Shown: positions 1-64,000 of the stretch, piece by piece | How the letters are laid out: every line of letters starts with the position of its first letter | Numbering within the stretch: the stretch's first letter is position 1 | Source: Salinispira sp. | GTDB taxonomy: Bacteria > Spirochaetota > Spirochaetia > DSM-27196 > Salinispiraceae | Assembly (NCBI GenBank): GCA_965602015.1 | Contig: OZ271918.1 | Location: 1,280,001 to 1,344,000 of the forward strand | Length of the DNA: 64,000 nucleotides | Reading direction: 5' to 3' | The notes under the pieces: generated by a model | Databases searched by the model: none | The model's input: only the letters and a program-made list of their open reading frames with translations | Told to the model about the DNA's origin: nothing | Position numbers and translations under genes: made by a program

Positions 1-818
1 CACATATAGGACTTGCTGGTGTTGGATTTCTCCGGCTCGTTCATAACCTGAACGGTTGTTTCATCCATTTGAATGACTGGGCCGGATTCTAACTGCTGTT
101 TGAGCAGATCCTTCAGCGGCTTCAATGCCTGATACGCCTTCTGCTGCCAATTGGACATGTCCTGCCGGCTGATCCTAGCCCCAACCCGCTCAAAGCGCTT
201 TTCCTGGCGGTAGTACGGCAGGTGATCGACGAATTTATTCTGAATAATGAAGGCCAGAAGCTCCGGGGTCGCAATGCTCTTGGGGATGATGGACGGCGGA
301 ACCGGCGCAATGCGGAACACCGGTTTGTCTTCATCCCCGGAACCCTCGCAGTTCCGGCAGGCGTACTTGGGCCTGATATGCCGTTCGACGAAAAACTGCT
401 CGGGGATGGTTTTCAGTTTTTCGCTGACTTCTTCGTCAATTTTGGAAAGCTCGTGCCCGCAGGCGCAGCGTTTCTGGTCTTCTGAGATGTCGTGGATCAC
501 ATCGACCCTGGGAAGGTCATCGGATAAAGGCTTTCGCCCCCGCTTCTTCCGCGTATGTGAGGTGACCGTGGTGAGAGAACTGTCGGTTTCCGGCTCATCG
601 GGCGGTGTTGACTGAATCTCCCGTTCCTCAAAGAGCATGGCCTGCAGCAGCTCTTCAGCTGATTCACTGCTTCGGGCAAACTTCCGGAACCGGGCCAGCT
701 TGAGCTGTTCCTGAAGGTCTTCGATTTCCAGTTCCTGCTCTGAAATTCTGGAACCGAGTGCGACTATGTGAGCCTGGACTTCCTCGGGTAACTGTTCAAT
801 CTCCGCCGCACTCAGCAT
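1..818 (-). CDS. tnpC: IS66 transposase TnpC, N-terminal part (truncated by window edge)
   Basis: ATG at 818 opens MLSAAEIEQL..KFARSSE..GRKPLSDDLPR..CACG..RPKYACRNC..KFVDHLPYYRQ..QMDETTVQV (IS66 zinc finger and DDE start); I saw no stop. Confidence 0.92.
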   Translation of the reverse strand, partial: MLSAAEIEQLPEEVQAHIVALGSRISEQELEIEDLQEQLKLARFRKFARSSESAEELLQAMLFEEREIQSTPPDEPETDSSLTTVTSHTRKKRGRKPLSDDLPRVDVIHDISEDQKRCACGHELSKIDEEVSEKLKTIPEQFFVERHIRPKYACRNCEGSGDEDKPVFRIAPVPPSIIPKSIATPELLAFIIQNKFVDHLPYYRQEKRFERVGARISRQDMSNWQQKAYQALKPLKDLLKQQLESGPVIQMDETTVQVMNEPEKSNTSKSYM

Positions 819-860
819 GGGTGAAATTCTAGCATAAAGGGATTAATCGATGGAAGAGGA

Positions 861-1208
861 TTAGTTGCATTCGGCATACTGAACTGCTTTGTGGGCGTGC
901 CAAAAATCAATGCCATCGAGCAACATCTTGAGTTCGCCCACAGTGATCTGCCGGGCCTGCTCCTCGGTGTTCGGCCAGGGAAAGCGGTCCTTTTCCAGAC
1001 GCTTGAGCCATAGACAGAATCCGTTGCGGTCCCAGTACACGCATTTGATCAACCGACGGTCCCGGTTGCAGAACAGGAACAGGGAGCCTGACATCGCCGA
1101 CCGGTTCATCTGCTGTTCAACAATAACAGACAGACCATTCACCTGTTTGCGCATGTCCGTTACCCCCGGGCGGACATAGATTTCCAATCCGGTGAGATCC
1201 AGCATCAT
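861..1208 (-). CDS. tnpB: IS66 accessory protein TnpB
   Basis: TDMRKQVNGL, LFLFCNRDRRLIKCVYWDRNGFCLWLKRLEKDRFPWP; ATGA overlap with tnpA. Confidence 0.95.
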   Translation of the reverse strand: MMLDLTGLEIYVRPGVTDMRKQVNGLSVIVEQQMNRSAMSGSLFLFCNRDRRLIKCVYWDRNGFCLWLKRLEKDRFPWPNTEEQARQITVGELKMLLDGIDFWHAHKAVQYAECN

Positions 1209-1507
1209 ACAAAAGCCGCCAGTACTTCCCGCAGGCGGGCGGAGGAGATTCCATCTGCCAACAGAATGCGAAACCGCCGATCGATCTCGATGATGATTTC
1301 CGTCGAACAGTCTGAGGTGGCAGGTGGCGTGATTCGGACCAACTCGGGTAGCGCTGCTTGGGCGGCCGAAGCCTTTTTTAGCCGCTTCATCCAGTAATGC
1401 AGGGTTGAAAGCTTGATATCCCGGGCCCGACAGAACTCTTTCTGCGTCTGTCCGCTTTCCCGCCACTGGCTAATGACCTCTTGCCACTGTTCAATCTTCG
1501 CATCCAT
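1205..1507 (-). CDS. tnpA: IS66 accessory protein TnpA (HTH)
   Basis: WRESGQTQKEFCRARDIKLSTLHYWMKRL; first gene after the IRL. Confidence 0.9.
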   Translation of the reverse strand: MDAKIEQWQEVISQWRESGQTQKEFCRARDIKLSTLHYWMKRLKKASAAQAALPELVRITPPATSDCSTEIIIEIDRRFRILLADGISSARLREVLAAFV

Positions 1508-1578
1508 AATTCCTCCAGGTGGAAGAATTATTTCATTTCAGGCTCAGGCTGTGCAGGGCCTGGTAAATTGACGCTTAC

Positions 1579-4500
1579 GAAAAAAAGTAGCAGGATTAAA
1601 GCTGCCATTCTCAAGTTACCTGCCGCATAGGCAGCTTAGAAAATTTATGACATATCAGAGTTTGAACCGTTTATGTTACCTGCCGCATAGGCAGCTTAGA
1701 AAGCACCCCGTCGATAATCAATGCGTCATCTGTGGTTACCTGCCGCATAGGCAGCTTAGAAAAGAAGAACCCAGTTTACAAAGAACCGGATTACGTTACC
1801 TGCCGCATAGGCAGCTTAGAAATCGTCGAATGTGTGAGAGCTCGTCGGCGTGTCGTTACCTGCCGCATAGGCAGCTTAGAAAATGAAGTCGGCAAGGGAC
1901 TTCTCCCGAGCTTCGTTACCTGCCGCATAGGCAGCTTAGAAATGCGAAGCGCGGCCAGCGGAGCCCGGATTGAGGTTACCTGCCGCATAGGCAGCTTAGA
2001 AAAAGTGTAAACTCAGGCCCTTCCTTCTTCTCGAGTTACCTGCCGCATAGGCAGCTTAGAAAAATGATATTCCGAATAAATCCGTGATTCTTTCGTTACC
2101 TGCCGCATAGGCAGCTTAGAAATGACATAAATCCGTCAGATTGGAAATTCATCAGTTACCTGCCGCATAGGCAGCTTAGAAATCTTAGAAATCCGCGAAC
2201 GTCAAATTCGATACGTTACCTGCCGCATAGGCAGCTTAGAAAATATGTGTTATTGAGAAAGTTCGCCTCAACTTGTTACCTGCCGCATAGGCAGCTTAGA
2301 AAATTTGGACCGGTGAGAGTACATTACCGCCACCGTTACCTGCCGCATAGGCAGCTTAGAAATGGCTCGTCCGGAGCCAGGAGCCCACCTATCAGTTACC
2401 TGCCGCATAGGCAGCTTAGAAACGTCATATGTGACGAATGACACATCCGCGTAAGTTACCTGCCGCATAGGCAGCTTAGAAAAAATACAGAGCCGGTTCA
2501 TGTGCATTAAACGAGTTACCTGCCGCATAGGCAGCTTAGAAATGTGGGTTTTGATTTCCAGGTGCACTGTAATCGTTACCTGCCGCATAGGCAGCTTAGA
2601 AATTCTGGGTTCGAAGGTAGTAGCGATGAATAGCCGTTACCTGCCGCATAGGCAGCTTAGAAATTGTGGGCGTGGTACTCGTCAACGATTACGCAGTTAC
2701 CTGCCGCATAGGCAGCTTAGAAAGACATTCGGCGACAAGATGCAAATGAGTGGCAGTTACCTGCCGCATAGGCAGCTTAGAAAGAAATGCAAACACCACC
2801 GGACAGCGTCGGTTTGTTACCTGCCGCATAGGCAGCTTAGAAATCCGCTGAATTGACATGGTAGTCTCAAGATTCGTTACCTGCCGCATAGGCAGCTTAG
2901 AAAACCAGCGGCACGGCAGTAGGGCGGTTCTCCCTGTTACCTGCCGCATAGGCAGCTTAGAAAATCGACGCCATGACCGAGGGGGAAGAATGAACGTTAC
3001 CTGCCGCATAGGCAGCTTAGAAAATGAACCCGAAGGATAATCTTGCCAATATCTCGTTACCTGCCGCATAGGCAGCTTAGAAAGCTACATGGGCATGACT
3101 CTGGAGTAACTCTGGGTTACCTGCCGCATAGGCAGCTTAGAAAAGATTACGCTGAAAACAGCTTCAACCGGGGCGGTTACCTGCCGCATAGGCAGCTTAG
3201 AAATCATCGCGGACAGTATGCTTACTTTTCTCGATGTTACCTGCCGCATAGGCAGCTTAGAAAAAAGGGAATCCGAGGCAAAATCTTCATTGACTGTTAC
3301 CTGCCGCATAGGCAGCTTAGAAAATGTACGAGCGTAGTTCGCTCGATGTGTCCGCGTTACCTGCCGCATAGGCAGCTTAGAAACGACGAGATCGAATCCG
3401 GGGAAAATTACCAGTGTTACCTGCCGCATAGGCAGCTTAGAAATCGAGCGTCATATCAGCCCCTTATCAATATATGTTACCTGCCGCATAGGCAGCTTAG
3501 AAATCGGTCTTTTGCCAGTCTGTCACGGGCCTCATGTTACCTGCCGCATAGGCAGCTTAGAAACACAAGCGACAAGCCAAGGGAAGGTTTACTATGTTAC
3601 CTGCCGCATAGGCAGCTTAGAAAAGTAGGGGTTTACGCTATGCTTGTGCATATTCGTTACCTGCCGCATAGGCAGCTTAGAAATGTCAGGCTGTCATACA
3701 CATTGTGATCTATCTGTTACCTGCCGCATAGGCAGCTTAGAAACCTGATGCTGGAGGCTCTCATAAAGAATATATGTTACCTGCCGCATAGGCAGCTTAG
3801 AAAAAAGGGGGAAGTATATTTAATAAAATCTCTTTGTTACCTGCCGCATAGGCAGCTTAGAAACAGTATGGTCTCTTTTTATGCCAAGAATAGGGGTTAC
3901 CTGCCGCATAGGCAGCTTAGAAATTCATTCGAATGAAAGAGCATAAAGGGCTTTGGTTACCTGCCGCATAGGCAGCTTAGAAATAAAAGAATCATTCGTC
4001 GTGGCGGTTATGAAGGTTACCTGCCGCATAGGCAGCTTAGAAAACAAAAAGGAGAAATACATGGTGGGTAGCAACGTTACCTGCCGCATAGGCAGCTTAG
4101 AAATTGTCGGTGGACGGTCAAGCGATAGCGGTTCAGTTACCTGCCGCATAGGCAGCTTAGAAACGATGGTGCTTAAAGACAGTGCTGCAATGATAGTTAC
4201 CTGCCGCATAGGCAGCTTAGAAATATTCATGGCATGGTGGGTTAGCATTATCGCCGTTACCTGCCGCATAGGCAGCTTAGAAATTACTCCAGAGTGGATT
4301 GGCCCAACAGCAGATGTTACCTGCCGCATAGGCAGCTTAGAAATGTACGTCCATGTCCCGGATCGTTTTCCCGGTGTTACCTGCCGCATAGGCAGCTTAG
4401 AAAGCCGAGAGGCTGAGGCGTATGTACAGGAGACCGTTACCTGCCGTATAGGCAGCTTAGAAATACTCCAGGCGAGGTAATCCACGTTGAGACGAGTTAC

Positions 4501-5585
4501 CTGCCGCATAGGCAGCTTAGAAAATGATTTCCCGCTGGGCCTGCTTCAAAAGAAAGTTACCTGCCGCATAGGCAGCTTAGAAAGTAAATAGATAGGTTCG
4601 AGAGGTCCGCTTGAGGTTACCTGCCGCATAGGCAGCTTAGAAAAAAGCACTGCTACTATCATCGCCTACCATTTCGTTACCTGCCGCATAGGCAGCTTAG
4701 AAAAAACAGCTTTTTGAAATCATCGCTCATAGTGTGTTACCTGCCGCATAGGCAGCTTAGAAATGCAGCCGGTTTTGCCTTGTCGCCAATTTCTGGTTAC
4801 CTGCCGCATAGGCAGCTTAGAAATTGATTTGACCGGCAGACTGTCGACGGTTATCGTTACCTGCCGCATAGGCAGCTTAGAAAGCTGCGCCAAGAAATAT
4901 CGATTCGTCTATTTCGTTACCTGCCGCATAGGCAGCTTAGAAACACCCGGCATACCCCGGCCAAAATGGTTGCGGGTTACCTGCCGCATAGGCAGCTTAG
5001 AAAAGCTCGAGTATGAAGAGGGCGGTAGGATCATTGTTACCTGCCGCATAGGCAGCTTAGATATTTTACAAAAGAGGAAATCGATACCACCACTTGTTAC
5101 CTGCCGCATAGGCAGCTTAGAAATCATAGTAAAAGGTCGCGGAATGGAAATAAAAGTTACCTGCCGCATAGGCAGCTTAGAAAACAGTCGAAACCGAGAA
5201 AGGTGCGACAGCTTCGTTACCTGCCGCATAGGCAGTTTAGAAATTAATGATGTGATCGGCGGCGTTGTAAACGTAGTTACCTGCCGCATAGGCAGCTTAG
5301 AAAGCTGAGACTACCCTCGCGTTCAGCGCCGTAACGTTACCTGCCGCATAGGCAGCTTAGAAATAATATTGTAGGGGCAATTGATAACCGTGAGGGTTAC
5401 CTGCCGCATAGGCAGCTTAGAAATAAACCAACATGTCAATGAATCATCAATAAGTGTTACCTGCCGCATAGGCAGCTTAGAAATGGGCTTGTTCGTCATG
5501 TGCCATAGTTTACTCGTTACCTGCCGCATAGGCAGCTTAGAAAATTGCCGGGATTTGTCGATCCTGTGTGTACCCGTTACCTGCC
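1579..5585 (+). CRISPR. Type I-F CRISPR array: 66 full 28-bp repeats GTTACCTGCCGCATAGGCAGCTTAGAAA (first at 1615, last at 5516), 67 spacers of 32 bp (one of 33 bp), partial repeats at both ends
   Basis: 60-bp periodicity; CTGCC-pentaloop-GGCAG Cas6f/Csy4-type hairpin and GAAA 3' end; residual GAAA at 1579-1582 and GTTACCTGCC at 5576-5585. Confidence 0.99.
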
Positions 5586-6181
5586 GTAACCGTCAATTTA
5601 CGCCTGCACGATTGACTTCAGCTCCAGTAATTCGTCTTTGATGTTCCATGGCAGCAGATCTTCCCAATTCCCCGAATCACTAATCTCTGGTGCCTTGGTG
5701 AAGACATGCACCAGATACCCGTAGGGATTAATTCCGTTCTGCCGGACCGTCTCGATAAGCGAGAACATAAAACAGGAGCTTTCAGCGCCTTCCGGGCTTC
5801 CTGAGAATAGCCAGTTCTTGCGCCCCAAAACAAAAGGACGGATTGCATTCTCCGCGCCATTGTTGTCCGGGGTCAGATGCGGGCTCTCTACATATTTCAT
5901 GACCTTATCCCATTGCGACAGGGCGTAGGTCACCGCCTGTCCGACAGCGCTTGATGGACGAACGCTTAGCGCTTTCTTTTCGAGCCAGGCTTTGAATCTC
6001 TCTGCTACCGGGGCAATGCGGACTTTGCGCTTGTGGGTAAACTCTTCATCGCTCAGGTTTTGGCACCGAGCTCTTTCTCAATTCGGTAGAACTCGGCGAT
6101 CTTCGATATGGCCTCATGAGCGCTGCCGGCTTTCTTTGATGACTTACCCGCTTCAAAGAACTTCCGGCGGACATGGGCCAT

Positions 6182-6210
6182 TTTTCGCGATTCCTTCGGA
6201 TTCGCGATTA
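6182..6210. repeat. About 29-bp hairpin insertion E3 in tnpC (opposite orientation)
   Basis: Interrupts the HVGC|MAHVRRKFFEA motif and introduces TAA; minus strand reads TCGCGA-A-TCC-GAA-GGA-A-TCGCGA. Confidence 0.65.
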
Positions 6211-6378
6211 GCACCCCACGTGAATGATGTCAGAGCGGCCCTTCAATGCCGTTTCATAGCCCACATAGCCATCGGTTTGCAGGTAGCCTGAAAACCCCGA
6301 GAGGTACCCTTTCGCATACTCAGATCCGCGGCTTCGATGGTAGGCATAATCCACCACTGGTTTCTCAGGCAGCCCGCC

Positions 6379-6420
6379 CTGGCTGCATTGGCGAGCAGGT
6401 TCCGAAGGAACCGACCAGCC
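6379..6420. repeat. 42-bp structured palindromic insertion E2 in tnpC (in frame)
   Basis: Adds WSVPSEPARQCSQG inside WLARG|GLPEKP; same architecture as E1 with GGTTCC-GAA-GGAACC. Confidence 0.75.
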
Positions 6421-6496
6421 CCGGGCAAGCCACATATAGGACTTGCTGGTGTTGGATTTCTCCGGCTCATTCATAACCTGAACGGTTGTTTCATCC

Positions 6497-6540
6497 TGGC
6501 TGCCTGGCCGGGCAGTAATCCGAAGGATTACGACCAGGCC
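6497..6540. repeat. 44-bp structured palindromic insertion E1 in tnpC
   Basis: Absent from IS copy 1 (TCATCC|ATTTG at 61-71); folds as CCTGG/CCAGG outer stem, CTGCC/GGCAG hairpin and GTAATCC-GAA-GGATTAC hairpin. Confidence 0.85.
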
Positions 6541-7295
6541 ATTTGGATCACCGGACCGGATAGCAGCTGCTGTTTCAGCACATCCTTCAGCGGCTTTACT
6601 GCCTGATACGCCTTCTGCTGCCAATTGGACATGTCCTGCCGGCTGATCCTGGCCCCGACCCGCTCAAAGCGTTTTTCCTGGCGGTAGTACGGCAGGTGAT
6701 CGACGAATTTATTCTGAATTATGAAGGCCAGAAGTTCCGGGGTCACAATGCTCTTGGGGATGATGGACGGCGGAACCGGCGCAATGCGGAACACCGGTTT
6801 GTCTTCATCCCCCGATCCTTCGCAGTCTCGACAGGTGTACATACTTGGGCCTGATATGCCGTTCGACGAAAAACTGCTCGGGGATGGGTTTCAGTTTTTC
6901 ACTGACCTCTTCGTCAATTTTAGGAAGCTCGTGCCCGCATGCACAGCGCTTCTGTTCTTCTGAGATGTCGTGGAGCACATCGACCCTGGGAAGGTCATCG
7001 GATAAAGGCTTTCGCCACCGCTTCTTCCGCGTATGAGAGGCGACCGTCGTGAGGGAACCGTCGGTTTCTGGTCCATCGGGCAGTGCTGACTGAATCTCCG
7101 GTTCTTCGGGCAAACTTCCGGAACCGGGCCAGCCCCAGCTGTTCCTGGAGGTCTTCGATTTCCAGTTCCTGCTCTGAAATTCTGGAACCGAGTGCGACTA
7201 TGTGAGCCTGGACTTCCTCGGGTAACTGTTCAATCTCCGCCGCACTCAGCATGGGTGAAATTCTAGCATAAAGACATTAATCGATCCAAGGGTCT

Positions 7296-7643
7296 TCAGT
7301 TGCATTCGACGTATGATAGCGAACGGTGCGCATGCCAGAAATCGATTCCGTCCAGGAGCATCCCCAGTTCGCCCACAGTGATCTGCCGGGCCTGCTCCTC
7401 GGTGTTCGGCCAGGGAAAGCGGTCCTTTTCCAGAGGCTTGAGCCACAGGCAAAATCCATTGCGATCCCAATACACACATTTGATTAACCGCCGATCTCTG
7501 TTGCAGAACAGGAACAGGGAGCCGGACATCGCCGACCGGTTCATCTGCTGTTCAACAATAACAGACAGACCATTCACCTGTTTGCGCATGTCCGTTACCC
7601 CCGGGCGGACATAAATTTCCAGACCGGTGAGATCCAGCATCAT
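7296..7643 (-). CDS. tnpB: IS66 TnpB (copy 2, intact length)
   Basis: Near-identical to 861-1208. Confidence 0.92.
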   Translation of the reverse strand: MMLDLTGLEIYVRPGVTDMRKQVNGLSVIVEQQMNRSAMSGSLFLFCNRDRRLIKCVYWDRNGFCLWLKPLEKDRFPWPNTEEQARQITVGELGMLLDGIDFWHAHRSLSYVECN

Positions 7644-7941
7644 GCAAAAGCCGCCAGAACTTCCCGCAGGCGGGCGGAGGAGATTCCATCCGGCACTGAA
7701 ATGCGAAACCGCCGGTCTATCTCGATGATGATTTCCGTCGAAGTGCCTGATGTGGCAGGTGGCGTGATTCGGACCAACTCGGGCAGCCTGCATCACCGCC
7801 CGATGCCTTTTTTAGCCGCTTCATCCAGTAATGCAGAGTTGAAAGCTTGATATCCCGGGTCCGACAAAACTCTTTCTGCGTCTGTCCGCTTTCCCGCCAG
7901 TGGCTAATGATCTCTTGCCACTGCTCGATCTTCGCATCCAT
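7640..7941 (-). pseudogene. tnpA: IS66 TnpA (copy 2, frameshifted)
   Basis: Matches copy 1 until KKAS then shifts frame; 302 bp versus 303 bp. Confidence 0.85.
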
Positions 7942-8012
7942 AATTCCTACTGGTGGAAGAATTATTTAATCTCAAGCTTAGGCTGTGCAGGACCTGGTAA
8001 ATTGACGCTTAC

Positions 8013-8049
8013 GATACTTTCGTGCATTTGTGACATTGATTGAACTCAT
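8013..8049 (-). pseudogene. 5' stump of a Phd/YefM-like antitoxin gene truncated by IS66
   Basis: GGAG RBS, then ATG at 8049 encoding MSSINVTNARKY, ending at the IS terminus; tandem CGTACG palindromes upstream. Confidence 0.6.
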
Positions 8050-8056
8050 AATGCTC

Positions 8057-8074
8057 CGTACGAAATAACGTACG
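8057..8074. promoter_or_regulatory. Putative TA autoregulatory operator (two CGTACG palindromes 12 bp apart)
   Basis: CGTACG at 8057-8062 and 8069-8074; resembles the paired TGTACA yefM-yoeB operator. Confidence 0.5.
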
Positions 8075-8339
8075 CACATATTTGTCATCAATAGCTAATA
8101 GTCAACGATTAAAAAATCAGGCAAATTTTGATTACACGTAGCTCCAGCTCGACACCCGAATTAAATGACACAGATTTTCATTCAGGCAATGTAGCCGCGT
8201 GGGCTTGAAGGAATCTGTGTAACTCCGATTTGAGAGCTGAATGGTCTGGGTATTATGATAGTTTCGGCCTAGTTCTTACCTCTCTCAAAGCATAAAAGGC
8301 GGTCTTCATGGCACTTCGCGGCTCATGCTACAATAAATC

Positions 8340-9362
8340 ATGGTTCCAAGTGAAAAGCGAAGCATTGTAACCGGCAATAGGTTTCTCATTGTGTTGGTGC
8401 TGCTCAGCATTATCACGGGGTCCTGCGGAACAGCTCCGTCGGGCCCGCAGCGGCCTCCGTCTCCGCCCAAGGGATTCCCCAACGAATCGCTGCTCCGCGC
8501 CGCCTTTGCTCTGGGAATGATTGATCTGGTGGATACCGATCCGGAAATCCCCGGTAACATACACGCGTTCACGGATATCGAGTATGCGTCGGTAGACTCC
8601 AAAAGCTTAGAGCTCGATATTTACCGCCGTTTCGATGTGGAAGAGCCGGTCCCATTGCTAATCTTTATTCACGGCGGATCATGGAAATCGGGCCGACGCT
8701 CGGATTACCTGCCATATCTGCTGGACTATGCAGAGAAGGGCTATGTCACTGCGACCATCTCCTACCGCCTCATCGATGACGCGCTCTTTCCCGCCGCGGC
8801 CCGGGATGTGTATTGCGCCCTTCGTTGGCTCGTCGAACATGGCGGCGAGTACGGCGCTGATACCCGGCGCATCGCATTGGTGGGCGGATCCGCCGGTGCT
8901 CACCTGGCCATGCTCATCGGCTACGGAGGGCATGAGGAGTTTTTCCATGCCGACTGCAAAACGGGAAGCGCTGAAGAATACCTAATGGATTCGGTCAAGG
9001 CCATAATCAACTTCTACGGACCGGTTGATCTCACCACCCCGTACGCGGCTTCGACTTCTCAGGTGATGGATTTTATTGACGCCTCCTATGACCAGAATCC
9101 GGGTATTTTTAAAGCGGCGTCGCCCATCTACTACATAACAGCGGACGATCCGCCGACCCTGACTTTTCACGGAACAATTGACTCCTTGGTGCCTGTGAGT
9201 CAAGCCGATGAACTGGATAGGAGTCTCGCCAATGCCGGGGTCTTACACGAATACCACCGCCTGTCCGGTTGGCCGCATACCATGGACCTGGCGACGAAGG
9301 TCAACGAGTACGTTCAGTATTACATGGACCATTTTCTCCGCCGCTTCCTCGAAGCGAACTGA
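8340..9362 (+). CDS. Alpha/beta hydrolase (HSL-like esterase/lipase), probable lipoprotein
   Basis: HGGSW oxyanion motif, GGSAG nucleophile, FHGTIDSLVP, C-terminal His; ITGSC lipobox-like signal. Confidence 0.9.
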   Translation: MVPSEKRSIVTGNRFLIVLVLLSIITGSCGTAPSGPQRPPSPPKGFPNESLLRAAFALGMIDLVDTDPEIPGNIHAFTDIEYASVDSKSLELDIYRRFDVEEPVPLLIFIHGGSWKSGRRSDYLPYLLDYAEKGYVTATISYRLIDDALFPAAARDVYCALRWLVEHGGEYGADTRRIALVGGSAGAHLAMLIGYGGHEEFFHADCKTGSAEEYLMDSVKAIINFYGPVDLTTPYAASTSQVMDFIDASYDQNPGIFKAASPIYYITADDPPTLTFHGTIDSLVPVSQADELDRSLANAGVLHEYHRLSGWPHTMDLATKVNEYVQYYMDHFLRRFLEAN

Positions 9363-9884
9363 TGATCCAGAGGATCGCCTGGTCCTGTCATATTTTCCGG
9401 GAGAAGAGGCGACTCGTCCGAACTGTACGAAAGTGTTGGTGAAAAACCCCCAGCTCATTGTGTCCTTGTATCGCCAGATGAGCAAAACAAACATCTAATC
9501 AACCGTTACCATTTTTCCTTACAACTCTTGTACATACCCCTGATGTGGACCCTGCTGGTGGCAACCCGACGGGACAATCCCGCAGATTGCCGGCGGTATC
9601 ATCATCCTAGGCGGTGGACATTATCTCCTCAGTCATTATGACAAGGAGGAGCTGCTCCTTGCAAATGTTCGCCGTGACGATCGTGTCGAAACACTGCGTG
9701 AAGCGCTTATTGTGTATTTTGCCGGGAGCGTGAACTATGCCCGGGAATAATCGACTATGCGGATTTGAGGCAGGTTCGCGTGGTTTTCCCGGTAGAACGA
9801 TGCCCAATCGCTGGCGGTGGCATGGGACGGCGAATACCGGTGGCGGTCCCGGTATATCAGGACGATTAGAGGAGAGCGCCTGAA

Positions 9885-10277
9885 TATTTGCAGGGCCCGA
9901 GCAGACCTATCACATTTCCACGGGAACCAGCGCCATGGCCATGCGCCGCGAAGTGGATGAATAGCTCGGCCGGGAAACATCCGTGAACTTCAGAACAGCC
10001 TCGCCCGGATGTGCATCAACAGCGAACGGGAAATTATGGATGTCGATCTGGTTCGAAGCAAGCTCTCTGTCTCTATCCCGACAGGGATGGCGGCTGTGCA
10101 GATACCGCAGCCCGCGGTTCTTTGAACATCGCCGAAGCCGAGGCCGAGTTGTACCGCAGCTACATACAGGAGGCCGCCCGGCGTAGCGGCGTCTAAAAGG
10201 ATATGGCCCGGCTACTCGGGACGCCTAATTACCAGAATGTTCAGAAATGGATTAAGATATACGCTGTTAAGTTATAG
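9885..10277 (+). pseudogene. Remnant of a sigma54-dependent activator (RtcR-like N-terminus, Fis-type HTH), AAA+ core deleted
   Basis: TYHISTGTSAMAM (9905-9943), PGNIRELQNSLARMCI (from 9970) and MARLLGTPNYQNVQKWIKIY (10203-10263) in broken frames. Confidence 0.65.
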
Positions 10278-10289
10278 GAGCCGGGTATT

Positions 10290-11138
10290 ATGGGGAAAAC
10301 ATTTCTGAGGATTATGCTAGGTTTCGCAATGCTAGTCAGCATGCTGCTGATGGTCTCCTGCGATTCACAGCCGAAGATCACCCTCGAATCGACGATGAAT
10401 GACGCGTATACGATTTCTATTGTATACTTCCCTTCGATTCCCGAATCCAGGCTCGAGTACATTCCGCTTATTGAAGCCATAGAGAACGATGAACCCGCTG
10501 CAATCATCCTGAAATTTTTCTTCGACGAACCGAGGGCAGAAGATGCCAGCTTCGCTGAAGCGTTAGCGGCCTATGAGAACATCATCACCCAGAGTTCATT
10601 GCTGCTCGAGCAAATCGCTCCGTCTGATCCTGCAGTAATTCAGAGCTTCAGCATATATAGTGAATCTCCCCAACCGGATGAAATTAATATCGTTCTTCCC
10701 AATGATAAAATCAGCGGGTCCTTTGCGGCGCTGGGATTGACGGATTTTCCGGTGCAGGGTGAAGAACTTCAGGGCTTTGATCTCGTCACCAAATCTAACG
10801 GATACCTGTTCCCATCTATCGCCCTGGTTACCCTCTCATTTCTCACCGGCCAGGAGATTGAATACCAGCCGGACAGTATACGCGTCGGCGATATTGTGTT
10901 TCCCGATCCGGCCATGACGATGAACCTCCAAATCTCCGAATCGGGGTTTTTTCCCCGCTACGAGCTATCAGAGGTACTCGATAAGCCGAGCGACTCTGTC
11001 CTCTTTTCTGGGCATATCGTTCTCGTGTACGTTGACATTCCTGAGGTATGGCGATTTCGTGCAGGATATGGATCGGCACACAATAACGCTGAAATCGTCG
11101 CCGATTCAATTAACACCATCCTTTTGAAAGTCGAATAA
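10290..11138 (+). CDS. Lipoprotein with CHASE2-like domain
   Basis: LMVSC lipobox; PAAIILKFFFDEPRAEDASFAEAL, FPSIAL and AEIVADSINTIL resemble CHASE2 motifs. Confidence 0.65.
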   Translation: MGKTFLRIMLGFAMLVSMLLMVSCDSQPKITLESTMNDAYTISIVYFPSIPESRLEYIPLIEAIENDEPAAIILKFFFDEPRAEDASFAEALAAYENIITQSSLLLEQIAPSDPAVIQSFSIYSESPQPDEINIVLPNDKISGSFAALGLTDFPVQGEELQGFDLVTKSNGYLFPSIALVTLSFLTGQEIEYQPDSIRVGDIVFPDPAMTMNLQISESGFFPRYELSEVLDKPSDSVLFSGHIVLVYVDIPEVWRFRAGYGSAHNNAEIVADSINTILLKVE

Positions 11139-11312
11139 CACAGGCTGTGATTTGGTTTTTACTAAGTCAGGACAATTAGTTGCAATCATGCTCGGCTGCG
11201 TTATTGGATATCTTACATTTTATGAGACCAAAGCTACGGCCCTTGATTCTGATGTAGATCAGTTGTAAAGTTAACGCAGATAACCTATCTTAAGGCGCCT
11301 GTATTTGAGGAT

Positions 11313-12614
11313 ATGCCTATGCGTTTGAAGGACCTTTTGTTTTTTGCCTTGTTGATTTCACTGATCGCTGCTTGCAATGCCGGAGCGCCTTTTACTGAGC
11401 TCCCGGATGTCGAACCGAAGATTATCAATGTCTCGTTTGTAAGTTCCGACGGCACGGCTTCCGTGTCTTCGCTGCACCCGCGCCAAATCGATGAGCAAAG
11501 TATTACCTACGATATTCAGTCTCTAAACGATGAACAGTACTTCAAGCCCATGCGTACCTCAGGGGCACGAGGCATTCTGCGCAAATCTATAACCCCTGTT
11601 TCATTCGTTCTATCTACCTCCAATATTTTTCTATACCGAGATCTGTATTCCGTAGGGGCATATGAAAAAATTCTGTACTCAATAGGCGATCAATCCACCG
11701 GGGAAGTATACCAGCATTTTGACCTCATTAACTCCAGGCAGGTCGTGCGAGATTTTGCCTTAGAGGAAAGTCAGTTCCAAGGCTTCGGATTGAAGCTCAG
11801 TCTTAATAGCGACATCGGGTCAGGTAGTGTCAACGACGGTCTTATGGTTATGAGCGAAGTTACGCTACGGCTGGGTGCAGAATACGCGGAATTTGATCTG
11901 GAAGGAGGAATCTACATCAGCGAACTGGATGCGCATGTATTTACCCTTAACTTCCTGCAACCCTATCTGACCGACAAGTTGGGCTACATTGCGATCGGCG
12001 GCGATATTCCCACAGACGGAATACAGAATCCCGAGGGAATCGAAGGGGTGTATCCGCTGCCCTGCAAAATAGAATCCAGGGATGACGGGATCATCGGGAG
12101 CAGCACATTGTTCCTTAACGGGCCGGCATATGATTTCAATCAGTTCACGAATCCTGAGATTGTGTTCAACTGGAACATGGCCGATTGCGTTCAAATTTAC
12201 GATAACGGCACTCCTGCAGATTATTCCGACGATATCGTCACCCTCGATGTGGGCAATCCCTTTCCCATCAGCATTGAACTACGGGAACTTCAATCACCGG
12301 GTGTAACCGATTCCGCAGCAGATACCACTACTCCCGCAGACGTCGCCCATGCGCACCTGGCCGGACAAAACTCGGTCAATACTTTGCAATGGATTAATCC
12401 CATCGACGCGGATTTCGAAAAAGTCATAATCGTCCGAAAGGCCGGCACTGCGCCATTGGACCATGAGGACGGAGATATCGTGTACGAAGGTTTTACCCCA
12501 GCATATTGGGACACAACGGGAGAATCAGGCGTTCATTATTACTACGCGATCTATGCATGCGATTTTTCGGGTAACATGTCTGGGGGGATAGTGGTCGATC
12601 AGATTCAGAATTAG
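11313..12614 (+). CDS. Hypothetical lipoprotein with C-terminal FN3-like domain
   Basis: LIAAC lipobox; TLQWINPIDADFEKVIIVRK..YYYAIYACDFSGNMS. Confidence 0.75.
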   Translation: MPMRLKDLLFFALLISLIAACNAGAPFTELPDVEPKIINVSFVSSDGTASVSSLHPRQIDEQSITYDIQSLNDEQYFKPMRTSGARGILRKSITPVSFVLSTSNIFLYRDLYSVGAYEKILYSIGDQSTGEVYQHFDLINSRQVVRDFALEESQFQGFGLKLSLNSDIGSGSVNDGLMVMSEVTLRLGAEYAEFDLEGGIYISELDAHVFTLNFLQPYLTDKLGYIAIGGDIPTDGIQNPEGIEGVYPLPCKIESRDDGIIGSSTLFLNGPAYDFNQFTNPEIVFNWNMADCVQIYDNGTPADYSDDIVTLDVGNPFPISIELRELQSPGVTDSAADTTTPADVAHAHLAGQNSVNTLQWINPIDADFEKVIIVRKAGTAPLDHEDGDIVYEGFTPAYWDTTGESGVHYYYAIYACDFSGNMSGGIVVDQIQN

Positions 12615-13609
12615 TCAATAGGCTCAGCAGGTGCCAAGCTGCAATAACTGTATCCCTGAACAGATCCGTCGGGAGCTTCGATATCAACGACCGTCAGATC
12701 GCCCCGGGGGTCTGTAAGGCTGGATATTCCGGTCACATAGAATAAACTGCTATTTTCCGCTTGGGCATCGCTCAGGTAACTTGCGCCGACCCCCCGTTTA
12801 TTCAGAACCATTTTTCCGGGTACGGTCCCATCGGCGTATAGCGAACTGTTTTCCCAGTAATCGACGCCGAAATACTCCGGCCTGAAATTCTGAGGGGCTT
12901 CCCAGAGGTAGAAAAACATTGCCCGGGCTTTTACCTGTACCTCTTCAGGAATCGCATCAACGATTTGCCCGTTTTTCAGCGACATCCATCTCCATGAAAT
13001 GGTCGTAAAGGCTCCGGTAGCATTTCGGGAGAAATTAAAGAATGGAAAAACATATCCTTCGTAGTTTTCCGACGGACGGGTAAACTCGACGTTTTCCGTA
13101 AAACACTCAGTACCTTCGATATTCAGAATGAAATCGCCATTGAGCGGCAGCCCCTGACTGGTGATACTGTTCATATCGAAATAATATTGGGGATAATGCC
13201 CGGGCATGATTTCGGGACCGTGGTAATGGGGATTCATAAGGACGTCAGGGCTGAGGGTCATGAGGCCGTCGAAGGGAAAACTCTGTACCTCGAATTGCCT
13301 GGTGAAAAACCCTCCCAGCATCCAGGAAAGATCCTCTTCATAATCATATATTGAGTCCCTGTTTATATCGGGGTTGAGAAATTTCTTGAAGGTGATATCA
13401 AAGCCCCTCATGTTTGTTTCGTGAGCCTTGGACCGACGGATTGGTGCCTGTCTCCAGGTGAAGCTGATCCTGCTTTCTCCGGCGGCAGGCGGGGGAAGTT
13501 CATCTTCATTATCTTCGTCGGGGGGAATGGCCGGGTTATTACACGCAGTCAGAAATAAAAGTCCGAGTACAAGTACTAGTGAGAAGATGCTCTAGTCCAA
13601 TCGTTTTAT
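12611..13609 (-). pseudogene. Lipoprotein gene with degraded 5' end (266-aa ORF remains)
   Basis: AGGAGG RBS (13615-13620) followed by ATA instead of ATG, in-frame TAG, signal peptide SIFSLVLVLGLLFLTAC, then a frameshift into ORF 12611-13411. Confidence 0.6.
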
Positions 13610-13787
13610 GTAAGCCTCCTGAATAGTTAATAGGTATATACTTTATTGTCAGGAGTGTGAATATAAATGTCCAGCAGCTCAAATCCTGTATCTTCTGTGA
13701 ATTTTGTGTTACTCCGTCTGCCTCTCTGCAATGTCGCGTCTGCACGATATATACTCTATTATGTAGCGGCAGATGGAAGGAGATCCT

Positions 13788-14327
13788 ATGAAGGAAGTGT
13801 TTCAATTAATTGTGGAGTACAACCGTAAAACCAACCGTGAAATCGAGAGACTTGTTCTCTCCCTTCCCGAAGAAGAGGTGTTCAAAGAGCGAAAAACCTA
13901 TTTCAAGAGTTTATTCGCTCTGGTGATGCATCTGATTCACGCCAGCCGATATATGCTCTCACTTATTCGGAAACATTGGAATGACCAGCATCTTGCAGAT
14001 GAGCTGGCATCTTCAGATTTCACCGTTGACCCCGCATCCGTTGCGGAGGCCTTCACCCTGCTAAAACGGTATGATGAGCTGATGTATGAATTTATAAATT
14101 CCATTAACGAAACCCGCCTTAAAGAGCCAAAACAGTCGGTATTACTTATGCGGAAGGGAAACGCGGATATATCCATCTGGAATATTCTCATGCAGTACAT
14201 TGTTCATCAGACACACCATCGCGGGCAGATTTCCCAACTGCTTGATGAGCTGGGAGTTGATCATGATTACGGTAATGTGTGGCCCCTGTACTTGGAAGCT
14301 GCGGGCCATGATTTGGGTAGTGCCTAA
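13788..14327 (+). CDS. DinB/YfiT family protein
   Basis: FKSLFALVMHL and HQTHHRGQISQLL motifs; AAGGAG RBS. Confidence 0.88.
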   Translation: MKEVFQLIVEYNRKTNREIERLVLSLPEEEVFKERKTYFKSLFALVMHLIHASRYMLSLIRKHWNDQHLADELASSDFTVDPASVAEAFTLLKRYDELMYEFINSINETRLKEPKQSVLLMRKGNADISIWNILMQYIVHQTHHRGQISQLLDELGVDHDYGNVWPLYLEAAGHDLGSA

Positions 14328-14412
14328 TCGACTGTTTTTCCTTGCGTAGCCCAAAGCTTTCAATTATTTGCATAGCGCTCCAGGACAATACCCGGGAACT
14401 GATTTAAAACTT

Positions 14413-14787
14413 TCAGTGATTACAGTGTCCGTGGTCATGGCCCGCGCAGACCCCCGCATCGTCGCTGAGGAGTACCTTGCCTTCTGCGAGAGCGGCACGG
14501 AACCGGTCCAGTGTTCCCGGCGATTTGACTACGAAGCTGCAGGTTATTCCTGCTGAGGCGAGTCGGCTCATGGCGCCTTTACCCATACCCAGGCTTATCA
14601 CCCGCTGTACGCCAAGGGCTGCAAGCTCTTCAACGGGAGCGCACGAGCCCCCCGCCTTTTTGCTCCGGTCCACAAAATTAAGTGTGTCCAGTTCGTCGTC
14701 AAAGACGGCAATAAACGGCGCCGATCCAAAATGCCCTGAGAGTTTGCTGTCCTCACTGTCTGTTTGTACTGGTACTGCTGTTGTCAT
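14413..14787 (-). CDS. NifB/NifX-family (dinitrogenase FeMo-cofactor binding-like) protein
   Basis: SGHFGSAPF, GMGKGA, His/Cys-rich tail; adjacent to DUF134. Confidence 0.85.
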   Translation of the reverse strand: MTTAVPVQTDSEDSKLSGHFGSAPFIAVFDDELDTLNFVDRSKKAGGSCAPVEELAALGVQRVISLGMGKGAMSRLASAGITCSFVVKSPGTLDRFRAALAEGKVLLSDDAGVCAGHDHGHCNH

Positions 14788-14822
14788 ATCGACTTCTCCT
14801 GAATGCCGGTACGGCTTTGGTT

Positions 14823-15143
14823 TTACTCCTCCGATGGATCTTTACAACCATGGGAAGCCGCATCAGAGTCGGGGAGTATTTCAAGGGCCATCCCCTTGAT
14901 TATTGCCGTAGCCAGCTTTTTTCTGGCTGCTTTTATAATCAGGCCGAAAGACTGGCGGGATATGCCCATTTCCTGTGCAGCCTGATCGTGATACAGACCC
15001 TCATAATCCGCCAAACGGACCGCCTCAAATTCATCGAGGGCGAGAAACTGAATACCCAGTTCGCTCATTGGTATGCCTCGAGGTTTGAATATGGAGGTCG
15101 AGGGCTCCCCACAGATACGTCTGCAACCTTTTTTTCTTGGCAT
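14823..15143 (-). CDS. DUF134 (UPF0251) DNA-binding protein
   Basis: MPRKKGCRRI..FKPRGIP..DEFEAVRLADYEGL..AAQEMGISRQSF..ARKKLATAI. Confidence 0.92.
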   Translation of the reverse strand: MPRKKGCRRICGEPSTSIFKPRGIPMSELGIQFLALDEFEAVRLADYEGLYHDQAAQEMGISRQSFGLIIKAARKKLATAIIKGMALEILPDSDAASHGCKDPSEE

Positions 15144-15392
15144 ATGCTAATATTAAACACTAAGTCGCCCATTGTCTATAAACTATGCAACGTTCGATGA
15201 ATTTTGGATTAACCCCGCGGTAAAGGCCAACCTGCCGATAGTAGTCAAAACTCTTGTTATTTGTACCACCAGGAAAATTGACAATGCGCATTAACTCGTA
15301 TTAGTATTTGTGTGGGTTTGGGCGTCTACATTGTCATAAATTTAGTTGTACAAGGACAACCTTGTGCATGCGCCCATTCCGGGGGTGAGAAT

Positions 15393-15809
15393 ATGAGAAA
15401 TAGAGCTATTGCATTACTGTGTATGATTATGTGTGTAGGGCTTCTTCTTGCTGGTTGTACCAGTATCTCAGGCGGAGGAATAGCCAGGGGTGCACGCCCG
15501 GACCCACCAATGGAGGGTGTCTACACCACAACCGGTGGCTGGGGTGAAGTCCGCTTGTGGAAAACCGAAGCAGGTTTTCAGGGTTCCTATACAGACACAT
15601 GGCAGTCCGAAACCGGCGATCTCTACCTCTGGATCGAGGATGGGGTGTGGGTTGGTTCTTGGGAAGAACCGGTTATTGACCGTGGCGGTGATTTATACAG
15701 GATTACGATAAGCGATGACGGAACAACGGTTACCGGTCTGGCAAACGTTACGCGTATGGGTGGGCACAGCCAATTCAAAGACGTGGAATTTTCCTGGGTT
15801 AAGCAATAA
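15393..15809 (+). CDS. Hypothetical lipoprotein
   Basis: MRNRAIALL..LLAGC lipobox; beta-rich mature part. Confidence 0.7.
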   Translation: MRNRAIALLCMIMCVGLLLAGCTSISGGGIARGARPDPPMEGVYTTTGGWGEVRLWKTEAGFQGSYTDTWQSETGDLYLWIEDGVWVGSWEEPVIDRGGDLYRITISDDGTTVTGLANVTRMGGHSQFKDVEFSWVKQ

Positions 15810-15874
15810 AACATCACTTGCATGGTCAAAAACGCGTGTGGGGGGCTGTTATTGTTGTCGTATTAATGTGACCC

Positions 15875-16255
15875 TCAGCCGGCTATATCCCGAGACCCCG
15901 CATCAAACTCCAGCTCTATGGCCAAGTCTTCGGGATCGCCGATGAACCGGGAGAGGGTAGCCCGCTCGTTTTCATTTAAATCGACCAGTTCCAGGCCCCA
16001 GTTGTTGTCTTCGCCGTCGGATTTCATCCAGACAGTCTGCCCGTGGATTTCCAGCATATCAGCGGACTGGGTGGGATGGCAGAGGAAGAGTTGAAAGGTG
16101 CCCGCAGCTGACGGCGGTACCGGTTCTTCCAGGTTCATATGGAGCCCGCTGAGGGAGATGTTTACCAGTTCCCCAATGCGCCGGGTGGTGCCGTCGCTGC
16201 GAAGCAGAATTGGCCAGTCCAACTTGTGCCGGGGATGACTTCTGCGATTGTCCAT
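15875..16255 (-). CDS. PilZ domain protein (c-di-GMP receptor)
   Basis: RRSHPR (RxxxR) and NISLSG (D/NxSxxG) motifs. Confidence 0.88.
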   Translation of the reverse strand: MDNRRSHPRHKLDWPILLRSDGTTRRIGELVNISLSGLHMNLEEPVPPSAAGTFQLFLCHPTQSADMLEIHGQTVWMKSDGEDNNWGLELVDLNENERATLSRFIGDPEDLAIELEFDAGSRDIAG

Positions 16256-16312
16256 ACCATTATGCTAATCTACTGCCGCGGTAATGGCAAATGTGAACAG
16301 GTTGTTGGCAGC

Positions 16313-18517
16313 CTACAGCGTCACAAGGGCCTGAAGAATCGTGGACGGTCGCACCGGCAGACGTTTGAGCGCCCGGCTTTTGCTCTCGGTCACCAAACCC
16401 ATCGGTATACACATCTGGGAAAAAAACAGGCCAACAACCCGGAAGCTTAAATAGCCTAGGGGTGAATCAATTCGGTCTACTTCAGTCTGGGGTGACTGCT
16501 TGAGTATTTCCCGGTACTCGGGTACATAGCGGGCCAGGTGAGGAGCCAGGTCAGAAGCATAGACTTCAGAATTTTCTGATTCTTCACTCAGCTTCTTAAT
16601 GCCGTAAAGCATTAGAGGCGAGCTGAAGTGAATCCAGCCTTCGTTTTCGAAATCGAAGCGGGGATGATATTCCCAGGAATAGGAACTCATACAGGTAGTG
16701 AAGAGGTCACGGTACAACATTTTGAGGCTTTGAGGGTCAACATTTGCCTGAGCGAGGCGCAGACCCTTGGGTTCGGGAATGAGGATATCGGCGGCTGTGA
16801 GAATCTTTCGCATCAGGCTGAGCCAGTACCAATCGGCTTCCTTGGTAATTTGCAGCTCTATGCCTCGATATGTACTCTCGGGCATTTTATCGGCCAAGGC
16901 TTTGACAATCTGAGGCTTGATGTACCCCGCGGGGGTGCAGGGGATGAACCCGCCGTTTTCGGCCAGCCGGACGAGGGCGGTATATAACCTGATAACCGGC
17001 ACCTCAGCGAATACCGACTCCTCTAATTCGCCAAGGGCCGACAGTGATAGCATCCCCTCCGCTTCAAAAAGCGGTTCGGTGGTCAGCGAATGAACTGCCG
17101 CCGGCGGGAGGTCAAAGGGACCCGGTCCTTCATCCAGGCCCATGCCTTCCAGACTTCGTTCCATTAGGGCCATGGCCTGGTTGATATCGTCGGTTGTGGT
17201 TCCGGTCTTTTTTTGAATTTCCTGGTAATCCGCTTCTCTGCCGTTGTTTCGGGCGTCCAGGAGCTCTCCCACTACCGCATTGAGGGTGTCCAGGCTCATA
17301 TTAATTTCCGGCACATTGCCTTCATCATCTTCAAAGTCTGGTTCTTGTATCTGAGCGTCGAATTCCCGGGTGAGCATGTCCAGGCTGTCGAGTTCGGGAA
17401 AACGGCGGATAGTTTCCAGGTAAACCGTGAAATCGAGGGATCTCATTGGTTCGGTGGGGAGGGAAATATGTCCGTCGAGCGCCGAGACCAGCTCATCGTA
17501 ACTTTCCCGGGCAATGGTTTTTATAAAAAATCCCTTTTTATGCAGGTACATAGCGCTCATGTCCCCATTTCTGTGTGGGAGTTCTATATCTATGTAAGCT
17601 GCCGGTGCGAGGCGAGGGTTGTCGTCCAGATAGCGCAGCTCGGCCATATAACCTGACGCTTCCAGGATGCCGGCTATGGTTTCAGCGGCTCTTTCAATCT
17701 CCTCTACATCACCGAGGGCCTCGGCTGATTTTTCATAGGAAGCGAACATTCCAATGGTGAATCGGGGGTTGGCAATGCGAGGCATGCCCGATATTTCCAT
17801 CAGGCTCAACCACGGCAGGGGGTTTTCGGCGATGGTCTCGCTCAAGGAAGGCCGTTCTGGCAGCCCGCCATGGATGAAGATCGGTTTTTTGTGTCCAGAC
17901 GATGCGGCAGCACTAAAAAAATTCAGTTCGCCCTCTCCGCGAAAATGGGGCAGGGGAATCATTGGTCCGTAAGTCTGCCAGTGGTCGCCGGCATTCCAAA
18001 AGAGTGCAAGAATCCGGGTATACCCCTGGGCATGTACAGACCGTAATGCCGGGGAATAGAGTGTAAAATCCGGCCATGACGCCTCTTCGGAAAGAGCAGC
18101 CGGTTTGCCGCCAAGGGCGCTCAGGGAGAAAAATCCGCTTTCATCTTTTTGGCTGGTAATATCCGCCACCATATACAGCCACGGAGAACGTCGCCACATC
18201 CGGGCGAGGGCAAGGGCGTCCTCGCTCAGGTCATCTCCCCGGCTTCGAATAAATGCTCCGCACTGTTTGACCGAGCCGAACACGCGTCCACCGATCAGCA
18301 TGCCTTTAATGAGATCCTGATGATCCTCCTCCTGACCCGTTAGCGACGAGGCATCGAATTGCCGAAGTAAGTCCCTATCCAGACGCTTGCGTAGAGCGTA
18401 CTCAAAACCATGTGGTGTGATCCTATCAAGGAGTCGCGAGGCTGACCTCGCATCAAGATGCTTCATCTGTACTGTCCTCCTCATCGAGTATATCCGATAG
18501 TAGTGCAATGCGCACAT
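16313..18517 (-). CDS. Hypothetical protein (up to 734 aa; start uncertain)
   Basis: Long ORF with normal composition; no family confidently recognised. Confidence 0.75.
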   Translation of the reverse strand: MCALHYYRIYSMRRTVQMKHLDARSASRLLDRITPHGFEYALRKRLDRDLLRQFDASSLTGQEEDHQDLIKGMLIGGRVFGSVKQCGAFIRSRGDDLSEDALALARMWRRSPWLYMVADITSQKDESGFFSLSALGGKPAALSEEASWPDFTLYSPALRSVHAQGYTRILALFWNAGDHWQTYGPMIPLPHFRGEGELNFFSAAASSGHKKPIFIHGGLPERPSLSETIAENPLPWLSLMEISGMPRIANPRFTIGMFASYEKSAEALGDVEEIERAAETIAGILEASGYMAELRYLDDNPRLAPAAYIDIELPHRNGDMSAMYLHKKGFFIKTIARESYDELVSALDGHISLPTEPMRSLDFTVYLETIRRFPELDSLDMLTREFDAQIQEPDFEDDEGNVPEINMSLDTLNAVVGELLDARNNGREADYQEIQKKTGTTTDDINQAMALMERSLEGMGLDEGPGPFDLPPAAVHSLTTEPLFEAEGMLSLSALGELEESVFAEVPVIRLYTALVRLAENGGFIPCTPAGYIKPQIVKALADKMPESTYRGIELQITKEADWYWLSLMRKILTAADILIPEPKGLRLAQANVDPQSLKMLYRDLFTTCMSSYSWEYHPRFDFENEGWIHFSSPLMLYGIKKLSEESENSEVYASDLAPHLARYVPEYREILKQSPQTEVDRIDSPLGYLSFRVVGLFFSQMCIPMGLVTESKSRALKRLPVRPSTILQALVTL

Positions 18518-18573
18518 AATACATCTTTGTGAAGCTTGACCATCTGAGCCGCCCGGCCTAAAATTCCCATGCT

Positions 18574-18930
18574 ATGGGTTTGCTATATCCCGAAAAGATC
18601 GATCCCGAGGAAGCCGAGAAGCTCATCTCAAGCATGGTCGACTGGATTAGGTCGGTTTGTGACCCCGTGTCCATCATTCTGTTCGGCTCTGCAGCCCGGG
18701 GTGAGATGACTGAAGCTTCTGACATTGACCTTTGCCTTATTTTTGCCGACGAGAACCTGCTCGCCTCGGGACGGGAAGCGGTGTACAATTCAATAAACGG
18801 CGAAAACAGCGTCTGGCCCAAGGATCTGCTGTTTTACACCATGGAATCCTTTGCTGCTCGCCAAAAAATCGGAGGGATAGCCGAGTTGATAGCTTCAGAA
18901 GGAAGAGCTTTGTACGGGAGCCTGCAATGA
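18574..18930 (+). CDS. Minimal nucleotidyltransferase (MNT antitoxin-like)
   Basis: ILFGSAARGEMTEASDIDL (GSx10DxD). Confidence 0.9.
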   Translation: MGLLYPEKIDPEEAEKLISSMVDWIRSVCDPVSIILFGSAARGEMTEASDIDLCLIFADENLLASGREAVYNSINGENSVWPKDLLFYTMESFAARQKIGGIAELIASEGRALYGSLQ

Positions 18931-19355
18931 GTCCGTCCAATCAGGAACGACTTTTTCAAAAGTCTTACGCCATGGAGTTGGTCAATATCGCCCGTGCAGA
19001 CGGCATGACAGCCCGCTATCTCCTCGAAGGTTTACGTTCGGGGAAAATACGAAACGAAAATTTTTTCTTTCAGGCTCAGCAGTGCATAGAAAAGGCGATC
19101 AAAGCGGTTCTGGTGCAGGTGGAGCAACCGGTTCCGCTGGTTCATGATCTGGGAATCCTCCTGGCCAAGGTTCCCCGGCAATTCGAGCCTCCTTTCGGCT
19201 ATGAAATTGCCAGGCTGTCCGATTTCGCCGCAGTCAGGCGTTATGAAGAAAGCGTTCTGCAGTGGGGTGAGCAGGAAGCTGATGAGGCCATGACACTTGT
19301 CGAACAAGCGTTACGTTGGGCCGAGGCCATAATAACCGGGCCCGAGTCCCCCTAA
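18927..19355 (+). CDS. HEPN domain protein
   Basis: FQAQQCIEKAIKAVL..VHDLGILL..AAVRRY; ATGA coupling to the MNT gene. Confidence 0.88.
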   Translation: MSPSNQERLFQKSYAMELVNIARADGMTARYLLEGLRSGKIRNENFFFQAQQCIEKAIKAVLVQVEQPVPLVHDLGILLAKVPRQFEPPFGYEIARLSDFAAVRRYEESVLQWGEQEADEAMTLVEQALRWAEAIITGPESP

Positions 19356-19367
19356 TTACCCATCAGT

Positions 19368-19919
19368 TCATGGTCCTTCCACCCGCCGGTGAATCAGGTC
19401 CATGGCAACGAGTCCGGCTGCGGTACCGGCCAGGTCCCAGACAATATCCCTCCAGCTGAACAGACCGTAGTCAACCCAATCATACAGCTCTTTGCCAAGC
19501 CCCACCGAGATACTGATTCCCGCTGACCAGGCGAGAGCCAACTCATCGGGGGCATCAGTGGCAAACCCGTCACTGAGCGCCAGGTATGAGCCGCCGGTAA
19601 TAAGGAAACTCGCGGCAAAGTGATAGTACTTATCGGATGAAAACCTGGGATCATTCGGCTTCGTTTGCTCACCCGGCACCGTCGGTTCGGTCAACACGAT
19701 TAGGTCTGCCGTTTCGGCCAAAACCGTTAAGTCCGGCTGTTGAGACCACTGGGCTGGCAACGCACTGCTTTCCCGTGTTTCCTGACCAATAATTTCCCTC
19801 GGCACCGATAGTGCGTCTTGCCCATCCGCCAGAAGCCTCGGGCTGATCAGGAAGAACAAAAGGAGAATGTGGTGAAAATGTAGCTGTAGTTTCTCGCCTA
19901 TGGCCGTCGTGTTTTCCAT
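19368..19919 (-). CDS. YfiM/DUF2279-like membrane protein
   Basis: DKYYHFAAS..GLGKELYD..FSWRDIVWDLAG. Confidence 0.75.
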   Translation of the reverse strand: MENTTAIGEKLQLHFHHILLLFFLISPRLLADGQDALSVPREIIGQETRESSALPAQWSQQPDLTVLAETADLIVLTEPTVPGEQTKPNDPRFSSDKYYHFAASFLITGGSYLALSDGFATDAPDELALAWSAGISISVGLGKELYDWVDYGLFSWRDIVWDLAGTAAGLVAMDLIHRRVEGP

Positions 19920-20156
19920 AGTGCCCCCAAAACAGCTGATTTAAACCCTCTAACCTGTTAACCAGGGAGGATTTGCACGCCGTCCATTGCGCGCCAAGGC
20001 AAATCTTTAGGTTACTCCTTCTCACACAGTGTGTTACCACACCCAAATCAGCTGTTTTCGGGGCAGTTCGTATTTATTCTGTATTATACTTGGCTATAGA
20101 CACAACTGAACCGCCCCGGCTTTACCGGAGACAAAATCTTGTGAGAGGATGGAGTC

Positions 20157-20483
20157 ATGGTAAAGAAAAACAGCAGGTTTTCTGAGGAAGTTAAGGAGCG
20201 GGCAATCCGCATGGTATTCGCCGCCAAAGGTGAATATGATTCTCAGTGGGCCGCAATTGAGTCGATAGCTGAAAAGATAGGCTGTACTGCAGAGACGTTA
20301 CGGCGGTGGGTTCGCCAAGCCGAGAAAGATAATGGTAGTCGGGAGGGACTTACAACCGACGAGAAGAAGCGAATCAAGGAGCTCGAGCGGGAGAACCGGG
20401 AGCTCAAGAAAGCCAATGAGATTCTACGTCTGGCTTCCGCATATTTCGCGAAGGCGGAGCTCGACCGCCAACACAAGAAATAG
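20157..20483 (+). CDS. IS3 transposase OrfA
   Basis: SQWAAIESIAEKIGCTAETLRRWVRQAE..LERENRELKKANEILRLASAYFAKAELDR. Confidence 0.95.
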   Translation: MVKKNSRFSEEVKERAIRMVFAAKGEYDSQWAAIESIAEKIGCTAETLRRWVRQAEKDNGSREGLTTDEKKRIKELERENRELKKANEILRLASAYFAKAELDRQHKK

Positions 20484-20539
20484 TCTGCTTCATTGATGAA
20501 CACCGCGATGACTATGGGGTCGAGCCGATTTGTACTCAG

Positions 20540-21379
20540 GTGCCAATCGCTCCTTCGGTGTACTACGAACAGAAAAAGCGAGTAAAACACCCTGAAACAG
20601 CTCCCGCAAGGGTAAAGCGCGATGAAATCCTGAAGCCAGAGATCCAGAGGGTTTGGGATGAGAATTATGAGGTTTACGGCGTTCGCAAGGTCTGGCACCA
20701 GCTGAAGCGAGAAGGATTCCAGATCGCACGATGTACCGTGGCCCGTCTCATGGCTGTCATGGGGCTTAAAGGCGTCATACGAGGCCGCAAGGTGCGAACC
20801 ACAGTACCGGACCCGAAAAATGAACGTCCGCTCGATTTGGTGCACAGGGAATTCAGTGCCGACCGTCCGAATCAGCTGTGGGTGGCGGATTTCACTTATT
20901 GCGCGTCTTGGGTGGGTTTTGTATATGTGGCATTTATCATCGATGTATTTTCACGAATGATCGTCGGATGGCGTGCCTCGAGGTCCATGAGCGCAGAGCT
21001 GACGCTGGATGCTCTGGAACAAGCCCTGTGGGCAAGGCAACCTGAAAATGGGCTGATCCACCACAGTGATCGTGGGAGCCAGTATCTGTCAATCCGGTAT
21101 TCTGACCGCTTAGCAGAAGAAGGCATTGCCCCATCTGTTGGGAGTGTAGGCAGCTCATATGACAACGCGCTGGCTGAAACCATAAACGGACTGTACAAAT
21201 CCGAAATGATCTACCGTAAAGGACCGTGGAAAAACCTGGATGCTATTGAGGCTGCTACGCTGGAATGGGTAAGCTGGTACAACAATAAACGGATTTATGA
21301 AATCCTGGGATATATGCCTCCGGCAGAGTTTGAGAAGGCATATTATGATCAACTGCAAGACGCAGCCAGCGGGCTGTAG
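20540..21379 (+). CDS. IS3 transposase OrfB (rve integrase); probably fused to OrfA by -1 frameshift, so the true frame begins further upstream
   Basis: LWVADFTY, HHSDRGSQY, DNALAETINGLYK (DDE); T-TTC slippery tetramer near the end of orfA. Confidence 0.93.
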   Translation: MPIAPSVYYEQKKRVKHPETAPARVKRDEILKPEIQRVWDENYEVYGVRKVWHQLKREGFQIARCTVARLMAVMGLKGVIRGRKVRTTVPDPKNERPLDLVHREFSADRPNQLWVADFTYCASWVGFVYVAFIIDVFSRMIVGWRASRSMSAELTLDALEQALWARQPENGLIHHSDRGSQYLSIRYSDRLAEEGIAPSVGSVGSSYDNALAETINGLYKSEMIYRKGPWKNLDAIEAATLEWVSWYNNKRIYEILGYMPPAEFEKAYYDQLQDAASGL

Positions 21380-21458
21380 TCATACAAAACACTCTCCGGG
21401 ATTCCCGGGGCGGTTCACAACCGGTGTCTGAGGATACCCGTAGAAAGAGAGAAAACCA

Positions 21459-22376
21459 ATGATCAATTATGCCTGGGAAAACCTGCCAGAGCTTAACTAT
21501 GACGAATGGGAGTCCAGCAGAACGACTCTTCACCTGTATGCCCAAATGGTCGGCAAGGCGCTGTTAAAGCTGGCCATCCGGCGCAACCACTGGTGGCATG
21601 CCACATTTAAAGTGAGCCCCCGTGGCCTGGTAAGCGATCCCTTCCCGCTGGGCGGCGGTTTCGGGCAATTCGAGTTCGATCTTGCGAAAGGGGCTTTCCG
21701 GGTCCTGCGAAGCGGCAGGGGAGAACGGGCCTTCGCTCTTGAAACTGGATTAAGTGTGTCGGATTTCTATGGAAGTTTTGTGGCAGCAGCGGCTGAGCTG
21801 GATATCAGCGTAGGTCTGGACATTCCCGAGCCCTACGACCACCCGTCATCGATACCCTTCGAAAAGGATTCCCAACATGCCGGATATGAGGGCGAATCGG
21901 TTTCCGTATTTTTTGAGATTCTGAGCTTCAGTTCTGCGGTTCTGGAGGAGTTTGCCTCGGGCTTTAGCGGCAAACGTTCCCCGGTTCAGCTGTTTTGGCA
22001 TCACCTGGATCTGGCGGTAAACCTGTACAGCGGGGCATCCTTGGGCTCGGGCGCAGGAATGAATACCAGCAGCCGGGATGCATTTTCCCACGAGGTTTTC
22101 GGGGCGGGTTTTAAAAGCGGCGATCAGTTTATTACCGAGCCGTATTTTTTTGCCTATATTTTTCCTGCAGATGAAACCCTGTTTGCCAATCGCCTAAGCG
22201 ACCCGGCTGCCTATTGGAGCGACAAGGCGGGAATGTACCGGGCAATACTGCCGTACCACGAGCTGCGCAGACGTAACAGTTTTCGGGCTGACCTGCTGTC
22301 CTTCCTGCGCAACTCTTATGAGATAATGGCCGCCGCACGGCACTGGGATACCGAATCCCTGAAATATTCACCCTGA
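21459..22376 (+). CDS. DUF5996 family protein
   Basis: TLHLYAQMVGK..NHWWHAT..F GKRSPVQLFWHHLDLAV..EPYFFAYIFP. Confidence 0.8.
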   Translation: MINYAWENLPELNYDEWESSRTTLHLYAQMVGKALLKLAIRRNHWWHATFKVSPRGLVSDPFPLGGGFGQFEFDLAKGAFRVLRSGRGERAFALETGLSVSDFYGSFVAAAAELDISVGLDIPEPYDHPSSIPFEKDSQHAGYEGESVSVFFEILSFSSAVLEEFASGFSGKRSPVQLFWHHLDLAVNLYSGASLGSGAGMNTSSRDAFSHEVFGAGFKSGDQFITEPYFFAYIFPADETLFANRLSDPAAYWSDKAGMYRAILPYHELRRRNSFRADLLSFLRNSYEIMAAARHWDTESLKYSP

Positions 22377-22395
22377 GTGGGAAGGCGAGGGGATG

Positions 22396-23565
22396 TTAGC
22401 GCATCCCCTCCATTCCTTTTGCTATTTCCCCGGCGATGCTTTCAAAAACCTGATCAAAACTGCCCTCGCCGTTTACCTTTTTTACTCCGTGCAGCTCCTG
22501 ATACTTTTCAATAACCGGCACCGTTTTGTCCTGGTGGTCCTGGAGCCGGCGGACGATTTTTGACATTTCGCTGTCATAGGGCCTCATGTCGTCGGTTTGC
22601 CGGCGCTCGTCCAGTCGCCTGATAAGTTCCAGGGTCGGCACCTCAATTTCAATAACCTGGGAAATAAAGGTTTTGTGTTTTTTTAATAGGCCGTCGAGGA
22701 TGTATGACTGAACGAGGGTTCGGGGAAAGCCTTTGAAGATGAAGCCTTTGGCTTCGGTTGATTGTTCGAGCTTTTTCTCGATGAGCTGAACGATTATTTC
22801 ATCGGGAACCAGTTCGCCCTTGTCGTATATCTCCCGGACCCGTTTGCCGATGTCGCTGCCGGCAGCGATTTCTTCGGCCAGCATGGTACCGGTTGCCACG
22901 TACTCAAGGCCGAATTTTTGCGCCAATGCTTTTCCCTGAGAACCCCGCCCGGAACCCGGATACCCGAACAGGACGATGTTGTACAGGCTGTTCTTCAACT
23001 CGTCGCGGATGATATCCCGGATGTCAGAGGTGACTTTTGAGATGTCCTGATTTCCGTTAACCTGCCGCAGAACGCCCCGGTCCTTGTAGAAATCCAACAC
23101 CGGAAGGGTTTTGTCGTAGTATTCCTTGAGCCTGTTTCGGATGACTGTTTCATTGTCATCCATGCGTCCCGAGGTCTTCCCGCGGTTCATCAACCGGGAT
23201 ACCGACTCTTCCTCTTCTACCTCCAAGCTGATGAGGCAATTGAGCGAGGTATTGAGCTTGATCATCAGCCCCTCGAGAATATAGGCCTGAATGTAGGTTC
23301 GGGGAAATCCGTCAAACAGGAATCCCTTGGAGCCTGGATGACTGACAATGGTTTTTTCTATGATCTGGACGATGATTTCATCTGATACCAGCCCCCCTGA
23401 GGCGATGATGCTCTTGGCCTCCAGCCCCAGCCTGGACTCCTGGGCGATTTCATTCCTGAGGATGTCGCCGGTTGAAATGTAAAAGAGATTGTACTCTTTT
23501 CTCAGAAATTCCGATTGGGTTCCTTTGCCGGCTCCCGGAGGGCCGAACAATGCAATGTTTATCAT
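22396..23565 (-). CDS. adk: Tandem (two-domain) adenylate kinase
   Basis: Domain 1: GPPGAGKGTQ, STGDILR, DGFPRT, GRMDD; domain 2: GYPGSGRGSQ, ATGTML, KGFPRT. Confidence 0.9.
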   Translation of the reverse strand: MINIALFGPPGAGKGTQSEFLRKEYNLFYISTGDILRNEIAQESRLGLEAKSIIASGGLVSDEIIVQIIEKTIVSHPGSKGFLFDGFPRTYIQAYILEGLMIKLNTSLNCLISLEVEEEESVSRLMNRGKTSGRMDDNETVIRNRLKEYYDKTLPVLDFYKDRGVLRQVNGNQDISKVTSDIRDIIRDELKNSLYNIVLFGYPGSGRGSQGKALAQKFGLEYVATGTMLAEEIAAGSDIGKRVREIYDKGELVPDEIIVQLIEKKLEQSTEAKGFIFKGFPRTLVQSYILDGLLKKHKTFISQVIEIEVPTLELIRRLDERRQTDDMRPYDSEMSKIVRRLQDHQDKTVPVIEKYQELHGVKKVNGEGSFDQVFESIAGEIAKGMEGMR

Positions 23566-23739
23566 GGCGTCTCCCGCAGCGCATGTGGGTACATACCAGC
23601 GCTTAAGACAGCTTACAGGCAAATGAGCGATATTGCACTTTTTTATTTACCAGGCGTGCCAATCTGTACTATCTCTTTTGCTGTACGGGTCATTTCTCCG
23701 CTGATTTATTATACTTTGGAAGTATACATAAGGAAGATT

Positions 23740-24771
23740 ATGAAAAACGTCGTAAACCGGGCTTCCATCAGCCTTAACCGGATAATTACTGTCCTGCTGC
23801 TGTTTCTCGCACTTTCCCTGGCGTTAATTCTCGTCGTGTCATCCACGGTCCGGGAGTTTTCTGCAGCGATTAATGACAGCGGGCGGGTGCGGGGCGGCAT
23901 TCAAAAAACCCTCGTCACGGCCTTGAGCGGAGAGTCGATAGAGGCTGACGCTGCGTTCATCGACAATGTGATCAGCTCTCTAAGCAGTTTTACCGGCAGA
24001 TACTCATTGCTCTTTAGCTCCGCTGACATTCGCCGCATTGACAGCCTTAACCGCCGATGGAGTGAGGCTCGAAGCGTTATCAGCAGAGGGGTAGGCGTTG
24101 ACGTTCCGATGATTAAAACCCTCAGCGACGAATTGTGGACCCTCGCCGATGAAAACGTCAGCGCCATCGAGCAGACCTCCCGGAGATTCATAAACTTCCT
24201 CTATGTGGCGATCTTTATTATCAGTACGGCGATTATCGCCCTGCTGCTGCTCATCGTCGTTGTGCGCAAACTGGTTTCAGAGCGGATAGAAAATCAGGCT
24301 TCCAGAGACCAGCTTACGGGTATGTACAACCGGAATTTCTTCAAGGAAATCGTCGATCATCGCATCCACGAGTTGAGCACCGAAAGCGCTTTTTTGGTTG
24401 TGGTTCTCTGCGATATAGATCATTTCAAATCAATTAACGACACCCGGGGGCATGACGAAGGTGACCGTATCCTAAAAAAAACCGCCGATTCAATCCAGGG
24501 GGCAATCCGGGAAAGCGATATTGCCTTCCGCTACGGCGGTGAAGAATTCCTGGTTCTGGGAAACATCGCCCAGGCCGCTGACATCGCGGCATTTTGCGAG
24601 CGGATTCGAAGCAGGGTGGAAAGCGACAGTGCCGGCGATGTGAGCATTAGCGTGGGAGCAGTCATACACCCGCCGCGCAGCGATATCCAGGCCTCAATTA
24701 AAGCGGCGGATACCGCCCTGTATGAGGCAAAGCATGCCGGGCGCAACCGAGTGGTCATTGCCGGTTCTTAA
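23740..24771 (+). CDS. Membrane diguanylate cyclase with PilJ/NarX-like sensor
   Basis: Two TM segments, INDSGRVRG, DQLTG, DIDHFK, RYGGEEF. Confidence 0.92.
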   Translation: MKNVVNRASISLNRIITVLLLFLALSLALILVVSSTVREFSAAINDSGRVRGGIQKTLVTALSGESIEADAAFIDNVISSLSSFTGRYSLLFSSADIRRIDSLNRRWSEARSVISRGVGVDVPMIKTLSDELWTLADENVSAIEQTSRRFINFLYVAIFIISTAIIALLLLIVVVRKLVSERIENQASRDQLTGMYNRNFFKEIVDHRIHELSTESAFLVVVLCDIDHFKSINDTRGHDEGDRILKKTADSIQGAIRESDIAFRYGGEEFLVLGNIAQAADIAAFCERIRSRVESDSAGDVSISVGAVIHPPRSDIQASIKAADTALYEAKHAGRNRVVIAGS

Positions 24772-24831
24772 AGCACACAAGCAGAGGTTAGCAGGTCTTT
24801 TTTGGAACACACTGATCGCGCAGGTTTTTGA

Positions 24832-25974
24832 TTATTTGGCTTCCTCCTTCATCTTGTACATCTGCCGGTCCACATGGGTGTACAGAGACTTGAGGTCCGA
24901 AAAGCGCTTGGGATCGAATATGGTGTACCCCACGCTGAGACTGATGGTATACGGAGCCTGACTTTTTTCATTTTCAAGGCGGATGCCTTCATGCACCCGC
25001 TTGACCAAGCCTTGAATTGCCTCCTCATCATCGCAATCGACCAGTATAAGAAACTCGTCCCCGCCAAAACGGGATATTCGGTCGCGTTTTTTGAATGACC
25101 TGATAAACAGATTCGCGACGGTAATAAGGGCCTGGTCTCCTTCGTAGTGGCCGTGCTCGTCGTTGATTTGCTTGAACCGGTCGAGGTCCACCATGAGGAG
25201 GGCAAACCCGCCGTTCTTTTTGTAGCTGGAGATCCGGTAGCTCACGGCTTCTTCGATTTGCTGGCGGTTTAACAAACCGGTGAGAAAATCCCTGGTGTCT
25301 CTTCGGATTTCAAGGAATACGTAGCTCACCAAAATCGCCAGGGTTATTGACGGCCAAAACGCCGTAACCCCGAACAGGATTACCTGCAGGGCGAAACCGA
25401 CAATGGGTATGATGCTGAAAAAGAGCATGGTACCAAACACCAGTTTTTTTAGCTGATTGCGATTACGAAGGGCGATTATGAGGATAAGAAAGATGAGGGT
25501 GACGCTCACCGCGGTGTACGCATACAGGCCCGGTTGGCGATGATACACATTCGCATCGTCCACATAAAAAAGAAAGTTGGTTAACGGGGTGATTAGCACC
25601 ATGATTACTATCAGAACGTATGGTTGGAGATAGTACCACTTCTTTCGCAGCCGCGTTGCCGAGCCATAGATGACATAGTCGAAGTAATTGATCCAGGCAA
25701 TGGCCGGTAAGGGACTGAACAAGAGGTACAGGTAATTGCTCCCATATACCAACCATCGGAGCCCCGGGTCCGTGTGTCCGTCTGCTATCCAGGTAAGAAT
25801 TTCCAGGAAGAGCACACCAATGGTGCTCCAGGCGAGCAGTTTGAAAATTCTGGTTTGGCTGGCATCCCCCTCCCCGCGAAACCGGTCGGCGTAGAGAATA
25901 ACCATGAGAAGCAGAATCGCGTAGCCATTGAGATCTATGGTTCTGATCTGTTCAATTAACCAGCTTCTCCACAT
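24832..25974 (-). CDS. Multi-TM diguanylate cyclase
   Basis: About seven TM helices; DFLTGLLNR, DLDRFK, RFGGDEF. Confidence 0.93.
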   Translation of the reverse strand: MWRSWLIEQIRTIDLNGYAILLLMVILYADRFRGEGDASQTRIFKLLAWSTIGVLFLEILTWIADGHTDPGLRWLVYGSNYLYLLFSPLPAIAWINYFDYVIYGSATRLRKKWYYLQPYVLIVIMVLITPLTNFLFYVDDANVYHRQPGLYAYTAVSVTLIFLILIIALRNRNQLKKLVFGTMLFFSIIPIVGFALQVILFGVTAFWPSITLAILVSYVFLEIRRDTRDFLTGLLNRQQIEEAVSYRISSYKKNGGFALLMVDLDRFKQINDEHGHYEGDQALITVANLFIRSFKKRDRISRFGGDEFLILVDCDDEEAIQGLVKRVHEGIRLENEKSQAPYTISLSVGYTIFDPKRFSDLKSLYTHVDRQMYKMKEEAK

Positions 25975-25976
25975 GA

Positions 25977-28900
25977 TTAGTCTCCTCCGGGCTCCACGTC
26001 ACGTGTACTAATTTCTCTGCCGGCGGACAATATTGCCCGCAGTTCGCTCAGGGGCATGGGCCGGTAGTAATAATATCCCTGGATTTCACCACAACCTCTG
26101 TCTTTCAGGAACTCGAGCTGCTCCTTTGTTTCGACGCCCTCTGCCACCACCGTCAGTCCGAGGTTGCGTGAGAGTTCAAGAATAAAACTTATAATAGCCG
26201 AGGCGCTGTCTCCAGAGGATATGCTGTCCACGAACTGCTTGTCGATTTTAATTTTGTCGATGGGTAAATCGCTGAGCCTGCCGAGGGAGGAGTATTCAGT
26301 TCCGAAATCATCTATTGAAATGGAAAAACCGATATGTTTGAGTTCATGGATCTGATCTGATATGGGTGTAAGCTCGCCCATAGCCAGCCGCTCGGTAATT
26401 TCGAGATCGAGCATGGCGGGTTTGAGCCGGTATTTCCTGACGCAATCGCGAACATGGTTAACCAAACCCGGATTGAGAAACTGCCTGAGCGAGAGGTTTA
26501 CCGAAACCTCGAGGTTTGCGACCCCTTGATCCATCAGGCTGCGCAGGTCGCGGCATGCTGTCTCGATGACCCAGTTTCCCACTGGATGAATGAGGTTGCT
26601 CTCCTCCACGATGGAAATGAAGTCAGCGGGAGGCACAATGCCTTTTTCCGGATGGTTCCAGCGGATCAGGGCTTCAAGACCGATGATGGTTCCGTCGGCG
26701 CTGGATACCTGCGGCTGGTAATAAAGCAGGAATTCTTCGCGATCCAGCGCGTCGTGCAGCTCATTGAGAATCTTCATCCGCTCAATTGATTGGCCTTCCT
26801 GCTGCGGCGAGTAGAAGGCAAAGCTGTTTTTACCGCTTTGCTTTGCGCCATACATCGCCTGATCGGCTTTTTTTATGAGCTGCTCGTTATCGACGCCGTT
26901 GGTCGGATACAGGGATATTCCCGCGCTGGCGGTAATCCGGTGGGGAACGCCCAGTATCTCCGTCGGCTCCTCGATGGCTCTGAGAATTTTCAGGGCGATG
27001 GTCTCCATATCGCTTTTTTGCTTGAGATGGGGAAAAATAAAGGTAAACTCGTCTCCGGCAAAGCGGGAAATCGTGTCGTATTCCCGAAGGCAGCTCTTCA
27101 TCCGCCGTGCGCTGATTTTTATGAGTTCGTCGCCGCCCTCATGGCCCAGGCTGTCGTTGACTATTTTAAAGGCGTCGAGATCGAGCAGCATCACTCCGAC
27201 CAGCCGTTCTTCCCTGCTCGCATAAGAGAGCTCTTCCTTGAGCCTGTCGCTGAACAGCACCCGGTTCGGAAGGCCGGTCAATGCGTCATACTTGGCCATG
27301 TACGCGATTTTCCGCTCCTTTGAAACCTTATCCAAAATATCGGAAAAAAGGAGGGCGATGGTTTTTAGGTTGGCGTGGGTCTCTGCGCTGTTCCCGTTGG
27401 TAAAATCCCGGGGCGGCGAATTGTAGCCAAGAATGAGGTATCCCAGCTGTTGTCTCGAATCCTCAAGCGGGCTGGCGTACAATACTCCCTCTGCTTCCAG
27501 TCTCGAAGCGAGCTGGGCCAAGGCTCCGGTCAGCCGGCAATCCGCCGTCGGGGCAAGGCTGATGGCACGGCTGCTGTCCACCAGCGACAATTGGCGTATT
27601 AACGCCTCGGGATGCGGAGCTTCTGCGGACTCCATGAGCGGCAGGCGGTTCCATTCCCTGAAGAATTCCAGATCGCCGGATTCATCTCCGTTGATCACGA
27701 TTGAAGCGTGGGCACAGCCGAAAAAATTCCCGCTGTCCCTGAGGATTTCCTCGAGCCTGCCTTCGATGCTTTCTGAAGTGACGTTCATGAGTTGCTGCGA
27801 TATGGCGGAAACCAGTTGGTAAAAGCCCGCAAATGCCGCCTGCTGAGACAGCCTGCGGCGGTAGATGCCCTGTATAAAAAGGGCGACTACCGCACCTCCG
27901 ATGTAAAAAAGGATCATAATGAGATAATCCATCGCTGCGATGGTGACTACAAGTTCGGGATTTCCTATCCAGGCCGATAACTGGGTGACCACCGCCGAAA
28001 TCAGGATGGTAATTATGAGACTCCGACGGCGAAACACGCTCGCTGCGTACAGAAACACCAGGGGAATCGGCCATGCGCTGTTAAACCCGTCGCCCCGGGC
28101 TGCCCATATCTGAAGGATGGGAATGGAAATTGCAACGATAAACGTCGCTGCGTTCTCCCGAAGCCCTTTGCTTATTCCTGTATGGGGAAGGAGCAAAATC
28201 ACCGTTCCCAGGGTGAAGATCAGGGCTGAAAACATGGAGGTCTCATACCATTGTGCAAGACCGAACACTATTCGAATGAAATTAATGACGGCGATGGCCA
28301 CCAAACTCAAGCCGAGGTTGCGAAAAAAGCGTTCCTGTTCCGGCTCGTCATCCAGAATCTCCGCAGAAATAGACGGAGCGGCCATGCCGCTAATTTCCCG
28401 TCGCTCCACACCGCGGTAAATTGCCAGTACGGTAATGGCTATGAGTATGGGAGCGGTAACCGGCGTTACCGTCCGGGAAAAATCGCGGGTAAAAATATCG
28501 GTAAGGCTTCCAACAGCCAATGCCAGCAATACCGCCAGCAGTATCAACAGGGCTCTCTTTCGCTTGCTTTTTTTCCGGTACGCCCACGATGAAATAACGA
28601 AGCCCACCATCGCCACATAGCCGATGTAGTACAAATTAAAAAACAGGGACCAGTCGGTGACGCGCCCGGCGTTCTGCCAGCCGAAAGCAGTCCAAACCAG
28701 CCGGTACTCGTCATTGGCAATTGAAGAAATCAGTGAGAAAACCAGTATGCTTACCAGCGCCGGGACATACAGCAGTATGCGCATAAAAACATTGCGCACC
28801 AAAAAGCGGTGCCCGGTTAAGATGAGGAAAAAATGAAGCAGTATTGCGTAGAAAGGGCTCCAGCCCAGGGCCGCAAAGCGCCGCCAGAACATGGCCTGGC

Positions 28901-29099
28901 TGAGGTTCGGCGCGCTTGCCGACAGGGCGATTCCCAGGGCCCAGGTTCCAAGGCATGTTGCCAGGGCGAAAAACAGCCTATTGGACAGGGCTTTGGAATT
29001 CAACGAAAGACCCCACACCCCGGTCAGGGAATAAGTGAAAAACGCGGCATTAAGGAGAAGCAGGTAGACTGATGCGGGAATCGACTGCAGCTCTGGCAT
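25977..29099 (-). CDS. Membrane GGDEF-EAL protein (N-terminal 7TM, GAF-like linker)
   Basis: DALTGLPNR, RFAGDEF, EALIRW, DDFGTEYSSL, AEGVET, QGYYY. Confidence 0.93.
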   Translation of the reverse strand: MPELQSIPASVYLLLLNAAFFTYSLTGVWGLSLNSKALSNRLFFALATCLGTWALGIALSASAPNLSQAMFWRRFAALGWSPFYAILLHFFLILTGHRFLVRNVFMRILLYVPALVSILVFSLISSIANDEYRLVWTAFGWQNAGRVTDWSLFFNLYYIGYVAMVGFVISSWAYRKKSKRKRALLILLAVLLALAVGSLTDIFTRDFSRTVTPVTAPILIAITVLAIYRGVERREISGMAAPSISAEILDDEPEQERFFRNLGLSLVAIAVINFIRIVFGLAQWYETSMFSALIFTLGTVILLLPHTGISKGLRENAATFIVAISIPILQIWAARGDGFNSAWPIPLVFLYAASVFRRRSLIITILISAVVTQLSAWIGNPELVVTIAAMDYLIMILFYIGGAVVALFIQGIYRRRLSQQAAFAGFYQLVSAISQQLMNVTSESIEGRLEEILRDSGNFFGCAHASIVINGDESGDLEFFREWNRLPLMESAEAPHPEALIRQLSLVDSSRAISLAPTADCRLTGALAQLASRLEAEGVLYASPLEDSRQQLGYLILGYNSPPRDFTNGNSAETHANLKTIALLFSDILDKVSKERKIAYMAKYDALTGLPNRVLFSDRLKEELSYASREERLVGVMLLDLDAFKIVNDSLGHEGGDELIKISARRMKSCLREYDTISRFAGDEFTFIFPHLKQKSDMETIALKILRAIEEPTEILGVPHRITASAGISLYPTNGVDNEQLIKKADQAMYGAKQSGKNSFAFYSPQQEGQSIERMKILNELHDALDREEFLLYYQPQVSSADGTIIGLEALIRWNHPEKGIVPPADFISIVEESNLIHPVGNWVIETACRDLRSLMDQGVANLEVSVNLSLRQFLNPGLVNHVRDCVRKYRLKPAMLDLEITERLAMGELTPISDQIHELKHIGFSISIDDFGTEYSSLGRLSDLPIDKIKIDKQFVDSISSGDSASAIISFILELSRNLGLTVVAEGVETKEQLEFLKDRGCGEIQGYYYYRPMPLSELRAILSAGREISTRDVEPGGD

Positions 29100-29156
29100 G
29101 GTTTAAATTTAGGGTAAGTCGTCGCGGAAATCCAATAAAATGTTTTAGAGCTAAGT

Positions 29157-29185
29157 AAAACCCCCCGGACCTCAAGCACGGGGGG
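29157..29185 (-). terminator. Probable intrinsic terminator downstream of the CARDB lipoprotein gene
   Basis: CCCCCCG/CGGGGGG stem followed by TTTT on the minus strand. Confidence 0.5.
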
Positions 29186-29219
29186 AGTGAACGCATGGAC
29201 CCTGGATCAACTGGGCTAT

Positions 29220-29246
29220 TACCCATCCCCGCGAGGGGGATGGGTA
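29220..29246. terminator. Strong hairpin just after the 29255 stop codon
   Basis: TACCCATCCCC-GCGAG-GGGGATGGGTA, 11-bp stem. Confidence 0.6.
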
Positions 29247-29254
29247 TTTCATAA

Positions 29255-31774
29255 TTATGGGTTAAAGGTCACCAGCACGCTGGCGACGTTATTCGACTTA
29301 TCGGATTCGGCGAGTTCATCCCCGCTGTCGACAACCATAAGGATATATTTTGTCTGTCCTGCGAAGCCCGACGGGGTGCCTTGAACCAGTCCGTCAGTGT
29401 CTGATGCGCCTGAAGCCAGTGCTCCGGTAGACGTTGCAACTGCAAGCTCCTCATCAACCACCGGGTCATAAACAGTGTCATCTGACCAGTACCAGCTGAT
29501 CCTGGCTGTGGGATAGTCATAAGGACCGTTGTTCCGCACTTCCCAGTTGAGGCTGATGGTGCCGCCGGCAGTGACTGTGGGTGTAGCCGTAAATGAGACT
29601 ATTTCCAGATCGCTGGTCAACAAGGTGACCGGGCTAATAAAATCAAAACGGTTGTTGCTGGTATCAATCTCCCGGAGTATGGGCGTTCCGCTGAACCTTT
29701 CAACTACGGCATAGAACGTGAGGGGGCCCGCTGGAATGCCGACAAGATCCACATTGACTGTCACGGTTCTGCTCTGTGCCGCTGCGAAAATCTGATCGAC
29801 GCGCTCGGCTTGAAGTGAATAATTTACCGATCCGTCTGAGGCAAGGATTCTCACAGCGAGGCTCTCACCGTTATGACTTGCATTTCCCTCGTTCGCGATA
29901 GTGACGTCAAACTGGGCCGTGCTGCCCACCACCGGTGAGGTGAGAATATTTGATGTCAGGTTGGTTATGACAAAGTCGGCGCCGAGAATTTCTGTCGTCG
30001 CGGCCGCCGCAAGGGTGTTGTTTGATTCATCAGATTCCGGAAGGGTGTCCGAGCTGTCGACGATTGCGCCAATATAGTAATCTCCCAACGCAGTGGCCAG
30101 AGGCAAATCACTTTCAGATAGGGTAAAATCCACTGTTGTTACTGCGGAACTGACCAAACTGATGTTTTGATTCAATTGCCTTGAATCAAGCAGCAAATCG
30201 GACTCGGTAATAACCGCATCATCGGAGAAGTAAAGGCTGACTGTTACCGCCTCATTCACCGGTCCGCCATCGACCAAATCCTGGTTACCAAAGTAGGTGC
30301 CTACACCGTCGTTTCGAACCGTTACGGTTGAGGTAAAGCCGGAAACCGGTTGGGTTATGCTTAATTGAGCAGGAGAGGTTACGGAGGCGATAACCAAATC
30401 CGGTTCATCAATGCTAACAGCTGTGCTATTCACATTATTGGCAGTGTCAGTCTCCGCTGTTGCGAAAACCGGCTCTACAAAGGTGATCAAAAAATAATCT
30501 CCAGGTACAATATCCCTCAGTAAGAACGTCAGGGTTTCCGACTGAGTTTGCCCCACGGTCAGGGACTGAAATGATTGGACTTCACCGAGAAAGCTGTCCA
30601 CACCGGTTTCCAAGGTGGCATCTGTTGATAAGTAATAGGATAGTTTGAACCTGTTTGGCATATTCGCCTGCCCGCTGTTCTGAACCTCGGAGGTAATGGA
30701 AACCGATTGTCCGTTTACCAATGACGTAGAGACCCCAAAATCCACCGAATTGATGACCAAATCGGGTCCGACAATGCTCACGGTGTTGGCGGAAACCGCC
30801 ACGTTATTCGTCTCGTCATTTTCTGCGAAACTGGCATTCGCATCTACCCAGGCGACAAGATAGTAATCACCCAGCGGTGCGTCGCTGATGTCGATATCCA
30901 CGCTTGCATTTTGCACGGTATTCCAGAGCTGATTGTAGTTTCTTTCATAGGCCAGACGAAAGTCCGTGGTTTCATCAAAAACCTGGTCGCTGCTCAGGTA
31001 AAAAGCCATGTTTGTCTGTGAGGCTAGGGAGGCCCCGCTGTGGCTGCTTTGTACATCGACGGTGAATGCTTCGGCAATGCTGGCTTGGGTAGCAGTGAAG
31101 CTCACATCCAGCATTTCCAGGTCAAGATCCGCAGCAACTGTGACGGTCACTTGGGCAGTTTGCCCCTGATATGTGGCGCTGACCACCGTGGTGCCGGTGG
31201 ATACCGCACTTACCAGCCCCGAGTCGGACACGGTGGCCACAGTCTCCACGGAGCTGTTCCATGAGGCAAGGGCAGTCACATCCTCCTGACTTGAGTCATC
31301 CAAGGTCGCCCGGGCCGTGAGTTGGGTGGTGGAACCGTCGACCATGCTGATGTCTCCCGGTTCTATAGCCAGGGCATCGGCGCCTACTGCGGTAATTTGA
31401 ATGCTGTCAAAAAATCCTGCATAATCCGCGGTGAGCGTCACCGTACCCGGGGAAAGTATTTCAATGATCCCGGGTTCAAAGCCGTCGGAAATCCGTGCAA
31501 CGCTCTCATCGGAAACCTGCCAGATTATTCCGAATTGCTCTTCAACGCCTGTTCCGTCAGTGTAAAATACAAAGACCCTGGCCTGTATGCTGTCGCCCAC
31601 ATTTAGAACCTGGGTTCCTTCAACAATTTCGTTGTCCAGGGTGATATCGATGTAATCAATACCGGTTCCAAAGCCGAGCAGGTTACAGGCTGTACTCATA
31701 ATTAGGGCGAGTAAAGCAAAAACTGAAATGAACATTGTGCGAATGAGCTTCTTGTTCCTAGCATTAGTTGACAT
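29255..31774 (-). CDS. Surface lipoprotein with two Ig-like (Big_2) and several CARDB domains
   Basis: MSTAC lipobox; WNSSVETVATVSDSGLVSAV; repeated PDLVI...E.DE.NN motifs. Confidence 0.88.
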   Translation of the reverse strand: MSTNARNKKLIRTMFISVFALLALIMSTACNLLGFGTGIDYIDITLDNEIVEGTQVLNVGDSIQARVFVFYTDGTGVEEQFGIIWQVSDESVARISDGFEPGIIEILSPGTVTLTADYAGFFDSIQITAVGADALAIEPGDISMVDGSTTQLTARATLDDSSQEDVTALASWNSSVETVATVSDSGLVSAVSTGTTVVSATYQGQTAQVTVTVAADLDLEMLDVSFTATQASIAEAFTVDVQSSHSGASLASQTNMAFYLSSDQVFDETTDFRLAYERNYNQLWNTVQNASVDIDISDAPLGDYYLVAWVDANASFAENDETNNVAVSANTVSIVGPDLVINSVDFGVSTSLVNGQSVSITSEVQNSGQANMPNRFKLSYYLSTDATLETGVDSFLGEVQSFQSLTVGQTQSETLTFLLRDIVPGDYFLITFVEPVFATAETDTANNVNSTAVSIDEPDLVIASVTSPAQLSITQPVSGFTSTVTVRNDGVGTYFGNQDLVDGGPVNEAVTVSLYFSDDAVITESDLLLDSRQLNQNISLVSSAVTTVDFTLSESDLPLATALGDYYIGAIVDSSDTLPESDESNNTLAAAATTEILGADFVITNLTSNILTSPVVGSTAQFDVTIANEGNASHNGESLAVRILASDGSVNYSLQAERVDQIFAAAQSRTVTVNVDLVGIPAGPLTFYAVVERFSGTPILREIDTSNNRFDFISPVTLLTSDLEIVSFTATPTVTAGGTISLNWEVRNNGPYDYPTARISWYWSDDTVYDPVVDEELAVATSTGALASGASDTDGLVQGTPSGFAGQTKYILMVVDSGDELAESDKSNNVASVLVTFNP

Positions 31775-31956
31775 GGTTTCCTCCACCGATCAGGTTAGTA
31801 AAATGTCGAAAGAAGGCTAAAGATGAGTAACTTAGTCAATTATAGACCGAAGAATACCATGTTGCAATCTTTTCTCCAATATTAGAGAAAATTCTGTATT
31901 TCTGAGGAAGTATGTAGGCTATTGCCTCCCATCGGCCAATTGTCTACTTTGAAACC

Positions 31957-32370
31957 ATGAGCAGATTCAAGATTGATGAAGCAAACCTGTACGAAGCCCT
32001 GGGGCCCGAAAAAATCGTCGAACTTTCACGGTGCTTTTATGGAAAGGTCTATGCGGATGCTAACGAGGATTTTCTGGCCATGTTCCCTCCGGATATGGAA
32101 ATGGCGATCCAGAACCAGTATGAGTTTTTTATTCAGCGGCTAGGAGGGCCTCCGCTCTACAGTGAAAGAAAGGGGCATCCGGCCCTGCGTGACCGGCACG
32201 CCCGCTTTCCCATCACCGAGGAGTTTGCCGAGCACTGGATGGACCTGATGAGGGAGGCCATGGCTGAAGTGAACATTCCCGGCGAATACCGAAAGCATTT
32301 AGACGACTTTTTTACCGATGTAGCCTACTTTTTGGTTAATGTTGACAGCGAAGGCCGGCATGGCTACTAA
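31957..32370 (+). CDS. Group II truncated hemoglobin
   Basis: FIQRLGGPPLYSERKGHPALRDRHARFPI..W..LMREAM. Confidence 0.92.
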   Translation: MSRFKIDEANLYEALGPEKIVELSRCFYGKVYADANEDFLAMFPPDMEMAIQNQYEFFIQRLGGPPLYSERKGHPALRDRHARFPITEEFAEHWMDLMREAMAEVNIPGEYRKHLDDFFTDVAYFLVNVDSEGRHGY

Positions 32371-32382
32371 AGGAACCTTGCC

Positions 32383-33813
32383 TTAGGTCCCGCAAAAGGT
32401 CTGAATAACTCTCTCAGAATCCTGAGGTGGTTTCTGATATTCAAGCAGCTGAGGATTGTCCGCATAGGGTTCCCGCAGGGCGTTAAGGAGGGAGTGCAGT
32501 CTGCCATAATCATCATTATGGACGGCATCATGCAAGGCCTTTTCTACCAGGTGGTTCCGGGGGATAACCGCCGGGTTATGCGCTTTCATTACTGTAGTAC
32601 TATCCCCGCTCTCTTGCCCCGTGAGTCGGTCGGACCAACTGTCATGCCATCGGGTAAATTCCTCATTATTATATACCTCACGCCTGGGTAGCTCATCCTG
32701 CGATAGATCGCGGAAGGTATTGGTGTAATCAAGCTTGTTGTCCTCCATCCATTTCAAAAGGGATGAGATAATCTCAGCGTCGCCCTCACGGGGCTCGGTA
32801 ATTCCGATTTTACCGGCCATGGCCTTGAGGTACTCATTTTCCAGCCGCTGACCCATGTCCTTTAAAAAATCCTGCGCAATCTCCAATGCCTTTTTTTCGT
32901 CATGGTGGAGCAGGGTAAGCAGGGTCTCAGCAAGGCGCGCCATGTTCCAGTGGATAATGGGCAGCTGATTGCCATATGCGTATCTGCCGGCGGTATCAAT
33001 TGAGCTGAAGACCGTGTTCCCATGGTACTCATCCATAAATGCGCAGGGTCCGTAGTCTATGGTCTCGCCGGATATGCTCGTATTGTCGGTGTTCATTACA
33101 CCGTGTATAAATCCGACCCTCATCCACTGGCTGACCAGCGCGGCCTGCCGTTTCCCCACAGCCTGCAAGAACTGCAGCGCCATATCAGAAGCGCCTTCCA
33201 GTTCGGGATAATGTCTGTTCACGCTGTACTCAAGCAGAGCCTTAATGAGACCGGGTTTGTCCATTGCGGCGGCGTATTGAAATGTCCCGACCCTGATGTG
33301 AGATGAGGCAACCCGTGTCAGGATGGCTCCCGGCTCAACCCGCTCCCGGTACACCGGCTCGCCGGTTTTTACCACCGCGAGACTTCGTGTGGTCGGTATT
33401 GCCAGGTTCCCCATGGCCTCGCTGATAATGTATTCCCGCAGCATTGGTCCGAGGGATGCCCGGCCGTCCCCCCTGCGGGAGTAGGGGGTGCGGCCCGAGC
33501 CCTTGAACTGAATATCGACAAGGCTGTTGTTACTCCGGTGTTCGCCCAGCAGCACGGCCCGGCCGTCTCCCAGATTGGTGAAATGCCCGAACTGGTGGCC
33601 GGCGTACGCCTGGGAAATGGGGATGGTTCCCTCGGGGATACTATTGCCCGAAAGCACGCGGACAATCTCTTTGTCGTCCGGAATATCCAGGTTTAGCTCT
33701 TCGGCGAGTTTGCGGTTGAACAGGCAGATCTCCGGATTTGAAACCGGTTCGGGGTTTTGATCGCTGTAGAAATCTCCAGGCAGTGACCGGTAGCTGTTTG
33801 AGAAAGTAAACAT
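32383..33813 (-). CDS. selO: Protein adenylyltransferase SelO (YdiU)
   Basis: AYAGHQFG..LGDGRA, KGSGRTPYSRRGDGR, GFIHGVMNTDN..TIDYGP, C-terminal TFCGT. Confidence 0.96.
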   Translation of the reverse strand: MFTFSNSYRSLPGDFYSDQNPEPVSNPEICLFNRKLAEELNLDIPDDKEIVRVLSGNSIPEGTIPISQAYAGHQFGHFTNLGDGRAVLLGEHRSNNSLVDIQFKGSGRTPYSRRGDGRASLGPMLREYIISEAMGNLAIPTTRSLAVVKTGEPVYRERVEPGAILTRVASSHIRVGTFQYAAAMDKPGLIKALLEYSVNRHYPELEGASDMALQFLQAVGKRQAALVSQWMRVGFIHGVMNTDNTSISGETIDYGPCAFMDEYHGNTVFSSIDTAGRYAYGNQLPIIHWNMARLAETLLTLLHHDEKKALEIAQDFLKDMGQRLENEYLKAMAGKIGITEPREGDAEIISSLLKWMEDNKLDYTNTFRDLSQDELPRREVYNNEEFTRWHDSWSDRLTGQESGDSTTVMKAHNPAVIPRNHLVEKALHDAVHNDDYGRLHSLLNALREPYADNPQLLEYQKPPQDSERVIQTFCGT

Positions 33814-33965
33814 ACCAATAGTTACTATCTAGAGAGGCAACGGTCAACCGACTTTTATGATTCATAAAATCACATAAAGTGATGCCATGTTCCTTTTTGT
33901 GTTTTTGATACGAGGCACAGTGATTTATCTTGTTCACGAGGAAAACTGACGGTATGTTTATCGCA

Positions 33966-35441
33966 ATGAATATCACAAAACGAAATGTGCAGGCGAGGGA
34001 AACCCTAAAGCGCTATCTTGAGATGACTCGGGAGCTGACCCGGGAGTCGACTGAGCGTGAATTGCAGATTATTGAGGGCGAGATTCCTTCCGACCTTGAG
34101 GGCACGCTGTTTCGAGCCGGTCCGGGCAGGATGCACAATCACGGGCATCTGTACGACCACCTGTTCGACGGGGACGGCGTAATTCAAAAAATTGCCTTTT
34201 CCCGGGGCGCTGCGACCTACACTTCGCGTTTTGTACGAACGAAGTATTTCACCGCCGAAGAGAATGCCGGAAGATCGCTGTACCGTTCGTTTGGCAGTAA
34301 TCTTCCGGGCGGAGCCCTCGCGAACTTTGCACGGATGAAGTTTAAAAATGCTGCCAACACCAATGTGCTGCTTCACCCCGACGGTCTTCTGGCCCTGTGG
34401 GAAGGCGGTTCACCCCACCTCCTGGATCCGCTTACCCTGGAGACCCGAGGGGAGTGGAGGGCGGACGGCATACTGTCCGAGAAAAATCCGGTGGAAAAAA
34501 TGATGTCCAACGGCCGGGCATTTTCTGCGCACTATAAAATAGATCCGGCAACTGGTGTGATGCACAATTTTGGCATGAGCCCCGGGCTCGACCAGCGCAT
34601 GCTGATGTACCGCATGGAGCACGACGGCCCTCTTGAGATACGTGAAGTAAAACTTCCCCGGTTGACCTTCATTCACGACTTTTCCATAACCGATAAGGGT
34701 GAGCGGATATTCTTCGACGTGCCGGTGCATTTCGCCCTGCTGCGGACATTTCTGGGACAGGTTCCCCCGGCCGCTTCAATTCGGGAAAATCCCAAGGGAA
34801 ATACGTATATCAGAATTTTTGACCGGGAAAATCATCAGCGGATAGTTGAAACCGACCCCTGTTACATATTTCATTTTGGCAATGCCTGGCACGGCGATGA
34901 TGACTGCATACGTGTACAGGTCTGCCGGATGGACCGCTTCCCTTCCTCTGCGCAGATGTCTGCTCTCCTTAAGGGAGAGGTTCCCCAACAGGGTTTTCAT
35001 GCCTATTTATATGAGTGCGCCATCGACCTCAAGCGAAATACTGTGAGCTGGGAGAAGATATCCGACCATCCGATGGAACTGCCGAGTTTTAATCTGCGAT
35101 TCACCGGTATTCCAAATAGCTATCTGTGGTCCTCCGCCGCCAGGCCCGACCGGTCCAATGACGCATTGCTGCACGGAATCGCCAAGTACGACATTGCTGA
35201 GCGAGAAACGATTTTTGCAGACCGGTATCCCCGGTACACCGGCGAGCCCTTGTTTATCCCCCGTCCCGGCGCTGACCGTGAGGACGACGGCTATCTGGCC
35301 TGCCTGTTTGTGGACATGGAGGATGATTACGCCGGCCTCGAGATTCTTCAAGCCGCGGACCTGAGGTCCCTGGCGCTGCTCAAGCTTCCTCTTCCTATTA
35401 ATGTGGGCTTTCACGGATTGTGGACTGACAGGCGGTTTTAA
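33966..35441 (+). CDS. Carotenoid/lignostilbene cleavage oxygenase (RPE65 family); start uncertain (33930-33966)
   Basis: EGEIPSDLEGTLFRAGPG, HLFDGDG, FSAH, FIHDF, IFHFGNA, GEPLFIPR..EDDGY, GFHGLW (four Fe-binding His). Confidence 0.93.
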   Translation: MNITKRNVQARETLKRYLEMTRELTRESTERELQIIEGEIPSDLEGTLFRAGPGRMHNHGHLYDHLFDGDGVIQKIAFSRGAATYTSRFVRTKYFTAEENAGRSLYRSFGSNLPGGALANFARMKFKNAANTNVLLHPDGLLALWEGGSPHLLDPLTLETRGEWRADGILSEKNPVEKMMSNGRAFSAHYKIDPATGVMHNFGMSPGLDQRMLMYRMEHDGPLEIREVKLPRLTFIHDFSITDKGERIFFDVPVHFALLRTFLGQVPPAASIRENPKGNTYIRIFDRENHQRIVETDPCYIFHFGNAWHGDDDCIRVQVCRMDRFPSSAQMSALLKGEVPQQGFHAYLYECAIDLKRNTVSWEKISDHPMELPSFNLRFTGIPNSYLWSSAARPDRSNDALLHGIAKYDIAERETIFADRYPRYTGEPLFIPRPGADREDDGYLACLFVDMEDDYAGLEILQAADLRSLALLKLPLPINVGFHGLWTDRRF

Positions 35442-35535
35442 ACCACACGAGTCACCGATAGCCCTCGAAATTTCTTATTTTATTGGTTGCCCTCTTCGTT
35501 TTGACAATCAGGTCCTTACTGACTACAATCCTGTC

Positions 35536-37647
35536 ATGAAAAACGCCCCCGCCGCTACATATGCCAACGCACCAGTGCTTCTGCTTTTTTCCGTGCTAAT
35601 AGTTTTTACTGGATGCTTCCTTCCCACGGAACCCAGCGCCCCCGACGACGATCCGTACGCCCCGGAGAATACCATTTCAACGGACTACTTCGGAGAAATC
35701 CGGCAACCGGAAGATGCCGGGCATTCTATGTCCGCCTCGCCCGGATGGTACGCAGACGCCCGCTTCTATCATATATGGGTCAACGCCTTCGCGGATTCGG
35801 ACGGTGACGGCATCGGCGATATCCCCGGCATTACCGAACGGCTCGATTACCTGAATAGTTTGGGGGTGAACGCCCTCTGGCTTTCCCCCATTTTCGAAAC
35901 CAGGGGCCAGAATGATCCTCAGGGAAATATGCACGGATACGACACCACCGATCACTATGAAATAAATCCCTACTTCGGCGATAAAACTGACGTGGCGGCC
36001 CTCCTGGACGGCGCCCACCAGCGGGGCATGCGGGTAATTTTCGACTATGTTCCCAACCACATTTCTAACGAGCACCCCTGGTTTCTGGAGGCCTACAGCG
36101 GCAATCCTGATTATCGGGATTGGTTTACCTGGTCCAATGAGGATCTGGACGCGTACTATGACGGGCCATGGAGCAATCCCGGGTATGAGCACCAGGTTTG
36201 GCATGACCCCCTTGGACGGGGAAGCTATTACTACGGTATTTTTTGGGACGGAATGCCCGATCTGAATTTTACCAATCCGGATGTCCGCCGGAAAATGGCC
36301 GACGCGCTTATTTATTGGCTGAATTTCGGATTTGACGGAATACGCATTGACGCCGTCAAGTATCTCTATGAGGAGGATACCGACGGCAATCCCCGCACCG
36401 CGCCAATTATGTCAGATGCCGACGCCACCATCGAGTACTTCGCCGAGCTTCGGGAAGAGATCCTTGGCGAATACGAAGGTCTCGGTCTTTCCAAGTTTAT
36501 GGTGCTGGAAAACTGGACCGGCACCGCATATCTTGGTGACTATGCCAGGTATCAGGGAAGGGATGCGGCTCACATGAGCTTTGATTTTGAGATCGGCGAC
36601 GAGATTATAAACATGGTTCTACCTTTTGCAGGGAATGCCGAAGATTTACGGAACTATCTGGACAGGCGCCAGGGCTACGGCGTTCCCGCTGGCTTTGAGT
36701 ATGCGAATTTTCTGTCCAATCACGACAATGTGAGAAGCCGGCCGGTAACCGAAACCGGTAACATTGAAGAATACGCCGCTCTGGCCGCCGGGTATAATAT
36801 CTTGCTGCCCGGTGTTCCCTTTGTGTATTACGGGAATGAAGTCGGAATGACCGGGACTGCCGGGGCTGATATCAATCTTCGTCAGGATTTCCCCTGGTCG
36901 GAGGTAGTTAATCAAACCGGTGACGATGCAAGTATTCTCGAATGGTACCGGGCAATGCTCACCGTCCGCACCCGCTATGCATCAGTGGGCCGGGGAGTCT
37001 TTGCCGCCCTGGAGGACGATACCCTAAACCCCGATGTCTTCGCCGGGTTGTGGCGCGCCGCCGGTGAACTGCCGGTGCTATTTGTCGGGAATCACTCTGA
37101 GTTGGAGCAGTCCCTCAGCTATGACTTGACACCCCTGCTCGGTGCCGGGTATTCCTCACTCAGTACGGTTGTCGGTGCGCCTTCAGCATCTATTTCCGCA
37201 TCGGTATTGAGCACGGGCAATCTCCCTCCCCATAGCTTTAGAGTGTACGTCCTGGGCAGCGACGCTGAGGCACACATAATCGCAGACCGTCCGGTCCCGG
37301 CACCGGCGCCTGCCCCCGAGATTTTTATCCTTGGAACCTTCGACGGAGCCAGTTGGGAGTATCTTCTTCCGGCCTGGCAAATGACCCTCGATTCAGATGC
37401 GGAGTATCAGTACAGTTACTCCCTTTCTCTCAATGCCGGCGATGTTAACAGCTTTAAGTTTTACGGAGAATCATCAGGCTGGCTTGGGGGCATGGAGCTC
37501 GAGGAAAAGCCGGGAGGAGATGCCGGCAATATCCTCTCGGTAAATTGGGCTGACTTCTCAAACATTGTTATAGACGCTCCGGTAACCGGCATGTACACAC
37601 TGTACTTCGACTGGGATGATAGGCTCTATTGGGTAGACGGCCCCTGA
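35536..37647 (+). CDS. GH13 alpha-amylase family lipoprotein with C-terminal carbohydrate-binding-like domain
   Basis: FADSDGDGIGD, HGYD, DYVPNH, DGIRIDAVK, FLSNHD, YYGNEVGM; FTGC lipobox. Confidence 0.92.
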   Translation: MKNAPAATYANAPVLLLFSVLIVFTGCFLPTEPSAPDDDPYAPENTISTDYFGEIRQPEDAGHSMSASPGWYADARFYHIWVNAFADSDGDGIGDIPGITERLDYLNSLGVNALWLSPIFETRGQNDPQGNMHGYDTTDHYEINPYFGDKTDVAALLDGAHQRGMRVIFDYVPNHISNEHPWFLEAYSGNPDYRDWFTWSNEDLDAYYDGPWSNPGYEHQVWHDPLGRGSYYYGIFWDGMPDLNFTNPDVRRKMADALIYWLNFGFDGIRIDAVKYLYEEDTDGNPRTAPIMSDADATIEYFAELREEILGEYEGLGLSKFMVLENWTGTAYLGDYARYQGRDAAHMSFDFEIGDEIINMVLPFAGNAEDLRNYLDRRQGYGVPAGFEYANFLSNHDNVRSRPVTETGNIEEYAALAAGYNILLPGVPFVYYGNEVGMTGTAGADINLRQDFPWSEVVNQTGDDASILEWYRAMLTVRTRYASVGRGVFAALEDDTLNPDVFAGLWRAAGELPVLFVGNHSELEQSLSYDLTPLLGAGYSSLSTVVGAPSASISASVLSTGNLPPHSFRVYVLGSDAEAHIIADRPVPAPAPAPEIFILGTFDGASWEYLLPAWQMTLDSDAEYQYSYSLSLNAGDVNSFKFYGESSGWLGGMELEEKPGGDAGNILSVNWADFSNIVIDAPVTGMYTLYFDWDDRLYWVDGP

Positions 37648-37766
37648 TGTTGTGCCATTAACCACAATGCGACGCCCGCATTGAATACGTTGCCGCTGCG
37701 CATGTACAAAAAAGTATACTGCGCGCGACAGCGCACCGGCGTGTAAAAAGCCGGAAAGGATGTGTA

Positions 37767-38144
37767 ATGAAAAAAGCAATCGTAATTACCGTGGCCGCTT
37801 TGCTGGTTGCTCTGATGACCGGCTGCAGCGATGCCGACGTCGCATCGGCAAACCTCTCGAGGGCCGCCGATCAGTTTGAAGTTTTTAGAAGGGCGGTATT
37901 TTATAACGGCATTACCGGCGAGTATATTCTCAGCATCGAAGGCTACCTTTCCATTCTCGATGAAGGAAACCAGCTCGAAGTGACGGTTAAAAATGACGAA
38001 GGCATTTTTATGAAGCACTTCCTCGGCCTCTCGGACAACGTGACCTACTTCGTCGAGCAAATCGAGGGCCTTCCGGCAAGCGCTCAGCGCTACCGGGTGA
38101 TTTTCAAGCCTTCAGTCATCGCCCCTAATATTGACCTAGAGTAG
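37767..38144 (+). CDS. Small lipoprotein resembling a phage-associated family
   Basis: LMTGC lipobox; DVASANLSRAADQFEVFRRAVFYNGITGEYILSIEG..KHFLGLSDNVTYFVEQ. Confidence 0.75.
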   Translation: MKKAIVITVAALLVALMTGCSDADVASANLSRAADQFEVFRRAVFYNGITGEYILSIEGYLSILDEGNQLEVTVKNDEGIFMKHFLGLSDNVTYFVEQIEGLPASAQRYRVIFKPSVIAPNIDLE

Positions 38145-38319
38145 CCTCCCTCGCCGGCCGCCGACCCGCTGGCGGGTCACCGAATCCCGCCGGCGCTCGC
38201 CGCCGGCTGCCAACGGCCCGCGGACCGGCCAACCACTGACCGACGCTGGCTCACGTGCGGCGGCTGGTCGCCGAATGCCGCCGGCGATCGCGTCACGGCC
38301 GGCTGCCAACTGGCTGCCT

Positions 38320-38348
38320 TTGACAAAATCCCAAACATACGCGAGAAT
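38320..38348 (+). promoter_or_regulatory. Putative sigma70 promoter of the PAS kinase
   Basis: TTGACA-17 bp-GAGAAT upstream of AGAGGG and an in-frame GTG at 38383. Confidence 0.5.
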
Positions 38349-38382
38349 CCTGAGCGTATCGTCATCAGCTACAGAGGGTTTT

Positions 38383-39894
38383 GTGTCGGACATCAACGAA
38401 AGTGGTTACAGCCGCCGCATCTTCTCAATGCTCGCCAAGAGTTCCGCCGGCGGGTTTTCCCTATTCGAAGGCGGAAGGACGGTATATAGCTCTCCCGGTC
38501 AGCTCCGCCTTCTCGGGTATCCGGAGGATCTCGATTCAAAGTTCACCTTGGAGCAAAACATCGAGCATATTCACCCCGAAGACCGCGATCGAGTTCGTCA
38601 ATGCGTCCTCGACGCATTCACACAAAAACTTCCCACTGTCACCTACACCTGCCGGGTGAAACGGAAAGACGGGTCGTATATCTGGATTGAAGATATTCTG
38701 GATAACGAGTTCGACGATGCCGGCAGACATGTACGGAGCATTATTCGCTCCCGCGATGTGAGCGCTCGTGTTAACAATGAGGCTGCATTGATTGAACGGG
38801 AGGCCCACTACAACAATCTCCTTGCACACATCGCCGCCGGGGTGGTTATTCACACAGCCAACACGACCATTATATCCGCTAATGATCGGGCTGCAGAGCT
38901 CCTTGGCCTTGCCGGTAATACCTTAACAGGCCGCACCGCCGAAGACGAGGTGTGGGCGTTCCTGCGTGAAGATGGCAGCCCCATGCCCCAGGCTGAATAC
39001 CCGGTGGTGAGAATTCTTGAAAGCGGAGAGGCCCTGTCGGAATTCGTAATCGGCATCACAACGCAGAACGCTGTCACCTGGTGCCTTGTCAACGGCTTTC
39101 CCGAGCACAATCCCGACGGCAGCATAAAGCAGGTGGTCATTACATTCATCAATATCAGCCCTCAAAAAGCCGTCGAATCACAGCTGCGCCGAAACAACGA
39201 AACCAAGGACCGGTTTTTCAGGATTATCGCCCATGATTTGCGCAACAGCGTTATGACCCTGGGCACCGGGATGCGAATGCTCTCCGGCGATTCGAACCCC
39301 TCCGAACAGCAGACGATTATTAAAGAGCTCCAGATCAATACCGAGGAACTGGCGAAACTTTTGGAGAATCTTCTCGAATGGTCCCGTCTCCAGCAGGGAA
39401 GCCTGAGGTTTTCTCCCACTGAAATACAGCTTGCCTCACTTATACACGATCAGCTTCAGCTTTTTTCTCCTGCGCTGTCCCAAAAAGAGCTTGTGCTCAC
39501 AACGCGATTCGACGATGTGCCGGGTTTTTCCGGGGATGCCAAAATGATCCAGACAATTTTAAGGAACCTGCTATCCAATGCAATAAAGTTTTCACCGATA
39601 GGCGCGGTCATCGACGTGGTAATTTCCCGGGAAGGCGACATGCTTGTTCTGCGCATTAAGGACTCGGGCCTCGGTATGAGCCCGCAGACCCTTGATTCGC
39701 TCTTCCTTCTCGATAGCCAAAATAATCGGGAAGGAACTGCCGGTGAACCGGGAAGCGGATTGGGGCTGATTCTCTGCAAGGAGTTTGTGGAGATGCACGG
39801 CGGTGAGCTTGTGGTAGAAAGCGCCGAGGGAGTAGGATCGGTTTTTTCTGTTCTCTTTCCCCTAAAATCCCAATCGGCCGTCGAAAAAACATAG
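38383..39894 (+). CDS. PAS-PAS sensor histidine kinase
   Basis: IHPEDR PAS, IAHDLRN H-box, NLLSNAIKF, DSGLGM, GSGLGL. Confidence 0.92.
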   Translation: MSDINESGYSRRIFSMLAKSSAGGFSLFEGGRTVYSSPGQLRLLGYPEDLDSKFTLEQNIEHIHPEDRDRVRQCVLDAFTQKLPTVTYTCRVKRKDGSYIWIEDILDNEFDDAGRHVRSIIRSRDVSARVNNEAALIEREAHYNNLLAHIAAGVVIHTANTTIISANDRAAELLGLAGNTLTGRTAEDEVWAFLREDGSPMPQAEYPVVRILESGEALSEFVIGITTQNAVTWCLVNGFPEHNPDGSIKQVVITFINISPQKAVESQLRRNNETKDRFFRIIAHDLRNSVMTLGTGMRMLSGDSNPSEQQTIIKELQINTEELAKLLENLLEWSRLQQGSLRFSPTEIQLASLIHDQLQLFSPALSQKELVLTTRFDDVPGFSGDAKMIQTILRNLLSNAIKFSPIGAVIDVVISREGDMLVLRIKDSGLGMSPQTLDSLFLLDSQNNREGTAGEPGSGLGLILCKEFVEMHGGELVVESAEGVGSVFSVLFPLKSQSAVEKT

Positions 39895-40014
39895 CCCGGT
39901 TTCCCGCTGCTATCCGGAAAATTTGAATATATATTCACCAATTTGTCATTTTTTCTTGCTTTCCCGATCGTTTATGCAAATGTTATGTAAGAGATCATAT
40001 AAAAGGAGAAGTCA

Positions 40015-41025
40015 ATGAGAAAAATCATTGTCGCCGCGGCATTGTTCGCGCTGGTTGTCTCAATGGTTTTCGCCGGCGGTGGAGCCGAAAGCGGAAGCAG
40101 CACTACCTTCGTCACCATAGGTACCGGCGGAGTAACCGGCATCTATTACCCGGTCGGCGGGGCTATCAGCCGGCTTATTAACGCAAAAAGTGCCGAATAC
40201 GGCATCCGTTCATCGGTCGAGTCCACCGCGGGAAGCGTATTCAACATCAACGCCGTAGTCGGCGGGGACCTTGAGTTCGGTATTGCCCAGTCGGACCGTC
40301 AGTTCCAGGCAATTAACGGTTTGGCCGAATGGGAAACCCTGGGAGCCCAGGATACCCTGCGCTCGGTCTTCTCCCTGCACCCCGAATCAGTCACCCTGAT
40401 TGCGTCGGTGGAAAGCGGAATCCAGTCCATTGCCGACCTTGAGGGCAACCGGGTGAATATCGGTACTCCCGGCTCGGGTAACCGGCAGAATGCCGTAGAT
40501 GCCATCGAAGCCTTCGGTCTCGATTTGGCTGATATCACTGTCGAGCAGGTAGGCCCCGTTGAAGCTCCCGGACTCCTACAGGACGGCAGGCTCGACGCGT
40601 TCTTCTACACCGTTGGCCATCCCAACGGCGCCATTACTGAAGCGACAAGCGGTCGTATTCCCGTCCGTATCGTCGATATCTCCGGCGCCCCGATCAGCGC
40701 GCTCATTGCCGACAAGCCCTACTACGGTGTGTCTCGAATTCCTCAGGCCCTGTATCCCCAGGCGGCTAACGAAAACGATGCCACCACCATCGGTGTCGGC
40801 GCGACCCTGGTGACCTCCAGCGACGTTTCCGATGACATCGTCTATGCCCTGGTCAAGGAAGTCTTCGAAAACCTCGACGAGTTCAAGGCACTGCACCCGG
40901 CTCTCGGCGTCATCTCCACCGAAAGCATGCTCGGAGGACTTTCGGCTCCTCTGCATCCCGGCGCCCAGCGCTACTATGAAGAAGCGGGACTTATCGATTT
41001 GATCAATCCCAGCATACTCAACTAG
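40015..41025 (+). CDS. TAXI-family TRAP transporter substrate-binding protein
   Basis: IGTGGVTGIYYPVGGAI, ESTAGSVFNI, GIAQSD, PLHPGAQRYY. Confidence 0.95.
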   Translation: MRKIIVAAALFALVVSMVFAGGGAESGSSTTFVTIGTGGVTGIYYPVGGAISRLINAKSAEYGIRSSVESTAGSVFNINAVVGGDLEFGIAQSDRQFQAINGLAEWETLGAQDTLRSVFSLHPESVTLIASVESGIQSIADLEGNRVNIGTPGSGNRQNAVDAIEAFGLDLADITVEQVGPVEAPGLLQDGRLDAFFYTVGHPNGAITEATSGRIPVRIVDISGAPISALIADKPYYGVSRIPQALYPQAANENDATTIGVGATLVTSSDVSDDIVYALVKEVFENLDEFKALHPALGVISTESMLGGLSAPLHPGAQRYYEEAGLIDLINPSILN

Positions 41026-41057
41026 TTCGTTACTAAGAAACAACAACATGTATTCGG

Positions 41058-41081
41058 CACACGGTCCTTCGGGGCCGTGTG
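41058..41081 (+). terminator. Intergenic cUUCGg hairpin (mRNA stabiliser or partial terminator)
   Basis: CACACGGTCC-TTCG-GGGCCGTGTG between the SBP and permease genes. Confidence 0.55.
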
Positions 41082-41105
41082 ATCGTTTTATTTGGAAGGC
41101 TGGAC

Positions 41106-43193
41106 ATGGATAATAATGATAATACTGATGTGATCGCAGAGTCCCGGCAGAATGACGCTAACGACCAGGCCGAACTGGAGGAGATTCTCCAGCAGGAAGC
41201 CGGCGTTACCCGTTTGTACCGCAGGTTCGACCGCTGGCTTATCCGCTTTATTGCCCTGAGCTGGGCTCTATTTCAGCTGTCGCTTCCCCGCCTTGTGGTG
41301 TTGGACAGCGTTTTTATCCGCTCAATCCACCTGGCGTTTGCCATGGCGCTGGTTTTTCTCGGCGTTCCGGCAACGAGAAAACGCAAAGAAGACATTAAGG
41401 GTCTGCATTCTCTCAAGCACACCCCCGCTATAGATTTTTTCCTGGCTGCCGTCGGCGTGGTGGTCGCCACATATATCGTATGGAACTGGAATAACATCGC
41501 CGCCCGGATGGGCATCCCCACCTCCCTGGATATCATCCTTGGCGTCGTTCTTATCATTCTGCTTCTCGATGCGTCGAGGAGGGGAATCGGCTTGCCCATG
41601 GTAATAATCGCGCTGATATTCACCATGTACGGTTTTTTCGGGCGCTACATGCCCGGAGTCTTTGCATGGCGGGGAATAAGTCTCGGCCGATATATCGGAC
41701 AGACGGTGCTGTCCTCCGAAGGTATCTTCGGCATTCCCCTGGACGTTTCCGCCCGGACAGTCTATCTGTTCGTTCTTTTTGGTGCGTTTCTTGAGCGCTT
41801 TGGAGCGGGAAAGTTTTTCAACGCCGTATCGATTTCCCTGTTGGGCAAATACAAGGGCGGTCCCGCTAAGGCGGCGGTGGTGTCCAGCGGATTTACCGGA
41901 CTGGTCAGCGGTTCGAGCATTGCAAACGTGGTGACCACTGGTACATTCACCATCCCTCTAATGAAAAAAATCGGGTATCCCGGAAAGACCGCTGCGGCCA
42001 CGGAAGTGGCGGCGAGCACCAACGGTCAGCTCATGCCGCCTATTATGGGAGCCGCGGCGTTTATCATTGCCGAATACCTGGGAATCGGCTACCTGGACGT
42101 GGTAAAGGCGGCGATAATTCCCGCAGTGGTGAGCTACATCGCGCTGTTTTACATTACCCACCTTGAAGCCTCAAAACTCGGAATAAAGGGTCTTGCTGCT
42201 GCGGACATTCCAAACTTTGTAAAAACCATGAAAGAGGGTTTTCACCACCTCATTCCCCTTACCATCCTGATATTTGAGCTGGCGGTTATGCGCCGCAGCC
42301 CGAATCTGGCGGTGTTCAACGCCATTTTGTACCTTCTTGGTATCTATATTATCAGGGAAGTTTGGAGCAGCAGCCGCCAAGGCGTAAAGGCCTGGGACAT
42401 TGCCCGCAACATTGTCGGGGAAATCCGCGACGCCCTTATTCAGGGAAGTTTTAATATGATTCCCGTCGCCCTGGCAACGGCCACCGCCGGCATCATCGTG
42501 GGCATCGTCAATCTGGGAATCGGCAGCATGATTGTTCAGATCGTCGAAGTGATATCCCTGGGTAACGTATTTCTCCTGCTGTTCTTCACGGCGTTCTTCT
42601 CGCTTGTCATTGGCATGGGACTTCCGACGACCGCCACCTACATTGTCATGGCCTCTCTCACCGTGCCCATTATCACCCGCCTCGGGGCAAACATGGGCCT
42701 TGTTATCCCCGCCATTGCCGCCCATCTGTTCTGCTTTTACTTCGGTATTCTCGCCGACGATACGCCTCCTGTGGGGCTGGCGGCATATGCCGCCGCGGCC
42801 ATCGCCAAGTCCGACCCCATCCCGACGGGTATCAAGGGTTTTATCTACGATTTGCGAACCGCCCTGATTCCGTTTATGTTCGTGTTTAATCCCCTGATCC
42901 TTCTTGTAGGGGTCAACGATTGGGGCACCGGCCTGCTTATTTTTGCCGCTACCACGGTGGGAACCCTGGCGTTTACCAATGCGGTTCAGGGTTGGGCGCT
43001 GGTGAGAAACAAGTGGTACGAAATCCCGGTTTTTATGGCCGCGGCTTTTTTCCTCTATCTGCCGAATGTGGCCGCCTCGCTGTTTTCCTGGAATACTTCG
43101 ATGTTTCCGTTGTTATACCTTATCGGCGTGGCCATATACGCGTCGGCATTCGGACTGCAAAAGCTGCGGATGCGATCGCCGGCGATTGCCTAA
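41106..43193 (+). CDS. TRAP transporter 4TM/12TM fused permease
   Basis: GGPAKAAVVSS..SGSSIANVVTTGTFTIPLMKK, GQLMPPIMGAAAF, GMGLPTTATY, DDTPPVGLA. Confidence 0.95.
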   Translation: MDNNDNTDVIAESRQNDANDQAELEEILQQEAGVTRLYRRFDRWLIRFIALSWALFQLSLPRLVVLDSVFIRSIHLAFAMALVFLGVPATRKRKEDIKGLHSLKHTPAIDFFLAAVGVVVATYIVWNWNNIAARMGIPTSLDIILGVVLIILLLDASRRGIGLPMVIIALIFTMYGFFGRYMPGVFAWRGISLGRYIGQTVLSSEGIFGIPLDVSARTVYLFVLFGAFLERFGAGKFFNAVSISLLGKYKGGPAKAAVVSSGFTGLVSGSSIANVVTTGTFTIPLMKKIGYPGKTAAATEVAASTNGQLMPPIMGAAAFIIAEYLGIGYLDVVKAAIIPAVVSYIALFYITHLEASKLGIKGLAAADIPNFVKTMKEGFHHLIPLTILIFELAVMRRSPNLAVFNAILYLLGIYIIREVWSSSRQGVKAWDIARNIVGEIRDALIQGSFNMIPVALATATAGIIVGIVNLGIGSMIVQIVEVISLGNVFLLLFFTAFFSLVIGMGLPTTATYIVMASLTVPIITRLGANMGLVIPAIAAHLFCFYFGILADDTPPVGLAAYAAAAIAKSDPIPTGIKGFIYDLRTALIPFMFVFNPLILLVGVNDWGTGLLIFAATTVGTLAFTNAVQGWALVRNKWYEIPVFMAAAFFLYLPNVAASLFSWNTSMFPLLYLIGVAIYASAFGLQKLRMRSPAIA

Positions 43194-43203
43194 GCTCTAC
43201 GTG

Positions 43204-43230
43204 ACCGGGTCCTGTGACCCGGTTTTTTTT
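43204..43230 (+). terminator. Rho-independent terminator
   Basis: ACCGGGTC-CTGT-GACCCGGT followed by a T run. Confidence 0.85.
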
Positions 43231-43244
43231 GCTCACGTTTGAAC

Positions 43245-43308
43245 TTGTGTTCTGGACAAAGGTCGAATATAATCATAAAAGATCATTAAAGATCAGATAT
43301 ATGAACAT
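43245..43308 (+). promoter_or_regulatory. Putative promoter and GlpR/DeoR operator repeats of the glycerol operon
   Basis: TTGTGT-17 bp-TATAAT followed by 10-bp-phased (A/G)ATCA repeats; the same CATAAAAGATCA motif occurs within 51234-51250 (minus strand). Confidence 0.55.
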
Positions 43309-43359
43309 TTTTGTCCATATCCTCAAACTTTCATGTCAGCAGTCCCAAGGCGGCAAAAA

Positions 43360-46131
43360 ATGAACACTGGAAAAACAGAGCAATACGACGTGGCGATTAT
43401 CGGCGCCGGGGTAGTGGGGGCGGCAATAGCTCGCCGCCTGTCACTGTACGAACTCAAAGTCGCCCTGGTGGAAAAGGAGGCCGACGTTTCGTTCGGCACT
43501 TCAAAGGCGAACTCGGGCATTATTCACGGCGGCTTCCACCACAACGGTGAATATCTGAAGGCAAGACTGGAAATACAGGGCAATGCCATGTTTTCCCAGC
43601 TGCACCGGGAACTGGGATTTCCCTTTCGCCGAAGCGGTATTGTGGTGGCGGCATTTACTCCCGAACAGTTGGCGACGGCGGAACACCTGTACCGTCAGGG
43701 GGTTGAAAACGAGTCCCCGGGAATAGAGCTGTGCGGTGAGGCCCGAATCAAGGGACTTGAAAACAAATTGCACCCCGATGTAATCGGCGGGTTGTACGCC
43801 CCGGTGGGTGGAATAATCGAACCATACCGCTTCGTGTTCTCTTTGGCGGAAAGCGCACAGCAGAACGGGGTGGAGCTATATCGGAATTTCGAACTAAAGG
43901 AAGGACGGGCGGGAGCCGGAGGCGGCTTCACCCTTATTGCCGAAGACGGTAGATCAATCAGGGCCGATTTCGCGGTGAATGCCGCCGGCCTGTTTGCAGA
44001 CGAGGTGAGCGCCCGCTTTGCCGCCGAACAGTACCATATTACCCCCCGCAAGGGGGAATATCACCTCCTTGACCGGCGAACCCCGGCCTGCCCCCAAAAA
44101 GTAGTATTTCCCGTCCCAAGCAGCATTTCCAAGGGCATGCTGGTAATACCCACCGTCGAGGGTACGGTGCTCATCGGACCCACCGCCGATGACCTGGAAG
44201 ACAAGGAAGATCTGCGCACCACCCGTGATAAGATGGATGCCATTGTCGCCTCGGCCCAGCAGCTCGTACCGTCGGTTTCGGCTGTCGATATTATTTCATC
44301 CTTCAGCGGGCTTCGGCCCGCCCTGGACGGCAATGATTTTATGATCGAGGAATCGGTTAAGGTTCCGGGATTTATTCATGTCTCGGGCATTCAGAGCCCG
44401 GGTTTAACGGCCACACCGGCCATAGCCGAATACGTCAAGGACATCCTCAAGAGCGCCGGCTGCGAGCTTACCGAAAAGAAGAAATTCTTCCCCAACTTGC
44501 CGGCGGTTGAGCGCACCCGGGAAATGCCCCCCGGGCGACTTGCTGATGTGTGGAACGACGATCAGCGCTGCGGCGACATTGTCTGCCGCTGCGAAACCGT
44601 CAGCCGGAAAGAAATAGAGGACGCCATTTCCGCCGGTCACAAGACCCTGGACGGCATCAAGTTCTCAAGCCGGGCCGGCGCCGGGAGATGCCAGGGCGCG
44701 TTTTGCACGCCGAGGCTGCTGGACCTGCTGGCCGCCGGAGATGACGGCGACCCCGTCAAGGTGACCAAACGGGGCGGGGGCAGCGAAGTTCTCACCGGTA
44801 TGCTTCCCGGGGTGGAGAAAAAAACCCGCGCAGCACAGAATCCGCAAAAGAGCGAAACTGCAATCTCTCAGGGAACCGGAAAAATCGACAAGCTTCCGGC
44901 GGCGGTGGACTTGCTGGTTATCGGCGCGGGAGCCGCCGGTATGGCCAGCGCTTCTACCGTCAGCCAGGCGGGGTTTACCAGCCTGGTGGTGGACCGGGAA
45001 GCCCATGTCGGCGGAGTCCTCCGCCAGTGTATACACAACGGATTCGGCATCCATGAATTCAATGAGGAGTTGACCGGTCCGGAGTACGCCGAGCGATGGG
45101 GGCGCAAGCTCGCTGACTCGGGAGCTTCGTCGCTGTTGAACACCACTGTTCTGGGAATTTCCCGGGATGACGAGGGTTTTGCGGTACGCATGCTTTCCCG
45201 GGAACGGGGACCCTTTGAAGTCCGCAGCAGGGCTATCTCACTGGCGATGGGAAGCCGGGAACGCAACCGGGGCGGCATTCAAATTCCCGGCAGCCGGCCG
45301 GCCGGGGTGATGACCGCCGGTTCAGCCCAACGGCTGATTAACATTGACGGGTACATTCCGGGCAGACGGGCGGTCATCATCGGCAGCGGCGACATCGGCC
45401 TGATAATGGCCCGGCGTTTAAAGCTCATCGGGTGCGATGTGGCTGCGGTCATCGAAATTCAACCGGTGCCCTCGGGTATAAACCGGAATATTGTTCAGTG
45501 CCTCGAAGATTTTTCCATTCCCCTGTATTTGGGGCATGTTGTCAACGAAATCCGCGGGAAGCACCGGGTCAGCGGGGTGAGCGTTGCGCCTTTAAAGAAC
45601 GGGGTCCCCCAGGTATCTAAAAGCTTCGACATAGACTGCGATAGCGTCCTTCTTTCCGTCGGGCTTATTCCGGAAAACGAATTGTCAAGGGAGCTGGGAG
45701 TTGATCTCCACCGCCAGACCGCCGGCCCGATGGTGGATTCCCGGCTGATGACCAGCATTCCCGGGGTTTTTGCCTCGGGGAATGTGCTGCACATTCACGA
45801 CCTGGTTGATTATGTGGCGGAAGAAAGCGTCCGTTGCGGCCAGTCCATAGTCTCGTATCTTAAGGGCGAATCGCCGGCTCCGGAATTCACTCTTCAGCCC
45901 GGTAGCAATGTGCGCTATCTGGCACCGGGCAAAATTACAACTAACACAAAAAGCCGGGTGTACATGAGGTCAATGGTCTCCAAGCTCTCCGCCAAGGTTG
46001 AAGTCAGGCAGGACGGCGAACTCATCAAAAAATTCTCACGGCCCCATGTCCAACCCTCTGAAATGATCAGCATCGATCTGGACGGCTCGGATTTTTCCGG
46101 AAATAGCGAAGTGGAGGTATCCATCGTATGA
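43360..46131 (+). CDS. Fused FAD-dependent glycerol-3-phosphate dehydrogenase-like (GlpA/LhgO + BFD 2Fe-2S) and pyridine nucleotide-disulfide oxidoreductase
   Basis: GAGVVG..GTSKANSGIIHGG, GIQSPGLT, VCRCE..GRCQGAFC; second module GAGAAG..GGVLRQCIHNGFG..LTGPEYA, IGSGDIGLIMARR. Confidence 0.9.
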   Translation: MNTGKTEQYDVAIIGAGVVGAAIARRLSLYELKVALVEKEADVSFGTSKANSGIIHGGFHHNGEYLKARLEIQGNAMFSQLHRELGFPFRRSGIVVAAFTPEQLATAEHLYRQGVENESPGIELCGEARIKGLENKLHPDVIGGLYAPVGGIIEPYRFVFSLAESAQQNGVELYRNFELKEGRAGAGGGFTLIAEDGRSIRADFAVNAAGLFADEVSARFAAEQYHITPRKGEYHLLDRRTPACPQKVVFPVPSSISKGMLVIPTVEGTVLIGPTADDLEDKEDLRTTRDKMDAIVASAQQLVPSVSAVDIISSFSGLRPALDGNDFMIEESVKVPGFIHVSGIQSPGLTATPAIAEYVKDILKSAGCELTEKKKFFPNLPAVERTREMPPGRLADVWNDDQRCGDIVCRCETVSRKEIEDAISAGHKTLDGIKFSSRAGAGRCQGAFCTPRLLDLLAAGDDGDPVKVTKRGGGSEVLTGMLPGVEKKTRAAQNPQKSETAISQGTGKIDKLPAAVDLLVIGAGAAGMASASTVSQAGFTSLVVDREAHVGGVLRQCIHNGFGIHEFNEELTGPEYAERWGRKLADSGASSLLNTTVLGISRDDEGFAVRMLSRERGPFEVRSRAISLAMGSRERNRGGIQIPGSRPAGVMTAGSAQRLINIDGYIPGRRAVIIGSGDIGLIMARRLKLIGCDVAAVIEIQPVPSGINRNIVQCLEDFSIPLYLGHVVNEIRGKHRVSGVSVAPLKNGVPQVSKSFDIDCDSVLLSVGLIPENELSRELGVDLHRQTAGPMVDSRLMTSIPGVFASGNVLHIHDLVDYVAEESVRCGQSIVSYLKGESPAPEFTLQPGSNVRYLAPGKITTNTKSRVYMRSMVSKLSAKVEVRQDGELIKKFSRPHVQPSEMISIDLDGSDFSGNSEVEVSIV

Positions 46132-46535
46132 TTCCCGAGCACCAAAAACTGATAAAAAAGCGGAGCGCCGGAGGCGAACTGACCTGCATTATTTGCCCCA
46201 TCGGCTGCCGGATGACGGTTCAGCAAGCGGAGAAGGACGGAGCCCTGAAAATAGAGGGAAACCGCTGCAAACGGGGGGTCGCCTATGCACAGGAGGAGTT
46301 CAGCGATCCCCGGCGGATAGTCACCGCAACCTGCAGCCTCGATAATGCGGCGATCCGCCGGCTACCGGTAAAAAGCTCTGCCGGAGTTCCCATCGATATG
46401 ATACCCGCCTTCCTGAATGAACTGTACGCCCTGCGCATTAGCGCACCGGTCAGAGCCGGGCAGATATTATCATCCAATCTGGCGGGAAGCGGGGCCGACC
46501 TCATTGCGGGGGTCTCGGTGGACCCAGAGAAATAA
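46128..46535 (+). CDS. DUF1667 CxxC protein (glycerol-cluster small subunit)
   Basis: TCIICPIGC..GNRCKRG..YAQEE..PRRIVT..LPVKS. Confidence 0.9.
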   Translation: MIPEHQKLIKKRSAGGELTCIICPIGCRMTVQQAEKDGALKIEGNRCKRGVAYAQEEFSDPRRIVTATCSLDNAAIRRLPVKSSAGVPIDMIPAFLNELYALRISAPVRAGQILSSNLAGSGADLIAGVSVDPEK

Positions 46536-46688
46536 CCGCTGGCTCAGGAGTTTCGCCGCGGCCTGAAATCTGCGGCGTGCGCTGTCGGATATGGCCGGAA
46601 AATCGAGCGTTCAACAAGCTTCGGGGCACTGCACAAGGAATACGCAACAGGGATTATAATACAAGACAGGATAAAGGGAGGATATACC

Positions 46689-48203
46689 ATGTACATCATT
46701 GCACTGGATCAGGGAACCACCAGTTCACGGGCGATAGTCTTCAACCAGCGGGGTGAAATCTGCTCCATGGCGCAGCGGGAGTTTACCCAAATCTACCCCA
46801 AGCCCGGCTGGGTGGAACATGATCCCCGGGAGATCTGGTCTTCCCAGGAAGAAGTGCTACATGCGGCAGTCAGCAAGGGCGGTATTTCCCCCGATGAAAT
46901 CCAGGCGATCGGCATAACAAATCAGCGGGAAACCACCATACTCTGGAACAAAAAGACCGGCGAACCGGTGCACAACGCCATTGTCTGGCAGTGCCGGAGA
47001 ACCGCCGCCATATCCAAGGAACTGCGTGATGCGGGATACAGCGGGGTTGTGGCCGATAAAACCGGACTTCTCCTGGATCCGTACTTCAGCGGCACCAAGG
47101 TGAAATGGTTGCTTGAGAATGTTCCGCAGGCTAAAAAGCTTGCGGATTCCGGAGACCTTGCATTCGGGACCGTCGATACCTGGCTGCTGTGGAACCTCAC
47201 CAGGGGAGAGGTTCACGCAACCGATGTCACCAATGCAGCCCGCACCATGATGTTCAACATTCATACCCTCGCTTGGGATGACGAGCTTCTGACCATGCTC
47301 GGAGTTCCCCGCGGCATTCTCCCGAAGGTCGTACCCAGCAGCGGCGTAATCGGCCATACAAAAATTCTGGGGGGGCGGAGCATTCCGGTGGCGGGAATTG
47401 CCGGAGACCAGCATGCGGCCCTTTTCGGCCAGGCTTGTTTTACCCCGGGAATGGTAAAAAATACCTACGGTACCGGGTGTTTCCTTCTGGCGAACAGCGG
47501 CGGGAAGGCGGTGGCCAGCGCCAACCGGCTTCTGAGTACTCCCGGCTGGACCCTCAGCGAGGGGAAAGCCGAAGTACAGCCGGGTAAAACCAGCTATGCC
47601 ATAGAAGGAAGTATTTTTATCGGCGGAGCAGCGGTTCAATGGCTGCGGGACTCTCTTAAGCTCGTGGCCAATGCTCCGGAAAGCGAACTGTTCGCCACCC
47701 AGGAAAAGGATTCCGGCGGAGTTTACGTGGTGCCGGCTTTTGTGGGCCTTGGCGCCCCCCATTGGGACAGCTATGCCCGGGGCGGAATGTTCGGCCTGAC
47801 CGCCGGGTCCAACCGCAATCATATAATCAGGGCCACCCTGGAATCCATTGCCTACCAAAGCCGTGACGTTGTCGAAGCCATGCTCAAGGACGGCCTGGAA
47901 GGCGAGGGTCTCGTGGCTATACGGGTTGACGGCGGCGCGAGCAACAACAATTTCCTCATGCAGTTTCAGGCCGATATTCTCGGCATCCCGGTGGAACGGC
48001 CCAAGGTCTCTGAGACTACCGCTCTGGGGGCAGCCTACCTGGCGGGACTGGGCACCGGCATGTGGAACAGTCTCGAGCAAATTGACGGAATTTGGCAGAT
48101 CGACCGCCGTTTTGAGCCCTCCATGAATGAAGACCAGCGGGAAAGCCTCTATTCCGGCTGGCAGGAAGCGGTTCGCCGGGTCATGGGCTGGGAAAGCCCG
48201 TAA
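46689..48203 (+). CDS. glpK: Glycerol kinase
   Basis: [50 protein letters not shown]. Confidence 0.97.
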
Positions 48204-48263
48204 TGATGCAAAATCCTCCTCTTCCCGCCGGTCTGTACTATAATAGGCAGAGGAGGTATTCCG

Positions 48264-49763
48264 ATGGAAACACCGGGAGATTTCAGGGGTGATTTTCAGC
48301 GACTCGTGGAAAACAGCCGCGACATGATATCTATTCATGATCCTCCGGGCCGCTATGTGTACGTGAATCCCGCATCACGAGAAATAACCGGATACGAGCC
48401 ATCAGAACTGATCGGCCGGGAGCCGTATCAGTTTTTCCACCCTGATGACAGGGAGGCGATTTCCTCCGAATCCCATGAACCCGCCAAGCTCGGGGACGAC
48501 ACGGTTCGCATCCGCTACCGGTTCTGCCATAAAGACGGAAATTATATTTGGCTCGATACCTTGACCCGCCCAATAACAGATGATGAGGACAGGGTTATAC
48601 GCCTTCATGCTACCAGCCGTGACGTAACCGAGTCTGTTCTCCGGGAGCAGGAGCTTGACGAGCAGAGGAAGCTTCTGCAGATGGGGCAAAAACTCTCGGG
48701 GCTCGGTTCCTGGGAGGTGAATCTCAGTGATTTTTCCGTGGTGTGGAACGAGGGGATTCGGCGCATTCATGATATCGAGGATGACCGCAAGCTCACCGTT
48801 GAAGATGTGCTGAATTTCTACGTGGGGGAGAGTAAAAAAATAGCTGAGGACAGGCTTCAGGAGCTCCTGGCGGATTCGCCGCGCTTTGACGAACGGCTGA
48901 TGGTGCGCACTCTCAAAGGCCGGGAGATTTGGGTGCGGGTAATCGGAGAAGTTCAATATGTCGCCGGAAAGCCCGCAAAGGTGTACGGAATCTGCCAGGA
49001 TGTGGACAAGCAATACCGCCATCAGCGCGAACTGCAGCAGATGGTCGACCGGCTCTCCCGGCGCCGCAAGCAGGTTACGGACATCAGCCGTATGCTCGGC
49101 CATAACATCAAGGGGACCATCGGCAATATCAATATGCTGATGGGAATCATAACCGAGACGACAGATGCCAAAATTCACGGAATGTTGAAAAAAAACATCG
49201 ACATGGTGTTCGAGACCCTGGATTCAATGGCCGAACTGATTAAAGACGTCGATGCGGTTGCCGATCCGAACGCCGTCGCCCATGTTCCATCAAGCTATAA
49301 CAAGGCCGTAGAGGGTCTCATTCCTGCCATCAGGGAAGTCGGCGGTGAACTGAGCGCGGACTTCTCCGGCATCGAGAATATAAAGTATCCCGCCCTGTAC
49401 CTCGAGAGCATCTTTTATAATTTTATTAGCAACGCGGTGAAATACCGGGACCACGATAAAACCCTGAAAATTGTGGTGACCTTGGCAGTTGATTCCCAGT
49501 CTCTCGTTCTAATTTTCGCAGATAACGGCCTGGGGATTGATCTCGCGCGCTTCGGCTCCCGGCTTTTTGGGCTTAACCAGCGCTTTCACACCGCATCCCA
49601 GGGATTTGACCGGGAAATAGAGGGAAGCGGAATCGGCCTGTTCCTGTGTAAGCGTCAGATCGAGTCGTTGGGCGGGGAGATTTCCGTGGAAAGCGCAGTG
49701 GGCCAGGGGACGGCTTTCACCATACGCCTGGGGTCAGCAGAAGAGCTGGTTGTTGCTGGCTAA
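48264..49763 (+). CDS. PAS sensor histidine kinase (atypical H-box)
   Basis: FHPDD PAS, LGHNIKG, NFISNAVKY, DNGLGI, GSGIGL. Confidence 0.88.
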   Translation: METPGDFRGDFQRLVENSRDMISIHDPPGRYVYVNPASREITGYEPSELIGREPYQFFHPDDREAISSESHEPAKLGDDTVRIRYRFCHKDGNYIWLDTLTRPITDDEDRVIRLHATSRDVTESVLREQELDEQRKLLQMGQKLSGLGSWEVNLSDFSVVWNEGIRRIHDIEDDRKLTVEDVLNFYVGESKKIAEDRLQELLADSPRFDERLMVRTLKGREIWVRVIGEVQYVAGKPAKVYGICQDVDKQYRHQRELQQMVDRLSRRRKQVTDISRMLGHNIKGTIGNINMLMGIITETTDAKIHGMLKKNIDMVFETLDSMAELIKDVDAVADPNAVAHVPSSYNKAVEGLIPAIREVGGELSADFSGIENIKYPALYLESIFYNFISNAVKYRDHDKTLKIVVTLAVDSQSLVLIFADNGLGIDLARFGSRLFGLNQRFHTASQGFDREIEGSGIGLFLCKRQIESLGGEISVESAVGQGTAFTIRLGSAEELVVAG

Positions 49764-49804
49764 AGCTAGCTAAGTATAAAGCGCAGCAAAAATGATATTT
49801 TCCC

Positions 49805-51250
49805 CTAAAGCTCCCGAAGGGATTTGATAAACTCTCCGTCATTCTTTCTCGCAGGTTCCGGTGTCTTCCCTGAAAGATGAGATTCCAGTATCGACCGCAC
49901 CCGGGATCCGCAAAAATGCCCCTGGCAGCCCCCCATTCCGGCCCGGGTCCGCCGTTTGACGGCGTCCATTGAGTCAATGGGGATGGGACGTGACAGGGCG
50001 TCCCGGATGACCGACTCCCGCACCTGTTCGCAGCGGCATACGATACGCCGGGGGTCTCCCTCTTCCCGTTTGACATCGTCTTGTATTTTGCTGAAGGACA
50101 TCAGGTCACCGGGCATTGCTATTGGCTTTCTTTTTCTCCGGTTTTTTTGGGGGCTTTTTATCCGACCGTCGGCCGCCAGCATATCGACCATCATATCGGC
50201 AATGGCCGGCGCTGAAGTAAGCCCCGGCGATTCGATTCCCGCTGCCAGATAGACTCCGTCCCCCTGTCCGCGGCGGATAATGAAGTCCCGCTGGCTGGAA
50301 CTGGCCCGCAGTCCGCTGAAACTCCGGATAATTTTTTTCGCATCCAGATCCGGAACCGACTTCCTGCCGATATCAAGGATGTTTTTAAGGGTGAGAAAAT
50401 CCGTATCAAGGTCAAACTCTCCGTCGCTTTCTTCAGCGTTGGGCCCGATCATGATGTTACCCCAGGTGGTGGGGGTGACCAGTATGCCCTTGGAAACCGG
50501 AGTCGGGGTCTGAAACATCACCGAACCCAGTCCCGAGGAAGATCCCCGCTGCAGCACCAGGTACTGACCCTTGCGGGCGCTAATTTCAACGCCCTTTTCG
50601 CCAAGCAGCCGGGCGAGATCGCCCGACCCCAGGCCCGCCGCGTCGATTACCGCGGAGCTGCGAATTGTTCCCCGGGTACTGTGAAGTTCCCAGCCGTCCT
50701 CCACTGGCTCTGCAGCGGTGACCTCGGTTCTCAGGAGGATATCCGTTCCGCCGGCCGCCGCCTGTTCCGCCATGGCTATGGCCGCCTCGTAGGGGCTGAC
50801 GATTCCCGCCCCCGGGCAGTACAGAGCCGATAGAACTTCGTCATTCACCCGGGGTTCCTTGGCTTTGAGATCAGTTCCCCTAATAATTTCAAGACCATAC
50901 ACGCCGTTGAGTCTGCCGTTTTCCCGGATAGCTTCAAGGGTCTGTTCCTCTTCATCGTCGAAGGCCAACACGTATGATCCGCAGCGGGAAAAGGGAAAAC
51001 CCAGCCTGGCGGACAGTTCGTCGTATTGGCGGTTCCCGGCTATGGAAAGCTCCGCCTTTGTGCTGCCGTGCTTTGCGGCATAGCCACCGTGGATGATTCC
51101 GCTGTTCGCCTTGGTCGCACCGCAGCCCACATCGGAGGCCTTGTCGATGAGGATTACCCGCGCATCGTACACGGAAAGCTTGTAGGCAATGGCCGATCCC
51201 ACAATGCCGGCTCCTACTATCGCTATGTCGTAGTGATCTTTTATGTTCAT
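49805..51250 (-). CDS. Second GlpA/LhgO-like FAD oxidoreductase with BFD-like 2Fe-2S domain
   Basis: GAGIVG..GATKANSGIIHGG, GIESPGLT, VCRCE..KRRTRAGMGGCQGHFC. Confidence 0.92.
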   Translation of the reverse strand: MNIKDHYDIAIVGAGIVGSAIAYKLSVYDARVILIDKASDVGCGATKANSGIIHGGYAAKHGSTKAELSIAGNRQYDELSARLGFPFSRCGSYVLAFDDEEEQTLEAIRENGRLNGVYGLEIIRGTDLKAKEPRVNDEVLSALYCPGAGIVSPYEAAIAMAEQAAAGGTDILLRTEVTAAEPVEDGWELHSTRGTIRSSAVIDAAGLGSGDLARLLGEKGVEISARKGQYLVLQRGSSSGLGSVMFQTPTPVSKGILVTPTTWGNIMIGPNAEESDGEFDLDTDFLTLKNILDIGRKSVPDLDAKKIIRSFSGLRASSSQRDFIIRRGQGDGVYLAAGIESPGLTSAPAIADMMVDMLAADGRIKSPQKNRRKRKPIAMPGDLMSFSKIQDDVKREEGDPRRIVCRCEQVRESVIRDALSRPIPIDSMDAVKRRTRAGMGGCQGHFCGSRVRSILESHLSGKTPEPARKNDGEFIKSLREL

Positions 51251-51366
51251 AACTGATAGAAATAATAGTAATTATGATTGATAATGTCTATATAATCCCA
51301 TTTGACCAGGCGGATGCCCTGGCGTACAATGGCACCACTATTGTACGTGCATTGACGGAGAACCGC

Positions 51367-52146
51367 ATGACAGACAGAGATTACAAGGAGTTCCCCGCCG
51401 AACGTCGGGAAAAAGTGGTTGAGATCGTCAGCGCCGAGGGAAGCATACGGGTTGGAGACCTGGCCCGTAAACTCGATGTCTCGGAGATAACAATTCGGCG
51501 CGACCTCGACTACCTTCAGTCCCGGGGCAAGCTGGAGCGAACCCACGGGGGCGCGGTTTCAAACAGCCGATTGCGGGTCGAATCGGATTTTCGGCAAAAA
51601 CGCCAAACTCGGCAGCTCATCAAGCAGCGGCTCGCCAAGGCGGTGGCCGGATTGCTCGAGGGCCGCGACCATATTTTTGTCAACTCGGGAACCACCATGC
51701 TGGAGGTGCTCTGCGAAATCAGCGCCCTTGAGCTGCACATCTACACAAACAACGGCGCTCATGACCAGAGAATCAGCTATGGCTCGGCGGATCTGACGTA
51801 CCTGGGGGGCAATCTCCGTCAGCAAAGCCATGCGCTTGTGGGACCCCTCACCATGTTGAGCCTGTCGCACATATTCGCCGACAAGTGCATTCTGGGAGTC
51901 GACGGCTTTTCCCTGGCCGGCGGATTAACATCTCCCAATATGATGGAGGCCGAGGTCACCCGGACCATGATTGAACGTACCAGGGGAGAGGTAATTCTGG
52001 TGGCCGATCACAGCAAAATCGGCGTCATGTCCAGTTTTTTTATCGCAGAAGCCCAGCGCATAGACACCCTGGTAGTGGATGACGGCATTTCGCCGGAGTA
52101 TTTGCACGAGCTCCAGCAAAGCGACATCAAGGTTTTGGTGATTTGA
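51367..52146 (+). CDS. DeoR/GlpR family transcriptional regulator
   Basis: LARKLDVSEITIRRDL..RTHGGA, NSGTT, LVADHSK. Confidence 0.93.
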   Translation: MTDRDYKEFPAERREKVVEIVSAEGSIRVGDLARKLDVSEITIRRDLDYLQSRGKLERTHGGAVSNSRLRVESDFRQKRQTRQLIKQRLAKAVAGLLEGRDHIFVNSGTTMLEVLCEISALELHIYTNNGAHDQRISYGSADLTYLGGNLRQQSHALVGPLTMLSLSHIFADKCILGVDGFSLAGGLTSPNMMEAEVTRTMIERTRGEVILVADHSKIGVMSSFFIAEAQRIDTLVVDDGISPEYLHELQQSDIKVLVI

Positions 52147-52208
52147 TCAGCGTGTTCACAATGGTTTTTGTCCTGCCATTTTCTCTGGTTTTCATTACCT
52201 TTTAGGTA

Positions 52209-52409
52209 ATGAAAGCGATGAGCTCCCAAACGAAAATATGCCCGGCCTGCGGCCGGCCTTTTAGCAACCGCAAGAAGTGGGAATCCCGGGGCCTGTGGGA
52301 TCAGATTACCTACTGCAGTACCCGCTGCCGCAACCGTCGAAGTAAACAATCTTCTCATAAAAGCGTACAGGGTCGAAGTATTCAAAAAAGGCGGAATTCC
52401 AATGCATAA
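52209..52409 (+). CDS. DUF2256 protein
   Basis: [26 protein letters not shown]. Confidence 0.88.
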
Positions 52410-53040
52410 AACCCGGCAGGACATAGACAGCATGGACAAGGTGTATCGGCTCAATCTCATCAACTCTCTGTCCGGGGTAAAGCCCGCAAATCTCATCGGA
52501 ACCCGCTCCACGGAAGGGTATGAAAACCTGGCGATTATCAGTTCGGTGGTGCATATCGGCAGCAATCCACCGCTTCTTGGTTTTTTCGTGCGGCCCCATC
52601 AGCAGGTCAAACGTCATACCTTCGTAAACCTTCAGGAGAGCGGCGAGTACAGCATCAATCACCTTCCGCATCAGTTCAGCGAGCAGGGCCACTGGACGTC
52701 GGCAAAATTCACCGCAGAAGAGTCGGAGTTCGAGTACTGCGGCTTTTCTCCCGAGTACATCCAGGGATTCTCCGCTCCCTTCGTCAAGTCCGCCCGTGTC
52801 AAAATCGGGCTGCAATTCCGGCAGGCCATTCCCATCGAAATAAACGACACCACCTTGGTGATCGGGGAGATCTGTCACGTTGTGGTCGATGATGATCTTG
52901 TCGATGCCCAGGGCTGCATCAACCTGGAACGCAGCGATTCGGCGGGAATATCCGGTGTGAGCAGTTATTACCGGCTGGAGAAAGTTGCCGATCATCCCTA
53001 TGCCCGCAGGGACCGGCTTCCGGAGTCAATAAAAGCATGA
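52402..53040 (+). CDS. Flavin reductase-like FMN-binding protein
   Basis: [39 protein letters not shown]. Confidence 0.88.
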
Positions 53041-54695
53041 GCGGGAACGATGGGGCAAAGCCCCTGGTGCTCTGGTGGGTCAAACGGGACATTCGCGTGA
53101 GGGATAATGCGGCGCTTCATGCCGCCCTTCGAAGCGCCGACCAGGCAGGTGCAGCGGTGGCGGCCCTCTATCTGCTGGATGACGCCATTCGCCTCCACCC
53201 GGAAACCAGCATGCATCACGGAAAGATGATTGATCAGGCCTTGGAAGATCTCGCGGTCAGTCTGTCTGCGCGTACTATTCCGCTGCTCTACGGGGCATGC
53301 GAGTTTTCCGAACTGCTTGAGTCCATCGCCGCCGCCGGATGGTCGGTGGTAAGCGTCCACTCCCATGAGGAAACCGGGACCTGGGAGAGCTACCAGCGGG
53401 ACCTAGGCTTGCATAAAAGCTTTGACGGGGCGGGCATTGTTTGGCGCGAGGAATGGCGAAACGGGGTGATTCGAACCCTGACCGACCGGGAAAACCGAAT
53501 CGGTATCTTCCGGCGGCGGATGGCGGAAGAGATTCTGCCGCCGCCTGATTCACTAGAAGGTCCCCCCCAGAGAAAGCTGCTGTCCGCCATTAACCATGAG
53601 CTGGCGGACATGCGGTACAAGCCGGGAGCCGTGGTTTTGGACCTGACGTCGGCGGCGGCAGACCCCTCCGCCGGCGATTATGCCCGGCAGCTCACCGAAG
53701 TACTCAAGCGGGAGGTGAGCCGGTTCTTTCCCGATGAGCGGGATGCAGAGTTGGTTAATCAGCTCGCCGTCCCGGATTATTCGCCCCCCATGGGGCCTCC
53801 GGATTTTCAGTCCTGCAGCGAAACCCAGGGCATCAATACCATGGAATCATTTCTTGCTGTACGGGGCGAAGGCTACAGCGGGGGAATGAGCTCAATGAAC
53901 AGCGCGCCTGAGCACTGCAGCCGGTATTCGGTCCATCTTGCCTGGGGAACCATGAGCATGCGTCAGGCCCTCGCATCGAGCGACCGGCGGCTCGCGGATT
54001 TACGGAAAAATCCCCAGCCGCCCTGGGGTAAGAGCCTGCGCTCCCAGCAGCGGCGGCTGCATTGGCATGATCATTTTTCCCAACGGCTTGAGGATGAACC
54101 GGAAACCGAGTTCTATCCCATCAATCGGGCCTATGCGAGGTTCAGCCTCCCCGATGATTGGCAGCACCGGTTCTGGTCCTGGGTTTTGGGTACAACCGGC
54201 TACCCCTATGTTGATGCCTGCATTCGGCGTTTCAGGCGAAGCGGGTACCTGAGCTTCCGCGCACGGGCCATGATTACCAGCTTCGCCATTCACGACCTCC
54301 GGCTACCCTGGCGGCTTATTTTGTATCCCATGGCGCAGATGATGGCCGATTATGTGCCGGGCATCCACATCAGCCAGCTGCAGATGCAGGCCGGGCTGAC
54401 GGGAATCAATACCCTGCGGGTGTACAATCCCACGAAGCAGTTGATCGATCACGATAAGGACTGCGTCTTTGTAAAACGCGAGGTCCCCGAATTGGCTCAG
54501 GCCGACCCTGGGCAGATCCACGCCCTTCCCGAGCTCATCGTGCTGGGATACCCAGAAGCAGCGGTAGACCACAAGCGCGAGAGCGCACAATACAAGGCCG
54601 AGTATTTCGCCATAAAGCGGAGCGACCAGGCGAAACGGGAAGCGGACCGGGTGCTTCAGCGCCACGGTTCACGGCTCAGGGGCAGGGCGTCATGA
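53037..54695 (+). CDS. Photolyase/cryptochrome family protein
   Basis: WWVKRDIRVRDNAAL, CSRYSVHLAWG, TGYPYVDACIR, FRARAM, DYVPGIHISQLQMQAG..RVYNPTKQ. Confidence 0.92.
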   Translation: MSGNDGAKPLVLWWVKRDIRVRDNAALHAALRSADQAGAAVAALYLLDDAIRLHPETSMHHGKMIDQALEDLAVSLSARTIPLLYGACEFSELLESIAAAGWSVVSVHSHEETGTWESYQRDLGLHKSFDGAGIVWREEWRNGVIRTLTDRENRIGIFRRRMAEEILPPPDSLEGPPQRKLLSAINHELADMRYKPGAVVLDLTSAAADPSAGDYARQLTEVLKREVSRFFPDERDAELVNQLAVPDYSPPMGPPDFQSCSETQGINTMESFLAVRGEGYSGGMSSMNSAPEHCSRYSVHLAWGTMSMRQALASSDRRLADLRKNPQPPWGKSLRSQQRRLHWHDHFSQRLEDEPETEFYPINRAYARFSLPDDWQHRFWSWVLGTTGYPYVDACIRRFRRSGYLSFRARAMITSFAIHDLRLPWRLILYPMAQMMADYVPGIHISQLQMQAGLTGINTLRVYNPTKQLIDHDKDCVFVKREVPELAQADPGQIHALPELIVLGYPEAAVDHKRESAQYKAEYFAIKRSDQAKREADRVLQRHGSRLRGRAS

Positions 54696-56059
54696 GCACA
54701 GCGGCACGGCCGGCAGCAAGCATAGTGATTTGGCACCGGATGTCATTCGACTTGGAAGGCATACTTTCCTACCTCCCGGATGGAGCGCCAATCCGGGGCA
54801 TTATCAGCGCAGATTCAATTCACCGCGGCGGCCCCGATGAACGTTCTCCCCTTGGCATACCCCGGCTGTCGGATCACCGGCGGAAATTCTACCTTCAGGC
54901 AGTAACGGAACTGCATGATCAGTACGCCGCCCGGAAGATGGAGCTCATTTCCGTTGATAACACTCTACTGGAGTACATCAAAGGCCTTTCCCAGGAAGAA
55001 ATTCCGGAAACGGTTCTGGTATCTCCTCCCCGGGGAACCGAGGAGCGTGAAGATTTTGCCCAGCTTGAACGCGAATTTAAAACAATGGGCAACGGGCCGA
55101 AGCTGGGTTACCTCCCGGAAAACTGCCTCATTTCCGAGGATGAACTGCCCTTTGCCGTAGACGAAATGCCGCGGACATTCTCCGCATTCCGTCGAAAAAT
55201 TGAAAAACGGGATTACAGCTCCTACCGCTTCGCCTCTTATGAGGCAACGCGCAGGCTCGCGCCCGGCGGCGGACGAACCCGGCTGGAAGAGTATCTGTTT
55301 GCCAGTGACGGAATAGCCAGCTACAAGGAAACGAGAAACGGCCTGGGCTCCGGCGATTATTCGAGCCGGCTTTCGCCCTGGCTCTCCGTCGATGCCCTCA
55401 GGGCGAAGGAGGTCGGACGGCGGGTTCGGGACTACGAAGACACGAGGATCAAAAACGAATCCACCTACTGGCTCATTTTCGAGCTATTGTGGCGGGATTT
55501 TTTTATTCATTTGGCGAAGGCCGTGGGCCCCCGGATGTTTCATCCCCGGGGTTTCAAGAAGATCATGAGTCCCGGCCTCGCTCCTGATTGGAGGACTGAC
55601 CCCGATGTGTGGACCCGCTTTTGTTCCTGGGCCATGGGTAAAACCGGGCAGGATTTTATTGATGCGATAATGCGCGAACTCTACGCCACCGGCGAAACGA
55701 GCAACCGCGCCCGCCAAAATGCCGCCAGCTACCTCATTCACGACCTGGGATGCCCCTGGTGGTGGGGCGCCTGGTGGTTCGAGCACCTGCTCATTGACTA
55801 TGATCCCCCGTCGAACTGGGGCAACTGGGCCTACCTGGCGGGAGTAGGGGCCGACCCCAGGCCGAGCAGGAGATTCAATGTCTCCAAGCAGGCCGCCAGC
55901 TACGATCCGAAGGGATCCTACCGCAGCCAGGTGAGAAAGATGGGCTGGCAGGTTCCCGCAGATGCCCTTCCGGCGACGGCTCCGATGGAAGCCATGGCTC
56001 AGGTAGAGCACATGGCTAAAAAGCTGAGGGCAGTTGTCGAGACCTCTGATCCTGTCTGA
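54692..56059 (+). CDS. Cryptochrome DASH-like protein
   Basis: YKETRNGL, SRLSPWLS, NESTYWLIFELLWRDFF, SNRARQNAASYL, DYDPPSNWGNW. Confidence 0.9.
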   Translation: MSTAARPAASIVIWHRMSFDLEGILSYLPDGAPIRGIISADSIHRGGPDERSPLGIPRLSDHRRKFYLQAVTELHDQYAARKMELISVDNTLLEYIKGLSQEEIPETVLVSPPRGTEEREDFAQLEREFKTMGNGPKLGYLPENCLISEDELPFAVDEMPRTFSAFRRKIEKRDYSSYRFASYEATRRLAPGGGRTRLEEYLFASDGIASYKETRNGLGSGDYSSRLSPWLSVDALRAKEVGRRVRDYEDTRIKNESTYWLIFELLWRDFFIHLAKAVGPRMFHPRGFKKIMSPGLAPDWRTDPDVWTRFCSWAMGKTGQDFIDAIMRELYATGETSNRARQNAASYLIHDLGCPWWWGAWWFEHLLIDYDPPSNWGNWAYLAGVGADPRPSRRFNVSKQAASYDPKGSYRSQVRKMGWQVPADALPATAPMEAMAQVEHMAKKLRAVVETSDPV

Positions 56060-59000
56060 TGTAGAGGCCTCGTTGTTCCCGGATCACTGCCTGATAAATA
56101 AAATCCTGGAACTCCTCGATTTTGTCCTTGGCAATGAGTTGATTCGGAATAAAAATTTCCCGGGTCAAAATGACTATTCCATCGTTTTCTTCATACTGGT
56201 ATCTGGCATAGCTATCATTGAACTCGGTGTAAAGATCATCCGGTATGCTTACCGGCGAATATCCCTGAGGCAGGTGAACAACCATAACCTGGGTATGGGG
56301 TGTTGCGAACGCGGGGACGTCTATTGTTAAATCATTTTCACCGGGCTCGATACCCAGCCACGGATTTACCGTATTGCTGATGGCGTCGGCAATGGGCAAA
56401 TTGATGCGATAAATGCCATTGCCCGCATCTTCGAGGCGATTCGCCAGGGCTCCTTCAAAATTTACCCGCGGATCATCTTGGAGTTCATCGATATTCTCCA
56501 TACTGAGAGTTGATAAATCAAATCCGGGCATCCAAGAATTTCCAAGTATTGAAAAACGCTCCCTCTGTTGATCCTCGTTCAGGCCGCTGTACAGAGACCG
56601 AATGATCCCGGCCTGGGCTCCCTGGTAGACGATGCTTGCCCTGACAGTAGGAGAGTTTGCCACATCATTGAGCTCCAGCATATAAAAGCTGTTCTGCTGA
56701 CGAAAATCCGCTTCGATTTTCGCAAACTCCCCGCCATCTGTGATGTGAAGTATATATGAGCCCACCATTCCTGCCGGCAGCTCATCCCAGGTGTAGTACC
56801 GCAAGGTAGGGTCGAGGTAGAGGAAACCATCATCCTCCGGGACCACAACGATGGCGTGAGTGAAACGGGGAGATGGCAAATACGAGTTCGAACCAGTGTA
56901 GGAAGGCGTGTTCAATGCGATGTACGAGCTAATTCCTGCTGACTTGAGCATGGCGATTAGTAGCACGCTTTGATCTTTGCAGTCCCCGTAACCCTCATCT
57001 AAAACACTCCCTGCAGTCTGAGGTACATAATTGCTGTAAAGAAATGAAAGATCTTCGTACTCAATGCCTCCGGATACGAAATCGTAAATCGCCTTGATTT
57101 TTTCGGATCTGTTATCCATTCCTCGCGTGATCTTCTCAGTGGCCTCCATAATTTGAGGGGTAACTATGGTCTGTCCATGATACAAGTCTTCGTACCATGA
57201 AATAATTTCCGACCAGTCGCTTATCGAGCTGATATCGATCCAGGCATACCTGTCTCTCCAATGAGGAGAGAGTACACCTGAGCTTAGAGCTTCCTGCCGA
57301 GAGACCGTAAATGTGACCGCTTCAAATCCTTCAATAAATGATTCGATTCGACGGGAGACGTCTTCCTCGGAGACATTGTTATACCGGTATGTCAGATCGT
57401 AGGCTTCAGGATAAATGAGCTGGAATTGACTCTGATAGATCGGATAACGTGACTGAAGCACTGCGGAGGTATACAGCTCATCATTGATCTCACCGGGAAC
57501 ATAGGAGTTTACAGCATAGCGGACTACGATAAAGTCGCCGACGCTGAGACCGGGAAAGGCTAAAGTGCGTCCTGAACGATTGGCGAATATCCTGCTTCCA
57601 TCCTGTTTGAGTATATACGCTTCTCTGAGCTCCCCGTTACCAAAAACCGGGTGGAACTCAAGATATTGATACCTGTTGTCCTCTACGCCTTCCGTGGTCA
57701 GTACCTGAAGTACATAATGTGCTCGCACGGAGGATGCGCCGTCCCCAAAGAATACTTCCTTCCGGTCATCATACACAACCAAGGCATCGGCGGACTCAGC
57801 ATTGAATCCGCTTTCCAGAAAATCATCAATGAGGAAGTAGGAGTCGATTGCGGTAAGTTGATCTGCGAATCGTGACTGCCTGTTAAGTTCTCTCAAATCA
57901 TCCCTTGCGGCAAAATCATAGGGAAAAAAGCTAACCAGTTTTGTCAATGCTGATTTATAGTTTCGTTCCTCTCGATCCATGTCGCGTTTGAAATCCTGGT
58001 GAGCCGAGGGATTTTGAAGGAAGGCTGAATAGTTCTCATCGTAAAAGGATTTCATATCCCGATAGAGCGAATGGGAAAGGTATCGTTCCATCGAAAGCAG
58101 ATTATGGGAGAGCGGGAATGTCAGCGATAGGTCAAAGGTGATATCGCGAATCTCCATGAAGGTAATTCCCGGGATATCGTATAGCAGCTCGAGGTAGCGC
58201 AGCCATTGAGCCTCGTCATGCGGATAATGAGTGAGGTAGGTGAGCAATGTTTCCGAAGCTCTGTTCGTATCATCGGTTCTCAACGATACCGCAATGTCCC
58301 AAAACAGCGCGGCAGAGAAGGTATCGTGGGAATACAAAGTTTCGACATAGCGTTCAATCTGGGAGATCGACAATTCGCTGTTGAAATTCAGCATTGTGAG
58401 GTATTGATCCGAGGTATTCGGGAACAAGCGATTCAGATCAGAGAAGCGTTCAAAAGCCTGTTCCACGTTGCCTTCGACCAGCTGATGCCGCATATCAGAT
58501 TCCAAATAAAAATACCATTCGGCATCATACGATCCGATCTCTTCAAGAAAAGTCCGGGTCTTCCCGATTCTTCCCTCAGCGATGAAATTTCTCAATGCGT
58601 AAATCTTCGCCGGGGCGAAAAACGTATTTGCCTCGGCAAGGTTCAGCATAATCCGTTCAAATTCTGAATAATCGCGTTCAGCACGGTGGTATTGGGCTTC
58701 GAGCCACCTCATTACCATGCTATCGGGCCCGATGCTTTTGAGACGCTCAAGGACCTGCTGAGCTTCTTCATTCAAACCCTTCTCCAGAAGAGTCAGGGTG
58801 AGGAGCATGTATCCCTCGGGGTTTTCCCCTTCCTGATCAATAATTTCACAGATGGAATGTATGAGCGGATTTACGAATGTTTCACCGGGAAACAGATCTG
58901 CGTATAAAGGCGATCCGCTACTCAAGGATTCGGTTGTCGGGAAGAATGCCGCGCTGAATGAAGACGGACCCTCAAGATTGCTCATTTTAACGATAAGCTC

Positions 59001-59932
59001 ACTAGGGCCTTGCTTGAGTTCACGCTCAACATAAAACAGGTTATCGCCCCTGCTGTAATCTCCATTTTCAAGGATTTTTTCCCCGTCGAGCCAAACCTCA
59101 ATTGCACCGTTTCTTCCGAATACCAGGGTGTGCTGACCGGCGTCCTCTACATTGATGATGGTCGAGGCGTATATGGAGCTGTAGTCGATTTCGCTGAATA
59201 AGTCAGATAGCCGGACATCGAGGCTCATACTCTGTAAAGCCGGAACGTACGGCGTGAGCGGCCAGTTGTTCATCCCCGGTTCGTAGTTCGAAAACATCTG
59301 CCCGGAATCCGAGGCGATTTCAACAAAGTCTTTTCTGAATCCCGAGCCGGAAATGTTTGAGTACGGTCCCAGGATTTCCCAATCACTAATTATATTGAGC
59401 TCTTCGTGAAGATCCAGATAGCGCTTTGAGTCTCCCCGTCGTTCGCGATAGTAGTCAAATAGAATGTGCTGATATTCCCGTTTGATCCACTCATCGATGC
59501 TCCTGTTTCTCACAGCTGATTCAAGAATTTCAATAAATTCTTCATATATTGCGGAGTCATATACGGCGATAGAGGCAACTAACCTTGTCAGTGCTACCGA
59601 AAATGGATGGCCCGGATCCTCGGCAATAGCCCGGTTGAGCATCGCAACGCTTCCGGTATCGGCGGACAGGGCAAAATCCGTTATCGCCTGGGCTCGATAT
59701 ATCGGATAAAGGAGATTTTCCAAATCAGAATACTTTGCACTTGCGGCCGCTCCAGAATTTTGTGCAACAGTGAAATCATTTTCCGATATTGAATCCCAAA
59801 TACCGGCCAAATCAGCAGCTGCACTCTCCGCCAGAATCCCCATGTCAGCGGGTTCTCTGTTAAGACTTGCACAGGCACTTAACGATAGAATTGCAGCTAT
59901 CGCTAATAGCGGAACATATTTTTACATTGCAT
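56016..59932 (-). pseudogene. Large lipoprotein with DUF3857/transglutaminase-like domains; 5' frameshift separates the ATG from the signal peptide
   Basis: GYGDCKDQS..FTHAI..YLDPT triad; in-frame KYVPLLAIAAILSLSAC lipobox upstream of the ORF; ATG at 59932 is 1 nt out of frame at the T5 run 59919-59923 (could be a sequence error). Confidence 0.7.
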
Positions 59933-60106
59933 GTGGTAAATCACCTAAATTATGAAGATGCGCCATAGTATATGTTAATTGAGATTTTAACAAGAATATA
60001 ATTGCAGGATTTTTGTAAACATGTTAAAACGTACTCACGCCTGCAGAGTATGAGTCTCACTTCATGTCCTGTGAGCGATTGAAAAATATCATTTCACAAG
60101 GTACCC

Positions 60107-61279
60107 ATGAAAATATTACCAGTGCTATTCGTTTTCTTGTCCGGAGCTATATCCGGTCTTCCAGTCAATGCAGATACACTGCAGACTGGGCCGCTCCTGT
60201 TCATCGATTCACAGCATACCTGCGAGGTCTTATTGGACGGTGAAATGGTTGGTACTACGCCGCTTTTTATATCACGAATTTCAGCGGAGAACAATCGCCT
60301 TCAATTGATGGGACAGGACTCTTACGCCGAAATGAATATTGTTTTTGATAGCGGCATTAGAGAGGTTACCCGCATTTTTTCCATGATGGATGCCTACCCG
60401 GGTAGCGTAAGGCTACGGGGAGATATCCAGGATATCACCACATTTATCGATGGCACGGAGCAGCTGTTTGTTGAAAATGAGGCGGGCCTCAGCATAACTC
60501 TGGATTCTGGCGCTCACTTTATACGGATTGAGAAGCAGGGATTTCTCCCGCTCGAATATCACCTGGAAGTTCCCCGCCTTGATGAACTGCTGCTCGATAT
60601 AGCAATGCTCCCTGCGGTCGAGCTGTTCATAGGAAGCGACCTGCCGGAAGACACCACAATGCTGTTCCCGAACGATGAGCGCAGTTTGGAATACGGTTAT
60701 TCCGCTGGGGAAAGCATTCTCTTGACTCCCGGGGAGTGGACAGGAATCTTAAAGAGCGCTCACTTCAAAGATACGGAGGTATCGTTTACTCTCGGGCAGA
60801 CATCGACAGAAATTGATATTTCCCCTGACTACCACAGCCCGGAGGTTAATCTCATTGGTCTAACCGAGGACAGCACGATTTTCCTTGGTGAGCGCGAAGT
60901 AACATCTCAGATTGTAGACGCAATTCTTCCGCTGAGCGTCGGTGTTAATGAACTTCTTATACTCCGTGAGAATTACCTCCCACAAACATATGTTTTGCAC
61001 GTCGATGGCGATGTTCGTCTACAAACCGAACTCGTCTATAGTATCGATCCAGTATATACCGTGGAAAGGAGGAGGAAACTCAACCGAGGCCTCCTGTTTT
61101 CTGGGCTCACGTTATTGGGTGGTGGTTTGATTTTGAATAGCGACACCCTGCTTTTGGGTATGACCCGGGAATATCAGACCTATCGAACCATGAAATATGT
61201 CTTTTTAGGAGTAGGCGGTACTGGTCTGCTCCTCAGCCTGACCGGTGCCGGTTTGGGTATTGTATCCGCACTACAGTGA
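60107..61279 (+). CDS. PEGA-domain protein with C-terminal TM helices
   Basis: EVLLDGEMVGTTPL, GAHFIRIEKQGF; signal peptide and hydrophobic C-terminus. Confidence 0.75.
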   Translation: MKILPVLFVFLSGAISGLPVNADTLQTGPLLFIDSQHTCEVLLDGEMVGTTPLFISRISAENNRLQLMGQDSYAEMNIVFDSGIREVTRIFSMMDAYPGSVRLRGDIQDITTFIDGTEQLFVENEAGLSITLDSGAHFIRIEKQGFLPLEYHLEVPRLDELLLDIAMLPAVELFIGSDLPEDTTMLFPNDERSLEYGYSAGESILLTPGEWTGILKSAHFKDTEVSFTLGQTSTEIDISPDYHSPEVNLIGLTEDSTIFLGEREVTSQIVDAILPLSVGVNELLILRENYLPQTYVLHVDGDVRLQTELVYSIDPVYTVERRRKLNRGLLFSGLTLLGGGLILNSDTLLLGMTREYQTYRTMKYVFLGVGGTGLLLSLTGAGLGIVSALQ

Positions 61280-61298
61280 TCGGGAGCTTTGGAAATTA

Positions 61299-63787
61299 AT
61301 GAAAACGAAAAACACGCAACGACTATATGTTATCTCAACAGTATCCATCTTTATTGGATTGGTTTCCTGCAATTTACTCCCGATGGACGAAACGTCCTAC
61401 TTCGAGAGACAGAATGACATTATCTCCGTATCAATGAGTCCCTCAGAACGGGAAGTTATAAGAACCGATCGACCTCATTTTTCATGGAATGTTTCGGCAG
61501 AGATTCTGCACAGTGATTTTCAGTTGAGCAGCAGTGAAAATTTTGAAACCGCATTAATAATTGATCTATCGAAGCTGGAAGTGCAGGATCACGCGCTTAA
61601 TGAAGCTCTGACTATCGGCGGTCGCTATTACTGGCGCATCCGATACACCACCGCCGAAGGAAATACTTCGCATGGTATGAAAGGAGTTTCTATCTCGTAG
61701 AGGCGGATTTTTTCGATTCTTTTGAAATACACGATGAAGATTTTTCTACAGCCCGTGAATGGAATCTGTCATCGAGAAATACACCGTATATAACATCTGA
61801 TGAATCCTATGACGGCACATACTCGGCGGTACTTCATAGTGAGCAAACGAGTATTTCAGATGGATATTTTGAAACGAGTGTATCGACAGAAAAACCCTTA
61901 TTATTGAATTTCTTCTACAAGCATGATGTTTGGAGCACCGGCGATCTCGTAATAGAAGTCAATAATGCGGTGTATAAAACAGTAAATACCAGCAGTATTA
62001 GCTGGAGTCAGGAAAGCATCTATTTAGCTCCCGGTACACATACTGTGACATGGAAATACGAATCGTTTAGCAGCGGAAGGGATCAGCGGCTTTTTATCGA
62101 TGCGATTCGGTCATATGAGCTCGGTGTGGATTCTTCAGTATTTTCGGCTTTCGCATCTAACGGACTTCTGGTGAATAGCATTTCCTACCCGGGCACTCAC
62201 TATCCTTATGTCCTTGAGGGCGAAGTCTACGATGGGGAGCAGGTGGTTCTTCTCGGGAGTGAGGGGGTCCGGACCGGCGAGGGCGCTATTGAGCTCTCAG
62301 TAACCGCCGAATCTGATGTCTATATTTCTTTCGCGCTGCGCAAGAACGGCGGTCAAGGGAATTTCACGTTTGCTGTGGACGGCATAGACCGTCACTCTTC
62401 CAGCGAGACAATTGACGAATGGACCGTGTTCGGTTTCGCCATCGACGCTGGTACGCACACCTTACTGTGGGAGCATGATAAATACTATGATGACGAGGAT
62501 GAGGTAGTAAGTCTCGCATTACTGGAAACGACAGCTCTTCAAAATATATCAGAGGCCATTTCTGTAATGGAAACCGATGGCGTGACCGTACAAGGTTATC
62601 AGCGAGATGGAAATTCACAGTTACCCTATGTACATCCAATAGAAACCTACAATAGCACCCCGGTTATCACCTTGGGAGTCTCGGCGGAAACCGGCGACAA
62701 TTCATTAACCCTTACCGTTATTGTGACGGAACAGACGGAGATTTCATTTGCCATCAAAAGAACCGCTGCAAACTACAGCGATATCTATTTCCGTTTGAAC
62801 GGCACAAGCATGTTAGGTTACTACGGCAATCATCTGGATTGGTCGGAGTATAGCTTTGTTCTTAATCCGGGAACCCATACCTTGGAATGGGAAAACTCCA
62901 AATACTATGATGCCGCATATGCCCTCGTTCACCTCGCACTGCTACCTTCTCACAGACCCCCGGCTCTCGAAACTGCATATTCTCACATTGAAATCCCCGG
63001 ACTGGTTGTTGACAGCGCAACGACGGCAGGAAGCTATTCTCCGTACGTGCTTTCTGACGATACTCACAACGGAAACCCCGTGCTATTGCTGGGAGTTCCT
63101 TTGCCTAGCGGCGAGAACTCCTTCGAGCTTTCAGTTACCGCGTCAGAGGAAAGTAGAATATCCTTCGCCATTAAAAAGAATGATTTCGGGGGAACATTTC
63201 TTTTTCATGCAAACTCAGAGTTGGTCCTTTCAAACTATTCTCAAATAGATGATTGGGCTATATATGATCATGTCCTTCAAGCGGGAACCCATACGTTGAA
63301 GTGGAGCCACGAGAAGTATTATGACGATAGGGATGATTTTTCGCGTTTAGTATTCCTGCCATCCGAGACAGTTCCCATCAATGAAGCCTTTTCCCACATG
63401 GTATCTGCGGGCTTAAGCATAAATAGTATTTCACGGACTGGGACGCCGGTGCCATTTATTCATCGTGAGGAGACTCACGGCGGTGAGGAAGCGGTGCAAC
63501 TCGGCGTACCCCGGAGATCCGGGGAAAATGAGTTAGAGCTCAATGTTACAGCAGCTTCGGATTGCACCATATCTTTCGCTCTGAAAAAGCCGCATCACTC
63601 GGACACAATGTACTTCTCGATAAACTCTACCACTATGCTGACGCAGACAGCATCGCTGCCTGATTGGACGGTATATGAATTTCCTCTCAGCGCGGGTACT
63701 CATCGGCTAATTTGGCGGAATGACAAATTCTATGATTATTCAAGTCATTTCAGCTATCTCTCTGTTCTGCCGACAGTGTTACCCTGA
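61299..63787 (+). pseudogene. Repeat-containing surface lipoprotein split by a 1-nt frameshift near 61670
   Basis: LVSC lipobox and YYWRIRY FN3-like domain; the other frame runs WYERSF..continuously into ORF 61904-63787 with five GTH(T/R)xxW repeats. Confidence 0.7.
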
Positions 63788-64000
63788 ACGGACCAGAGAC
63801 CTCAGCAAAAAGCTCAGTGAAATAACTGATCTCCTAAAAAACAAGCACACAAAAGAATTATTTGCGACTAACGGCATCCAGTTAAGCGCTTCTAAGAACC
63901 GACGTAGCACTGCAATTCCGCCCTCCTATGCGCTATTCTTGTAGTGAGTAAATTTGCGGCATTTGAGAGGGTCTATGGCGATTCGTGAGGGAAAGTGGGA

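Follow-up and report, generated by a model that had tools for sequence, protein, structure and literature searches.

Two small inserts in a decayed IS66 copy, E1 and E2, were found to be real insertions, and they almost certainly belong to a family of mobile repeats. The copy lies in a 64-kb stretch of DNA, the whole of which is referred to here as the window. The family appears to be undescribed; its general kind, that of tiny repeats like REP, SDR and RPE, is already known. The reading that is modestly favoured is that E1 and E2 are gene-less mobile elements that insert after C or CC and move as folded single-stranded DNA (ssDNA), cut and joined at C by a putative trans-acting enzyme. The relevant features are as follows.

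1..1580 of the window, minus strand: a portion of one intact IS66 copy (C1 1279226-1281580), in which the E1 site, at 61-71, is empty; this copy interrupts a CRISPR spacer, and its insertion duplicated 8 bp of the target.
1615..5587 of the window, plus strand: CRISPR array (Rfam CRISPR-DR4), with 66 full repeats in the window and a further 7 to the left of the intact IS; it is given as context and does not belong to the element.
5589..8013, minus strand: decayed IS66 copy (tnpA, tnpB, tnpC), 86% identical (gaps included) to three intact copies, with several other lesions.
6182..6210, minus strand: E3, a hairpin-forming insert of 29 bp whose GAA triloop is on the opposite strand, overlooked in the preliminary description.
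6378..6419, plus strand: E2, a 42-bp family member, antisense to tnpC, adding 14 amino acids in frame.
6496..6539, plus strand: E1, a 44-bp family member that causes a frameshift in tnpC.

The decayed copy, which has Pfam matches to DDE_Tnp_IS66 and TnpB_IS66, is located at the end of the CRISPR array. The array comprises 73 repeats (window 1615-5587; C1 1270593-1278729), is split by the intact IS66 and ended by the decayed one, and ORFs upstream of it resemble, by eye, a type I-F cas operon. Three intact IS66 copies are present in the genome, mutually identical as printed in the alignment; another of them (C1 2185339-2187693) is embedded in repeats whose source is the end of a 5S rRNA gene.

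E1 and E2 are missing from all three intact copies in the alignment, and the comparison of filled and empty sites defines the ends of both. E2 can be placed in registers from 6376-6417 to 6380-6421, with 4 bp of microhomology (GCCC, span 6376-6421), and E1 in registers from 6495-6538 to 6497-6540, with CC as microhomology (span 6495-6540). Empty sites were also found in an independent metagenome (X5), where contigs of a related IS66 lack precisely 42 bp (with 4 letters ambiguous) and 44 bp (with 2 letters ambiguous), each a single contig (depth 4.7 and 6) with 88% likeness. The filled sites are seen in Logan contigs of the same organism: run X1 spans E1, E2 and E3 with 0 differences and runs X2 and X3 span E1, the three runs being one sample that may be the source of the assembly. 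Thus, the preliminary description was right to regard E1 and E2 as insertions, and its statement that E2 is in frame, with 14 extra stop-free codons in tnpC, and that E1 shifts the frame was also confirmed. Its further claim that the inserts inactivated the IS goes beyond what can be shown: compared with the intact copies, the decayed one carries additional lesions (a deletion of 44 bp, an insertion of 4 bp, 1-bp deletions and E3), so E1 and E2 cannot be named as the cause. CRISPR spacer acquisition was rejected as an origin of the three inserts, as their sizes (42, 44 and 29 bp) differ from the ~32 bp found between repeats and they lie outside the array with no flanking repeats. Beyond the array region, no match in the genome was found for any of 71 CRISPR spacers.

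E3 does not belong to the E1/E2 family and is a second kind of micro-insertion. It folds well as DNA (z=-2.99), and among 99 genomes only E3 itself was found; 10 further matches elsewhere form no hairpin, and 2 viral matches are listed.

The preliminary description had suggested a family of ~40-bp non-autonomous elements, and further copies were indeed found in the genome and its relatives. The family is visible only through a pattern or covariance model and not through BLAST, which with E1 and E2 as queries gave only short chance matches in their own genome. With the IS66 as query against 61 related genomes, extra matches covering E1 or E2 alone were seen in unrelated DNA. A first search pattern, built on the GAA loop, was dropped (5/99 genomes, 4 control matches). 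A pattern based on the shared core was found in 28 of the 99 genomes of the order, one of which (G051) is a chance match with no hairpin, versus 1 of 99 for the reversed control. The richest genome is G006 (79 matches, 93% complete), followed by G101 (75), G099 (63) and G002 (30); ten matches in G002 are identical, and the four inspected all lie within one group II intron. With a covariance model built from 81 copies, E1 and E2 excluded, the window yielded two matches, E2 (56.3 bits) and E1 (42.8 bits), and no other. In the genome to which the window belongs (G000) the model gives at least 15 copies, a lower bound with 150 of 2,338 candidates scored, made up of 7 dispersed copies and an 8-unit array at C1 1800540-1800881. 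The units of this array are 43-bp tandem repeats with a variant lower stem that does not show pairing of the family type.

The pattern was also found in 7 of 401 genomes sampled across the phylum. A scan of 5 of the 64 parts of GTDB gave 124 loci, which extrapolates to ~1,800 stretches, and 96 of the 124 pass the hairpin test. In the 80 rows that are named, true members are mostly Spirochaetia and Clostridia, plus Cohnella/Paenibacillus and one Geobacteraceae, and rows that fail the test are mostly GC-rich Proteobacteria and Actinobacteria. The estimate for metagenomes is ~1,400 stretches, and among 32 viral stretches ~10 are genuine members; viral contigs scanned with the left half only (76 stretches) contain no long element with these ends. 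The spread of the family is wide and patchy; some genomes hold bursts of 60-80 copies, and the motifs found in two phyla are nearly identical. Rfam gave no convincing match over E1 and E2 at E<=5 (only radC, 18 bits, E 1.4, against a cut-off of 40), and none over six array loci besides one tRNA. No description of the family was found in the literature searched, and a 14-base motif was absent from the papers listed, although subscription papers, figures and further supplements could hold a description. The supplements of PMC6006769, PMC3733652 and PMC8632094 have no family match, and the family motif is absent from the supplements of two REP surveys.

The unit is 38-50 bases long and, read 5' to 3' on the strand that is probably the functional one, consists of the leader C-N-GG-N2-GCAT, a lower stem of 3-4 bp, an internal loop (5x5), a variable top stem and a GACCAG-N-C end, the leader being seen across 81 aligned copies. 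The strands of the internal loop, CGAGCAG facing CGACCAG, are two-fold symmetric around a central G-C, and the pairs predicted within it are G.A, A.C, G-C, C.A and A.G. In E1, an A to G change converts A.C to G-C, in agreement with the proposed register. As a single interrupted hairpin the family is 96.4% paired, a value reached by 0 of 500 shuffles; slid controls give 26-44%. The lower-stem pair beside the internal loop, which played no part in row selection, occurs as four pair types with 16 double changes and is kept in 90 of 92 members, versus 11 of 36 chance matches. The top stem did take part in selection, making its covariation counts partly circular. In an independent test, a perfect top stem of at least 4 bp is present in 83 of 105 pattern matches with the GG leader, versus 9 of 47 without it.

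A Y-shaped fold, with a CTGG/CCAG outer stem and a CTGC/GCAG hairpin, had been proposed in the preliminary description. These two stems have 0 compensatory changes and pair in 73% and 82%; the Y is possible on paper but is not supported by covariation, which favours the single interrupted hairpin. The second hairpin with its C-GAA-G loop is present in some members (18 of 92), but is just one of many loops. Similarly, conservation of structure rather than sequence describes the top stem, which varies, but not the leader and the CGA(G/C)CAG strands, which are near-invariant across phyla, part of this invariance being built in by the search pattern. GNA triloops form stable DNA mini-hairpins. Among 163 distinct top stems, the loops are GNA (66), ANA (17), GNYA (17), GNRA (11), T-rich (20) and other (32), so that 111 are closed by G-N-A, A-N-A or G-N-N-A, with GNYA more frequent than GNRA; these loop types point to ssDNA of this strand rather than RNA. 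Under the ViennaRNA DNA parameters, which may undervalue sheared pairs, neither E1 nor E2, taken alone, has the family structure as its best fold, E2 folding no better than shuffles (z=-0.17).

In non-tandem copies, the base three positions ahead of the leader GG is C in 145 of 178 cases, and the base two positions past GACCAG is C in 175 of 178. With ambiguous rows and nested-repeat rows left out, filled and empty sites could be paired cleanly in seven cases, with inserts of 42-45 bp (E1, E2, C1:3796199, L040, L073, L111, L430). Thus, the unit extends from C-N-GG to GACCAG-N-C and lands after C, with 1-4 shared bases, and the insertion at CC given in the preliminary description is borne out as a C/CC target. 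Neither terminal inverted repeats nor a target duplication of fixed length was found, but instead 1-4 bp of C-rich microhomology; a DDE-type MITE was rejected on both counts. Head-to-tail arrays of 2-6 units, some with mixed variants, are found at 29 of 225 loci, with variable junctions of 3-5 bases between units. Partial units at the same 225 loci are symmetric (21 trailing, 22 leading).

Copies occur intergenically, in frame in proteins (L010, L073), in IS66 tnpB (L044, L452) and at several sites in IS91-like genes, with up to three per gene (L036, L073, L370, L502). They are also found within group II introns, one DGR, tRNA-tail repeats, the loops of GTAG-REPs, MITEs and other repeats. Two dead IS91-like genes (L370:280-640 and L502) carry two or three separate inserts each, those of L370 being co-oriented, as E1 and E2 are. 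An apparent inverted pair in G160 was rejected as such, as it represents two inserts in a dead IS91-like gene. This genome also has mosaic hairpin repeats with tRNA 3' fragments (C1 3600316-3600606, 3602743-3603033, 546871, 2939692, 1805800, 2587823, 1482949); some adjoin integrase-like genes, and a family element is nested in three.

Under the favoured ssDNA reading, the symmetric loop and leader would form a recognition site bound by a trans-acting protein, which would cut 3' of C. The unit may then be excised or copied as a ~42-nt single-stranded circle with its junction at C, and strand transfer to a target C would leave the 1-4 bp repeat. Since the element ends in CC, it could serve as its own target, giving head-to-tail arrays of mixed variants. 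Copies would persist mostly at sites where they do no harm, namely dead IS, intergenic DNA, the loops of MITEs and REPs and in-frame loops of proteins, and might also hitch-hike within group II introns and MITEs. Mismatched ssDNA hairpins and short cleavage motifs have a precedent in IS200/IS605 and REP elements (PMC6006769, PMC3479197). The insertions, their ends and microhomology, the covarying stems, the arrays and the wide patchy spread are observed; the strand, circle and enzyme are inferred. Several findings go against the model. About a tenth of loci have partial units on each side, which exact cut-and-join alone would not yield, neither a circle nor a new insertion was observed, no mobiliser was found, and, as above, E1 and E2 alone do not fold best as the family structure. 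The bias to the lagging-strand template known from IS200/IS605 is not seen by local GC skew, a noisy proxy (25/46, 21/41, 8/15, 3/6, 2/8), and a sixth set is opposite to the lagging-strand direction (5/20, p=0.04).

No recurring or dedicated neighbour gene was found among 183 flanking ORFs searched with Pfam or in ORF clustering, and the frequent neighbours in G006 are multicopy host genes. Y1, Y2, RT and PDDEXK_3 proteins were each tested as linked mobilisers, and all were rejected.

An RNA route is an unlikely alternative, in which an RT of group II intron or DGR type primes at the 3' CC of the target, copies a short structured RNA, sometimes repeatedly, and rejoins via microhomology. It would accommodate the variable unit junctions and the occurrence of partial units. 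Moreover, all five retroelement-linked copies (G002 intron/L065, L092, L034, L364, G027:C316) run antisense to the RT gene, which places the G-N-A strand on the cDNA, and the opposite strand of the element could also pair as RNA, across the internal loop, through G.U wobbles. However, RVT_1 was not found in the complete G000 or in the draft genomes G006 and G099, which have at least 15, 79 and 63 copies, RT is present in 9 of 28 element-positive versus 16 of 71 element-negative genomes (related genomes not being independent), the loops are of DNA type, and the partial units are symmetric rather than one-sided.

Spread with no dedicated mobiliser at all is somewhat harder still to credit. Here the hairpin would be bound by a host protein of replication or repair, and copies would arise from existing ones by template switching or microhomology-mediated patch repair. 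The lack of a linked enzyme is consistent with this, as are the longer flanking matches to the unit junction seen in some copies (L010, L011, L050) and the occurrence of several inserts together in dead IS copies (this window, L370, L502). The precise ends of the seven pairs, with homology of just 1-4 bp, argue against it, and the patchy bursts of copies with near-identical motifs in two phyla are a better fit to a horizontally spread factor.

The preliminary description had pointed to a RAYT/Y1 HUH mobiliser, and movement of a REP-type element by RAYT or IS200/IS605 TnpA, the gene being lost or unassembled in many carriers, is now improbable. The size, the mismatched hairpin, the unpaired conserved 5' leader and the short C-based cleavage motif are like those of REP/TnpA(REP) substrates, and Y1_Tnp genes are present in G100-G103. 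However, Y1_Tnp was not found in seven carriers, namely G000, G002 and G055 (single contigs), G005, G006, G044 and G099, the blank in G006 and G099 not being proof of absence in draft genomes. Such genes are present in 9 of 28 element-positive versus 24 of 71 element-negative genomes, the covariance model has 0 matches at 43 Y1/Y2 loci, and the family has no GTAG or CGTC tag, its arrays being head-to-tail and not alternating. The known Y1 families are thus largely refuted as the mobiliser.

An IS91 (Y2 HUH) transposase or a GxxExxY nuclease is very unlikely: copies do lie inside IS91-like genes (L036, L073, L039/40/45, L038/189, L370, L502), and in G000, G002 and G099 a copy immediately precedes a GxxExxY gene on its upstream side, but the copies disrupt these genes instead of bordering them, paralogues without the element are present (7 of the 8 GxxExxY loci in G000), Y2_Tnp was not found in G000 or in the draft genomes G006 and G099 by a search that was positive in G002, G100 and G101 (the control set giving no signal for this family), and PDDEXK_3 was not found in G006, G100 or G101. 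Nine PDDEXK_3 matches, to multicopy GxxExxY genes, were seen in G000.

More tentatively, and with less probability than the ssDNA reading of E1 and E2 themselves, the family may represent a cross-phylum class of ~42-nt mobile ssDNA elements with recognition through the symmetric loop, insertion at a single C, a mobiliser outside Y1, Y2, RT and DDE, and the top stem as free cargo. If so, it would be a minimal portable insertion system. The transposase-less movement of very small repeats (SDR, CGTC repeats, RPE) is a standing question, for which the family offers a sharply defined substrate, with an invariant loop, a free stem, known ends and a known target base. There are also carriers with 60-80 copies beside zero-copy relatives, as well as complete RAYT-free genomes, a combination that makes the mobiliser accessible to comparative genomics and pull-down. 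Additionally, proteins gain loops of 14-15 residues from the family, which also contributes to the disruption of IS66, IS91 and DGR genes.

Among known systems, the SDRs of Nostocaceae, which Elhai et al. reportedly described in 2008, are very small mobile repeats with no transposase, nested in repeats and introns and defined by their fold, with no known mobiliser. The E1/E2 family resembles them in consisting of tiny transposase-less repeats nested in other repeats and introns. It differs in its length of 38-50 nt, its symmetric 5x5 loop, its arrays, and a range that spans Spirochaetota and Bacillota. Rickettsia palindromic elements (RPEs), of ~100-150 bp, are similar in that palindromic repeats lie in frame in protein genes (here E2, L073 and L010), but have no sequence likeness to the family. 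According to PMC3733652 RPEs end in CGTC, and according to PMC5861425 SDR5 uses a short target site.

REP, BIME and REPIN elements with RAYT (TnpA-REP), tagged with GTAG or CGTC, are described in PMC3733652, PMC6006769, PMC3479197 and PMC3116915 as imperfect hairpins of 20-65 nt with an unpaired conserved 5' foot. The family is like REPs in its short imperfect hairpin, its many dispersed intergenic copies, some of them genic, and its short C-containing cleavage motif. Unlike REPs, it has no GTAG, GTGG, CGTC or CnGA foot and no linked Y1 gene, and it forms direct head-to-tail arrays and clean single-unit insertions with empty sites. IS200/IS605 elements (PMC6006769) share with it a circular ssDNA intermediate (proposed here), the lack of inverted repeats and an element end resembling the target motif. 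However, the family has one hairpin and not two ends, a C/CC motif of 1-2 bases and not a tetranucleotide, no link to TnpA, and no replication-strand bias by the noisy proxy of GC skew. It does not fit a non-autonomous IS200/IS605 derivative, of which two subterminal hairpins and a fixed tetranucleotide target would be expected. The best reading is of an SDR/REP-like non-autonomous ssDNA element with a putative mobiliser, set apart by its unusual symmetric loop and its spread across phyla.
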